Of a DNA stretch of 64,000 bases, positions 1 through 64,000 are shown in pieces. Under the pieces are notes generated by a model. It was not told the DNA's origin, did no database searches, and worked only from the letters and a program-made list of their open reading frames with translations. Numbering within the stretch: position 1 is the stretch's first letter; each line of letters starts with the position of its first letter. Source of the stretch: an uncultured Chloroflexia bacterium (GTDB lineage Bacteria; Chloroflexota; Limnocylindria; Limnocylindrales; CSP1-4); assembly GCA_963748625.1 (NCBI GenBank), contig CAVVJT010000010.1, forward strand, positions 640,001 through 704,000. The letters are read 5' to 3'. Both the position numbers and the translations under genes were made by a program.

Positions 1-10
1 GTTCCTCGAT

Positions 11-229
11 CTACTTCAGGCGGTAGGTGATGCGACCCCGAGTGAGGTCGTAGGGAGAGAGCTCGACACGGACCCTGTCGCCGGGCAGGATCCGGATGAA
101 GTTCATCCGGAGCTTGCCGCTGATGTGCGCGAGAACGCGATGGCCGTTCTCCAGCTCCACTGCGAACATGGTGTTCGGCAGCGGCTCGATGACGGTTCCT
201 TCGACTTCGATCGCGTCCTTCTTCGCCAA
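11..229 (-). CDS. infA: translation initiation factor IF-1
   Basis: [10 protein letters not shown]...[19 protein letters not shown]...RGRITYR; TTG start at 229 with AGGAG SD upstream. Confidence 0.97.
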
Positions 230-332
230 CTGTGCTCCTGGGTCCTTCTCAGCATGAATGTCGACCCGGGCGGGCCGACACACGAACGGTGAGGATATCA
301 AAGGCGCGCCGATCCGACAACACCGTACTCCT

Positions 333-1121
333 CTAGACGGTCGTCAGGATCTCCGGCCCGTTGGCCGTGATCGCAATGGTGTGCTCGAAGTGGGCTGCCA
401 GCGACCCATCCGCGGTCACCACGGTCCACCCGTCAGGCAGCACCGTGGTCGCCTCGGAGCCGATCATGAACATCGGCTCGATGGCCAGGCACAGCCCCGT
501 CTCGAGCTTGGCGCCCGGCCGGCCGGTACGGAAGTTCGGAACGGACGGATCGTCGTGCATGTTCGTTCCGATGCCGTGCCCGGTGTACCCGCGCACGATC
601 CCGTAGCCACGCTCGAGCGCAACGTCCTCGACGGCGGCGCCGATATCCCCGATGTGGCTGCCCGGCTGGGCGGCAGCAATGCCGGCCATCAGGCCGAGGC
701 GCGTCGACTCCACGAGGCGCACCGCCTCAGGGCTGCCGGCCGCGTCACCGCCGCAGATGAAGCTGCGGGCGCCGTCGCCATGCCAGTCGTTGTAGATCAC
801 GCCCACGTCCACCGACACGATCTGGCCGGCAGCGATCTTCCGGTCGCCCGGGATGCCGTGCACGATCTCGTGATCGAGGGAGATGCAGGTGGATGCCTTG
901 TACGCCCGCGGATCGCGCGCATCGTAGCGCCGGCCCCCCAGGTAGCCCAGGAACGACGGTATGCCCTTGCTGGCCCGGATGTGGCGCTCCGCCATGCGGT
1001 CGATCTCCGCGGTGGAGATACCGGGCTGCAGCGTCTCCTCGACCAGTGCCAGCACCTCGGCCACGATCCGCCCTGCGGACCGCATCTTCGCGATGTCGGA
1101 CGTGGAGTGGCGCTTGATCAT
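333..1121 (-). CDS. map: type I methionine aminopeptidase
   Basis: VHGIP, SVDVG, GDGAR, GHGIG, IEPM, HFEHT metal-ligand motifs; adk-map-infA synteny. Confidence 0.96.
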
Positions 1122-1123
1122 CG

Positions 1124-1804
1124 TTACGTCGTGCGCCCCGCGAGCGCAGGGATGCCGCGTTCGCGCAGCGCCTCCCCGATCGCCGCACCGACCTCGTGGA
1201 TGCCCGAGAGCCCGTTGACGGATGCCATCACGCCCGAGCTCCGGTAGTGCTCGATGACCTCGGCGAGCGCGCCGAGCTGCTGGTCGAGGCGGGCCCGGAT
1301 GGTCTCCGGCCGGTCATCGGCCCGCTGGTACAGCTCGGAGCCGTCGAGGTCGCAGACACCGGCCGTCTTGGGTGGGCTGGAGACGTCGTGATAGAGATGG
1401 CCGGAGGCACGGCAGATCCAGCGGCCGGACATGCGCCGGACCAGCTCCTCCGCCGGCACATCGACGAGCACCGCGGCCGACACGGCAGCGCCGCGCTCAG
1501 CGAGGGCGACGTCGAGTGCCTTGGCCTGGACGCCAGTTCGCGGAAACCCATCCAGGATGACACCGGCAGAGGCGTCGGGGCGGGCCAGGCGATCGAGCAG
1601 CAGCTTGACCGTGATCTCGTCGGGGACGAGCTGGCCCGCGTCCATGTAGCGGCGCGCTTCGAGACCCAGGGGCGTACCGTCGCGCACGGCGGCCCGGAAG
1701 ATGTCCCCGGTGGCGACCACCGGGATCCCGAGCCGTGCCGCGAGCAGCGGAGCCTGGGTGCCCTTCCCTGCGCCTGGGGCGCCAAGGAGGACGACCACAT
1801 TCAC
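1124..1804 (-). CDS. adk: adenylate kinase
   Basis: GAPGAGKGTQ P-loop, LDGFPRT, LID with CDLDG, QRADD. Confidence 0.97.
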   Translation of the reverse strand: MNVVVLLGAPGAGKGTQAPLLAARLGIPVVATGDIFRAAVRDGTPLGLEARRYMDAGQLVPDEITVKLLLDRLARPDASAGVILDGFPRTGVQAKALDVALAERGAAVSAAVLVDVPAEELVRRMSGRWICRASGHLYHDVSSPPKTAGVCDLDGSELYQRADDRPETIRARLDQQLGALAEVIEHYRSSGVMASVNGLSGIHEVGAAIGEALRERGIPALAGRTT

Positions 1805-3078
1805 CGGATGAAACCCTCGTACTGCCGGATGAGCAGCTGGGCCTCAAGCTGCTTCATCGTCTCGACGACGACGGAGACAACGATGAGGATGCCCGTGCCA
1901 CCCAGGGCGATGTTCTGGAACTCCGGTCGGACGAGGCTGATGAAGGGGGGCAGGGCCGCGACGACGCCAAGGAAGATGGCGCCTGCCACGGTGATCCTGG
2001 TGACCACCCTCGCCAGGTAATCCTGCGTGGGACGCCCCGGCCGGATGCCGGGGATGAAGCCGCCGTTCTTCCGCAACTGCTCGGCGGTCTCGTCCGGCTT
2101 GAACGTGAACGCCGTGTAGAAGTAGGTGAAGCCGACGGTCAGGAAGAAGTAGAGCGCGACGTACAGCCACGACCGGCTGCCCAGGAGGTTGACGACCGCA
2201 TTCGCGATGTCCCCAACCAGCCCCCCGGCAGTGGTGAAGTAGCTCGCGATCTGGCTCGGGAAGAGCAGGATGCTCACCGCGAAGATGATCGGGATGACGC
2301 CTGCCTGGTTGACCCGGAGCGGCAGGAAGGTCTGGCCTCCCTGGTACATGCGCCGGCCCCGCACGCGCGACGCGTACTGGACCGGGATCCGCCGCTGGCC
2401 CTCCTGGATGTAGATGATCGTCGCGACCGCAGCGATCGCCAGGATGGCGAAGAGGACGATCTTCGCAAGGTCCGGGTTCTCCACGAACGACACCAGCGCT
2501 GCGGGGGTCCGCGACACGATGCCCGCGAAGATGATGAAGCTGATGCCGTTGCCGATCCCCTTCTCCGTGATCAGCTCGCCCAGCCACATGAGCGTGATCG
2601 AGCCGGCGGTGAGGGTGGCGATCTGGGTCCAGGTCTCCCAGCTGCCGAAGTCGAACGGCGTCGCAAGCACGCCGTTGACGTTGAGCAGGGCCATGAAGCC
2701 GTACGCCTGGAGCAGCGCCATCGGCACCGAGAGGTACCGCGTGTACTGGTTGATCTTGGTGCGCCCGTACTCACCCTCGCGCTGCAGCGCCTGGAGCGAC
2801 GGGACCACGCCCGTCATCAGCTGCATGATGATCGAGGCGTTGATGTACGGGTTCACGCCCAGCGCCACGACCGAGAAGCTGGTCAGGCCGCCGCCGGAGA
2901 ACAGGTCGAGCAGGCCGAAGATCGCGTTCTGGTCGAGGAAGCTCGCCAGCTGGTCGCGGTCGATGCCCGGCACGGGGACGTGCGCGAGCAGCCGGAAGAC
3001 CAGGAGGATCCCGGCGACATAGAAGATCCGGCGCCGGAGGTCCGGCGCCCGGAATGCGTTGAGCAGGCCCTCGAACAC
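1801..3078 (-). CDS. secY: preprotein translocase SecY
   Basis: LGVNPYINASII, GIGNGISFIIF, NQAGVIPIIFA, IPGIRPG; multi-TM. Confidence 0.98.
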   Translation of the reverse strand: MFEGLLNAFRAPDLRRRIFYVAGILLVFRLLAHVPVPGIDRDQLASFLDQNAIFGLLDLFSGGGLTSFSVVALGVNPYINASIIMQLMTGVVPSLQALQREGEYGRTKINQYTRYLSVPMALLQAYGFMALLNVNGVLATPFDFGSWETWTQIATLTAGSITLMWLGELITEKGIGNGISFIIFAGIVSRTPAALVSFVENPDLAKIVLFAILAIAAVATIIYIQEGQRRIPVQYASRVRGRRMYQGGQTFLPLRVNQAGVIPIIFAVSILLFPSQIASYFTTAGGLVGDIANAVVNLLGSRSWLYVALYFFLTVGFTYFYTAFTFKPDETAEQLRKNGGFIPGIRPGRPTQDYLARVVTRITVAGAIFLGVVAALPPFISLVRPEFQNIALGGTGILIVVSVVVETMKQLEAQLLIRQYEGFIR

Positions 3079-3084
3079 GGCCGG

Positions 3085-3630
3085 CTAGCCGTTGTCAGCC
3101 GCGTCGGCCACGGCCTCGGGCACAACGCCCAGGGCCGCCGTGGGCTCGCTCGGGATCTCGATCACCTGCGCAGTGCCGCCGGCGGCCTCGATCTTCTCGC
3201 GGGCGCTCTTGGTGAACGCGTCTGCGAGCACGAACAGCGAGACCGTGACCTCGCCGTGACCGAGCACCTTGAGCGGGAAGCGGTCGCGGCGCACCAGGCC
3301 TGCAGCCTTGAGCGTGTCGGTGTTCACCGTGATCGGTGCGCCACCCTCGCTCACGAGCTTGCCCGCCTCAACGGCAGCGCTGATCGCACCGACGTTGACG
3401 ACCTCGTACTCGACGTCGTTGATGTTGCGGAAGCCGCGCAGCTTCGGGATCCGGATGTGGATCGGGGTCTGGCCGCCCTCGAACCAGGCCGGGATCGAGG
3501 CGCCGGCGCGCGAGCGCTGGCCCTTCGTGCCACGGCCTGCGGTCTTGCCCTTGCCGGCCGCGATACCGCGTCCGACCCGGGTCTTCTTGGTGACCGACCC
3601 CTCCGCGGGGTGAAGGTCGTGGATCTTCAT
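3085..3630 (-). CDS. rplO: 50S ribosomal protein L15 (short acidic C-terminal extension)
   Basis: RVGRGIAAGKGKTAGRGTKGQ, FEGGQTP. Confidence 0.97.
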   Translation of the reverse strand: MKIHDLHPAEGSVTKKTRVGRGIAAGKGKTAGRGTKGQRSRAGASIPAWFEGGQTPIHIRIPKLRGFRNINDVEYEVVNVGAISAAVEAGKLVSEGGAPITVNTDTLKAAGLVRRDRFPLKVLGHGEVTVSLFVLADAFTKSAREKIEAAGGTAQVIEIPSEPTAALGVVPEAVADAADNG

Positions 3631-3842
3631 CAGTTCTTCTCCGCGGTCGTCGTGCCCTCGGGGAGCTCCTCGACGGTCACGAGGAACCGGACCTGGCGGA
3701 CCATCCCACGGACAGCGGGGTTGTCCGGCAGGATCGACGAGCTGCCGATGCCATGCAGGCCCAGCGCCCGGATTGTCGCCCGGTTGCGGTGGATGTGGCT
3801 GATCGTGGACTTGGTCTGGGTGACCTTCAGGCTACCGGCCAT
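3630..3842 (-). CDS. rpmD: 50S ribosomal protein L30
   Basis: [10 protein letters not shown]...RALGL...DNPAVRGM; spc operon position. Confidence 0.95.
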
Positions 3843-4374
3843 CGGCAGCCTCCTTCCCGAACGCCGCCGCCTGGCCGGGGACCGACAGGTGGAGCTTGAC
3901 GCCGCGCTGGCGCTCGAGCTCCTCCACGGAACGGAGGCTCGTGAGTGCGTTCAGGGTGGCGCGAGTCACGTTCACCGGGTTGGTGGAGCCGTGGACCTTG
4001 GCCAGGATGTCGTGGACACCCGCCGCCTCGACGACGGCGCGGACGGCGCCGCCGGCGATGACGCCGGTTCCCTTGGAAGCCGGCTTGAGCAGCACCCTCG
4101 CGGCGCAGTACTCCTCGCGGACCTCGTGCGGGATCGTCGTCCCGAACATCGGGATCTTGACGATGTGCTTCTTCGCGTCCTCAACACCCTTGCGGATGCT
4201 CTCGGGCACGTCGCCGGCCTTGCCCAGGCCGACGCCCACATGGCCGTTGCCGTCGCCCACGACGATGACCGCCGAGAAGCTGAAGCGGCGACCGCCCTTG
4301 TGGACCTTGGCGACGCGGTTGATCTGGACGACGCGCTCCTCGAGCGCGAGCTTGCTGGGGTCGATACGGGCCAC
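3832..4374 (-). CDS. rpsE: 30S ribosomal protein S5
   Basis: [26 protein letters not shown]. Confidence 0.98.
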
Positions 4375-4383
4375 AGGCGTCTC

Positions 4384-4749
4384 CTAGAAGTCGAGGCCGG
4401 CCTCGCGGGCCGCCTCGGCGAGCGAGCGGACCCGCCCGTGGTACTGGAAGCCCGCCCGGTCGAAGACGACCTTGCCCACGCCCGCAGCCTTGGCACGCTC
4501 TGCGATGAGCTTGCCGACGGCCTTCGCATCGTCCGTCTTGGTGCCCGACGCGTCCTTGAAGGACGCGTCGCGCGAGGACGCCGCGGCCAGCGTGGTACCG
4601 CTGGTGTCGTCGATGACCTGGGCGTAGATGTGGCTGAGGCTGCGGAACACGGCGAGGCGCGGACGCTCCGTCGTGCCTGCGAGGCGCAGGCGGATCCGCT
4701 CGTGGCGCTTGACGCGCGATGCCGAGCGGCTGGCAACGATCTTCTTCAT
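4384..4749 (-). CDS. rplR: 50S ribosomal protein L18
   Basis: [29 protein letters not shown]. Confidence 0.97.
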
Positions 4750-4752
4750 GGG

Positions 4753-5304
4753 CTACTTCTTCCCGCCGATCTTGCCGGCCTTGCCGGCCTTGCGGCGGAC
4801 CTTCTCGCCGGCGTACCGGACACCCTTGCCCTTGTAGGGCTCGGGCTTCCGGGTCGCACGGACCTTGGCCGCGATCTGGCCGACCAGCTCCTTGTCGATA
4901 CCGACGACCGCCAGCTTGAGGGGGGTCTCCAGCTCGAAGCTGATGCCCGCGGGCGGCACGATCTCGACCGGATGGCTGTAGCCGAGCGCCAGCTGGAGGT
5001 TGTCCCCAATCTTCTGCGCGCGATAGCCGACGCCGATGATCTCGAGGCCCTTGCGATAGCCGGTGGTCACACCGACGACCATGTTGTTGACGAGGGTGCG
5101 CGTCAGGCCGTGCAGGCTCTTGTCGAGCTTGTTCTCGGTCGGGCGGACAACGTTGATCACGTCGCCCTCACGCTCGAGCTCGATGCGCGGCGGGAGCTGG
5201 CGCGTGAGGGTGCCCTTGGGCCCGGTCACGGTGATGATGCGCCCGTCGAGCGTGACGTCCACGCCCGCCGGAACGGTGATGGGAAGGCGACCGATTCGTG
5301 ACAT
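4753..5304 (-). CDS. rplF: 50S ribosomal protein L6
   Basis: [17 protein letters not shown]. Confidence 0.98.
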
Positions 5305-5312
5305 CGCTCGCC

Positions 5313-5711
5313 CTACCAGACGTACGCGAGGATCTCGCCGCCGAGCTGGGCCTGCTTGGCCTGGCTGCCGGTCATGATCCCCTTGCTGGTGCTGACGATC
5401 ACGATGCCCAGGCCGCCCAGAACCCGCGGAATGTCCGTCTTCTGCGCGTAGACGCGCAGACCCGGCTTGCTGATCCGCTTGAGACCTGAGACGACCGGCA
5501 CCTTGCCGTCGACATACTTGAGCTGCAGCCGCAGGATGCTGCCGGGTCCGTCGCGCTCCTCGCGGACGTCGGCGATGAAGCCTTCCTCCTTGAGGATCCG
5601 CGCGATCTCGCGCTTGGTGCGCGAGGCCGGGACCACGACCTCCGTATGGCGCGCCCGGGACGCGTTGCGGACACGCGTGAGCATGTCCGCGATCGGGTCG
5701 GAGACGTTCAT
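5313..5711 (-). CDS. rpsH: 30S ribosomal protein S8
   Basis: [31 protein letters not shown]; ATG at 5711. Confidence 0.97.
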
Positions 5712-5715
5712 CTTC

Positions 5716-5901
5716 TTACCAGCTCGACTTCGTGACGCCGGGCAGCTCGCCGACAAGCGCGCGCTCGCGGAAGCAGATGCGGCAGAGAGCGAAGCGGCGC
5801 ATATACGCCCGCGGGCGGCCGCACACGAAGCAGCGGTTGTACCCCTGCACCGGATGCTTAGGCTCGCGCTTGGCTTTCGCGATCATGGACTTCTTGGCCA
5901 T
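5716..5901 (-). CDS. rpsN: 30S ribosomal protein S14 type Z (zinc-binding)
   Basis: 61 aa; CFVCGRPR...LCRICFRE...KSSW. Confidence 0.97.
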
Positions 5902-5920
5902 CTGGACTCCTCCCCGCGCC

Positions 5921-6463
5921 CTAGCCGGCGAAGGGCATGCCGAGGAGTTCAAGAAGCTTCTTGCTCTCCTCGTCGGTCTTCGCCGTCGTCACGATGCTGA
6001 TCTCCAGCCCGCGGAGACGGTCAACCTTGTCGTAGTCGATCTCGGGGAATGCAAGCTGCTCCCGGAGACCCAGCGAGTAGTTGCCGCGGCCGTCGAACGA
6101 CTTGCCCGGCACGCCCCGGAAGTCACGGATGCGCGGCAGCGCAATCCGCGTGAGGCGCTCCAGGAAGTCCCACATCCGCTCGCCGCGAAGGGTCACCTTC
6201 ACGCCGATCGGGTTGCCGGTCCGGACCCGGAACTGGGCGATGGAACGCTTGGCGCGGGTGACGATCGGCTTCTGGCCCGTGATGAGCTGGATGTCGCCGA
6301 CCGCAGCGTCCACGGCCTTCGCGTTCGTCAGTGCCTCGCCCAGGCCGATGTTGACGACGATCTTCTCGAGGCGCGGAACCTGCATCGGGTTCGTGTAGCC
6401 GAACTGCTTCCGCAGCGCGGGCACCGCCTCGTTGGTGTACTTGTCCTTCAGCTGCCCGCTCAC
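5921..6463 (-). CDS. rplE: 50S ribosomal protein L5
   Basis: [29 protein letters not shown]. Confidence 0.98.
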
Positions 6464-6900
6464 GCCTTCACCTCGATCGGCTCGCCGCAGTGGCCGCAGG
6501 TGCGGACCCGGGAGCCGTTGTCCAGCGTGCGATGGCCGATCCGGGTGGGCTTGTCGCAGGAGCTGCAGACAATCATCACGCGGTTGGCCGGCAGGGGCAT
6601 CGTGTGGTCGAGGATGCCGCCCGGATCGACCGTCGGCATGGACCCGATGCCACCCGTGCTGCGCTGGCGCGGCTTGGTGTGCTTGCGGGCGATGTTCACG
6701 CCGTCCACGACCACGTACACGCCACCCTTGAGGGAGACGCGACGGTAGCCGGAACGGACCGGGGACGGGGACGGATCCCGGCGGATCACCTGGGTGACCT
6801 TGCCGCGCTTGCCGGCGTCCTTGCCGGCGAGCACAACCACGGTGTCACCCTTGCGGATCTCGGGGACCTTCGTCTGGTGCTCGATCGGACGCGCGGCCAT
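6460..6900 (-). CDS. rplX: 50S ribosomal protein L24 (enlarged, two CxxC)
   Basis: [22 protein letters not shown] motif; between rplN and rplE. Confidence 0.95.
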
Positions 6901-7268
6901 CAGAGCACCTCCGGCGCGAGCGACACGATCTTCATGTAGTTGCGGTCACGAAGCTCGCGCGCGACGGGCCCGAAGATGCGGGTGCCACGCGGGTTGCCCT
7001 GGTTGTTGATCAGCACGGCCGCGTTCTCGTCGAAGCGGATGTACGACCCGTCGGGTCGGCCGATCTCCTTGCTCGTGCGCACGATGACCGCACGCACGAC
7101 GTCGCCCTTCTTGACCGGGGCATTCGGGATCGCGGTCTTCACGCTGGCGACGATGACGTCGCCGATGCCGGCGACCTTCTTGCGCGAGCGGCCCATGACC
7201 CGGATGCACTCGATCGTGCGGGCGCCGGTGTTGTCAGCGACACGAAGCCGCGTTGAGGCCTGGATCAC
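6900..7268 (-). CDS. rplN: 50S ribosomal protein L14
   Basis: [26 protein letters not shown]. Confidence 0.98.
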
Positions 7269-7651
7269 GCCTCAGCCTCCTCACCCTCAGCATGCTTGCC
7301 GGGGTGTGCGACGGCGTGGATCGCCTCGGTGGTCGCGGCCTCCTCGGCCGGGATCACCTCGCCGGCCCGCTCCTCACCCGCTCGGGAGAGGACGGACACC
7401 AGGCGCCAGCGCTTGGTGGCGGAGAGCGGGCGCGACTCCTCGATGAGGACGGTGTCGCCGATCTTCGCCTCGTTGCGCTCATCGTGCGCCGCGAACTTCG
7501 TCGAGGCCTTCATGACGCGCTTGTAGAGTCGGTGTCGCGTCAGGCGCTCGACAGACACGACGATCGTCTTGTCCATCTTGTCGCTGACGACGCGGCCGAC
7601 CTTGGTCTTCCGCTGTCCCTTCACGGGGCTTGTTGCTCCTGACACAGGCAT
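7265..7651 (-). CDS. rpsQ: 30S ribosomal protein S17 with acidic C-terminal extension
   Basis: [22 protein letters not shown]; ATG at 7651 after AAGGAGG. Confidence 0.95.
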
Positions 7652-7661
7652 CCCGGCCTCC

Positions 7662-7868
7662 TTACTCGGCCGCACGCGGCGCGGTGGCGCGCTCGCGCTG
7701 GACGGTGAGGATCCGGGCGATGGTCCGTCGGGTCGCCGGGATCTGGCTGTAGTCCTTCAGCTGGCGGGTCGAGAGGGCGAACCGTGCCTGCCAGAGGTCC
7801 TGCTTGGCCTCCTTGAGCCGGTCATCAAGCTCGCGATCCGTGAGCTTCCGGATCTCACCGATCTCCAT
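7662..7868 (-). CDS. rpmC: 50S ribosomal protein L29
   Basis: MEIGEIRKL...[10 protein letters not shown]; S10 operon position. Confidence 0.95.
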
Positions 7869-8292
7869 CGGTGACCTCCTTCGCAGTCTCGCGGAAGACG
7901 ACCTTGGTCGCCACCGGGAGCTTGTGGGCCGCCAGGCGCATGGCCTCGACCGCTGCCTCGCGGTCGACGCCTGCCATCTCGAACATGATCCGGCCTGGGC
8001 GGACAACCGCCACCCAGTGATCCGGAGCGCCCTTGCCGGAACCCATGCGGGTCTCGGCCGGCTTCTTGGTGGCGGGCTTGTCCGGGAAGATCCGGATCCA
8101 GACCTTGCCACCGCGCTTGATCGAGCGGGTCATCGCGCGGCGGGCAGCCTCGATCTGGCGGGAGGTGATCCACGCCGGCTCGAGGGTGGCCAGACCGTAC
8201 TCGCCGAAGGCGACGGTCGAGCCGCCCTTGGCCGCACCGGACATCCGGCCGCGCATCACCTTGCGGTGCTTGACGCGACGGGGCATCAGCAT
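7855..8292 (-). CDS. rplP: 50S ribosomal protein L16
   Basis: [25 protein letters not shown]. Confidence 0.98.
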
Positions 8293-8296
8293 GGCG

Positions 8297-8986
8297 TCAG
8301 CCCCCCTGCGCGGCGTTCGCCGCGGCGCTGACGGGAGCGGCGGCCTCGCGGCGCTTGCGCTCCACGGGGATCTCGCCCCGGTAGATCCAGACCTTGACGC
8401 CGATCCGGCCGTACGTCGTGCCGGCGTGGACCTGGCCGTAGCTGATGTCGGCGCGCAGCGTGCCGAGAGGGATACGACCCTCCCGGTCCCACTCGCGGCG
8501 ACCCATCTCGGAGCCGCCGAGGCGACCGGCCAGGGCGATCTTCACGCCCTTGGCGCCCGCCTTCATCGACCGCTGGATCGACTGCTTCATCGCCTTCTTG
8601 TAGGCGACGCGGCGGGTCAGCTGCTGGGCGATGTTGAGGGCGACGAGATACGCGTCCAGCTCGGGCTGGCGGATCTCCTTGATCTCGAGCTTGACCTTGC
8701 GCTTGGTCAGGTCGCCGATCTCCTTGCGGAGGACCTCGACGTTCTGGCCGCCGCGCCCGATCACGATGCCCGGCTTCGCGGTGTGGATCGCGACGGTCAC
8801 GTGGTTGATGCCACGCTCGATCTCGACGCCGCTCACGCTGGCATTCGCCAGGCGCTTGTCGAGCAGCTGCCGGATCGCGATGTCCTCACGAAGGAGGGCT
8901 GTGTACTCCTTGTCGGCGTACCACTTGGCAGTCCACGTTCGGGTATAGCCCAGGCGGTAGCCGTACGGATGGACCTTGTGTCCCAT
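8297..8986 (-). CDS. rpsC: 30S ribosomal protein S3
   Basis: MGHKVHP, KH domain [22 protein letters not shown]. Confidence 0.98.
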
Positions 8987-8988
8987 GC

Positions 8989-9327
8989 CTAGGCCTCCCG
9001 GTCGGCCACGACGACCGTGATGTGCGTCATGGGCTTGTGGATCGGGAAAGCCCGACCCTGTGCCCGAGGACGCCACCGCTTGATCGTGGGGCCTTCGTTC
9101 GCGATCGCGTCCGCCACATAGAGTTCGTCGGCGGAGCGATTCAGGTTGTTCTCGGCGTTCGCCGTCGCGCTGTTGAGAACGCGAAGGACGTCGCGGGCAG
9201 CCGCCTGCGGCATGAACCGCAGGGCGTTCTGCGCCTCCTCCACCGGCTTGCCCTTGATCGCCTCAGTCACGAGGCGGGCCTTCCGGGTGGATCCGCGCAG
9301 GTACTTGGCGGTAGCGGAAACACGCAT
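8989..9327 (-). CDS. rplV: 50S ribosomal protein L22
   Basis: [17 protein letters not shown]. Confidence 0.97.
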
Positions 9328-9339
9328 GGTGCTACTCCC

Positions 9340-9624
9340 CTACCGCAGTCCGCCGGACCGGTCGGCGTTCTTCCCGTGCCCGCGATACGTGCGGGTGGGG
9401 GCGAACTCGCCGAGACGGTGGCCGACCATGTTCTCCGTGACGTACACCGGCACGTGCTTCTTGCCGTTGTAGACGGCAATCGTGTGACCGATGAAGTCAG
9501 GGAAGATGACGGAGGCGCGCGACCAGGTCTTGAGGACCTTCCGCTCGTTCCGCTTGTTCATATCCTGCACCCGGGCGAGAAGCCGGGGCTGGACGAACGG
9601 TCCCTTCTTGACCGAACGTGACAT
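9340..9624 (-). CDS. rpsS: 30S ribosomal protein S19
   Basis: [22 protein letters not shown]. Confidence 0.98.
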
Positions 9625-9640
9625 GCTCTAGCTCCTCTCC

Positions 9641-10471
9641 TTACGACTTGCGATGACGGCTGCGGACGATGAGCCGGTTCTGCGTCTTGCCACGCCGAGT
9701 CCGGTAGCCCATCGCCGGCTTGCCCCAAGGCGTCTTCGGGGGCATGCCCGTGGGGGACTTGCCCTCGCCGCCACCGTGGGGATGATCCCGCGGGGTCATC
9801 GCAACGCCTCGGACCTCAGGCCGCTGGCCCATGTGACGGGCACGACCGGCCTTGCCGAGGCTCTGGTTCTCGTGATCGAGGTTGCTCACCTGGCCGATGG
9901 TCGCGATGCACCGAAGGGGCACGCGACGCATCTCGCCCGACGGCATGCGCAGGGTGGCGAAATCGCCCTCCTTCGCGAGCAGCTGGGCTGACGTCCCGGC
10001 GGAGCGGACCATCTGGCCACCCTTGCCCGGCACGAGCTCGACGTTGTGCACCGTGGTGCCCAGCGGGATGTTGGCGAGCGGCAGGGCATTGCCCACGCGC
10101 GCCTCGGCATCCGGGCCGGAGACCACGAGATCGCCCACCTTCAGGCCGTGCGGGAGGAGCATGTAGCGCTTCTCGCCGTCCCGGTAGTGGAGCAGGCCGA
10201 TGCGGGCCGACCGGTTCGGGTCGTACTCGATCGTGGCCAGCTTCGCCGGCACGCCGAACTTGTCCCGCTTGAAGTCGATCCGTCGGTAGTGGGTCTTCTC
10301 GCCGCCGCCGCGATGGCGGACGGTGAGGCGGCCCTGGTTGTTGCGACCCGAGCCACGCTTCATCGGCTCGAGCAGCGGCTTGTGCGGCTTGTCGGTGGTG
10401 ATCTCCTCGAACGTCGAGCGGGTCATCCACCGGCGACCCGGTGAGGTCGCCTTATAGCTTCGGAGCGGCAT
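9641..10471 (-). CDS. rplB: 50S ribosomal protein L2
   Basis: [23 protein letters not shown]. Confidence 0.98.
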
Positions 10472-10473
10472 CC

Positions 10474-10788
10474 CTACACTCCCTCGAAGAACTCGATCTT
10501 CTGGCCGGGAGCCAGGGTCACGATGGCCTTGCGCCAGGACGAGGTGTAGCCCGAGATCCGGCCGCGCTTGGTGCCGCGGCGCTTCTCCTTGGACTTGGTC
10601 GTCAGCACGTTGACGGCGACGACGGTCACCTTCTCCTTCGCGTACAGCTCCTCGACGGCGGCCTTGATCTGGATCTTGTTGGCCTTGTCGTGGACGGCAA
10701 ACGTGTACTTCCCGCGCCCGGACTCGTCGATGGACTTCTCGGAAATCACCGGGCGGAGGATGATGTCGGCGGCGGTGAGGGCGCTCAC
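10474..10788 (-). CDS. rplW: 50S ribosomal protein L23
   Basis: [25 protein letters not shown]. Confidence 0.96.
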
Positions 10789-11423
10789 GCGTACACCTCC
10801 TCGATGCGGGCCAGGGCCGGCTGCTCGATCAGGATCGCGTCCGCATTGAGCAGATCGACCACGTTGAGCGAGTCGGCGAGGATCACCGAGACCGACGGCA
10901 GGTTCGCCGCCGAGCGGAGCAGCATGGCGTCCTTGGCGGGCGCCACAACGAGCACGCGCTTGCCGTGGCCGTCGCCGGCACCGAGGGCCGCGAGCACGCC
11001 CGCGAACACCTTGGTCCTGGGCTCGTCGGCCATGCCGAACGCGACGACCACGCGGATCGCGTCATCGTTGAGCTTTGCGGTCAGCGCCGAACGGAGCGCC
11101 AGGCGGCGCATCTTCTTGGGCAGCTTCTGCTCGTAGCTCCGCGGGTGCGGGCCGAACACGACGCCACCGCCGCGGTAGTGCGGAGCGGTGCGCGAGCCCT
11201 GGCGGGCGCGGCCGGTGCCCTTCTGGCGGTAGGGCTTCCTGCCACCGCCACGGACCTCGCCGCGGGTCTTGGTGTTGCTCGTTCCCAGCCGGCGGCCCGC
11301 CAGCTGGGCGACGACGGCCTGGTGGAGCACGGCCTCGTTCACGGGTGCTGCGAACAGCACCTCGTTGAGGTCGACGCTCCCGACGGCGGCGCCGCTACGG
11401 TCGTAGAGGGTGGTCTGCGGCAT
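10785..11423 (-). CDS. rplD: 50S ribosomal protein L4
   Basis: [23 protein letters not shown]; start at 11423 (ATG) or 11429 (GTG). Confidence 0.96.
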
Positions 11424-11425
11424 CG

Positions 11426-12049
11426 TCACGCCTTCTTGACGAACGTCAGCGCGCCGGGTGCACCGGGAACCGAACCCTTGACCAGGATCAGGTTCCGCTC
11501 GGCATCCACACGGACGACGCGAAGCTTCTTGATCGTGACCCGCTCGTGTCCCATGTGGCCGCTCATCTTGAGGCCCTTGTAGACACGCCCGGGTGTGGTG
11601 CCGGGGCCGATGGAGCCCGGCTTGCGGTAGCTGTCGGAGCCGTGGGTCTTCGGACCGCGCGAGAAGTTGTGACGCTTCACGGTGCCGGCGAAGCCCTGGC
11701 CCTTGGAGACCCCGGTGACATCCACGAGCTCACCCTCGGTGAACACGTCGGCCACGGAGATCTGCTGGCCCACTGCGTAGCCGTCGACGTCGTCCAGGCG
11801 GAACTCCCGGATCGTGCGGACACGGGGGAGGTCCTTGAGCTGGCCGGCGAGCGGCTTGGTGAGCTTTTTGCGCTCGCCGGCGCCGAGCTGGACGGCGGTG
11901 TAGCCATCGCGCTCGGCGGTCCGGAGGCGGGTCACGGTGTTGGGGGTCACCTGTACGACCGAGACGGCAATCATGGTCCCGTCAGGCTGGAACACCTGGG
12001 TCATGCCGACCTTGCGGCCGATGAGGCCAATCGTGTGCTGGCTCATCAC
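11426..12049 (-). CDS. rplC: 50S ribosomal protein L3
   Basis: [30 protein letters not shown]. Confidence 0.97.
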
Positions 12050-12354
12050 ATCTTGATCTCGATGTCGACGCCCGCCGCAAGCGAGAGCCGCATCAGGGCG
12101 TCCACCGTCTTCGACGAGGGATCCAGGATGTCGATGAGCCGCTTGTGGGTGCGGATCTCGAACTGCTCCCGGGAGTCCTTGTCGATGAACGGCGACCGCA
12201 GGACAGTGAACTTCTCGATCCGCGTCGGCAGCGGGACCGGCCCGACCACGTCAGCGCCGGTGCGCTGCGCGGTCTCGACGATCTGGGCTGCCGACTGGTC
12301 GAGCAGCCGGTGGTCGTAGGCCTTGAGGCGGATCCGGATCCGCTGCTTCGCCAT
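12046..12354 (-). CDS. rpsJ: 30S ribosomal protein S10
   Basis: [23 protein letters not shown]; ATG at 12354. Confidence 0.98.
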
Positions 12355-12361
12355 CTCGTCC

Positions 12362-13558
<1,197 letters not shown>

Positions 13559-13607
13559 CCGGCTGGACTCCCGTGCTGCTCGCTCGCGCTGGGGCGAGCC
13601 GACCCTC

Positions 13608-15683
<2,076 letters not shown>

Positions 15684-15711
15684 GATCTGTCTAGCTCCTA
15701 TTGGGCTCGGA

Positions 15712-16176
15712 CTACCACTTGAAATGGCTGAAGGCGCGGTTCGCCTCGGCCATCTTGTGGGTGTCCTCGCGGCGCTTCACCGCGGCGCCGAGGCCGTTGG
15801 CGGCATCGACGAACTCGGCGGCGAGCTTCTCACTCATGCTCTTGCCGTTGCGCTTGCGAGCGGACTGGACAAGCCAGCGCACGCCCAGCGACAGGCGGCG
15901 GTCGCCCCGGATCTCCACCGGGACCTGGTAGGTGGCACCACCGACGCGGCGAGGCTTGACCTCGATGATCGGGGTGGCGTTGCGGAGGGCGGCTTCAAGC
16001 ACCTCGAGCCCGGGGCGCTTGGCCTGGAACTCGGCGCGGGCCAGGGCCTGGCGCAGGATGCGGTCGGAGAGCGTCTGCTTCCCGTCGCGCATCAACTTGG
16101 CACGGAAGTGGTCCGTGACGCGCTTGGACTCCGGCTGGTACTTGGCCTTGCGGGGGATCGACTGGCGACGCGGCAT
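15712..16176 (-). CDS. rpsG: 30S ribosomal protein S7 (divergent N-terminus)
   Basis: [23 protein letters not shown]. Confidence 0.97.
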
Positions 16177-16179
16177 CTC

Positions 16180-16608
16180 TTACTTCCTACCCGGCGCCTG
16201 GTTGACCTTGGCCCCGTACTTGCTGCGACCCTGCTTGCGGTCCTTGACGCCGGCAGCGTCGAGGGTGCCGCGGATGATGTGGTACTTGACCGAGGGGAGG
16301 TCCTTCACCCGGCCGCCACGAACCAGGACCACCGAGTGCTCCTGCAGGTTGTGGCCGATGCCCGGGATGTAGGCGGTGACCTCCATCTGGTTGGTGAGCC
16401 GCACGCGCGCGATCTTCCGAAGGGCCGAGTTCGGCTTCTTCGGGGTCATCGTCCGGACCTGCAGGCACACGCCGCGCTTCTGAGGCGCACCCGGAATCGG
16501 CACCTGGCGCTGCCGCAGGCTGTTCCAGTTCTTGCGCAGGGCCGGAGCCTTGACCTTCTGGGTCTTCGGCTTGCGCCCGTGTCGCACGAGCTGGCTGATG
16601 GTCGGCAC
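16180..16608 (-). CDS. rpsL: 30S ribosomal protein S12
   Basis: [29 protein letters not shown]; GTG at 16608 after AAAGGAG. Confidence 0.98.
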
Positions 16609-16766
16609 GGAGACGCGGCTCCTTTCGTTACTGTGTTCTGTCAGTAGTGGTCTGGACCGGCGGGTCCACCCGTCGCCGGGGGGTTTCCGGCGGGTTCCGC
16701 ACGGATCTTGGAGGGGCAACCAGGGCGCACAACACACACTGGACCCCATCAAGGCCACGGCCGCGA

Positions 16767-16796
16767 AGTGTAGCAACGGGCCGTTTCTGGTGTCAA
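16767..16796 (-). promoter_or_regulatory. sigma70-type promoter of str operon
   Basis: TTGACA-N18-TACACT with TG extension. Confidence 0.7.
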
Positions 16797-16832
16797 ACAC
16801 CCGTCGGCCTGGCGCTTCGCTTGCCGGGAAGG

Positions 16833-16862
16833 ATCGAGCCCCGGTCGGGGCCGGGGCTCGAT
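16833..16862 (-). terminator. GC-rich hairpin after rpoC (terminator-like, no U tract)
   Basis: ATCGAGCCCCGG / CCGGGGCTCGAT 12-bp perfect inverted repeat. Confidence 0.5.
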
Positions 16863-16901
16863 ACCGTGGGTGCAGGGGATGGTGGGGCTTGCCGCCCCGG
16901 A

Positions 16902-21449
<4,548 letters not shown>

Positions 21450-21555
21450 CGGTCTCCTCCGCGCCACAGCGGCCAGGTGGCGCGTACGTTGCGTTCAGCG
21501 AGGGGGGACCGGGCCGGCCGGACGCCGATCCCCCTCCGTGCGGATGGTGCTGGTG

Positions 21556-25029
<3,474 letters not shown>

Positions 25030-25089
25030 GAAGGACGACTCCTTGTCGGAGTGGGAGAAAGAGGGAACGGCCGCAATCACAGAAGGAGT

Positions 25090-25117
25090 AGGATACCGCG
25101 CTCGTTCCCAATGTCAA
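25090..25117 (-). promoter_or_regulatory. putative rpoBC promoter
   Basis: TTGACA-N16-TATCCT. Confidence 0.6.
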
Positions 25118-25283
25118 CCACCGGACATGACAATACGAGCGACGGCCGTGAGGCCATCGCTCGTCCGGTGCGGCGCAAGGACCGGGGATGCCGGTCGAGG
25201 TCATCTACTGGAGATCGACCTTCGCGGGGTCCGGGCGGGCGACGGTCCCTGGGTGGAGCCGTCGCCACGCGACGAACACGATC

Positions 25284-25673
25284 CTACTTGATCTCGACCT
25301 TGGCGCCCTGCTCCTCGAGGGCGGCCTTGATCTTCTCGGCCTCGTCCTTGGTCACGGCCTCCTTGACGGCCTTGGGGGCTGCGTCAACGAGATCCTTGGC
25401 CTCCTTGAGGCCGAGGCCGGTGAGCTCCCGGACGACCTTGATCACGGGGATCTTGTTCGGGCCGATCTCGGTCAGCGTCGCGGTGAACTCGGTCTGCTCC
25501 TCCTCGGCAGCGACGGCTGCCGGGGCGGCGCCGGCGGCGACCGCGGCGACGGCGACGGGGGCGGCGGCGGTGACGCCGAACTTGTCCTCGAAGGCCTTCT
25601 TGAACTCAGACAGCTCGAGGACGGTCATCTGCTCGAACGCGGCGAGCAGCTCGTCGACGGAAAGCTTGGCCAT
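25284..25673 (-). CDS. rplL: 50S ribosomal protein L7/L12
   Basis: [26 protein letters not shown]. Confidence 0.98.
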
Positions 25674-25738
25674 GGTGCTTGTGTCTCCTGGTGGTGGCGC
25701 GCCGCCGGGCGGCGCGGTGTTGGTCTCGAAGGTGAGGG

Positions 25739-26275
25739 TCAGGCCGCTGCGGCGTCGCCGCCGCGCTGGTCGATCAGCGCCTGGACCAGGCCGACCACGT
25801 CGCGCCCGGGGGCGTCGAACAGGCCTGCGACGGTCGAGAGCGGAGCCGAGATCGCCCCGATCACCCCGGCGAGGAGAACCTCGCGGGAGGGGAGGGTGGC
25901 AAGCCGGATCACGCCATCGGCGTTGATCGCCGTGCTGCCCAGGACGCCACCGGTGATCTTGACGATCTTGGCGTACGGGCGGACGGCATCGAGGACCGCC
26001 TTGGCCGTCGCCGCCTCATCGGTGCCGAAGGCGATCGCCGACGGGCCGGTGAGAAGCGGGGACAGTGCGGCAGCGGCAGGGTTCTCCTGCGCTGCGATCC
26101 GCATCAGGCGGTTCTTGACGACCCGGTATTGCACGTTGCTCTTGCGCAGCGCGCGCCGGATCTCGGTGATCTCCTTCACCTTGAGGCCGCGGTATTCCGA
26201 CACGATCATCGTGGAATGTGCGTCCAGGACGGCACGCAGCTCCTCGATCGTCTCGCGCTTGGCCTCTGTCGGCAT
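25739..26275 (-). CDS. rplJ: 50S ribosomal protein L10
   Basis: [20 protein letters not shown]; ATG at 26275 after AAGGAGG. Confidence 0.96.
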
Positions 26276-26423
26276 CGAGCCTCCTTGACCTCCTTGCTCC
26301 AGGCGCGCAGCCGGCGCGCGGCGGTGGGTGCGCCCGGCGCGCTGCGCCGGTCCATCCCCTGCGACGGGCCACGTGTGCAGGGGGCGCGTCCCACTCCGCA
26401 AGGAGGTTGGGGCGATGCCATCT

Positions 26424-26560
26424 GCCTCGGCGTGCCCGCCGGCGTCCCCTCCCCCATCCCCGAGGGATGGAGGCCGGTCCGGTCCGGCGGATCAAGCCCC
26501 CGGCGTCATCGTGACCTTGCGGTCTCGGCGGCGTCGTCCAGGGCGCAGGCTGTCTGCGGC
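26424..26560 (-). ncRNA. L10 leader-like cis-regulatory RNA (expanded)
   Basis: CCGCAGACAGC...GCTTGAT...GCCGAGG matches recalled L10_leader conserved blocks, upstream of rplJ. Confidence 0.55.
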
Positions 26561-26654
26561 GATCCGTCTTCTAGCGATCGGCCCAGGCCTCTCGGCCGGG
26601 TCGTGCATGTGATGGGGCTCCGGGAGGACCTGGAGCCGCGTTGCCCTGGCCTCG

Positions 26655-27359
26655 CTACTTCGCGACGGCGAGGACGCTGGGGATGTCCACGCGGATGCCG
26701 GGGCCCATGGTGGTGGCGACCGACAGGGTCCGCAGGTACTGGCCCTTGGCGCCCGACGGCTTGGCGCGGTTCACCGCGTCGACCAGGGCGGCGAGGTTGT
26801 CCTCGAGCTGCTGGGCTTCGAAGGAGGCCTTGCCAACCGGGACGTGGATGATGGCGCCCTTGTCGACCTTGAACTCGACGCGGCCGGCCTTGACCTCCTT
26901 GACCGCGCGCTCGATGTCGAACGTGACGGTGCCCGCCTTCGGGTTCGGCATGAGGCCACGGCGGCCGAGGATGCGGCCGAGCTTGCCGACCATGCCCATG
27001 ACGTCGGGGGCCGCGATCGCGACATCGAACTCCAGCCAGCCGGCCTCGATCTTCTTGACGAGGTCCTCGGAGCCGACCTCGTCGGCACCGGAGCGAAGGG
27101 CCTCCTGGGCCTTCTCGCCCTGGGCGAAGACCGCGACGCGAATGACCTTGCCCGTGCCGTGCGGGAGGACGACCGTGCCACGAACCATCTGGTCGGCGTG
27201 ACGGGGGTCGACGCCGAGCCGGAGGTGCGCCTCGACGGACGGGTCGAACTTGACCGTGGAGGTCTCCTTCGCGAGGGCGACGGCCTCCGCGATGGGATAG
27301 ACCTGCGTGCGGTCCACGAGCTTGGCGAGATCCTGGTAGCGCTTGCCGCGATCCGGCAT
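26655..27359 (-). CDS. rplA: 50S ribosomal protein L1
   Basis: ADQMVRG, LPHGTG, GLMPNPK, TTMGPG. Confidence 0.98.
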
Positions 27360-27443
27360 GGTTGGTGCTCCTTCGGTCGTTGTCGACCTGCCCCGTGGTT
27401 GCGCGCCCGGGCCGGGGTCCCTCCCGGGCGCCTGCCGGCTGGA

Positions 27444-27869
27444 CTAGCCGACGACCTCGATGCCCATGCTGCGGGCAGTGCCCTCGATCACCTTCATGCC
27501 GGCTTCGACGTCGTTGACGTTGAGGTCGGGCATCTTGAGCTCGGCGATCTGCCGGACCTGGTCCTTGGTCACGCGCCCGACGACATCCTTGCCAGCGGTC
27601 GCGGAGCCGGCGGTGATGCCGGCCGCCTTGCGCAGGAGGTCCGGCGCGGGCGGGGTCTTGAGGACGAAGGTGAACGAGCGATCCTCGAAGATCGTGATCT
27701 GGGCGGGGATGACCTGGCCGGCCTTGTCCGCCGTCTTCTCGTTGTAGGCCTTCGTGAACTCGACGATGTTGATGCCGTGAGGTCCCAGCGCGGTGCCGAC
27801 GGGCGGGGCGGGTGTCGCCTTGCCAGCCGGCAGCTGCAGCGTGAGGACGATGCGGATCTTCTTGGCCAC
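27444..27869 (-). CDS. rplK: 50S ribosomal protein L11
   Basis: [24 protein letters not shown]. Confidence 0.98.
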
Positions 27870-27893
27870 GGTTCTAGCTCGCTCCCTGCCTCG

Positions 27894-28466
27894 TTACAGC
27901 TTCTCGACCTGGAGGAAGTCGAGCTCGACCGGGGTCTCCCGGCCGAAGATGCTCACGAGGACCTTCAGCTTGTTGCGCTCAGGGTTGACCTCGTCCACGG
28001 TCCCGATGAACTCCGCGAACGGACCGTCCGTGACACGCACGCTCTGGCCCTTCGTGAAGGCGACCCGGTACTTAGGCGTCTCAACGCCCATGTGCCGGAG
28101 GATCTGCTTGACCTCGGTCTCGTCAAGCGGGATCGGCTCGCTGCGCATCCCGGGGATGTTGCCGCTGCCGACGAAGCTCGTTACGCCCGGGGTGTTCCGG
28201 ACGACGAACCAGGACTCCGGGTCGAGGATCATCTCGACGAGCACGTAGCCCGGGTAGACCTTCTTCTGAACGGTATGCCGCTGGCCCTGGCGGATCTCGA
28301 TCTCATCCTCCATCGGGACCAGGACCTGGAAGATCTTGTCCTCCATGCCCATCGACTCGATGCGGTGCTCGAGGTTCGCTTTGACCTTGTTCTCGTAGCC
28401 GGAGTACGTGTGGATCACGTACCACCGCTTCTCCGGCGCGCGTGAAACCGTCAGCTGCTCGGTCAT
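27894..28466 (-). CDS. nusG: transcription factor NusG
   Basis: [32 protein letters not shown]; ATG overlaps secE stop. Confidence 0.97.
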
Positions 28467-28654
28467 GCGATGAAGCCCGAGACGAACTTGACGATCTCGG
28501 TGAGGATCGTGTCGGCGACGGTGATGTAGACACCCACGACGAACGACACGACGAAGACGAGGATCGTCAGGTTGCGCACCTGGACCCGGCTCGGCCACGA
28601 GACCTTCTTGAGCTCGGACCAGGATTCCTTGATGAACTGGCGGATACGCTTCAC
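28463..28654 (-). CDS. secE: preprotein translocase SecE
   Basis: ELKKVSWP plus one TM helix. Confidence 0.95.
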
Positions 28655-28681
28655 GGATGCCTTTTCAGCGCTGGAAGGATG

Positions 28682-28757
28682 TGGCAGGGGCGATAGGACT
28701 CGAACCTACAACCCCCGGTTTTGGAGACCGGTGCTCTGCCAATTGAGCTACACCCCT
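28682..28757 (-). tRNA. tRNA-Trp(CCA)
   Basis: 76-nt cloverleaf, loop CTCCAAA, encoded CCA end; rpmG-trp-secE synteny. Confidence 0.96.
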
Positions 28758-28774
28758 GCGGAGGTCCTTCCGGG

Positions 28775-28939
28775 CTACTTCGCCTCGCGATGCAGCGTGT
28801 GCCGCCGCTCGCGAGGGCAGTACTTCAGGAGTTCGATCCGGTTGGGATCGTTCTTCTTGTTCTTGCGCGTGGTGTAGTTCCGCTGCTTGCACTCGGTGCA
28901 AGCAAGCTGGATCACCGGTCGCGCTTCAACTCGGGCCAT
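28775..28939 (-). CDS. rpmG: 50S ribosomal protein L33
   Basis: [14 protein letters not shown]...[14 protein letters not shown]. Confidence 0.97.
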
Positions 28940-28949
28940 GGTGTCTCGT

Positions 28950-30146
<1,197 letters not shown>

Positions 30147-30213
30147 AGGACCCTTCTCACTCCATTGTTGGGCGGCGCTGGCCGCCGGGTACTGACCGCT
30201 CTCGGCGAAAGAG

Positions 30214-30289
30214 TGGAGCCCAGAACGGGATTCGAACCCGTGACCTCATCCTTACCAAGGATGTGCTCTACCGGCTGAGCTATCTGGGC
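30214..30289 (-). tRNA. tRNA-Thr(GGT)
   Basis: 76-nt cloverleaf, anticodon loop TTGGTAA, CCA end. Confidence 0.95.
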
Positions 30290-30344
30290 CCTGCTGAGAC
30301 GGCGCCGCGGACGGCGCGTCCCCCTGGACGCGTGCAATGCCTGT

Positions 30345-30420
30345 TGGAGCCGACGACGGGACTCGAACCCGGAACCGGCGGTTTACAAAACCGCTGCTCT
30401 ACCAATTGAGCTACGTCGGC
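30345..30420 (-). tRNA. tRNA-Thr(TGT)
   Basis: 76-nt cloverleaf, GCGGT-TTTGTAA-ACCGC anticodon arm, CCA end; C49:U65 mismatch. Confidence 0.93.
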
Positions 30421-30464
30421 ACGCGCGCACAGTCAAACAAGAGTAAGACCCTGCGAGCCGAGGA

Positions 30465-30493
30465 ATGATACGGCCCGCCGCCCGGGGCGTCAA
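30465..30493 (-). promoter_or_regulatory. promoter of tRNA-Thr/tuf operon
   Basis: TTGACG-N17-TATCAT; -35 overlaps rlmB stop. Confidence 0.7.
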
Positions 30494-32280
30494 ACCTCGG
30501 AAGGCGGCTCCGGCTGCTCGGCGACGAGGTCGCCAACGGCCGGTCCCCCTGGCAACAGGTCGTCGTCGGGCAGCGGGGCGGAGGGCGGCGCCGGGTCGGC
30601 TTCGCGCTTGCGGGTCCGGGATGGCCGACGCGGAGCGGCTGGGGCCGGATCGGGCTCGATCGGCTCCGTGACGGGTGTCGCCGGGGCATCCGCCTGATCG
30701 GGAGGCATGGTGGACGCCTCCGCCTCCCCGGTCGTCGCGAGGCCATCGGCCGCTTCGGTCTCGGCCGGGTCGCCGGCAGGCCGTGGTGCCTCGTGCAGCC
30801 TTCGCTGCGCGGCAGCCTCGTAGAGCAGGATCGAGCCGGCGACCGCTGCGTTCAGGGACTCGATGCGTCCATGCATCGGGATGCGAACGAGCAGGTCGCA
30901 CCTGCGCCGGACCGCGGGTCCCAGGCCGCGCCCCTCGCTGCCCACAACAATGGCGATGGGTCCGCGAAGGTCGGCCTCGCGGGCGGTCAAAGCCGCATCA
31001 CCGTCCGCCCCCACGATGCGCAGGCCGCGGGCATGCAGATCTGCGAGCGCACCCGGAAGGTCGTCCACGGGAGCGAGGCGGAGGTGCTCGACGGCACCTG
31101 CGGACGCCTTCACCGCGGCCGGCGTGAGCGGCGCCTGACGGAAGGTCGGGAACACGGCACCGTGGACCCCCGATGCCTCGGCGCTGCGCAGCAGCGTGCC
31201 CACGTTCTGGGGGTCCTCGAGCGAGTCGAGGACGACCACCAGCGGGTCCTCGCCGCGCTCGAGCGCGGCCGCGAGGATGTCGTCCGTACCCGCCCAGCGG
31301 CGGGGGGCCACGACGAGCGCGATGCCCTGGTGGCCATCGAAGCCGGTCACCGCGGTCAGCGTGCCGCCCTCGACCTCCACGACCGGGATGCGGAGTGATG
31401 TCGCGTGGAGGACGAGCTTCTCGAGCGCGTGGCGCCGCTGGGGAACCACGAGCAGGCGCTTGGCCTCGCGGCGAGCGACGAATGCCTCCTCCACGGGGCG
31501 GCGACCGGCGACCAGCTCCTCGTCCTCTGCCAGGCGCAGGACAGGATCCGCGGGCCGAGTCGGTCGGGCGTCATAGCGGGGACCGCGCATCGGGGGCCTG
31601 CCTTGACCAGGGTACGGGCGGTGGCCCGGGTGCTGGCCGCGGTCGTCGTGGCGCGGGGCGCGGTCGTCGTGGCGCGGGGCGCGGTCGTCGTGGCGCGGGC
31701 CGCGGTCGTCGTGGCGCGGGGCGCGGTCGTCGTGGCGCGGGGCGCGGTCGTCGTACCCCGGGCGCGGGGCGTCGTGGCGCGGGGCGCGGTCGTCGTACCC
31801 CGGGCGCGGGGCGTCGTGGCGCGGGGTGCGGTCGTCGTACCCCGGGCGCGGGGCGTCGTGGCGCGGGGCGCGGTCGTCGTACCCCGGGCGCGGGGCGTCG
31901 TGGCGCGGGGCGTCGTGGCGCGGGGCGTCGTGGCGCGGGGCTCGGTCGTCGTACCCCGGGCGCGGGGCGTCGTGGCGCGGGGCGTCGTGGCGCGGTCCGC
32001 CCTGTCGGTGTCGGGGCTCCTGACCGGGCGGCCTGTCATCGGCCTCCCAAGGCCGGGCGGGCCGCTCGGGGCGATCGTGGTGCTGGGGCGATCCCCCACG
32101 GCTGCCGGCACGATCGCCGTCGCGCCGATACGGCGGGCGAGGCCCACTGGCGGGGCGCGGTCCATACGGCCGCGGGCCCCTGGAGCCTGCATGCGACCCG
32201 CTTCCGGGCGCGCCGTGCTGATCCTTGCTGCTCGCCGGGCGCTGCGGGCGTTCGTCGTCGGGGCGCGGACGGTCAGCCAC
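30490..32280 (-). CDS. rlmB: 23S rRNA Gm2251 methyltransferase RlmB (SpoU/TrmH family) with long low-complexity N- and C-terminal extensions
   Basis: HQGI, LDSLEDPQNVGTLLRSA, GSEGRG, IPMHGRIESLNAAVA; follows cysS; GTG at 32280 overlaps cysS end (start inferred). Confidence 0.9.
   Translation of the reverse strand: MADRPRPDDERPQRPASSKDQHGAPGSGSHAGSRGPRPYGPRPASGPRPPYRRDGDRAGSRGGSPQHHDRPERPARPWEADDRPPGQEPRHRQGGPRHDAPRHDAPRPGYDDRAPRHDAPRHDAPRHDAPRPGYDDRAPRHDAPRPGYDDRTPRHDAPRPGYDDRAPRHDAPRPGYDDRAPRHDDRAPRHDDRGPRHDDRAPRHDDRAPRHDDRGQHPGHRPYPGQGRPPMRGPRYDARPTRPADPVLRLAEDEELVAGRRPVEEAFVARREAKRLLVVPQRRHALEKLVLHATSLRIPVVEVEGGTLTAVTGFDGHQGIALVVAPRRWAGTDDILAAALERGEDPLVVVLDSLEDPQNVGTLLRSAEASGVHGAVFPTFRQAPLTPAAVKASAGAVEHLRLAPVDDLPGALADLHARGLRIVGADGDAALTAREADLRGPIAIVVGSEGRGLGPAVRRRCDLLVRIPMHGRIESLNAAVAGSILLYEAAAQRRLHEAPRPAGDPAETEAADGLATTGEAEASTMPPDQADAPATPVTEPIEPDPAPAAPRRPSRTRKREADPAPPSAPLPDDDLLPGGPAVGDLVAEQPEPPSEV
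31640..31995 (-). repeat. coding tandem repeats RHDAP / RHDAPRPGYDDRAP / RHDDRAP
   Basis: 15-, 42- and 21-bp units repeated in frame within rlmB. Confidence 0.92.
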
Positions 32281-33682
32281 CGGAGGCCACCACGTGGCGC
32301 CAGCGCTGCCCGTCGCGTGTGTCCTCGACGGCAACCCCTCGTGCGAGGAGCTCGTCGCGCAGCCGATCCGACTCGGACCACTGCTTCGCCGCTCGGGCGG
32401 CCGCCCGTGCCTCGAGCATCGCGGCCAGCTCGGGCTCGAGCGCCGCCTCGCCGGGGGCGGCGATGCCCAGCACCTCGTCGAGGTCGCGGACCATCGCTGT
32501 GGCCCGGCCGGCGTCCGCGGTGGAGAGGGTCCTGGCATCGAGGCGGCGATTCAGTTCGCGCACGCCGTCGAACAGGGCGGCCAGTGCCGCCGAGACGTTG
32601 AGATCGTCGTCCAGGCCCGCGGTGAACGCCTCGCGCACGCCGTCGAGCACCACCGGCAGCGTGGGGTCGTCCTCACGATCCTCCCTGTAGGCAGCGAGCG
32701 CAACCAGCAGCGCGTCGATCCTCTCGATTGCCGCCGCGGCCGCCGCGAGCGAGTCGTCGGAGTAGTTGAGCGGGGCCCGATAGTGGACGGCCGTCAGCGC
32801 GTACCGGAGGGCTCGCGGCGACACGCCGGCGGCGATGAGATCGGACACGCGCGCGATGTTGCCCGTTGACTTGGCCATCTTCTCGCCGCCCATCCGCAGG
32901 TGGGCGCAATGCATCCACGTCCGCACAAACGGCTCGCCGGTGGCCGCCTCGGACTGGGCGATCTCGTCCTCGTGATGCGGGAAGACCAGGTCCACGCCGC
33001 CGGTGTGGATGTCGAAGGACGATCCGAGGTGGGCCATGCTCATCGCCGAGCACTCGATGTGCCAGCCGGGCCTGCCGGTCCCGATCGCCGTGGACCATGC
33101 CGGCTCGCCGGGCTTCGCGCCCTTCCACAGCACGAAGTCACGGACGTCGTCCTTGCCGTACTCGTCGGCCTCCACGCGCTCGCCGACACGCATGGCGTCC
33201 GGATCGAGGCGCGCCAGGCGGCCGTACGCGGGCCATGACGCGATGCGGAAGAAGACCGAGCCGTCGTCGGTCCGGTAGGCGTGGCCCTTGGCCTGGAGCT
33301 GGGCCACGAGATCGACGATCTGGTCGATGTGCTCCGTCGCTCGGGGCAGGACGTCGGGACGCGTCATGCCGAGGGACTCGGCGTCGGCCAGGAACCTGGC
33401 GGCATAGCGGTCGGCAAGGTCCGTGATCGAGATGTTCTCAGCCGCAGCACCCCGGATGATCTTGTCGTCGATGTCGGTCAGGTTCATCACCCAGGTCACG
33501 CGCAGGCCGCGCCAGCGCAGGTAGCGAACCAGGACATCGGCGAACAGGAACGAGCGGAAGTTGCCGATATGGGCTGGACCGTAGACCGTGGGGCCGCAGC
33601 TGTAGATGCGGACGTGGCCGGGTTCGAGCGGCTCGAGGGGACGGACCTCGCCCGAGAGCGTGTCCTGCAGGCGGATCGTCAT
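32273..33682 (-). CDS. cysS: cysteine--tRNA ligase
   Basis: CGPTVY, HIGN, PGWHIECSAM, FPHHEDE, KMAKS; ATGA overlap with ispDF. Confidence 0.98.
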   Translation of the reverse strand: MTIRLQDTLSGEVRPLEPLEPGHVRIYSCGPTVYGPAHIGNFRSFLFADVLVRYLRWRGLRVTWVMNLTDIDDKIIRGAAAENISITDLADRYAARFLADAESLGMTRPDVLPRATEHIDQIVDLVAQLQAKGHAYRTDDGSVFFRIASWPAYGRLARLDPDAMRVGERVEADEYGKDDVRDFVLWKGAKPGEPAWSTAIGTGRPGWHIECSAMSMAHLGSSFDIHTGGVDLVFPHHEDEIAQSEAATGEPFVRTWMHCAHLRMGGEKMAKSTGNIARVSDLIAAGVSPRALRYALTAVHYRAPLNYSDDSLAAAAAAIERIDALLVALAAYREDREDDPTLPVVLDGVREAFTAGLDDDLNVSAALAALFDGVRELNRRLDARTLSTADAGRATAMVRDLDEVLGIAAPGEAALEPELAAMLEARAAARAAKQWSESDRLRDELLARGVAVEDTRDGQRWRHVVASGG

Positions 33683-34869
33683 CGCGCGCTCCACGCGCTC
33701 GCCACGGCGCGGGCCGAGATGGAGCGGCCCGCACCCTCGTCGCCCGCAAGGTTGCCTGTCGAGGCCTTCACGTTCACAACCCCTTCGTCCACCCCCAGCA
33801 CCGACGCGATCGCCGCGCGCATGAGGTCCAGCCGCGCGCCGAGCTTCGGGCGCGCCCCGATCACCACGATATCCACTGATGCAGGCCGAAGGCCGGCGCC
33901 ATCGAGCCGCCGCACGACCTCAGCGAGCAGCTCGGTACTGGCCACGCCCCGTGGCGTGCGCGCATCCGCTGGGAACAGCCGTCCAAGATCGCCGAGGCCG
34001 GCCGCCCCGAGGAGGGCGTCGGCGACAGCGTGGAGCACCACGTCGCCGTCGGAGTGGCCGGCGAGCCTCGGGGCTCCGGGGATCTCGATCCCTCCGAGCC
34101 GCAGACCGGTGCCGGGACCGAACGGGTGGCTGTCATGGCCGAACCCGATCCGGGCCGCCGGCACGGCCAGCGCCTGTTCGACGCGCCGCAGGTCGTCCGG
34201 GAGTGTCACCTTGAGGTTTGCCGGTTCGCCGGGGATCGCATGGACAGGAATGGTACAGGCCTCGAGCAGGGCGGCCTCGTCGGTGAATTGCCGAGGGCCA
34301 TCAGGCGGGAAGGCCGCCCACGCCTTGAGCAGCAGGCCGCGGCGAGCGCCCTGGGGCGTCTGCGCGGCTGCAAGCGTCGAGCGGTCGACGGTCTCCTGGA
34401 CCAGGCCGTCCCACACCCGCTTGAGCGTCTCTGCGACCGGCAGGACCGGGAGGGCGGCACCATGCACGGCCGCTGCCTCGGCGACCGCCTCCACCAGGGC
34501 CGGCGTCGCAAGCGGGCGCGCGCCGTCGTGGACGAGGACCGGCCTGTCGAACCCGCTGGGATCAACGGAATCCAGGAACCGGACGCCGGCGGCAACCGAC
34601 TGCTGGCGGGTGGCACCACCGGCGACGACGGCGTCCGCCATGCCACCGGTGAGCGGATCGGCGGCCACGGCGTCCACGCGCTCCGGTGCGGTGACGAGGA
34701 TCAGCCGGTCCACGCACGGAGCCGCCCGCATGGCCGCCAGGGTCCAGTGGAGCAGCGGACGACCCCCGACGAGCCAGGCGAGCTTGTCGGCTCCGCCCAT
34801 CCGGCGCGAGGAGCCGGCGGCGACCACCACGACGTCGGCGATCGGTCGTCCCGGAGTGCCCTCCGTCAC
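33679..34869 (-). CDS. ispDF: bifunctional IspD/IspF (MEP pathway)
   Basis: AAGSSRRMG...K, VHDGARP, QTPQ, NLKVT; then GHDSH, GHSDGDV, GDLGRLFP. Confidence 0.93.
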   Translation of the reverse strand: MTEGTPGRPIADVVVVAAGSSRRMGGADKLAWLVGGRPLLHWTLAAMRAAPCVDRLILVTAPERVDAVAADPLTGGMADAVVAGGATRQQSVAAGVRFLDSVDPSGFDRPVLVHDGARPLATPALVEAVAEAAAVHGAALPVLPVAETLKRVWDGLVQETVDRSTLAAAQTPQGARRGLLLKAWAAFPPDGPRQFTDEAALLEACTIPVHAIPGEPANLKVTLPDDLRRVEQALAVPAARIGFGHDSHPFGPGTGLRLGGIEIPGAPRLAGHSDGDVVLHAVADALLGAAGLGDLGRLFPADARTPRGVASTELLAEVVRRLDGAGLRPASVDIVVIGARPKLGARLDLMRAAIASVLGVDEGVVNVKASTGNLAGDEGAGRSISARAVASAWSAR

Positions 34870-35927
34870 CCCTGGTCGACGCGCTGCTGGGCGAAGATCA
34901 TCCGCCCGGCCACCGTCTGGAGGACCCGCGTCACGCTGACATCGACGTCACGGTCGATCAGGCGTGCGCCACCCTCGACGACGATCATGGTTCCGTCGTC
35001 GAGGAAGCCGACGCCCTGACCTGCCTCCTTGCCCTCCTGGATCACCCGCACGCGCAGCTCCTCGCCAGGGAGCACGGCCGGCTTGACGGCGTTCGCCAGC
35101 GAGTTGATGTTCATGACGCGGACGCCTTGGAGCTCGGCGACGCGGTTGAGGTTGAAGTCGTTGGTGAGGATCAGGCGGCTGCGGCGCTTTGCGAGCTCCA
35201 CGAGCTTCGCGTCAACCTCCGTGGCCCCGGGCGCCTCGTCGTCGACAACCTCCACCGGCGTGCGGGTATCGCGTTGGATCCGCTGGAGCATCTCGAGGCC
35301 ACGCCGCCCGCGGTTGCGGCGGAGCGTGTCGGACGAGTCCGCGATGTGCTGCATCTCCTCCAGGACGAAACGGGGCACCACGAGCGTGCCGAAGATGAAG
35401 CCTGACTCCACGATGTCCGCGATGCGCCCATCGATGAGGACGCTCGTGTCCACCACGATCCGCGGCTCGCCCTCCTTGCGCGCGTCTTCAGCACCCGGCC
35501 GCCGGACGAGACCCGCGTTCTCGGCCGCGGTGATCAGGTCATGACGCTTGGCGACCGTAAGGCCCATCATCCCGAGGCCCAGGAACAGCGAGATCCCCAG
35601 CGGCAGCCAGGTCCCGAGTGGGCCTTCGATCTGGGCCAGTGGCAGGGAGAGCAGCAATCCCAGGAGCAGGCCGACAAACAGCCCGAGCACCGCCGCAACG
35701 AACTCCGCGGTCGACATCTCCTGGACTCGCGTGATGAGCCATTGGGCGGGCACGATCGTGAGGTACGGGAGCACAGCGAATCCGACGATCATCCAGGAGA
35801 TCGTCCATGCGGCGAGCAGGAGGCCCGTGTAGGCCGACCCTGCGAAGAGCCCGTTCCCCGAGGCCGCGATCCCAAGACCAACGAAGGACCCGAGCGCGGC
35901 ACCCAGGATCCGGATGGTCCGGATCAA
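34866..35927 (-). CDS. membrane PIN/TRAM domain protein (YacL family)
   Basis: 4 TM; VDTSVLIDGR, TNDFNLNRVA, GVGFLDDGTMIVVE, LQTVAGRMIF; TTG at 35927 after GAGGA. Confidence 0.9.
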   Translation of the reverse strand: MIRTIRILGAALGSFVGLGIAASGNGLFAGSAYTGLLLAAWTISWMIVGFAVLPYLTIVPAQWLITRVQEMSTAEFVAAVLGLFVGLLLGLLLSLPLAQIEGPLGTWLPLGISLFLGLGMMGLTVAKRHDLITAAENAGLVRRPGAEDARKEGEPRIVVDTSVLIDGRIADIVESGFIFGTLVVPRFVLEEMQHIADSSDTLRRNRGRRGLEMLQRIQRDTRTPVEVVDDEAPGATEVDAKLVELAKRRSRLILTNDFNLNRVAELQGVRVMNINSLANAVKPAVLPGEELRVRVIQEGKEAGQGVGFLDDGTMIVVEGGARLIDRDVDVSVTRVLQTVAGRMIFAQQRVDQG

Positions 35928-36026
35928 GCGTTGTCCTCGTACCGACGTGCGTGCCACGGCGGCCATCGGGGCCGCAGCATCCGGCGAGCCTAGCACGCAC
36001 CGTCCGGCGTGGCACCGGGCCGAAGG

Positions 36027-37460
36027 TCAGGGTCGGCGCGCAGTCCCCGCCCCCGCCCGGTCTGCCGGCGCGCCCTCGCCGAGCGCCGCCCGAACACCGT
36101 CGGCAAGGGTGCCCACCGTGACGAGCTCGATGCCTGCAACGTCGGCGACGGGACGTCCGTGGGAGCGCGGCACCACGGCCCGCGTGAAGCCCAGTCGTGC
36201 CGCCTCGCGGAGGCGCCGCTCCAGGCCTCCGACCGCGCGCAGCTCGCCCAGGAGCCCGACCTCGCCGATGGCGACGGTCCCCGGCACCAGCGGCCGGTCG
36301 CGCAGCGACGACGCGAGGGCGAGGGCCAGCGGGAGGTCGAGGCCGGGCTCTGAGACCGACAGGCCGCCAGCCAGGTTCGCGTAGACGTCGTGCTGGCCGA
36401 GACCGATGCCGGCACGGCGGCCAAGGACGGCCACCAGGAGCGCCAGGCGGTTGGGATCCACGCCGGAGGCGGTGCGCCGGGGGGCCGGGGCTGCCGTCGG
36501 TGCGACGAGCGCCTGGACCTCGACCAGGATCGGACGCGATCCCTCCAGGATTGGCGCGACCACGCTGCCGGGTGCGGGAACGTCGTGCTCCGCGAGGAAC
36601 GCTCGAGCGGGATCGGCCACCTCAGCCAGCCCGCGGTCACTCATCTCGAACACACCGACCTCTTCGGTCGAGCCATAGCGGTTCTTGGCGGCGCGCAGCA
36701 AGCGCAGGCCGCCGGTGCGATCCCCTTCGACGGACAGGACGACGTCGACGAGATGCTCCAGGGTCTTGGGTCCGGCAAGCGCCCCGTCCTTGGTCACGTG
36801 GCCGACGAGGACGACCGGGATGCCCTCGCCCTTGGCGAGCTCCATCAGGCGCAGCGTGGCCTCGCGCACCTGGCCGACACTGCCTGCAGGGCCGTCGAGC
36901 TCCTCGGAGGCCAGGGTCTGCACCGAGTCCACCATGAGCAGACCCGGCCGGTCGGCGCGCGCGAGCTCGGCGATCCGTGCCACCCCTGTCTCGGCCACAA
37001 CGCGAATGGCATCGCCGATGGCCCCGTCGGCCAAGCCGAGGCGGGTCGCCCGCAGCCGGACCTGTGCGGTCGACTCCTCGCCAGTGGCGTAGAGGACGGT
37101 GGCTCCGGTGGCCGCGATGCCCGCAGCAATCTGCAGCAGCAGGGTCGACTTGCCGATGCCGGGCTCGCCACCAAGCAGGACGAGCGACCCCGCCACCAGA
37201 CCGCCTCCGAGCACGCGGTCCAGCTCGCCGATGCCGATCGCGCGGCGCGCCTGGACGTCGCCCTCGCCCGCATGGGAGAGCGGGACCGGCACCGAGCCGC
37301 TCCCGGGTCCGGGCAACGCGGTCGGCCGGGTACGTGGCTGGTCGCGGATGACGGTCTCGACGAGGGTGTTCCAGTCACCGCACGTGCGGCACTGGCCCTC
37401 CCAGCGCAGGACGGACGCGCCGCAGGACTGGCAGACGAACCGGCTCTGGGCGCGGGTCAC
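36027..37460 (-). CDS. radA: DNA repair protein RadA/Sms
   Basis: N-terminal C4 zinc finger, GEPGIGKSTL, GHVTK, KNRYG, Lon-like C-domain. Confidence 0.97.
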   Translation of the reverse strand: MTRAQSRFVCQSCGASVLRWEGQCRTCGDWNTLVETVIRDQPRTRPTALPGPGSGSVPVPLSHAGEGDVQARRAIGIGELDRVLGGGLVAGSLVLLGGEPGIGKSTLLLQIAAGIAATGATVLYATGEESTAQVRLRATRLGLADGAIGDAIRVVAETGVARIAELARADRPGLLMVDSVQTLASEELDGPAGSVGQVREATLRLMELAKGEGIPVVLVGHVTKDGALAGPKTLEHLVDVVLSVEGDRTGGLRLLRAAKNRYGSTEEVGVFEMSDRGLAEVADPARAFLAEHDVPAPGSVVAPILEGSRPILVEVQALVAPTAAPAPRRTASGVDPNRLALLVAVLGRRAGIGLGQHDVYANLAGGLSVSEPGLDLPLALALASSLRDRPLVPGTVAIGEVGLLGELRAVGGLERRLREAARLGFTRAVVPRSHGRPVADVAGIELVTVGTLADGVRAALGEGAPADRAGAGTARRP

Positions 37461-37478
37461 GGACGACGTTCGCGCGCG

Positions 37479-39953
<2,475 letters not shown>

Positions 39954-40134
39954 GCGCCGAGCTCATCTCCGTGGTCGCGGAGGCGACCTGAGGGCCATCC
40001 TAGCACCTGCCTCTTTGGGGGGCGACAGGCGATCGTGGTGCGGGTGCGAGGTCCGAAGGTCACGTGCCTCGCACTCCATTGTTCGTCATCGCGGCCCGCA
40101 AGGATGCATCGCCACCCTGACGTTGCGGTGAAGG

Positions 40135-40169
40135 AATCGAAACGACCCGCCGGGTACCCGACGGGTCGT
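40135..40169 (-). terminator. intrinsic terminator after rpsA
   Basis: ACGACCCG...CGGGTCGT hairpin followed by TTCGATT on minus strand. Confidence 0.6.
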
Positions 40170-40205
40170 CTGCGATTGGCGCGAGCGGCACGAGACCGCG
40201 CACGT

Positions 40206-42439
40206 TCAACTCTTGGGTTCAGCCTCGCTGGCGTCGGCCATGTCAGCGGCGGCATCAGCCTCGACGTCGTCGGCCATGGCGGCCTCCGCAACCGCTTCGG
40301 CCTCGATGGCCTCAGCCGCCTCGATGACCGCCTCGGCCTCGATGGCCTCGGCAACCGCTTCGGCCTCGATGGCCTCAGCCGCCTCGATGACCGCCTCGGC
40401 CTCGATGGCCTCGGCAACCGCTTCGGCCTCGACCTCCTCGGCCGCCTCGATGACCGCGGCGGCGAGCGCCGGGTCTGCGATGGCGCCGTTCTCGACGGCC
40501 TCGATGACCGCCTCGGCCTCGATGGCCTCGGCAACCGCTTCGGCCTCGACCTCCTCGGCCGCCTCGATCACGATCTCGGCCTCGATGGCCTCGGCAACCG
40601 CTTCGGCCTCGACCTCCTCGGCCGCCTCGATCACGATCTCGGCAGCGGCAGCGGTCTCGATCGCTTCGGCCTCGATGGCCTGGGCAGCCTGCTCGACGGC
40701 CTTGGGCTCGGCCTTCGGGGTGGTCTCGGCGGCCTCGGCGGCGGCCAGCTGGCTGCGCACCTGGGCGAACGCCGCGGCGAGCGTCGTATCGATGCCGCCC
40801 TCCGGCTCCGACTGGGTGTCGGACGGGGCATACCCGCGGTCCGGCCGCTCGCGGCGCTCGCGGCGCTCGCGACGCTCGCCCGTGGGGGCGACCGACGGCG
40901 TGGCACCGGGCTCCGGCGCAGGCCGCACCGGCGGCTCCTCGGCCTGCTTGAGCGAGAGGCCCAGGCGATGGCGCTCGGAGTCGAGGCTGATGATCTTGAG
41001 CTTGAGGACCTGACCTTCGTGGACCACGTCGCCCGGGTGGGCGACGCGCTGGTGGCTCAGCTCGGAGATGTGGATCAGGCCCTCGAGACCCTCGCGAACC
41101 CGGACGAACGCGCCGAAGTTCACGAGCTTGGTCACGGTGCCGTCGATCACGTCGCCGACCTTGAAGTCAGCGACGGTGCTCTCCCAGGGATCGGGCTGCA
41201 GGCGGCGGATCGAGAGGCTGATCCGGCCGCGCTCGTGGTTGATGTCGATGACCTCGGCCTCGACCTCGTCGCCCACCTTGTAGCCGGCCTCGGGGTTGTT
41301 GACCTTGTTCCACGAGAGCTCGCTCTTGTGGACGAGGCCATCGATCCCGCCGAGATCGATGAAGATGCCGAACGGCGCGATCGACCGGACGTTGCCGGTG
41401 ACCTTCTGGTTGACCTGGAGGCTGCTGAACAGCTCGTCCCGCTTCTCCCGGCGCTCCTCGTAGAGGGCGACCTTCTCGGAGAGGATGAGCCGGTTGGCCT
41501 TGCGGTTGACCTCGAGGATCTTGAGCCGGAGCTTGCGGCCGATATACGGCTGGAGCTTCTCGGCGATCTCCTGTGCGGCGTCACGCGGCTGCTCGTTCTG
41601 CGGCCGGCGCGGGAAGTCCACGATCTGGCTGATCGGCACGAAGCCGCGGATGCCGCAGTCGACGATCAGGCCGCCCTTGTTGTGGTCGATGACCGGGGCG
41701 TCGATGATCGTGCCCGCCTCGAACAGCTCCTGCATGGAGCGCCACTTGCGCTCAAGGCCCGCGCGGCGGAGCGAGAGGACGACGTGGCCCTCCGGTGACT
41801 CCGGCTGCAGGACGTACACCAGCACGACGTCGCCGATGTTGAGCTGGGGAGCGCTCTCAGCGTGCCGGCCGAAGAGCTCGCGATTGCTGACAACACCCTC
41901 TGACTTGGCGCCGATGTCGACCAGGATCTCGTCCTTGTCGATCCGGACGACGGTGCCCTCGACGACATCGCCATGCTTGAAGCTCTTGATGTCCGAGTCC
42001 TGCTCGGCGAGGAGCTCCTCCATGGTCGTCGGCTCGGGGCCGACCGGGCGGCGCGGGGCGACAACGATCTCCCCGTCCTCCTCGACGGCCGCAGGCGGCG
42101 CGTCGGCGACGTCTTCGGCGGGGACTTCGGGCGCCGTCTCGGGCTCGGGCGCCGTCTCGGGCGCGGGCGCGGTCTCGGGCTCGGGCGCGGTCTCGGGCTC
42201 GGGCGCCGTCTCGGGCTCGGGCGCGGTCTCGGGCTCGGGCGCGGTCTCGGGCGCCGTCTCGGGCGCGGTCTCGGGCGCGTCTCGGGCTCGGGCGCCGTCT
42301 CGGGCTCGGGCGCCGTCTCGGGCTCGACGGGCTCGTCGGCGACGGCAATCGCCGCGACGGTCTCTTCGGACGCCGGGGTCTCAACGGAGGCGACCGCCTC
42401 CGGCTCCGGCGCGGTCCCGCCCTGCTGCTCTTCGGTCAA
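40206..42439 (-). CDS. rpsA: 30S ribosomal protein S1 (4 S1 domains) with acidic repeat extensions; 1-nt deletion near 42279 as assembled
   Basis: DIGAKSEG, GFVPISQ, DGLVHKSELSW, EGLIHISEL; TTG at 42439 after TAAGGAG; S1 core intact from ATG 42023. Confidence 0.88.
40270..40680 (-). repeat. coding repeat (EAEAVAEAIEAEAVIEAA)n in S1 C-terminal tail
   Basis: near-identical ~60-bp units. Confidence 0.9.
42129..42325 (-). repeat. coding repeat (PEPETA/PETA)n in S1 N-terminal extension
   Basis: 18- and 12-bp units GAGACC/GGCGCCC(GAGCCC). Confidence 0.9.
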
Positions 42440-42622
42440 GGTGATCCAGTCTCCTTAGGTGGATTTCGCCCTGGAATCACAAACGGCCGCCGAACACGAA
42501 CCCGGGGCCGTCACCTCTGAGGGAGTTGGATCATGCGTGCTGTGCCTGCAGTCCGCTCCTTCGCTGTCACCGAAACCTGGGATCGAATGCTCTTCAACTG
42601 TCCGTGCCCGTTGGGCGGGGAG

Positions 42623-42652
42623 AGTCTAGCACTCCGGATGCGCGGGTACAAT
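42623..42652. promoter_or_regulatory. overlapping divergent promoters for rpsA (-) and fpg (+)
   Basis: minus: TTGTAC-N17-TAGACT with TG extension; plus: TACAAT at 42647-42652, 8 nt before fpg GTG. Confidence 0.55.
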
Positions 42653-42660
42653 CTGCGCCC

Positions 42661-43538
42661 GTGCCGGAACTTCCCGATCTCGACGTTGTCGCCGACGCCT
42701 TCCACGCCTCCCTGGCGGGACGGGTGGTAGAGGCCGTCCGGGCCCTGATGCCGCTCACGGTCCGAGGCACCCCTGCAGAGCTCGAGTCGCTTGTGGGTCA
42801 GCCCCTCGCGCGCGTCGCGCGTGCGGGCAAGTTCTCTGGACTTCTTCCTCGATCCCGACCAGGGTAGCGGTCAACCCCATGCTCACCGGCCGGTTCCAGC
42901 TCGCGAGCCGGGGCGAGAAGTCGCCATCCGGTGTTGCCCTGGAGATCCACTTCGGGTCGCGGCCGTATCCTCCGCCTGACGCCGCACCATGGACCACCGG
43001 CGCATCATGGCTCCCGTCTGACGGCGCCCCCGTGACTGTCCGCTACCGCGACCCGACCCAGATGGGCAAGGTGTACGTCCTGCCCGCCGGGATCGAACGC
43101 CAGGTTCCCGGGCGCGGAGCAGGCGAGATGGGCCCGGACGCGTTGGATCCCGACCTGACAGTGGAGGTGTGGCGGGACCGAATCAGACGTCATCCGGGCG
43201 AGCTCAAGAACCTGCTGCGGAACCAAGCGTTTGTGGCCGGCATCGGCAACGCGTACTCCGACGAGATCCTCTTCGAGGCCAGGCTCCAGCCGTTCCGGAA
43301 GCGTGCCTCACTGGCGGACGAGGAAACGGACGAGCTCTACCGGGCGATGCGGTCGGTGCTGGCGGACAGCGTGGCCCTGCTCCGTGATCGCGTCCCGCCC
43401 ACGTTCGAGACGCAGGTCCGCGACCACCTTGCAGTCCACAATCGCGGCGGCGACGCATGCCCACGATGCGGCGGGAGGATCACATCCGTGCGGGCGGGCG
43501 GGTACCCGACGGGCTTCTGCCGGACCTGCCAGCGCTAG
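42661..43538 (+). CDS. Fpg/Nei family DNA glycosylase, frameshifted near 42830-42865 as assembled
   Basis: N-terminal PELPD, RAGKF, H2TH AGIGNAYSDEIL, C-terminal CPRCG...FCRTCQ; start frame differs from 42879 ORF by +2. Confidence 0.85.
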
Positions 43539-43582
43539 GCGAGGCGTAGACCAGCCTCACCTGGGAGGGGCGGACGAGGCGA

Positions 43583-44395
43583 TCACGGGACAGGTGATGC
43601 CGGCTTGGCGTCAGGGATGACCAGCACCTGACCTCGGCGGATCACGTCGCCACCCGAGAGCCCGTTCGCCTTGCGGAGGGCCTTGACTGTCACGCCGAAC
43701 TTGAGCGCGATGCTGTTCAGGGTGTCGCCCCGCTTGACCTTGTACGTTCGACCGGTGGCAGCGGTCGGGCTCGCAGAGCCAGGGGCGACCGCTGTGGCTG
43801 CAGCCGTGGCAGACGCCCCGGGTGCGACAACCTCCGGGCTTGGATCGACCTGCGGGGACGGTGAGCCTCCCTGACCGGCTGCCAGGGACGAACCTGGCGT
43901 CGGCTCGTCTGGCACGCCCGAGGGCGACGTCGTGCGGGCGATCACCAGCACGAGGAACGCGACCACGATCAGGCCGACGAGCACTGCCTGACCTCCCGTC
44001 CTGGCCTGGGGGGACGTGATCCCGACGGCCAGCCCGGAGCGCACGGGCTCCAAGGTTGTGACTCGCGGTCGTCCCGGCGGCCAGAGCCCGGCGTCGAAGG
44101 AACCGCCAGCTGAAGAGCCCAGCAGTGCGCGTGCAGCCACGTGGGTCGCGCACGTTTCGTAGGCAGACGTGAGACAGAGCTGCCGCTGCTTCGACGCCGT
44201 GAGGACGGCCGGCGGCTGCACCGCCGAGCAGACATGCGAGCGGGTGGGCTGGGCAGCCCGCCACGTACCGTCGCCGCCAGCCAGGTACGGGCACACGACC
44301 AGCTCGGGGAGTGGCGACGGAGCCGAATTGACGTCCAACTCCTCGATCGGGCGCGACTCCGGCTCGGGGCTGTCGTCGGGGAGGCTCGCGGTCAC
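43583..44395 (-). CDS. membrane-anchored LysM protein with Cys/His-rich cytoplasmic N-domain
   Basis: CPYL..HVC..QLC..CATH, TM VLVGLIVVAFLVLVIA, C-terminal YKVKRGDTLNSIA...GQVLVIP; GTG 6 nt after TG-N-TATGCT. Confidence 0.85.
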   Translation of the reverse strand: MTASLPDDSPEPESRPIEELDVNSAPSPLPELVVCPYLAGGDGTWRAAQPTRSHVCSAVQPPAVLTASKQRQLCLTSAYETCATHVAARALLGSSAGGSFDAGLWPPGRPRVTTLEPVRSGLAVGITSPQARTGGQAVLVGLIVVAFLVLVIARTTSPSGVPDEPTPGSSLAAGQGGSPSPQVDPSPEVVAPGASATAAATAVAPGSASPTAATGRTYKVKRGDTLNSIALKFGVTVKALRKANGLSGGDVIRRGQVLVIPDAKPASPVP

Positions 44396-44469
44396 GTGCC
44401 GAGCATAGCAATGCCCGGACGATGCCGCCCCAAGCGGTGCCAGGCTGCGTCGGGTCCTTAAATGCAAAA

Positions 44470-44587
<118 letters not shown>

Positions 44588-44725
44588 TTCATGCATCTGG
44601 TAGATGACGGCAGCGACGCACGTTGCACAAGCAACGCCGGCGCCAGTCGATCGAGGATCACTTCTGCCTTGGGGAGACCCAATCTCACCCGGCACGCTGA
44701 CCCTTGGTCAGGTGCTGGATTAAGA

Positions 44726-47776
<3,051 letters not shown>

Positions 47777-47909
47777 TCCGCCAGCATCTGACCAAGCGGT
47801 CAGTGCGGGACGGGTCTTTTTGATCGGGGTTCTCCTTGAATTTACGGCGAAGTGATCTTGTCGTCGTCGATCCTGGGAAGGTTCGACAACGCTCGATCTT
47901 CTTTACTGC

Positions 47910-47937
47910 CGTCATCTATCCAGTTGTTAAGGTGCAC
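47910..47937 (-). promoter_or_regulatory. boxA-like / 23S processing-stem 5' arm
   Basis: TGCACCTTAACAACTG, also at 50053-50068; adjacent sequence is complementary to 44596-44613. Confidence 0.6.
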
Positions 47938-48093
47938 CGCCGAAGCGGTCCACGACCGGCACACCGGTCGTCCAGCAGATCCGCTGGTCGGTGGGCTCGC
48001 CAGGCGAGCGCACTGATCAGGGGATTGCCGCCCGGGCCATCCCGGGGGTCTGTATGAAACTTGAAGGTGGGTTCTGTCTGCCAGCGGCCGAGG

Positions 48094-48169
48094 TGGTGGA
48101 GACGAGGAGACTCGAACTCCTGACCCTCTCCTTGCAAAGGAGATGCTCTGCCAACTGAGCTACGTCCCC
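48094..48169 (-). tRNA. tRNA-Ala(TGC)
   Basis: cloverleaf, TGC anticodon, G3:U70, CCA; in ITS. Confidence 0.96.
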
Positions 48170-48190
48170 AAGGAGGCGACGGACAGGGAG

Positions 48191-48267
48191 TGGTGGGCGC
48201 ACCTGGACTCGAACCAGGGACCTCGGCCTTATCAGGGCCGCGCTCTAACCAGCTGAGCTATGCGCCC
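48191..48267 (-). tRNA. tRNA-Ile(GAT)
   Basis: cloverleaf, loop CTGATAA, CCA; in ITS. Confidence 0.96.
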
Positions 48268-48486
48268 CTGAGGGGCTGGCCGGCAGGGCGGCTGCACCGT
48301 AACCCTTGAAGAGTGGTAGGAACAGGGCCGTAGATCATGCCCGGTACGGTGTCTCGCCGAGTCGCAATTCGATCTCCGGCTTGCGCCGGCGCACCCCACT
48401 CGACTAGAGGTGCAAACGATCGTGCGATCAACCTGGGAGCCATCAACGCCGGCAGCCCACCGATTTGCTGCCGACTCGGATCTCCC

Positions 48487-49980
<1,494 letters not shown>

Positions 49981-50040
49981 AAACTCAGCCTTGCGGCTAA
50001 GAAGCTCAAGCTTGGTCCAGGCACGTTCTCGTGCTGAAGT

Positions 50041-50068
50041 TCCTACCACTCTTCAGTTGTTAAGGTGC
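50041..50068 (-). promoter_or_regulatory. rrn leader boxA-like / 16S processing-stem 5' arm
   Basis: TGCACCTTAACAACTGAAGAGTGGTAGGA pairs with spacer sequence at ~48293-48321. Confidence 0.65.
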
Positions 50069-50105
50069 AGCGCCCGGCCTTTACCGCCCGGAGCGCGGAC
50101 TGCTC

Positions 50106-50234
50106 ATATTGCCGCAGTTCGCTCCCCGTGTCAAACGGGGTGTCGGGGTGGTGGCCGCCGGAGCGACCGACCGTCGAGCCTCGGGTTCGTGAGGCGCGAG
50201 GAGGGATGTTAGGGAAGGTCGGCCCGGCTGTCAA
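50106..50234 (-). promoter_or_regulatory. tandem rrn P1/P2 promoters
   Basis: TTGACA-N17-TAACAT (50234-50206) and TTGACA-N17-CAATAT (50134-50106), 100 bp apart. Confidence 0.75.
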
Positions 50235-50273
50235 ACGGATGCTCCAGCGAGGTCCCGGATCTCCGTGGCGCGC

Positions 50274-50459
50274 TCAGATCGGGCCTTCCTGGGCGAGAAG
50301 CACGATCATCCCTCCGAAGAGAAAGCACAGGATGGCGAGCTCGGCGGTTGGCACGGCACCGGCGAGTCCGATGGCCACGGCGAAGGCCACGAGCCCGATG
50401 ACCAGCGCGAGGAGGGGCTTGATCCCCCGGAGCAACACTTCGAAGATCAGCTCACGCAC
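50274..50459 (-). CDS. small 2-TM membrane protein
   Basis: 61 aa, two hydrophobic stretches; starts directly after recR stop. Confidence 0.7.
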   Translation of the reverse strand: MRELIFEVLLRGIKPLLALVIGLVAFAVAIGLAGAVPTAELAILCFLFGGMIVLLAQEGPI

Positions 50460-51077
50460 CTAGAGCGCCCTCCGGCCCTGGAGCGCCCGGATGAGGGTCA
50501 CGTCATCGGCGTACTCGAGATCGCCCCCCACGGGCAGGCCGCGTGCAATACGTGTCACCGACGCGACGAGGCCGTCGAGGCGCTCGCCAAGGTACATCGC
50601 GGTCGCCTCGCCCTCGAGCGTGGGGTTGGTGGCGATGATGACCTCCTCGATCTGCGCACCGTCACGCTTCGCCTCCGCAGCCCGCTCGAGGAGCTCGCGC
50701 ACCTTGAGCCGGTCCGGTCCGATGCCGTCGATCGGGCTGATCGCGCCATGGAGGACGTGATAGCGGCCCTTGAACTCGCCCGTCCGCTCGATCGCGAGCA
50801 CATCGAGCGGCTCCTCCACGACGCACAGGCGGAGCACGTCGCGCCCGGGATCGCGGCAGATCGGACAGAGGGGGGCGTCGCTGATGTTGAAGCAGCGGTC
50901 GCAGAAGACCACCTCGTCGCGCACGGCGATCAGCGCCCGGGCGAGGGCACGCGCCTCAGCATCGGGAGCGCGGAGCAAGTGGTAGGTGAGCCGCTGCGCC
51001 GTCTTGGGTCCGATGCCCGGCAGCCGGGCAAAGGACTCGATCAGGCGTGCGACGGGTTCGATGACCGCGCCGGCCAT
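50460..51077 (-). CDS. recR: recombination mediator RecR
   Basis: LPGIGPKTAQRL, C4 zinc finger, TOPRIM YHVLHG, ATNPTLEGEATA. Confidence 0.97.
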   Translation of the reverse strand: MAGAVIEPVARLIESFARLPGIGPKTAQRLTYHLLRAPDAEARALARALIAVRDEVVFCDRCFNISDAPLCPICRDPGRDVLRLCVVEEPLDVLAIERTGEFKGRYHVLHGAISPIDGIGPDRLKVRELLERAAEAKRDGAQIEEVIIATNPTLEGEATAMYLGERLDGLVASVTRIARGLPVGGDLEYADDVTLIRALQGRRAL

Positions 51078-51087
51078 GGGCGGGCGA

Positions 51088-51393
51088 TCAGCCCAGGCCG
51101 GGGATGCGCAGGCCGGCCGTCACGGCGCCCATCCGCTGCTCGGCCATGGCCTGGGACGCGCGGAGCGCCTCGTTCACCGCAGAGGTCACGAGGTCCTGGA
51201 GCATCTCCACGTCCTCGGGGTCGACGGCTGCCGGGTCGATCGTGAGGCCCACGAGGACCTGCTTGCCGGTGACGGTGGCCTTGACGACGCCGCCGCCCGC
51301 GGACCCCTCCACCGTTGCGGTCTCCAGCTCCTCCTGGATGCGCGCCATCTGCTGCTGCATCTGCATCAGCATCTTCTGCGGGTTCATGCCCAT
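51088..51393 (-). CDS. ybaB: YbaB/EbfC nucleoid-associated protein
   Basis: GSAGGGVV, DPEDVEMLQDLV; dnaX-ybaB-recR synteny. Confidence 0.93.
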   Translation of the reverse strand: MGMNPQKMLMQMQQQMARIQEELETATVEGSAGGGVVKATVTGKQVLVGLTIDPAAVDPEDVEMLQDLVTSAVNEALRASQAMAEQRMGAVTAGLRIPGLG

Positions 51394-51476
51394 TGGCGCT
51401 GGTCCTCCAGTGCTCGTGATGTGGTGAGGGTCAGTCTCGCGCATGCGCGGCGCTCGTGCACGCCCCTGGACGGCGG

Positions 51477-53192
51477 TCAGCTGACCTCGGGGATGTCGAG
51501 CCGGTCCTCGGCGAAGATGCGGTGTGCCTCAGCCAGGATCGCGGCCGCCTCCTGGTCATCGGGAAGGGGCGGCACGAGCTCCAGGTTCGTCGCAACGAGC
51601 CGGACCCCGACCTCGTGGCCGAGGAAGGCGCCGATGCAGCTCTCGAGGAGCGGCCTGCGGCGCTCGGTCAGATCCTTGAGGAACGCCTTCTCCTCGGGGA
51701 ACCCGATGGTGACGATCCGGCCCTCGATCCCCATCGGCCGGCAGTCGACGACGGCGGCCTTGGCCGCGGGACTCCGCGCGGCGATCGCGGCCACGACCGT
51801 CGTCCAGCCGCCACGGAGGCGCTCGAGGTCATCGTCGATGGGGATCGGGGCGCCAGGAGCCGGAGGCGGCGCCGGATCGGACGGGGGGGCCGCTACCTCG
51901 GGCGGTGCGGGGTCGGGATGCGGAGTCGGGGTGACGAGGGCGGGGGTCGGGGTCGGGGCCGGGGTCGGGGCCGGGGTCGGGGCCGGGGTCGGGGCCAGGG
52001 TCGGGGCCGGGGTCGGGGCCGGGGTCGGGGCGACGGGGGCCGGGGTCGGGGCGACGGGGGCCGGGGCCGGGGCGACGGGGGCCGGGGCCGGGGTCGGGGT
52101 CGGGGCGGATGACGACGATGGCGCCACGGCAACCGGTCGGACCGCCAGAGGCGCTGAGGGAGCTGCCTCGAGCAGGGCGAGCTCCAACTGCAGCCGCAGA
52201 CCGCCGGGTCCGAGCCGCGTGGGGTCGATCGAGGCGAGCCGGCGGGCGGCGGCGGTCACCCCGGGGTTGGTCCCCGCTCCCGACGCGAGATCGGCGAGGA
52301 GCTGCGCACGCAGCGCATCGACGGCCTGGTCAAGGAAGGCTCGCAGGTCGCGACCACGCTCCTCGAGGGCATCGAGCTGGGCGATGCCGACCGCCGCGTC
52401 CCCGGTGACGAGTGCGTTCCCGAACGCCTCCACCAGCTCCCCGTCGGCGAGTCCAAGGAGCTCCCGGACAGCATCGGCCGTGATCGGCCCGGACGTGGAG
52501 GCCAGCAGCTGGTCGAGGATCGATTCGGCGTCGCGCATGCCGCCGGCAGCGAGGCCGGCGATGACGGCCACGGCGTCGGGGTCGGCTGCCCGACCATCTG
52601 CGCTGAGGATCCGCTCCAGCTTGCCGCTGATCTCGGGAATGGTCAGCCGACGCACGTCATAGCGCTGCAGGCGCGACAGGATCGCGGGAGGGAAGCCCTG
52701 CGGGTGAGTGGACGCGAACATGAAGACGACGAAGTCGGGGGGCTCCTCGAGCGACTTGAGCAACGCGTTCCACGCGTCCTTCGTGATCTGGTGCGCCTCG
52801 TCGAGGATGTAGACCTTGCGCCGCAGCTCCCCGGGCGGGTAGTTGATGCGCTCGCGCAGCTCACGGATGCTGTCGATGCCGCGGTTGGACGCGGCGTCGA
52901 TCTCGATGACGTCGAGGGTGGCCCCATCACGGATGGCCGTGCAGGCCGTGCAGCGATCGCAGGGATCGGCGTTTGCCGCGAGGTCCAGGCAGTTGACGGC
53001 CTTGGCGACGATGCGGGCCAGGGAGGTCTTGCCGGTGCCGCGCGGGCCCGTGAAGAGGAGCGCGTGCGAGACCTGGCCGGTCGCCACCGCGTTGCGCAGC
53101 GTGGCGACCACCGCCTCCTGGCCGACGATCTCGGAGAACGTCTGGGCGCGCCAGCGGCGGTAGAGGGCCTGGTGGGGTGTCCCTGTCGTCAA
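51477..53192 (-). CDS. dnaX: DNA polymerase III gamma/tau
   Basis: ALYRRWR, GPRGTGKT, EIDAASN, DEAH, LKSLEEPP, GGMRDA; TTG at 53192 after AGGAG. Confidence 0.96.
   Translation of the reverse strand: MTTGTPHQALYRRWRAQTFSEIVGQEAVVATLRNAVATGQVSHALLFTGPRGTGKTSLARIVAKAVNCLDLAANADPCDRCTACTAIRDGATLDVIEIDAASNRGIDSIRELRERINYPPGELRRKVYILDEAHQITKDAWNALLKSLEEPPDFVVFMFASTHPQGFPPAILSRLQRYDVRRLTIPEISGKLERILSADGRAADPDAVAVIAGLAAGGMRDAESILDQLLASTSGPITADAVRELLGLADGELVEAFGNALVTGDAAVGIAQLDALEERGRDLRAFLDQAVDALRAQLLADLASGAGTNPGVTAAARRLASIDPTRLGPGGLRLQLELALLEAAPSAPLAVRPVAVAPSSSSAPTPTPAPAPVAPAPAPVAPTPAPVAPTPAPTPAPTLAPTPAPTPAPTPAPTPTPALVTPTPHPDPAPPEVAAPPSDPAPPPAPGAPIPIDDDLERLRGGWTTVVAAIAARSPAAKAAVVDCRPMGIEGRIVTIGFPEEKAFLKDLTERRRPLLESCIGAFLGHEVGVRLVATNLELVPPLPDDQEAAAILAEAHRIFAEDRLDIPEVS
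51940..52105 (-). repeat. coding (PAPT/PAPV)n linker repeat in DnaX
   Basis: 12-bp units CCGGCCCCGACC. Confidence 0.85.
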
Positions 53193-53237
53193 CGTCGCTC
53201 CTGCTCGATGGGCATGGGGCGGCCGGGTTGGAGAAGT

Positions 53238-53503
53238 GCCGTGCACCCTCCGTCGATACGGACGCACCCGCGCCCAGCGGTGAGCGCGGCTCGGACCAGG
53301 CCGTTCCGCGGCACCCGGCGATCATCGCTGAGTGCTGCTTCCTTCCGGACCTGACACGGTTCACGAGTCGCCGCTGCGCGGGACCCGGTCCTCAACGTCG
53401 CGAACACCGTCGGCTCTCGAGAACGCCGACCTCGGGAGGGAATTCAGCCCTGCTGGAGCGGATTGCAGGTACAGGGCACCGCTAGTTCCCCGCCTAGCAC
53501 GGC
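53238..53503 (-). ncRNA. ffs: large (Alu-domain) bacterial SRP RNA
   Basis: TCAGGTCCGGAAGGAAGCAGC helix 8; 5' GCCGTGCTAGGCGGGGAACTAGCGGTGCCCTGTACCTGCAATCCGCT Alu; ends pair; TAGACT -10 at 53510-53515; upstream of dnaX. Confidence 0.92.
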
Positions 53504-53626
53504 GCGCAGAGTCTACCTTGGATCGTGCCCGGACAGAGCCGGGCGCGAGGAGGCGCGGACGGGCGCGAGGGTCGTGGGATGGGAGGTGTCCGCGGGGAGC
53601 AATGTGCTCGACCGGCGAAGAGGGGC

Positions 53627-53714
53627 TGGCGGAGAGGGCGGGATTTGAACCCGCGATGGGTTGCCCCATACCGCATTTCCAGTGCGGCGCCCTAGGCCAC
53701 TAGGCGACCTCTCC
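53627..53714 (-). tRNA. tRNA-Ser(GGA)
   Basis: 88 nt, long variable arm, loop CTGGAAA, GCCA end; TG-N-TATTCT upstream. Confidence 0.95.
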
Positions 53715-53731
53715 GCCGCCAAGAATAGCAA

Positions 53732-53757
53732 GACCCGACGAGTTGCCTCGTCGGGTC
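53732..53757 (-). terminator. hairpin between the tRNA-Ser genes
   Basis: GACCCGACGAG / CTCGTCGGGTC followed by TTGCTATT. Confidence 0.55.
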
Positions 53758-53774
53758 CATCAGCTGGGCACCTG

Positions 53775-53862
53775 TGGCGGAGAGGGTGGGATTCGAACCC
53801 ACGCTAGCTCTCGCTAGACCGCTTTTCGAGAGCGGCACCATCAACCACTCGGACACCTCTCC
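53775..53862 (-). tRNA. tRNA-Ser(CGA)
   Basis: 88 nt, long variable arm, loop CTCGAAA, GCCA end; TG-N-TATCCT upstream. Confidence 0.95.
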
Positions 53863-53951
53863 GCCGCGAAGGATAGCAAAGGCTTCGGGGCGTGCCGCGC
53901 GGGGCGATGCCGCGGAGCCCCATGGGACGCAGGCGGGTCCGAGGCCGGGGG

Positions 53952-55109
53952 TCAGGGCGTGCTGGCGTACGGGGCAGGCCACCGACGCATGGCGATGACC
54001 GCACCCACCGGCGTGGCGATCGCGGCCACCGCGAGCACGGCGGACACCGAGCCTGTCGCAGTCACCAGCGGCAGGCCCGCGGCGGCGACCAGGAGGGAGC
54101 CGACCGCGCCGGTGGCAAAGTGCAGGGCAGAGGCCGCCGCCTGGCGGTCCGGCGGAGCGGAGGCCAGCACGGCGGCGAGCGAGGGGAGCGCGGTCCAGGC
54201 GAACCCGGCCCCGAACAGCAGCCTTGCCGCGACAAGGAATGACGGCGTCGGGGCAAGGGCGGTGAGCAGGCCCGAGACCGCCAGGAGCAGGCCGGCGACC
54301 AGGAACATGCGCCGGCCACCGAGCACCCGCAGCACGACAGGCACAGCGAGGAAGGCGGGCACCTCGACGATCGTCCCCGCCGCGATCGCGAGGCCGATCT
54401 CCCAGCCGGAGCCACCGAGCTCCGCGATCCGCGGTCCGGTGAAGATCGTCGGGGCACTCGCGCCGGCGTAGACGACCGCGAGCGCGGCCAGGAACACTGG
54501 CGAGCGGCCCACCCCGGTCCGGACCGCACGGATCATGCTCTCGCCGCCGGCCTCCGCCAACCCGGTGCCCCGGCGCAGCTCGCTGCCCAGGCGCACGGCG
54601 ACCACCGCCGCCGTCGCGGCGCACAGGCCCGCCCCGAAAATCCCCGGCGCGGCCCATGCGAGTCCCGAGAAGGAGACGGCCGCCCCGACGATGAGGGCCG
54701 CAAGGATGTACCCGGTGGAGGCGCCGACCCGCACGCGTGCGTACTTGGTGCGACTCCCCTCGAACCGCGCCAGGGCCAGGGAGTCGGCGAGCGGCGCGAA
54801 CGCCGAGGACACCATCGACCAGGCGAGGAACGAGACGATCAGCACCCACAGCACGCCTGCGGCGTGGCCGAATGCCGCGGGCACGCCCGCCAGGAAGGCG
54901 ACCACGAGGATCCGCCTTCGTCCATGCCGGTCCCCAAGGCGTCCCCACGTGGGGGCGGCGATGAGCGTCAGGATCGCCGCTGCGGCGGCCAGCGGCCCCA
55001 CGAGCGCTGCCGGCAGTCCAGCGTTGATCAGGAGAACAGCCGCGAACGGACCGATCGCGCCATAGCTGGACCCGCGGAGCAGGAAGAGGGCGAGGAGGCG
55101 GAGCGTCAT
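53952..55109 (-). CDS. MFS transporter
   Basis: ~12 hydrophobic segments, motif A WGRLGDRHGRR; ATG at 55109. Confidence 0.88.
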   Translation of the reverse strand: MTLRLLALFLLRGSSYGAIGPFAAVLLINAGLPAALVGPLAAAAAILTLIAAPTWGRLGDRHGRRRILVVAFLAGVPAAFGHAAGVLWVLIVSFLAWSMVSSAFAPLADSLALARFEGSRTKYARVRVGASTGYILAALIVGAAVSFSGLAWAAPGIFGAGLCAATAAVVAVRLGSELRRGTGLAEAGGESMIRAVRTGVGRSPVFLAALAVVYAGASAPTIFTGPRIAELGGSGWEIGLAIAAGTIVEVPAFLAVPVVLRVLGGRRMFLVAGLLLAVSGLLTALAPTPSFLVAARLLFGAGFAWTALPSLAAVLASAPPDRQAAASALHFATGAVGSLLVAAAGLPLVTATGSVSAVLAVAAIATPVGAVIAMRRWPAPYASTP

Positions 55110-55134
55110 CTGCTGAGCCGTCGCGTGGGAGCGA

Positions 55135-55581
55135 TCAAGCCCCCACCGATGCCTCCTGGCCTGCAAGCTCCTCAGCCTCGGCGCGACAGATCCCGGAGAC
55201 CACCTCGAGGCGGCGCCCGAGGGCCGGGTGCCGGGCCAGCTGGACCACCGTGCCGGCAGCGCCCGAGACAGGATTCGGGGCGGCGTACACCAGCATTGCG
55301 GCATCACATTCGAGGAGGGCGCCAACGCACATGGGACAGGGCTCGAGGGTGGTGAAGATGGCGATGTCCGAGAGACGCGGCGTGCCGAGCTTGCGGGCGG
55401 CCTCGCGAAGCACCGCGACGACCGCGTGGGCGGTCGGGTCCGCGCCATCGCCCGCCGCACAGGACCCGCGGGCCACCATCGCGTCGTTGAGTACCGCCAC
55501 CGCGCCGACCGCAGGGGCACCCCGGGCGGCGGCGGCCCGGGCCTCCGCGAGCGCCTCCCCCATGAACAGCGCGTAGTTCAT
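55135..55581 (-). CDS. TadA-like deaminase-fold protein lacking catalytic Glu
   Basis: FMGEAL, VGAV, DPTAHAV, TLEPCPMCVGA, GAAGTV; next to tRNA-Ser/ffs/dnaX like tadA. Confidence 0.88.
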   Translation of the reverse strand: MNYALFMGEALAEARAAAARGAPAVGAVAVLNDAMVARGSCAAGDGADPTAHAVVAVLREAARKLGTPRLSDIAIFTTLEPCPMCVGALLECDAAMLVYAAPNPVSGAAGTVVQLARHPALGRRLEVVSGICRAEAEELAGQEASVGA

Positions 55582-55746
55582 GCAATCGATGATAACCACT
55601 TGGCCGTCGCGCTACGATGACCCTGAACCGTGCCGCATCCCCGGCGCAGCAAGCGCCGGCCCGCATCGTGGCGTGCGATGCGCGCTCCCGGACGGCACCT
55701 CGCTATCCCCCCGGCCGGCGGCCGGGGCCAACCGGAGCCTCCACGC

Positions 55747-56937
55747 ATGGCTGCACCCCAGCGCATCGGAATCCTGACCGGCGGCGGCGACGTCCCCGGC
55801 CTCAACGCGGTCATCAAGAGCGTCGTCTACCGGGCGACCGACCTCGGGTACGAGGTCCTCGGCATCCGCCGTGGCTGGGAGGGCCTGACCCACCAGCGCC
55901 GCAGTCCCGAGCTGGACCCGGAATACGTGCGGATCCTGGACCGGATCAACACCCGGACCATCGACCGGACCGGCGGCACGATCCTGCACTCCTCGCGCAC
56001 GAACCCGCGCAAGATGCGGGCGAAGTCCTTCCCCGCCTGGCTGGACCCGAAGACGGTCGCCGGCAAGGAGACCGCGGAAGGTGTCTTCGATCTCACCGAC
56101 CATGTCCTCGACACGATCGAGCACCTTGGCCTGACGCACCTCGTCACCATCGGCGGCGACGACACGCTCTCCTTCTCGTCCGTCCTCTACGGGCGCGGCC
56201 TGCCGCTCGTCGCGATCCCCAAGACGATGGACAACGACGTCAACGGGACCGAGTACTGCATCGGCTTCTCGTCTGCGATCACCCGGGCGAAGGAGGTCCT
56301 CAACCGCCAGCGCACGACCCTCGGGTCGCACGAACGCATCGGCGTGTTCCGCATCTTCGGCCGGGATGCCGGCTTCACTGCGCTCTACACGGCGTACGTG
56401 ACCAGCACCCGGGCGGTCATCCCCGAGTTCAACTACGACATCAAGGCCCTGGCGGAGGTGCTCAAGGAGGACCACCGCAACAACCCGTCGCGCTACGCCA
56501 TCGTGATCACCGCCGAGGGCGCGATGTGGGAAGGCGGCCACATGCAGGAGACGGGCGAGGCTGACGCCTTCGGACACCGGCACAAGATGAACGTGGGCGA
56601 GGTCCTCGCGTCGGAGCTCAAGAGCCTGACCGGCATCGAGTCGGTTGCGTCCGACCTCACCTACGACCTGCGCTCGGGCGAGCCGGACATGCTTGATTCG
56701 ATGGTCGCCTCGACCTTCGCCAACGTGGCGATGGACCTCATCCGTGACGGCATCGGCGGGCGCATGGTCGCCATCCGTGACGGCAAGTACAGCCACGTGT
56801 CCCTGGCCGAGACGGGCAAGCCGCCGCGCCGCGTCCAGCTCGACGCCTACGACCTGGAGCGCTTCCGCCCGAAGTACTCGGACAAGCTGGGCTCGCCGCT
56901 CCTGCTGACCCCGTCGCTGGGGCCGGTGGTCGACTGA
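55747..56937 (+). CDS. 6-phosphofructokinase, probably PPi-dependent
   Basis: GILTGGGDVPGLN, GGTIL, GGDD, PKTMDND (Asp/Lys signature of PPi-PFK). Confidence 0.9.
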   Translation: MAAPQRIGILTGGGDVPGLNAVIKSVVYRATDLGYEVLGIRRGWEGLTHQRRSPELDPEYVRILDRINTRTIDRTGGTILHSSRTNPRKMRAKSFPAWLDPKTVAGKETAEGVFDLTDHVLDTIEHLGLTHLVTIGGDDTLSFSSVLYGRGLPLVAIPKTMDNDVNGTEYCIGFSSAITRAKEVLNRQRTTLGSHERIGVFRIFGRDAGFTALYTAYVTSTRAVIPEFNYDIKALAEVLKEDHRNNPSRYAIVITAEGAMWEGGHMQETGEADAFGHRHKMNVGEVLASELKSLTGIESVASDLTYDLRSGEPDMLDSMVASTFANVAMDLIRDGIGGRMVAIRDGKYSHVSLAETGKPPRRVQLDAYDLERFRPKYSDKLGSPLLLTPSLGPVVD

Positions 56938-56982
56938 GATCCCCCGCCCGGCAGGCGCCGGGCGAACCCTCGTGGAGCCCTC

Positions 56983-57008
56983 GACGGGCCGCCTTCGGGC
57001 GGCCCGTT
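56983..57008. terminator. hairpin between convergent genes
   Basis: GACGGGCCGCC-TTCG-GGCGGCCCGTT. Confidence 0.5.
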
Positions 57009-57022
57009 GGATTCCCGGCGTC

Positions 57023-57904
57023 CTAGCCCTCCATACCGGAGAGCTGGCGGATGGCGCGCGCGAGGTTCGACATGTCCTCGTCGCCGTAGCCGCGGGCGAC
57101 CAGCCCTGCCTCCAGCTGCGCCGCAAGGGCGGCGAGCGGCAACACGGTGCCCGTCTCCTTGCCCAGCTCCATCGCGATGCCGAGATCCTTGAGATGGAGC
57201 GCGGTCCGGAAGCCCAGCGGATAGTCGTTGGCGATCATCTTGCCGCTGCGGTTGGCCAGGATCCAGGAGCCGGCCACGCCACCGCCGAGCGCCTGGGCGG
57301 TTGCCACCGGGTCGAGCCCCGCCTTCATGGCGAGGACCATGCCCTCGGCAACCGCGAGGTACACGCCCGCGATCATCACCTGGTTGACGGCCTTGACCGC
57401 CTGGCCTGCGCCTGCAGGGCCGAAATGGGTGATGGTCGTGCCCATCGCCGCGAGCACCGGCCGGGCGCGCTCCACATCCTCCGGCTCGCCGCCCACGAAG
57501 ATGGTGAGCGTGCCCTTGCGGGCCCCCTCGGACCCGCCGGACACAGGCGCATCCACGAACCCGATGCCGCGCTCGCGCAGGCGGGCAGCGAACGCGCGCG
57601 TCGCCCCGGGCGAGATGGTTGAGACGTCGATCACCAGGCTGCCCGCCGCGAGCCCCTCCACGATGCCGCCGGCGCCGAACAGCACCGCCTCGACATCCGG
57701 CGTGTCGGAGACACAGGTCAGCGCCACGGTTGCGTCCCGGGCCGCGTCAGCTGCCGTTGCAGCCTCGACTGCTCCCAGGGCCACGACGTCCGCCGCCCTG
57801 CCCGGCGTGCGGTTCCAGACGGTGACCTCGAACCCTGCCTTGCGGAGGTTGGCGGACATCGCCGACCCCATGGTGCCCATGCCTGCGAATGCGATCCGCT
57901 CCAC
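57023..57904 (-). CDS. beta-hydroxyacid dehydrogenase (3-hydroxyisobutyrate / tartronate semialdehyde reductase family)
   Basis: GMGTMG, WNRT, DAPVSGG, KAVNQ, KDL. Confidence 0.92.
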   Translation of the reverse strand: MERIAFAGMGTMGSAMSANLRKAGFEVTVWNRTPGRAADVVALGAVEAATAADAARDATVALTCVSDTPDVEAVLFGAGGIVEGLAAGSLVIDVSTISPGATRAFAARLRERGIGFVDAPVSGGSEGARKGTLTIFVGGEPEDVERARPVLAAMGTTITHFGPAGAGQAVKAVNQVMIAGVYLAVAEGMVLAMKAGLDPVATAQALGGGVAGSWILANRSGKMIANDYPLGFRTALHLKDLGIAMELGKETGTVLPLAALAAQLEAGLVARGYGDEDMSNLARAIRQLSGMEG

Positions 57905-57999
57905 TGGTGCCTCCTTCGGTCTGACGGCGAAGCGTACCGGGGGCGGGTGCCCGCGCGACCGCCATTCCGGTCAGGCTCCGGCCGCGTACGATGCGCTCC

Positions 58000-58671
58000 A
58001 TGGATGCGCTGGGATTCGATCGACGCAAGTTGGGAACCGGTCTGCTCGCCTTCGGCTTGACGGGGGTGCTGCTCGCGGGGGTCATCGCCACCGCTCTCGT
58101 CGGCGGTGCGGTTGCCGCCCGCAACCTCGATGAGCGGTTGATCGCGGACCAGGAGCGGCTCGCAGGCGCGCTCACCCGTCTCACGGTATCCATGGAGTCG
58201 CTCGCCCTGACGACCGAGCACGCTGGTGACACGCTGGCCACCTCGGCCTCCACGGTCGCGGAGGCCCAGCTGGTCCTGCAGGACACCGCGAGTGCGGCGG
58301 GGGCGCTCGCCTCGGCGCTGGACATCTCCATCCTGGGCAGCAAGCCGTTCGCCGGTGCCTCGGACAGGCTGAGCGCGCTGGCCCTCCGCCTCGCCGACTT
58401 CGAGGGTCAGGCGGGCGGACTCGCGCTCAACCTGGACACGAACGCCACGGATGCGGCGGCGATGACCGAGCAGGTCCGCCAGCTCAAGGTCCAGATCCAG
58501 GAGCTGGCCACGACCGTCGCCGACTTCGACCGGATCGACCAGGTCGTGGGCCTGCTCATCGGCGGCATCGTGCTGGCTGGGGCGCTCGTGGCCTGGGTGG
58601 CGGTGGGTGCGGCGATCTGCGCGTGGATCGGCTGGCGGCTCCGCCGGGGCCCACCCGCGATGCCCGCCTGA
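58000..58671 (+). CDS. hypothetical 2-TM protein with helical extracytoplasmic region
   Basis: N- and C-terminal TM helices around an Ala-rich coiled coil; ATG 7 nt after TACGAT. Confidence 0.75.
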   Translation: MDALGFDRRKLGTGLLAFGLTGVLLAGVIATALVGGAVAARNLDERLIADQERLAGALTRLTVSMESLALTTEHAGDTLATSASTVAEAQLVLQDTASAAGALASALDISILGSKPFAGASDRLSALALRLADFEGQAGGLALNLDTNATDAAAMTEQVRQLKVQIQELATTVADFDRIDQVVGLLIGGIVLAGALVAWVAVGAAICAWIGWRLRRGPPAMPA

Positions 58672-58726
58672 CGGCGGAGGTCCGCGTCGGTGGGTGCGCT
58701 CCCCCTCGTCCGGGAGTGCGCTCAGC

Positions 58727-59926
58727 TCAGCGCGTCAGGCGCGCCTGGAGGCTGGCTGCGGTGACATGCTCGCCGCGCAGGGCGGGCAGGATGACGTCCT
58801 CCACCATGCGCTCCGTGGCTCGACCGTCGGCGACGTCGAAGTTGGCCGCAGCGAATGCCCGCACCCGCTCGAGGTCCCATGCGCCGTCGCGGATCGCGGC
58901 CGCGAGGCCGGCCGTGTCCTCGAAGATCGGGCCAGGGGCGTCGCGCCGGAAGTCGAAGTAGAACCCGCGCTCGATGTCGTACGCGTCCTCATCGGGGGCG
59001 AGGAACAGGATCGGTCGACCGAGGAGCGCGAACTCGTAGATGACGCTGGAGTAGTCCGAGACGAGGATGTCCGCGATGAGCATGAGCTCGTTGACGTCCG
59101 GATAGCCACACGCGTCGACCGCGAAGCCCGCGAGATGGGGAGGGATGACCAGGCCCTCGCGCACGAACGGGTGCAGCTTGAGCAGCACCAGGTACCCGTC
59201 GCCAAGGGTGCGGGACATCTCCTCGAGGTCGAGCAGGTTCTCGTAGCGGGCCCTGCCGACGGTCTCGCCCCGGAACGTCGGGGCGTACAGCACGACCTTG
59301 CGGCCGGCGGCCTGGGGGAATGCCGCGCGGGCGCGGCTCTCCGCCGTGGCCCGCCGGTCGGGGTCAGTGAGGATGTCCGTGCGGGCCATGCCGACCGCCG
59401 AGCAGAAGATCTCGGGCGAGGAGTTGAACGCCTCCGCGTAGTGCGGCGCGACGTTCATCGACGACACGAGCGCGATGCTGTAGTTGGAGTGGATCGCGAC
59501 CTTCCGGACCAGGTCCTCGTCAGCGCCAAAGGACTTGTCGAGGACGCTGTAGCCGAACTTCTTGAAGGCCCCGGCGGCGTGCCAGACCTGGACCCGCAGC
59601 GTGCCCTTGCGCGGCGTGACGACGTACATGGGGAAGAAGTAGTCGTCCACCAGCGTGACGCGCGCATTCGCCAGGTGGTAGCCGCTGCGCACCGACGCCC
59701 ACAACGGTCCGAAGCGCCCGAGCACCCGGCCGCGCGTGAGCGTGATCTCGACCACCTTGGCCTCGGGGTGGCGGCGAACGAGCTCCTCGCGCACGAAGGC
59801 GAGGTTGCCGGTCAGGCGCGGCAGATGGGACGTCGCGAACACGACCGTGGGCTTCGTGGGCAGGATGCTGCCGACGGCGAAGCCGACGCGCGACAGGAAG
59901 GTCCGTGCGACCCGACGACGGCTCAC
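58727..59926 (-). CDS. CDP-glycerol/ribitol phosphotransferase (TagB/TagF/TarK family)
   Basis: VQVWHAAGAFKKFG, RTD, LYAPTFRG, KLHP, SDYSSVIYEF; start inferred. Confidence 0.9.
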   Translation of the reverse strand: MSRRRVARTFLSRVGFAVGSILPTKPTVVFATSHLPRLTGNLAFVREELVRRHPEAKVVEITLTRGRVLGRFGPLWASVRSGYHLANARVTLVDDYFFPMYVVTPRKGTLRVQVWHAAGAFKKFGYSVLDKSFGADEDLVRKVAIHSNYSIALVSSMNVAPHYAEAFNSSPEIFCSAVGMARTDILTDPDRRATAESRARAAFPQAAGRKVVLYAPTFRGETVGRARYENLLDLEEMSRTLGDGYLVLLKLHPFVREGLVIPPHLAGFAVDACGYPDVNELMLIADILVSDYSSVIYEFALLGRPILFLAPDEDAYDIERGFYFDFRRDAPGPIFEDTAGLAAAIRDGAWDLERVRAFAAANFDVADGRATERMVEDVILPALRGEHVTAASLQARLTR

Positions 59927-60065
59927 GGCAGCAGGGCTCGATGCATCGGCGGCATGATACCGGCAGCGTCGGTGCGCGACCCCGCAGGACCGGGCTACCC
60001 TGTCCCAGCGCCGATCATGCGTCCGCGCACCACAGTCCGTCGGTCCCCGCAGGAGCTCCTCCCGC

Positions 60066-61481
60066 ATGCAGATCCACGCCATCGTCCTCGCCGGCGGTGA
60101 CGGCAACCGTTTCGGCGGTGAGTTGCCCAAGCAGTTCGTCCGCCTCGCGGGTGACCCGATCCTGCTGCGCACCCTCCGGCGGTTCGGGGCGGCCCGGCTC
60201 GACCGCGTCGTGGTGGTGGCGCACCCGCGCTGGCTGGACGAGACCACGCGGCTGGTGGGCGAGGCCGACCTGGGCGTGGACGTCCGGGTCGTGGCCGGCG
60301 GGGCCACGCGCAACGAGAGCACGCGCAACGGGCTCGCAGCCCTGGAGGCGGACGCCGCCGACATCGTGCTCGTCCACGACGCCGTGCGGCCGCTGCTGCC
60401 CTTGGAGGTTATCCAGCGCTCGGTCGAACCGATCATCTCTGGGCGCGCCGACGCCACGGACACCGTGATCCCCAGTGCTGACACGCTCGTGATCGTGGAC
60501 GGCGAGGACGTGGTGGAGATCCCCGATCGCAGCCGGTACCGCCGCGGCCAGACGCCCCAGACATTCCGGGTGGGCGTGCTGACCCAGGCCTACGAGGCGG
60601 CCGAGCGGGCGGGCGACCTCACCGCGACCGACGACTGCAGCCTTGTCCTGCGCTACGTGCCCGGCGCCCGGATGCTGGGAGTCGCGGGCGACGAGATCAA
60701 CCTCAAGATCACCACCCGGATCGACATGGTCATGGCCGACCGCATGCTCCAGATGAGCGTGCTGGTCCCGGGCGTCGAGCCGCACGCCACGTCGTCGCTG
60801 ACCGGTGCCCGCGTGTACGTCGTCGGGGGCACGAAGGGCATCGGCGGGGCGATCGCCGACCAGGCACGCCTGCTGGGCGCCCAGGCCGTGGTGGACGGCA
60901 CCTCCACGGGCCTCGACGTGCGCGACCACGCTGCCGTCGCGGAACGCATGGCGGCGGCCGCTGAGCGGATGGGCGGGATCGACCACGTCGTCTGCACGGC
61001 GGGCGTGCTGCGCATCGGGCCGCTTGCGGCGATGGACCCCGCGACCGTGGCCGAGGTGGTGGACATCAACCTCACCGGCAGCCTCAACGTCGCGCGGGCC
61101 GCCCACCCGTACCTCGCGGCCAGCCGCGGCTCGCTCACGCTGTTCACGTCGAGCTCGTTCACGCGCGGGCGCCCGAGCTACGTTCCCTACTCGGCGTCGA
61201 AGGCGGCCGTCGTCAACATGACGCAGGGTCTTTCCGACGAATGGGCCGACGACGGAATCCGGGTGAACGCGATGAGCCCGGAGCGGACCGACACGCCGAT
61301 GCGGCGCGAGGCGTTCCCTGCCGAGAACCGCGAGGGCATGCTGGGCGCCCAGGACGTGGCCCTGGCGACATTGCGGGTGATCCGCTCGGACCTCACCGGC
61401 CAGGTGGTGGACGTGAAGCACAGCGACCTGGCTCCGGACGACGTGGTGGGCACGGGCGGCCCCGGCCGCACCGCGTCCTGA
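60066..61481 (+). CDS. bifunctional cytidylyltransferase (IspD/TarI-like) + SDR reductase; putative CDP-polyol synthase
   Basis: LAGGDGNRFG..PKQF, VHDAVRP, GQTPQ, NLKIT; then GGTKGIG, YSASK. Confidence 0.9.
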   Translation: MQIHAIVLAGGDGNRFGGELPKQFVRLAGDPILLRTLRRFGAARLDRVVVVAHPRWLDETTRLVGEADLGVDVRVVAGGATRNESTRNGLAALEADAADIVLVHDAVRPLLPLEVIQRSVEPIISGRADATDTVIPSADTLVIVDGEDVVEIPDRSRYRRGQTPQTFRVGVLTQAYEAAERAGDLTATDDCSLVLRYVPGARMLGVAGDEINLKITTRIDMVMADRMLQMSVLVPGVEPHATSSLTGARVYVVGGTKGIGGAIADQARLLGAQAVVDGTSTGLDVRDHAAVAERMAAAAERMGGIDHVVCTAGVLRIGPLAAMDPATVAEVVDINLTGSLNVARAAHPYLAASRGSLTLFTSSSFTRGRPSYVPYSASKAAVVNMTQGLSDEWADDGIRVNAMSPERTDTPMRREAFPAENREGMLGAQDVALATLRVIRSDLTGQVVDVKHSDLAPDDVVGTGGPGRTAS

Positions 61482-61514
61482 CCGCCACCACCGTCCGGCC
61501 CGCGTGTCCCGCCC

Positions 61515-62639
61515 GTGACCCCGCTCGAGTACCGGCTCTCGGCCCTGGTGCTGCGCGCACTGGGTGCGCTGTTCGGACTCCTGCCCATCCGGCACAACCG
61601 GGTGGTGCTGGCCACCGCCCGGCTCGCCGTCCTCGAGGGCAATCTCCTGGGCATCCACGACGCGATCCGCCGGCTGCGACCCGATGCCGAGATCGTGCTG
61701 CTGCTGGAGCCATACGGCTATGGGCTCCTGGCGAAGGTCCGATATCTGCTGCGGCTCGTCCGGGGCATGTACCACGTGCGCACGGCCGGGCTGGTGGTGG
61801 TGGACAACGCGTGGCTGCCGGTCCACGTGGCACCCCATCGTGCCGGCACGACCATCGTCCAGGTCTGGCATGCGGCGGGTGCCCTCAAGCGCTTCGGCGC
61901 CGATGCGCTGACACCGCTGGCCGAGCCCGAGCGCAGGTTCCTCCACCGGTACTACGACTTCGTCGTGTCCAGCGGGGAGGCGTCCCGGGAGCCGTGGTCG
62001 CGCGCACTGCGGACACCCGTGGAGCGGGTGGTGCCGCTGGGCACGCCGCGGACCGACCTCTTCTTCGATCCCGCGGCCGTCGCCGCTGCCCGCGGACGCG
62101 CGCTGGCGGCGCACCCCGAGCTGGCGGGACGGCGTGTGATCCTCCACGCCCCGACGTTCCGCGGTCGTGGCGCGGCCAAGCGCGGCGACGACCAGCTCGA
62201 TGCGGTGGCACTGCGGGCCACCCTGGGGGCCGCTGACGCGCTGGTGCTCAAGTCCCACCCGAACCTCGACCCGAGAAGGGTCCGCACGGACGGCTACGAC
62301 GTGGTCGCTGCGCCGTCGGACGACATGAACGACCTGCTGGCGGCGGCCGACGTGCTGATCACGGACTACTCGTCGTCGGTGTTCGAGTTCGCGCTGCTGC
62401 GCCGGCCCCTGGTGCTGCTGGTGGGGGATCTCGAGTCGTACGAGCAGGACCCCGGCCTCTACCTGGACATGCGGAGCGACATGGTGGGGGCGCTTGTCAC
62501 CGACACGGCCGGCGTCGCGGCGGCTGTTGCCGCGGCCGAGGTGGACGAGGATGCCTACGACGCCTTCCTCGCACGCCACCTCGGCGGGTGCGACGGCCAC
62601 GCGGCGGAACGTTTCGTGGAGCGCTTCCTGCCGCGCTGA
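61515..62639 (+). CDS. second CDP-glycerol/ribitol phosphotransferase (TagB/TagF family)
   Basis: VQVWHAAGALKRFG, GTPRTD, HAPTFRG, KSHP, TDYSSSVFEF. Confidence 0.9.
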   Translation: MTPLEYRLSALVLRALGALFGLLPIRHNRVVLATARLAVLEGNLLGIHDAIRRLRPDAEIVLLLEPYGYGLLAKVRYLLRLVRGMYHVRTAGLVVVDNAWLPVHVAPHRAGTTIVQVWHAAGALKRFGADALTPLAEPERRFLHRYYDFVVSSGEASREPWSRALRTPVERVVPLGTPRTDLFFDPAAVAAARGRALAAHPELAGRRVILHAPTFRGRGAAKRGDDQLDAVALRATLGAADALVLKSHPNLDPRRVRTDGYDVVAAPSDDMNDLLAAADVLITDYSSSVFEFALLRRPLVLLVGDLESYEQDPGLYLDMRSDMVGALVTDTAGVAAAVAAAEVDEDAYDAFLARHLGGCDGHAAERFVERFLPR

Positions 62640-62661
62640 TCCGGGGTCCACGACATGGCGG

Positions 62662-64000
62662 TCAGCCCTTGGACTGTCCCGTTGTCCCGTCCGCGCCCGG
62701 CTGTAGGGCCTTGCCGGCCTTGGCAGCCCTGCGACCCTTGATCTTCCGCTTGAGGCCGGCCAGACGGGAGCGGACTCCGCGTGCCACGCGCCTGCTTTGG
62801 AGGCGCACCTCGCCTGACATCCGTTCCACGGGGCCCGCTGTCCTGATGCCCTCGATTCCGACCTGTCCCCCGGTGATCACCACCTCGCCGAGCGGAACCG
62901 GGCGTCCGTCCACGTGCAGGCCAAGCGGGTGGCGCCCGTCACCGAGGGCTGCGAGCGATGCCCGCCGGATGGTGAGCCGCACCCCGTCGTGGCGCGCCAC
63001 GGCGTGCTCACCGCGGACGGCCGGGTCCCCACCCGCCACCAGTGCGGTGGCACCGGCGACACGCTCGCCTGCCGTCATGGGCAGCACGACATCGAACCGG
63101 TCGTCATGGGCGACCAGCCACGGCCGGACGCTGCCCTGCCAGCCACCTGCGCCATCCACACCCGGGACGACCGTGAGGCTGACTGGCCTGCCCGGCTCGA
63201 CCACTGGCATCGCGGCGGCGGCATCGGGCCGCAGGAGCGCCGGGAGGAGCGCGCCGCGGGCGCCATCGGCCGGTGCGAGCGGACCCCGGATGTCCAGGCC
63301 AAGTCCCCGGATGCGGGCGACGACGCTCCACGGTCCGAGCGTGAGCGGGACGCCCGCTGGACCCATGGAATCCGGGCGGATCGTGATGGTGCCCCGCGCC
63401 ACGGGCACGACGTGGGACGCGTCCTCCCCGCGAGCGAGCTTGAGGCGGCTCCCGGCAGGGACGACCCACTCCACCCACCCGCCGGTCTCCTCGACCACCG
63501 CGTTCAGACGGTAGTCGTCGAGCTCGCCGGTGACGTCGGGCGGCCCGTCGAGGATCCCTTCGGTCAGGCGCGGGTCGAGGTACACGCGCCCCCCGGCCCG
63601 GAGCAGCGTGAACGGCGCGCCGTCATCCCACAGCAGCCGCGCGCGGTAGCTGATGTCCAGCGCCCCGTCCTGCGTGCGCCATCCCGTCGCGACCGCGTCC
63701 ACGCGCAGACGGGCCTCACGATCGACGAGCCTCTCCAGCTGCTCGAAGCGGCCTTCCCGCAGGAGCGTGGACCGCAGGCGGATGACCGCTCCGAGGCCGT
63801 CGTGGACACGGTCGTCGAGGCAGTCGAGCGCCAGGGCGCGCATGGCGTCGAAGACGCGGCGCCGGTACGCCGTGTCGCCGGCATCCCAGGCGGGATCGGC
63901 AAGGCGGCCCAGCATCTCGGTGCGGTAGAAGCGGCGCAGGAATCGCGCGCGTTCGTCGGGTGGCTCAGCCTCGGCCCGCACCAGGTCCAGGATCCGTCGC
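62662..64000 (-). CDS. C-terminal part of a large protein, possibly a TarS-like glycosyltransferase (truncated by window edge)
   Basis: open frame to the window end; helical segment (RRFYRTEMLGRL) then beta-rich region; function inferred from context only. Confidence 0.5.
   Translation of the reverse strand, partial: RRILDLVRAEAEPPDERARFLRRFYRTEMLGRLADPAWDAGDTAYRRRVFDAMRALALDCLDDRVHDGLGAVIRLRSTLLREGRFEQLERLVDREARLRVDAVATGWRTQDGALDISYRARLLWDDGAPFTLLRAGGRVYLDPRLTEGILDGPPDVTGELDDYRLNAVVEETGGWVEWVVPAGSRLKLARGEDASHVVPVARGTITIRPDSMGPAGVPLTLGPWSVVARIRGLGLDIRGPLAPADGARGALLPALLRPDAAAAMPVVEPGRPVSLTVVPGVDGAGGWQGSVRPWLVAHDDRFDVVLPMTAGERVAGATALVAGGDPAVRGEHAVARHDGVRLTIRRASLAALGDGRHPLGLHVDGRPVPLGEVVITGGQVGIEGIRTAGPVERMSGEVRLQSRRVARGVRSRLAGLKRKIKGRRAAKAGKALQPGADGTTGQSKG

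Follow-up and report, generated by a model that had tools for sequence, protein, structure and literature searches.

A descendant of tadA without the catalytic glutamate, kept under purifying selection in two families of Limnocylindria

TadA is usually regarded as a single-purpose enzyme, near-universal in bacteria, and its loss is chiefly known from the reduced Mollicutes. In the portions of PMC8216470 cited here, the catalytic Glu is described as the proton shuttle, and yeast Tad2p carrying Ala at the equivalent position loses activity. The eukaryotic Tad3/ADAT3 subunit carries Val at this position while keeping the zinc ligands, and has lost the tRNA-recognition determinants of TadA; according to the same portions, its N-terminal tRNA-binding domain is essential, its C-terminal helix is shortened, a penultimate Asp caps the zinc, and it works only with an active ADAT2. 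In the Mollicutes, "life without TadA" was described by Yokobori et al. 2013 (PMC3711424, in the parts cited): tRNA-Arg(UCG) was gained, the ACG anticodon changed to GCG and A-to-I editing was given up, with the proposal that the loss of tadA was preceded by a reduction in deaminase activity. Thermotogae and Spirochaetes also carry tRNA-Arg(GCG) instead of ACG, as stated in the cited part of a review (PMC8007984). Neither a Glu-less bacterial TadA nor the tRNA-Arg set of Limnocylindria was found described in the literature outside subscription journals and supplementary tables (e.g. those of Diwan and Agashe 2018, PMC6063277).

The window analysed here is a stretch of 64,000 nucleotides from an uncultured member of the Limnocylindria (contig CAVVJT010000010.1). 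It contains a gene derived from tadA, in which the HAE motif is replaced by HAV; this type of gene and its product are called HAV below, and the families compared are designated f1 to f5. The features of the coding region are the following:

55135..55581, minus strand: tadA-derived gene, 148 aa, HAV replacing HAE; intact ORF, TGA stop at 55135-55137
55426..55428, minus strand: codon of His52, the first of the zinc ligands, without variation in the 59 orthologues aligned
55420..55422, minus strand: GTC codon of Val54, at the catalytic-Glu position (forward-strand 'gac', reverse-complemented)
55327..55341, minus strand: PCPMC, residues 81-85, with the zinc ligands Cys82 and Cys85, likewise without variation in those 59

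Residues H52-A53-V54 are encoded by CAC GCG GTC, and Val54 falls at E59 of E. coli TadA when the protein is aligned, without gaps, to an engineered variant of the E. coli enzyme. From the TadA motif H-A-E...P-C-x-x-C, H52 and PCPMC are kept and the Glu is replaced. The preliminary description had read the gene in this way, as HAV with retained zinc ligands, and the reading is borne out beyond the window ORF: the Glu is absent from all 66 orthologues examined (46 from f1 and 20 from f4), with Val in 64 and Leu in two, so that its loss is not a sequencing artefact. It had also been argued that GTC lies two changes away from GAG. This does exclude a miscall, but the evolutionary path is a single step, since the orthologues also use GTG: the codons at the catalytic position are GTG (34), GTC (29) and CTG (2) in HAV orthologues, and GAG (26) and GAA (3) in canonical relatives, which points to one transversion followed by synonymous drift.

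Other departures from TadA listed in that description were all seen in the window copy, where GAPAVGAV stands for EVPVGAV, PNPVSGAAG for D-x-K-x-GA and ALGRR for LNH, the C-terminal FF is absent and the loop after strand 2 is without Asn (GSCAAG). Loss of this pocket Asn is, by contrast, peculiar to the window copy: the pocket-loop motif is S-N-R-V in congeners and H-D-R-V in other genera, most f1 genera and f4 having Asp in place of Asn, and the window copy having Cys. The position that we take to be D108 of E. coli TadA is Asn in the window copy and in the f1 consensus and is still Asp in the f4 consensus, and what is presumably K110 is not conserved. The anticodon-loop contacts of TadA are replaced in the window copy by C41, N103 and V105, together with the missing FF, as judged from the alignment to the E. 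coli TadA variant and from the group consensus; the contact residues compared, in part after the cited portions of PMC3711424, were the pocket Asn, both the Asp and the Lys in D-x-K-x-GA, and the pair of aromatic residues at the C-terminus. The window protein ends in ...SVGA, and C-termini vary across genera. The HAV protein is acidic (pI about 5), and HAV and HAE proteins are not separated by net charge or pI.

Among proteins of solved structure, bacterial TadA (E. coli, S. aureus, B. subtilis YaaJ) is the closest to the window protein in sequence. The window protein scored 63 bits against Pfam PF00383 and 69 bits against MafB19-deam. Against the NCBIfam TadA equivalog NF008113 it reached 93.9 bits, under the 150-bit cut-off, on a scale where only 5 of 151 genomes of the class pass the cut-off and the canonical TadAs of f3 score 137-157 bits. 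Its predicted structure (pLDDT 88.6, pTM 0.87; the last 8 residues low, at pLDDT 63) adopts the TadA fold in the model, with a long C-terminal helix predicted at residues 133-147. When the model was compared to known structures by Foldseek, the best match was B. subtilis TadA (7cph, TM 0.88), and 1z3a gave TM 0.85. A profile search of the PDB returned TadA at 135 bits, guanine deaminase (GuaD) structures at 87-89 bits and ADAT3 at 69 bits; identity as a GuaD-type guanine deaminase of the cytidine deaminase fold was rejected on these scores and on the absence of the Glu. Fold and zinc ligands are shared with bacterial TadA, from which the HAV protein differs in the replaced Glu, the sub-cut-off equivalog score, the altered anticodon-loop contacts and a host without tRNA-Arg(ACG).

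The likeness to Tad3/ADAT3, which the preliminary description had put foremost, holds for the Glu-to-Val change and goes no further. The HAV protein is a single deaminase domain of 148 aa, lacking the N-terminal ferredoxin-like domain; its C-terminal helix is predicted to be long rather than shortened, and a penultimate acidic cap is absent. An active partner of the ADAT2 type is missing from most f1 genomes, and no A34 tRNA is encoded by the host. What is shared is a matter of convergence and does not make the protein a Tad3/ADAT3.

Descent from tadA was evaluated from the position of the gene. The elements around it are:

55589..55594, minus strand: TATCAT, -10-like hexamer located 7 nt ahead of the ATG, putative promoter of a leaderless transcript
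53952..55109, minus strand: MFS-transporter-like ORF, starting 25 nt past the stop of the tadA-like gene; named from its translation only
53775..53862, minus strand: tRNA-Ser(CGA), conserved downstream neighbour
53627..53714, minus strand: tRNA-Ser(GGA), conserved downstream neighbour
53239..53502, minus strand: SRP RNA (ffs; RF01854, 183 bits)
51477..53267, minus strand: dnaX; the listed ORF start overlaps ffs

The true start of dnaX is probably further downstream, given this overlap. The tadA-tRNA-Ser-ffs-dnaX order reported earlier was recovered in full, all on the minus strand, with the MFS-like ORF as an addition; the latter is probably co-transcribed with the tadA-like gene, and is an insertion with respect to family f4, where the tRNA-Ser genes directly follow. 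Proximity to dnaX is widespread, within about 1.5 kb in 53 of the 66 HAV loci, and the arrangement recalls the yaaJ-scr-dnaX order of B. subtilis (PMC10454642, in the part cited). In f3, three of four 16-kb loci show the HAE-type tadA in the same gene order with two tRNA genes, the SRP RNA and dnaX, from which it is separated by an insert of about 3.5 kb. HAV sequences form one clade in the protein tree (SH-aLRT 99, stem length 0.81), which is not placed as sister of f3 TadA and whose attachment among TadAs is poorly resolved; orthology therefore rests on synteny. By position and fold, the HAV gene is the positional orthologue and vertical descendant of tadA.

The leaderless-type promoter proposed for the gene stands in so far as the TATCAT hexamer is present and conserved: of 65 orthologues, 46 have a TANNNT hexamer beginning 12-13 nt upstream of their start codon, and 50 have one that begins at 9-16 nt. 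A generic sigma-70 scan of 54900-55800, which needs a -35 element too, gave on the other hand neither promoter nor terminator. When sequencing runs were searched with positions 53500-56000 of the window, word shares were at most 0.19, and the one RNA run reached 0.06; such small shares most likely come from the conserved segments of tRNA and SRP RNA.

The tRNA-Arg set of the host was determined by Aragorn on a 98.3%-complete genome (59 calls). Credible tRNA-Arg anticodons were CCT, TCT, CCG, GCG and TCG; neither tRNA-Arg(ACG) nor any other credible A34 tRNA was found there. CGN codons are decoded by the GCG, UCG and CCG tRNAs, and codon usage (CGC 51%, CGG 34%, CGU 7% and CGA 4% of Arg codons) fits G34. 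The tRNA-Arg(GCG) gene is often located a few kb from the HAV gene.

The distribution over the families agrees with this. In f1, all 30 loci analysed carry tRNA-Arg(GCG), and in f4 29 of 30. The streamlined family f2 has GCG in 20 of 30 loci and ACG in none; the TadA HMM matched 0 of 26 f2 genomes, and other genes fill the syntenic gap. The TadA genes of f3 and f5 have HAE in 29 of 29 cases, and tRNA-Arg(ACG) was detected in at least 9 f3 genomes. This count is a minimum, since the searches missed genomes: a GCG tRNA DNA query at E <= 1e-12 was too strict, retrieving 2 of 29 genomes; a D-arm pattern gave ACG in 8 of 29; a second pattern missed most g53 genomes; and an ACG query gave an ACG-TCG pair in G212 and nothing useful in G192 and G265. 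A second, independent association of GCG with TadA absence occurs within f3: in genome G171, which is 97% complete, GCG is present and a TadA gene was not found, and its congener G212 has ACG and HAE.

A sample of 400 genomes of Chloroflexota gave HAV-type matches at E <= 1e-36 only in f1 and f4, both composed of free-living soil and freshwater bacteria with genomes of 2-4.6 Mb, and the best 20 matches from other Chloroflexota families were all HAE. One f4 genome (G203) also carries a canonical HAE TadA, on a contig of 3.4 kb; if this contig is genuine and not contamination, some members may have an active copy. A secondary loss considered for G090, which gave no match, was discarded, because the contig stops at the first bases of the gene, an assembly break.

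Selection on the gene was measured in pairwise comparisons by the NG86 method. Median dN/dS was 0.18 within the host genus, 0.22 in the rest of f1, 0.24 in f4 and 0.30 for the HAE genes of f3, and 0.14-0.25 for the window copy against its congeners; with genes of 71% GC and dS of 0.7-1.2, these figures are rough. The HAV gene is under purifying selection. In 59 aligned HAV sequences 32 columns are invariant, and the pocket-lining DPTAHA, EPCxMC and GAAG motifs are invariant or nearly so among the orthologues. The window copy has changes in 4 of 53 conserved columns (E4A, R42A, T74A, R134C), tied for the highest number and somewhat above most orthologues.

The history that we favour, and regard as reasonably probable, is that of a tadA descendant left without substrate by an A34 to G34 change, which then lost its Glu and was kept as a non-catalytic binder of nucleotide or RNA. 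In the ancestor of f1, f2 and f4, the wobble nucleotide in tRNA-Arg would have changed from A34 to G34 (anticodon GCG). Once CGN codons were read by GCG, UCG and CCG tRNAs, inosine would no longer be needed and TadA would have no substrate; the proton-shuttle Glu could then become Val by a single GAG-to-GTG change, the anticodon change coming before it, and several TadA-specific anticodon-loop contacts would be replaced. Families f1 and f4 have retained the protein, with its TadA fold, zinc site and base-pocket residues, under purifying selection, from which we infer that it works as a pseudo-enzyme. As judged from sequence, it would have no deaminase activity, and would most likely be a zinc protein that binds a nucleotide or a loop of RNA; as its ligand, the remodelled anticodon loop of tRNA-Arg(GCG) is the simplest candidate, though the changed anticodon-loop contacts make retained binding of a tRNA loop less likely. 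Repurposing of TadA after loss of A34-to-I editing, one of the two alternatives offered initially, is supported by positional orthology and purifying selection, and the protein probably has a second job beyond editing. Such a role must be dispensable in streamlined genomes, not essential, since a TadA gene was not found in f2. The end state of CGN decoding is that of the Mollicutes, where the gene was lost; here f1 and f4 keep a Glu-less version, and only the streamlined f2 is without one. The likeness to Thermotogae and Spirochaetes, compared on tRNA only, lies in the same anticodon replacement, phylum-wide there.

The other initial alternative, an inactive subunit of a Tad3/ADAT3-like heterodimeric deaminase with its active paralogue elsewhere, would account for the shared Glu-to-Val change and agrees with the dimeric nature of TadA enzymes. 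The host does encode a second HAE...PCPMC protein (G000:C2:209464-209790), the only other one in the genome, but this paralogue is guanine-deaminase-like and reaches 60 bits to the TadA model. The host is devoid of A34 tRNA, the ADAT3-type N-terminal domain and capped zinc site are absent, and of 60 f1 genomes with a completeness of 90% or more, 37 contain just one PF00383 gene and two contain none; second deaminase matches to the window protein were seen in about a fifth of the family genomes (counted by eye). With one gene of the cytidine deaminase fold in 37 of 60 near-complete genomes, a heterodimer is unlikely, and taking all this evidence together we consider it highly improbable. Still less credit is due to gene decay or to an error of assembly or sequencing, for which one could cite the four changes of the window copy at otherwise conserved columns and its score under the TadA equivalog cut-off. 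The ORF is intact, the 66 orthologues from two families all lack the Glu, dN/dS is about 0.2 and the start-proximal -10 element is conserved, by which this explanation is refuted; the close relatives are all HAV and the window copy has dN/dS of 0.14-0.25 against its congeners, the opposite of what had been set down as a sign of decay.

The protein might still be an enzyme, a zinc hydrolase or deaminase acting on another substrate (free base, nucleoside, RNA site or metabolite), the proton being shuttled by a different residue or by the substrate. Strong selection and the near-invariance of zinc ligands and pocket motifs agree with this, as does the Asp that f4 and most f1 genera have where the pocket Asn would be; this Asp is, however, not conserved, being Asn in congeners and Cys in the window copy, and no metabolic gene is conserved beside HAV loci. 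To our knowledge, no enzyme of the cytidine deaminase fold works without the Glu. ADAT3, with the same substitution, is inactive (PMC8216470, cited portions), and we judge continued catalysis quite improbable. Somewhat better placed, and still unlikely, is a structural or regulatory protein partner without nucleic-acid ligand, in which the fold is reused as a scaffold, e.g. for a factor in translation or tRNA processing. Outside the pocket, new motifs are strongly conserved (N-terminal MNYELFMGEALAEA and VVSGIRRxEAEEL), the TadA-specific RNA contacts are lost and the protein is acidic. A pure scaffold leaves the invariant zinc site and base pocket unexplained, and no conserved protein-coding neighbour hints at a partner.

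On the favoured reading, a clade of free-living bacteria from soil and freshwater went through the ACG to GCG switch and kept, under purifying selection, a TadA predicted to be catalytically dead. This would be a natural experiment on abandoning wobble-inosine decoding, evidence for a selectable function of the TadA scaffold apart from deamination, and a counterpart in bacteria to the way in which the inactive ADAT3 subunit arose.

Outside the Chloroflexota, an independent Glu-to-Val change was found in a Rhodothermales-like lineage, in 6 of 120 relatives of protein P0115. Metagenome contigs searched with P0152 yielded 80 loci, at 59% identity or less, of which 60 were HAE, 20 had no match to the motif and none was HAV. 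A more speculative extension, which we advance as a tentative and rather doubtful idea, is that TadA has a second, non-catalytic activity, its intact zinc pocket recognising an anticodon loop, some other RNA or a nucleotide, valuable enough to be kept throughout the history of the two families once inosine decoding had been given up, and that a Glu-to-Val "reader" arose at least three times (Limnocylindria, the Rhodothermales-like lineage and ADAT3). If so, the bacterial proteins would be the first stand-alone bacterial pseudo-deaminases and a natural system for finding roles of TadA besides I34. In JGI, relatives of the Rhodothermales-like group carry the label 'tRNA(adenine34) deaminase'; should HAV proteins be given the same label, a whole class-level clade would be wrongly credited with I34 capacity.

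The preliminary description of a tadA-like gene with HAV in place of HAE at 55135-55581 was correct in every particular checked (intact ORF, GTC codon, PCPMC, upstream hexamer, neighbours). The features concerned are:

55135-55581, minus strand: tadA-like ORF, translating to 148 residues
55420-55422, minus strand: GTC codon of Val54 (reverse complement of 'gac' on the forward strand)
7 nt upstream of the tadA-like ATG: TATCAT hexamer
53952-55109, minus strand: MFS-transporter-like ORF, beginning 25 nt past the tadA-like stop, downstream
53239-53502, minus strand: SRP RNA
51477-53267, minus strand: dnaX ORF, start as listed

The protein carries H52-A53-V54 and P81-C-P-M-C85. It scores 63 bits with PF00383 (cytidine/deoxycytidylate deaminase zinc-binding family) and 69 bits with MafB19-deam; among NCBIfam models it fits the TadA equivalog NF008113 best, with 93.9 bits where the cut-off is 150. 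Downstream, on the same strand, follow the MFS-like ORF, tRNA-Ser(CGA), tRNA-Ser(GGA), the SRP RNA and dnaX. The MFS-like ORF separates the tadA-like gene from the two tRNA-Ser genes; it is an insert that relatives in family f4 do not have. At its listed start, dnaX shares 29 nt with the SRP RNA, so its true start probably lies further downstream; a long Pro/Ala/Thr-rich low-complexity linker is another feature of dnaX.

The genomic setting is shared with tadA. In 53 of 66 loci the Glu-less gene has dnaX no more than about 1.5 kb away, and in all 20 f4 loci it is directly followed by the two tRNA-Ser genes. In f3, a family with HAE, three of four 16-kb loci have tadA upstream of two tRNA genes, the SRP RNA and dnaX, at a distance of about 3.5 kb. 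The same order, yaaJ(tadA)-scr-dnaX, is given for B. subtilis in PMC10454642. In a tree of 74 rows, whose deeper nodes are unresolved, the Glu-less sequences form one clade (SH-aLRT 99) whose stem is long (0.81 substitutions per site).

The AlphaFold model, built with a 59-sequence alignment (pLDDT 88.6, pTM 0.87), has five predicted strands, with residues 133-147 as a C-terminal helix. The top Foldseek matches are TadA structures (7cph, TM 0.88; 1wwr, 3ocq, 1z3a and 2b3j, 0.84-0.85), with ADAT2 at 0.77-0.81 and the ADAT3 deaminase domain at 0.78-0.79. A sequence profile search of the PDB ranked TadA (135-111 bits) before guanine/guanosine deaminases (87-89), ADAT2 (77) and ADAT3 (69). A gap-free alignment to an engineered E. 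coli TadA variant (8e2q), in which the E. coli number is that of the HAV protein plus 5, pairs E59 with V54, N46 with C41, D108 with N103 and K110 with V105. We take N46, D108 and K110 to be functional residues. PMC3711424 names contacts of S. aureus Asp104 and Lys106, in partial support of these labels.

The Glu-less form was followed through five families of Candidatus Limnocylindria/Limnocylindrales (Chloroflexota), known from soil, fen and freshwater MAGs. HAV is present in 19/19 orthologous loci of the window's own genus, the window included (one reads DPTSHAV), and DPTAHAV in 27/27 loci from other genera of its family, f1. In f4, from another order of the class, Glu is absent in 20/20 (18 HAV, 2 HAL). 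All 29 loci of f3 and f5 are canonical (DVPIGAV, N-R-R-E, HAE, PCxMCAGA, P-D-x-K-A-G-A, LNHHP, FF). The genomes of f2, which belongs to the same order as f1, measure 1.0-1.4 Mb; the query protein matched 0/16 of them and the TadA HMM 0/26 (78-93% complete). Their syntenic interval from tRNA-Arg to tRNA-Ser(CGA) holds, by reading of the translations, a dehydrogenase and a small PPOX-like ORF in place of the TadA gene. One apparent case of a genome without the gene, G090, was discarded, as its contig ends at the gene's first bases. In a sample of 400 Chloroflexota genomes with a completeness of 80% or more, matches as strong as E <= 1e-36 were confined to f1 (20/23) and f4 (17/17); one further f1 match, at 7e-30, is a truncated contig-end copy. 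The best matches in other Chloroflexota families reached E values of 1e-25 to 1e-29, with HAE in 20/20 fetched. Codons at the Glu site are GTG (34), GTC (29) and CTG (2) in the Glu-less group versus GAG (26) and GAA (3) in f3; a single transversion would be enough for Glu to Val here. Judged from these sequences, the loss of Glu is fixed, old and clade-wide.

As the preliminary description had proposed, conservation and dN/dS of the HAV orthologues were determined (pairwise NG86, 146 core codons). Median dN/dS is 0.18 in the own genus (171 pairs), 0.22 in other f1 genera (325 pairs) and 0.24 in f4 (190 pairs), Glu being absent throughout the f1 and f4 loci; the f3 HAE TadA gives 0.30 (401 of 406 pairs, dS below 1.5). 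Conservation of the Glu-less TadA matches that of the active enzyme in this neighbouring family. The window copy shows 0.14-0.25 against 18 congeners. The 59-orthologue alignment has 32 invariant columns, including D48-P-T-A-H-A53, E80-P-C82, M84-C85 and G107/G110 (GAAG loop). At 53 columns at least 95% conserved, the window copy deviates four times (E4A, R42A, T74A, R134C), tied for the highest count, yet of the same order as other orthologues.

Genomes marked as unpublished supply one f1 locus out of 27 (L050), four f3 loci out of 29 (L209, L211, L228, L233) and three f4 tRNA loci out of 30 (L260, L277, L287) in these tallies, each of which gives the same result when they are left out. Some such loci also entered the dN/dS run, the codon and promoter tallies and the tree.

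In the window genome (4.63 Mb, 71% GC, 98.3% complete; the window is C10:640001-704000), Aragorn called 59 tRNA genes. Listing the anticodons, another suggested check, gave CCT, TCT, CCG, GCG and TCG as credible for tRNA-Arg; tRNA-Arg(ACG) was absent from the 59 calls, as was any credible A34 tRNA.

C10:708371-708446: tRNA-Arg(GCG), 4.4 kb past the window end

Three calls of 79-91 nt were treated as false positives: the sole A34 call, tRNA-Asp(atc) (C10:733199-733289, 91 nt), long and non-canonical in sequence, and tRNA-Arg(cct) (C7:881143-881231) and tRNA-Arg(tcg) (C10:67828-67906), which miss canonical tRNA features. Arg codon shares over 2031 high-GC3 reading frames are CGC 51%, CGG 34%, CGU 7% and CGA 4%; with this usage and the GCG, UCG and CCG tRNAs present, the entire CGN box is readable by ordinary pairing. 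The genome offers no substrate for TadA editing.

The switch from ACG to GCG follows the boundary between Glu-less and HAE forms. GCG was found in 30/30 tRNA-Arg loci of f1, each sharing 96% identity or more with the gene of the window genome and 29 of them adjoined by tRNA-Ser(GCT), and in 29/30 loci of f4 (TCG in one). In f2, 20 of 30 loci have GCG, arranged Ser(GCT)-Arg(GCG)-1.3 kb-Ser(CGA), the other ten have TCG, CCG, CCT or Lys, and none of the 30 has ACG. In f3, tRNA-Arg(ACG) occurs in 9 loci of 8 genomes, plus G212, often adjacent to tRNA-Arg(TCG). Where read, the loops differ at more than position 34: U32-U33-G34-C35-G36-G37-A38 in the GCG tRNAs of the window genome and G171, versus C32-U33-A34-C35-G36-A37(or G37)-A38 in three ACG tRNAs. 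In an outgroup with HAE TadA (G341, Chloroflexota), the tRNA closest to the GCG tRNA reads ACG, with 83% identity. Within f3, G171 (97% complete) carries a tRNA-Arg(GCG)-tRNA-Arg(TCG) pair (L257/L395, G171:C26:58182-58350); the congener G212 shows ACG-TCG there, along with an HAE TadA. The search of G171 for a TadA gene returned none, only a Cdd-type deaminase and one other PF00383 match of unclassified type. Here G34 coincides with the lack of an active TadA for a second, independent time, inside a canonical family.

Two readings had been offered: a convergent heterodimer with an active paralogue, or a TadA repurposed after loss of A34-to-I editing. The window genome has four PF00383 genes: the HAV gene, a guanine-deaminase-like gene, a yeast-type cytosine deaminase homologue and a RibD-like gene. 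Two lie outside the window as follows:

G000:C2:209464-209790 (L001 1333-1884), minus strand: 183-aa HAE...PCPMC protein with guanine-deaminase-like C-terminus (...GRTPY)
G000:C2:165059-165337 and downstream (L002 1384-1995), plus strand: yeast-type cytosine deaminase homologue, HGE...SPCDMC

The former is the only further HAE/PCxxC protein of its type in this genome. A second deaminase match, guanine-deaminase-like or otherwise, is present in no more than about one fifth of the family's genomes, and the window genome has no second TadA-like gene; the TadA model scores the two paralogues at 60 and 53 bits. PF00383 was also searched in 60 other f1 genomes, each at least 90% complete: 37 have one match, two none, 12 two, five three and four four, counts that miss weak RibD-type domains, which evidently escape this search. 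Where coordinates were cross-checked, the single match is the HAV gene, with at least G120 as an exception. With 37 of 60 genomes holding one match, an obligate active paralogue is unlikely, and the heterodimer is disfavoured.

Repurposing is supported by the absence of A34 tRNA, the matching GCG boundary and dN/dS near 0.2. The gene is very probably a catalytically dead tadA orthologue retained under selection. Inosine wobble decoding of CGN would have been replaced by G34, U34 and C34 tRNAs; f1 and f4 keep a TadA version presumably unable to shuttle protons, and no TadA gene was found in the streamlined f2. The whole sequence of substrate lost, catalysis lost and protein kept for a non-catalytic role is the best explanation, and a reasonably probable one. 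Since conservation is strongest in the zinc site and in the loops lining the pocket, ligand binding without chemistry is favoured; that the ligand is specifically RNA or a nucleotide is a tentative suggestion. The same CGN decoding strategy is described for Mollicutes in PMC3711424; there tadA was lost after the switch, whereas f1 and f4 retain it in Glu-less form. PMC8007984 reports the same replacement for Thermotogae and Spirochaetes. The literature searched, including the available text of the deaminase-fold survey PMC3239186, yielded no account of a bacterial TadA lacking the Glu; in that survey, eukaryotic Tad3 is the one case listed as having lost it. The HAV protein would be a TadA-derived pseudo-deaminase standing alone in bacteria, previously undescribed in that literature.

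Some further observations concern single genomes. Past '...LLYGIP', the C-terminal part of the cytosine deaminase homologue is unlike its L029 and L036 orthologues ('...PRVVMGEN...'), which suggests a frameshift or assembly error. In f4, G203 has the HAV gene beside dnaX (L309) and also a fully canonical HAE TadA (L206/L301, G203:C60, a 3.4-kb contig); with 184 bits it outscores the remaining TadAs of the clade by a wide margin, and it could be either a contaminant or a true second copy. In G183:C30 (f3, L312), the 16S rRNA match at 342-2102 spans 1761 nt against a 1533-nt model, and a group I intron match (RF00028, 58.8 bits) lies at 19-373, on its 3' side; together they suggest a possible intron or insertion in or beside the rRNA gene.

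Among the best 150 cluster representatives, 36 have HAV (35 without the query) and 101 HAE. One HAV representative, P0115, belongs to a group apart from Limnocylindria; among its 120 closest relatives are 112 with HAE, some of them named as TadA of Rhodothermus marinus, Longibacter and Rhodothermaceae, and 6 with HAV. The group's six metagenomic DPTAHAV proteins are P0115, P0152, P0154, P0159, P0163 and P0180, some of which retain every other TadA motif; the change looks like a recent, independent one in another phylum-level lineage.
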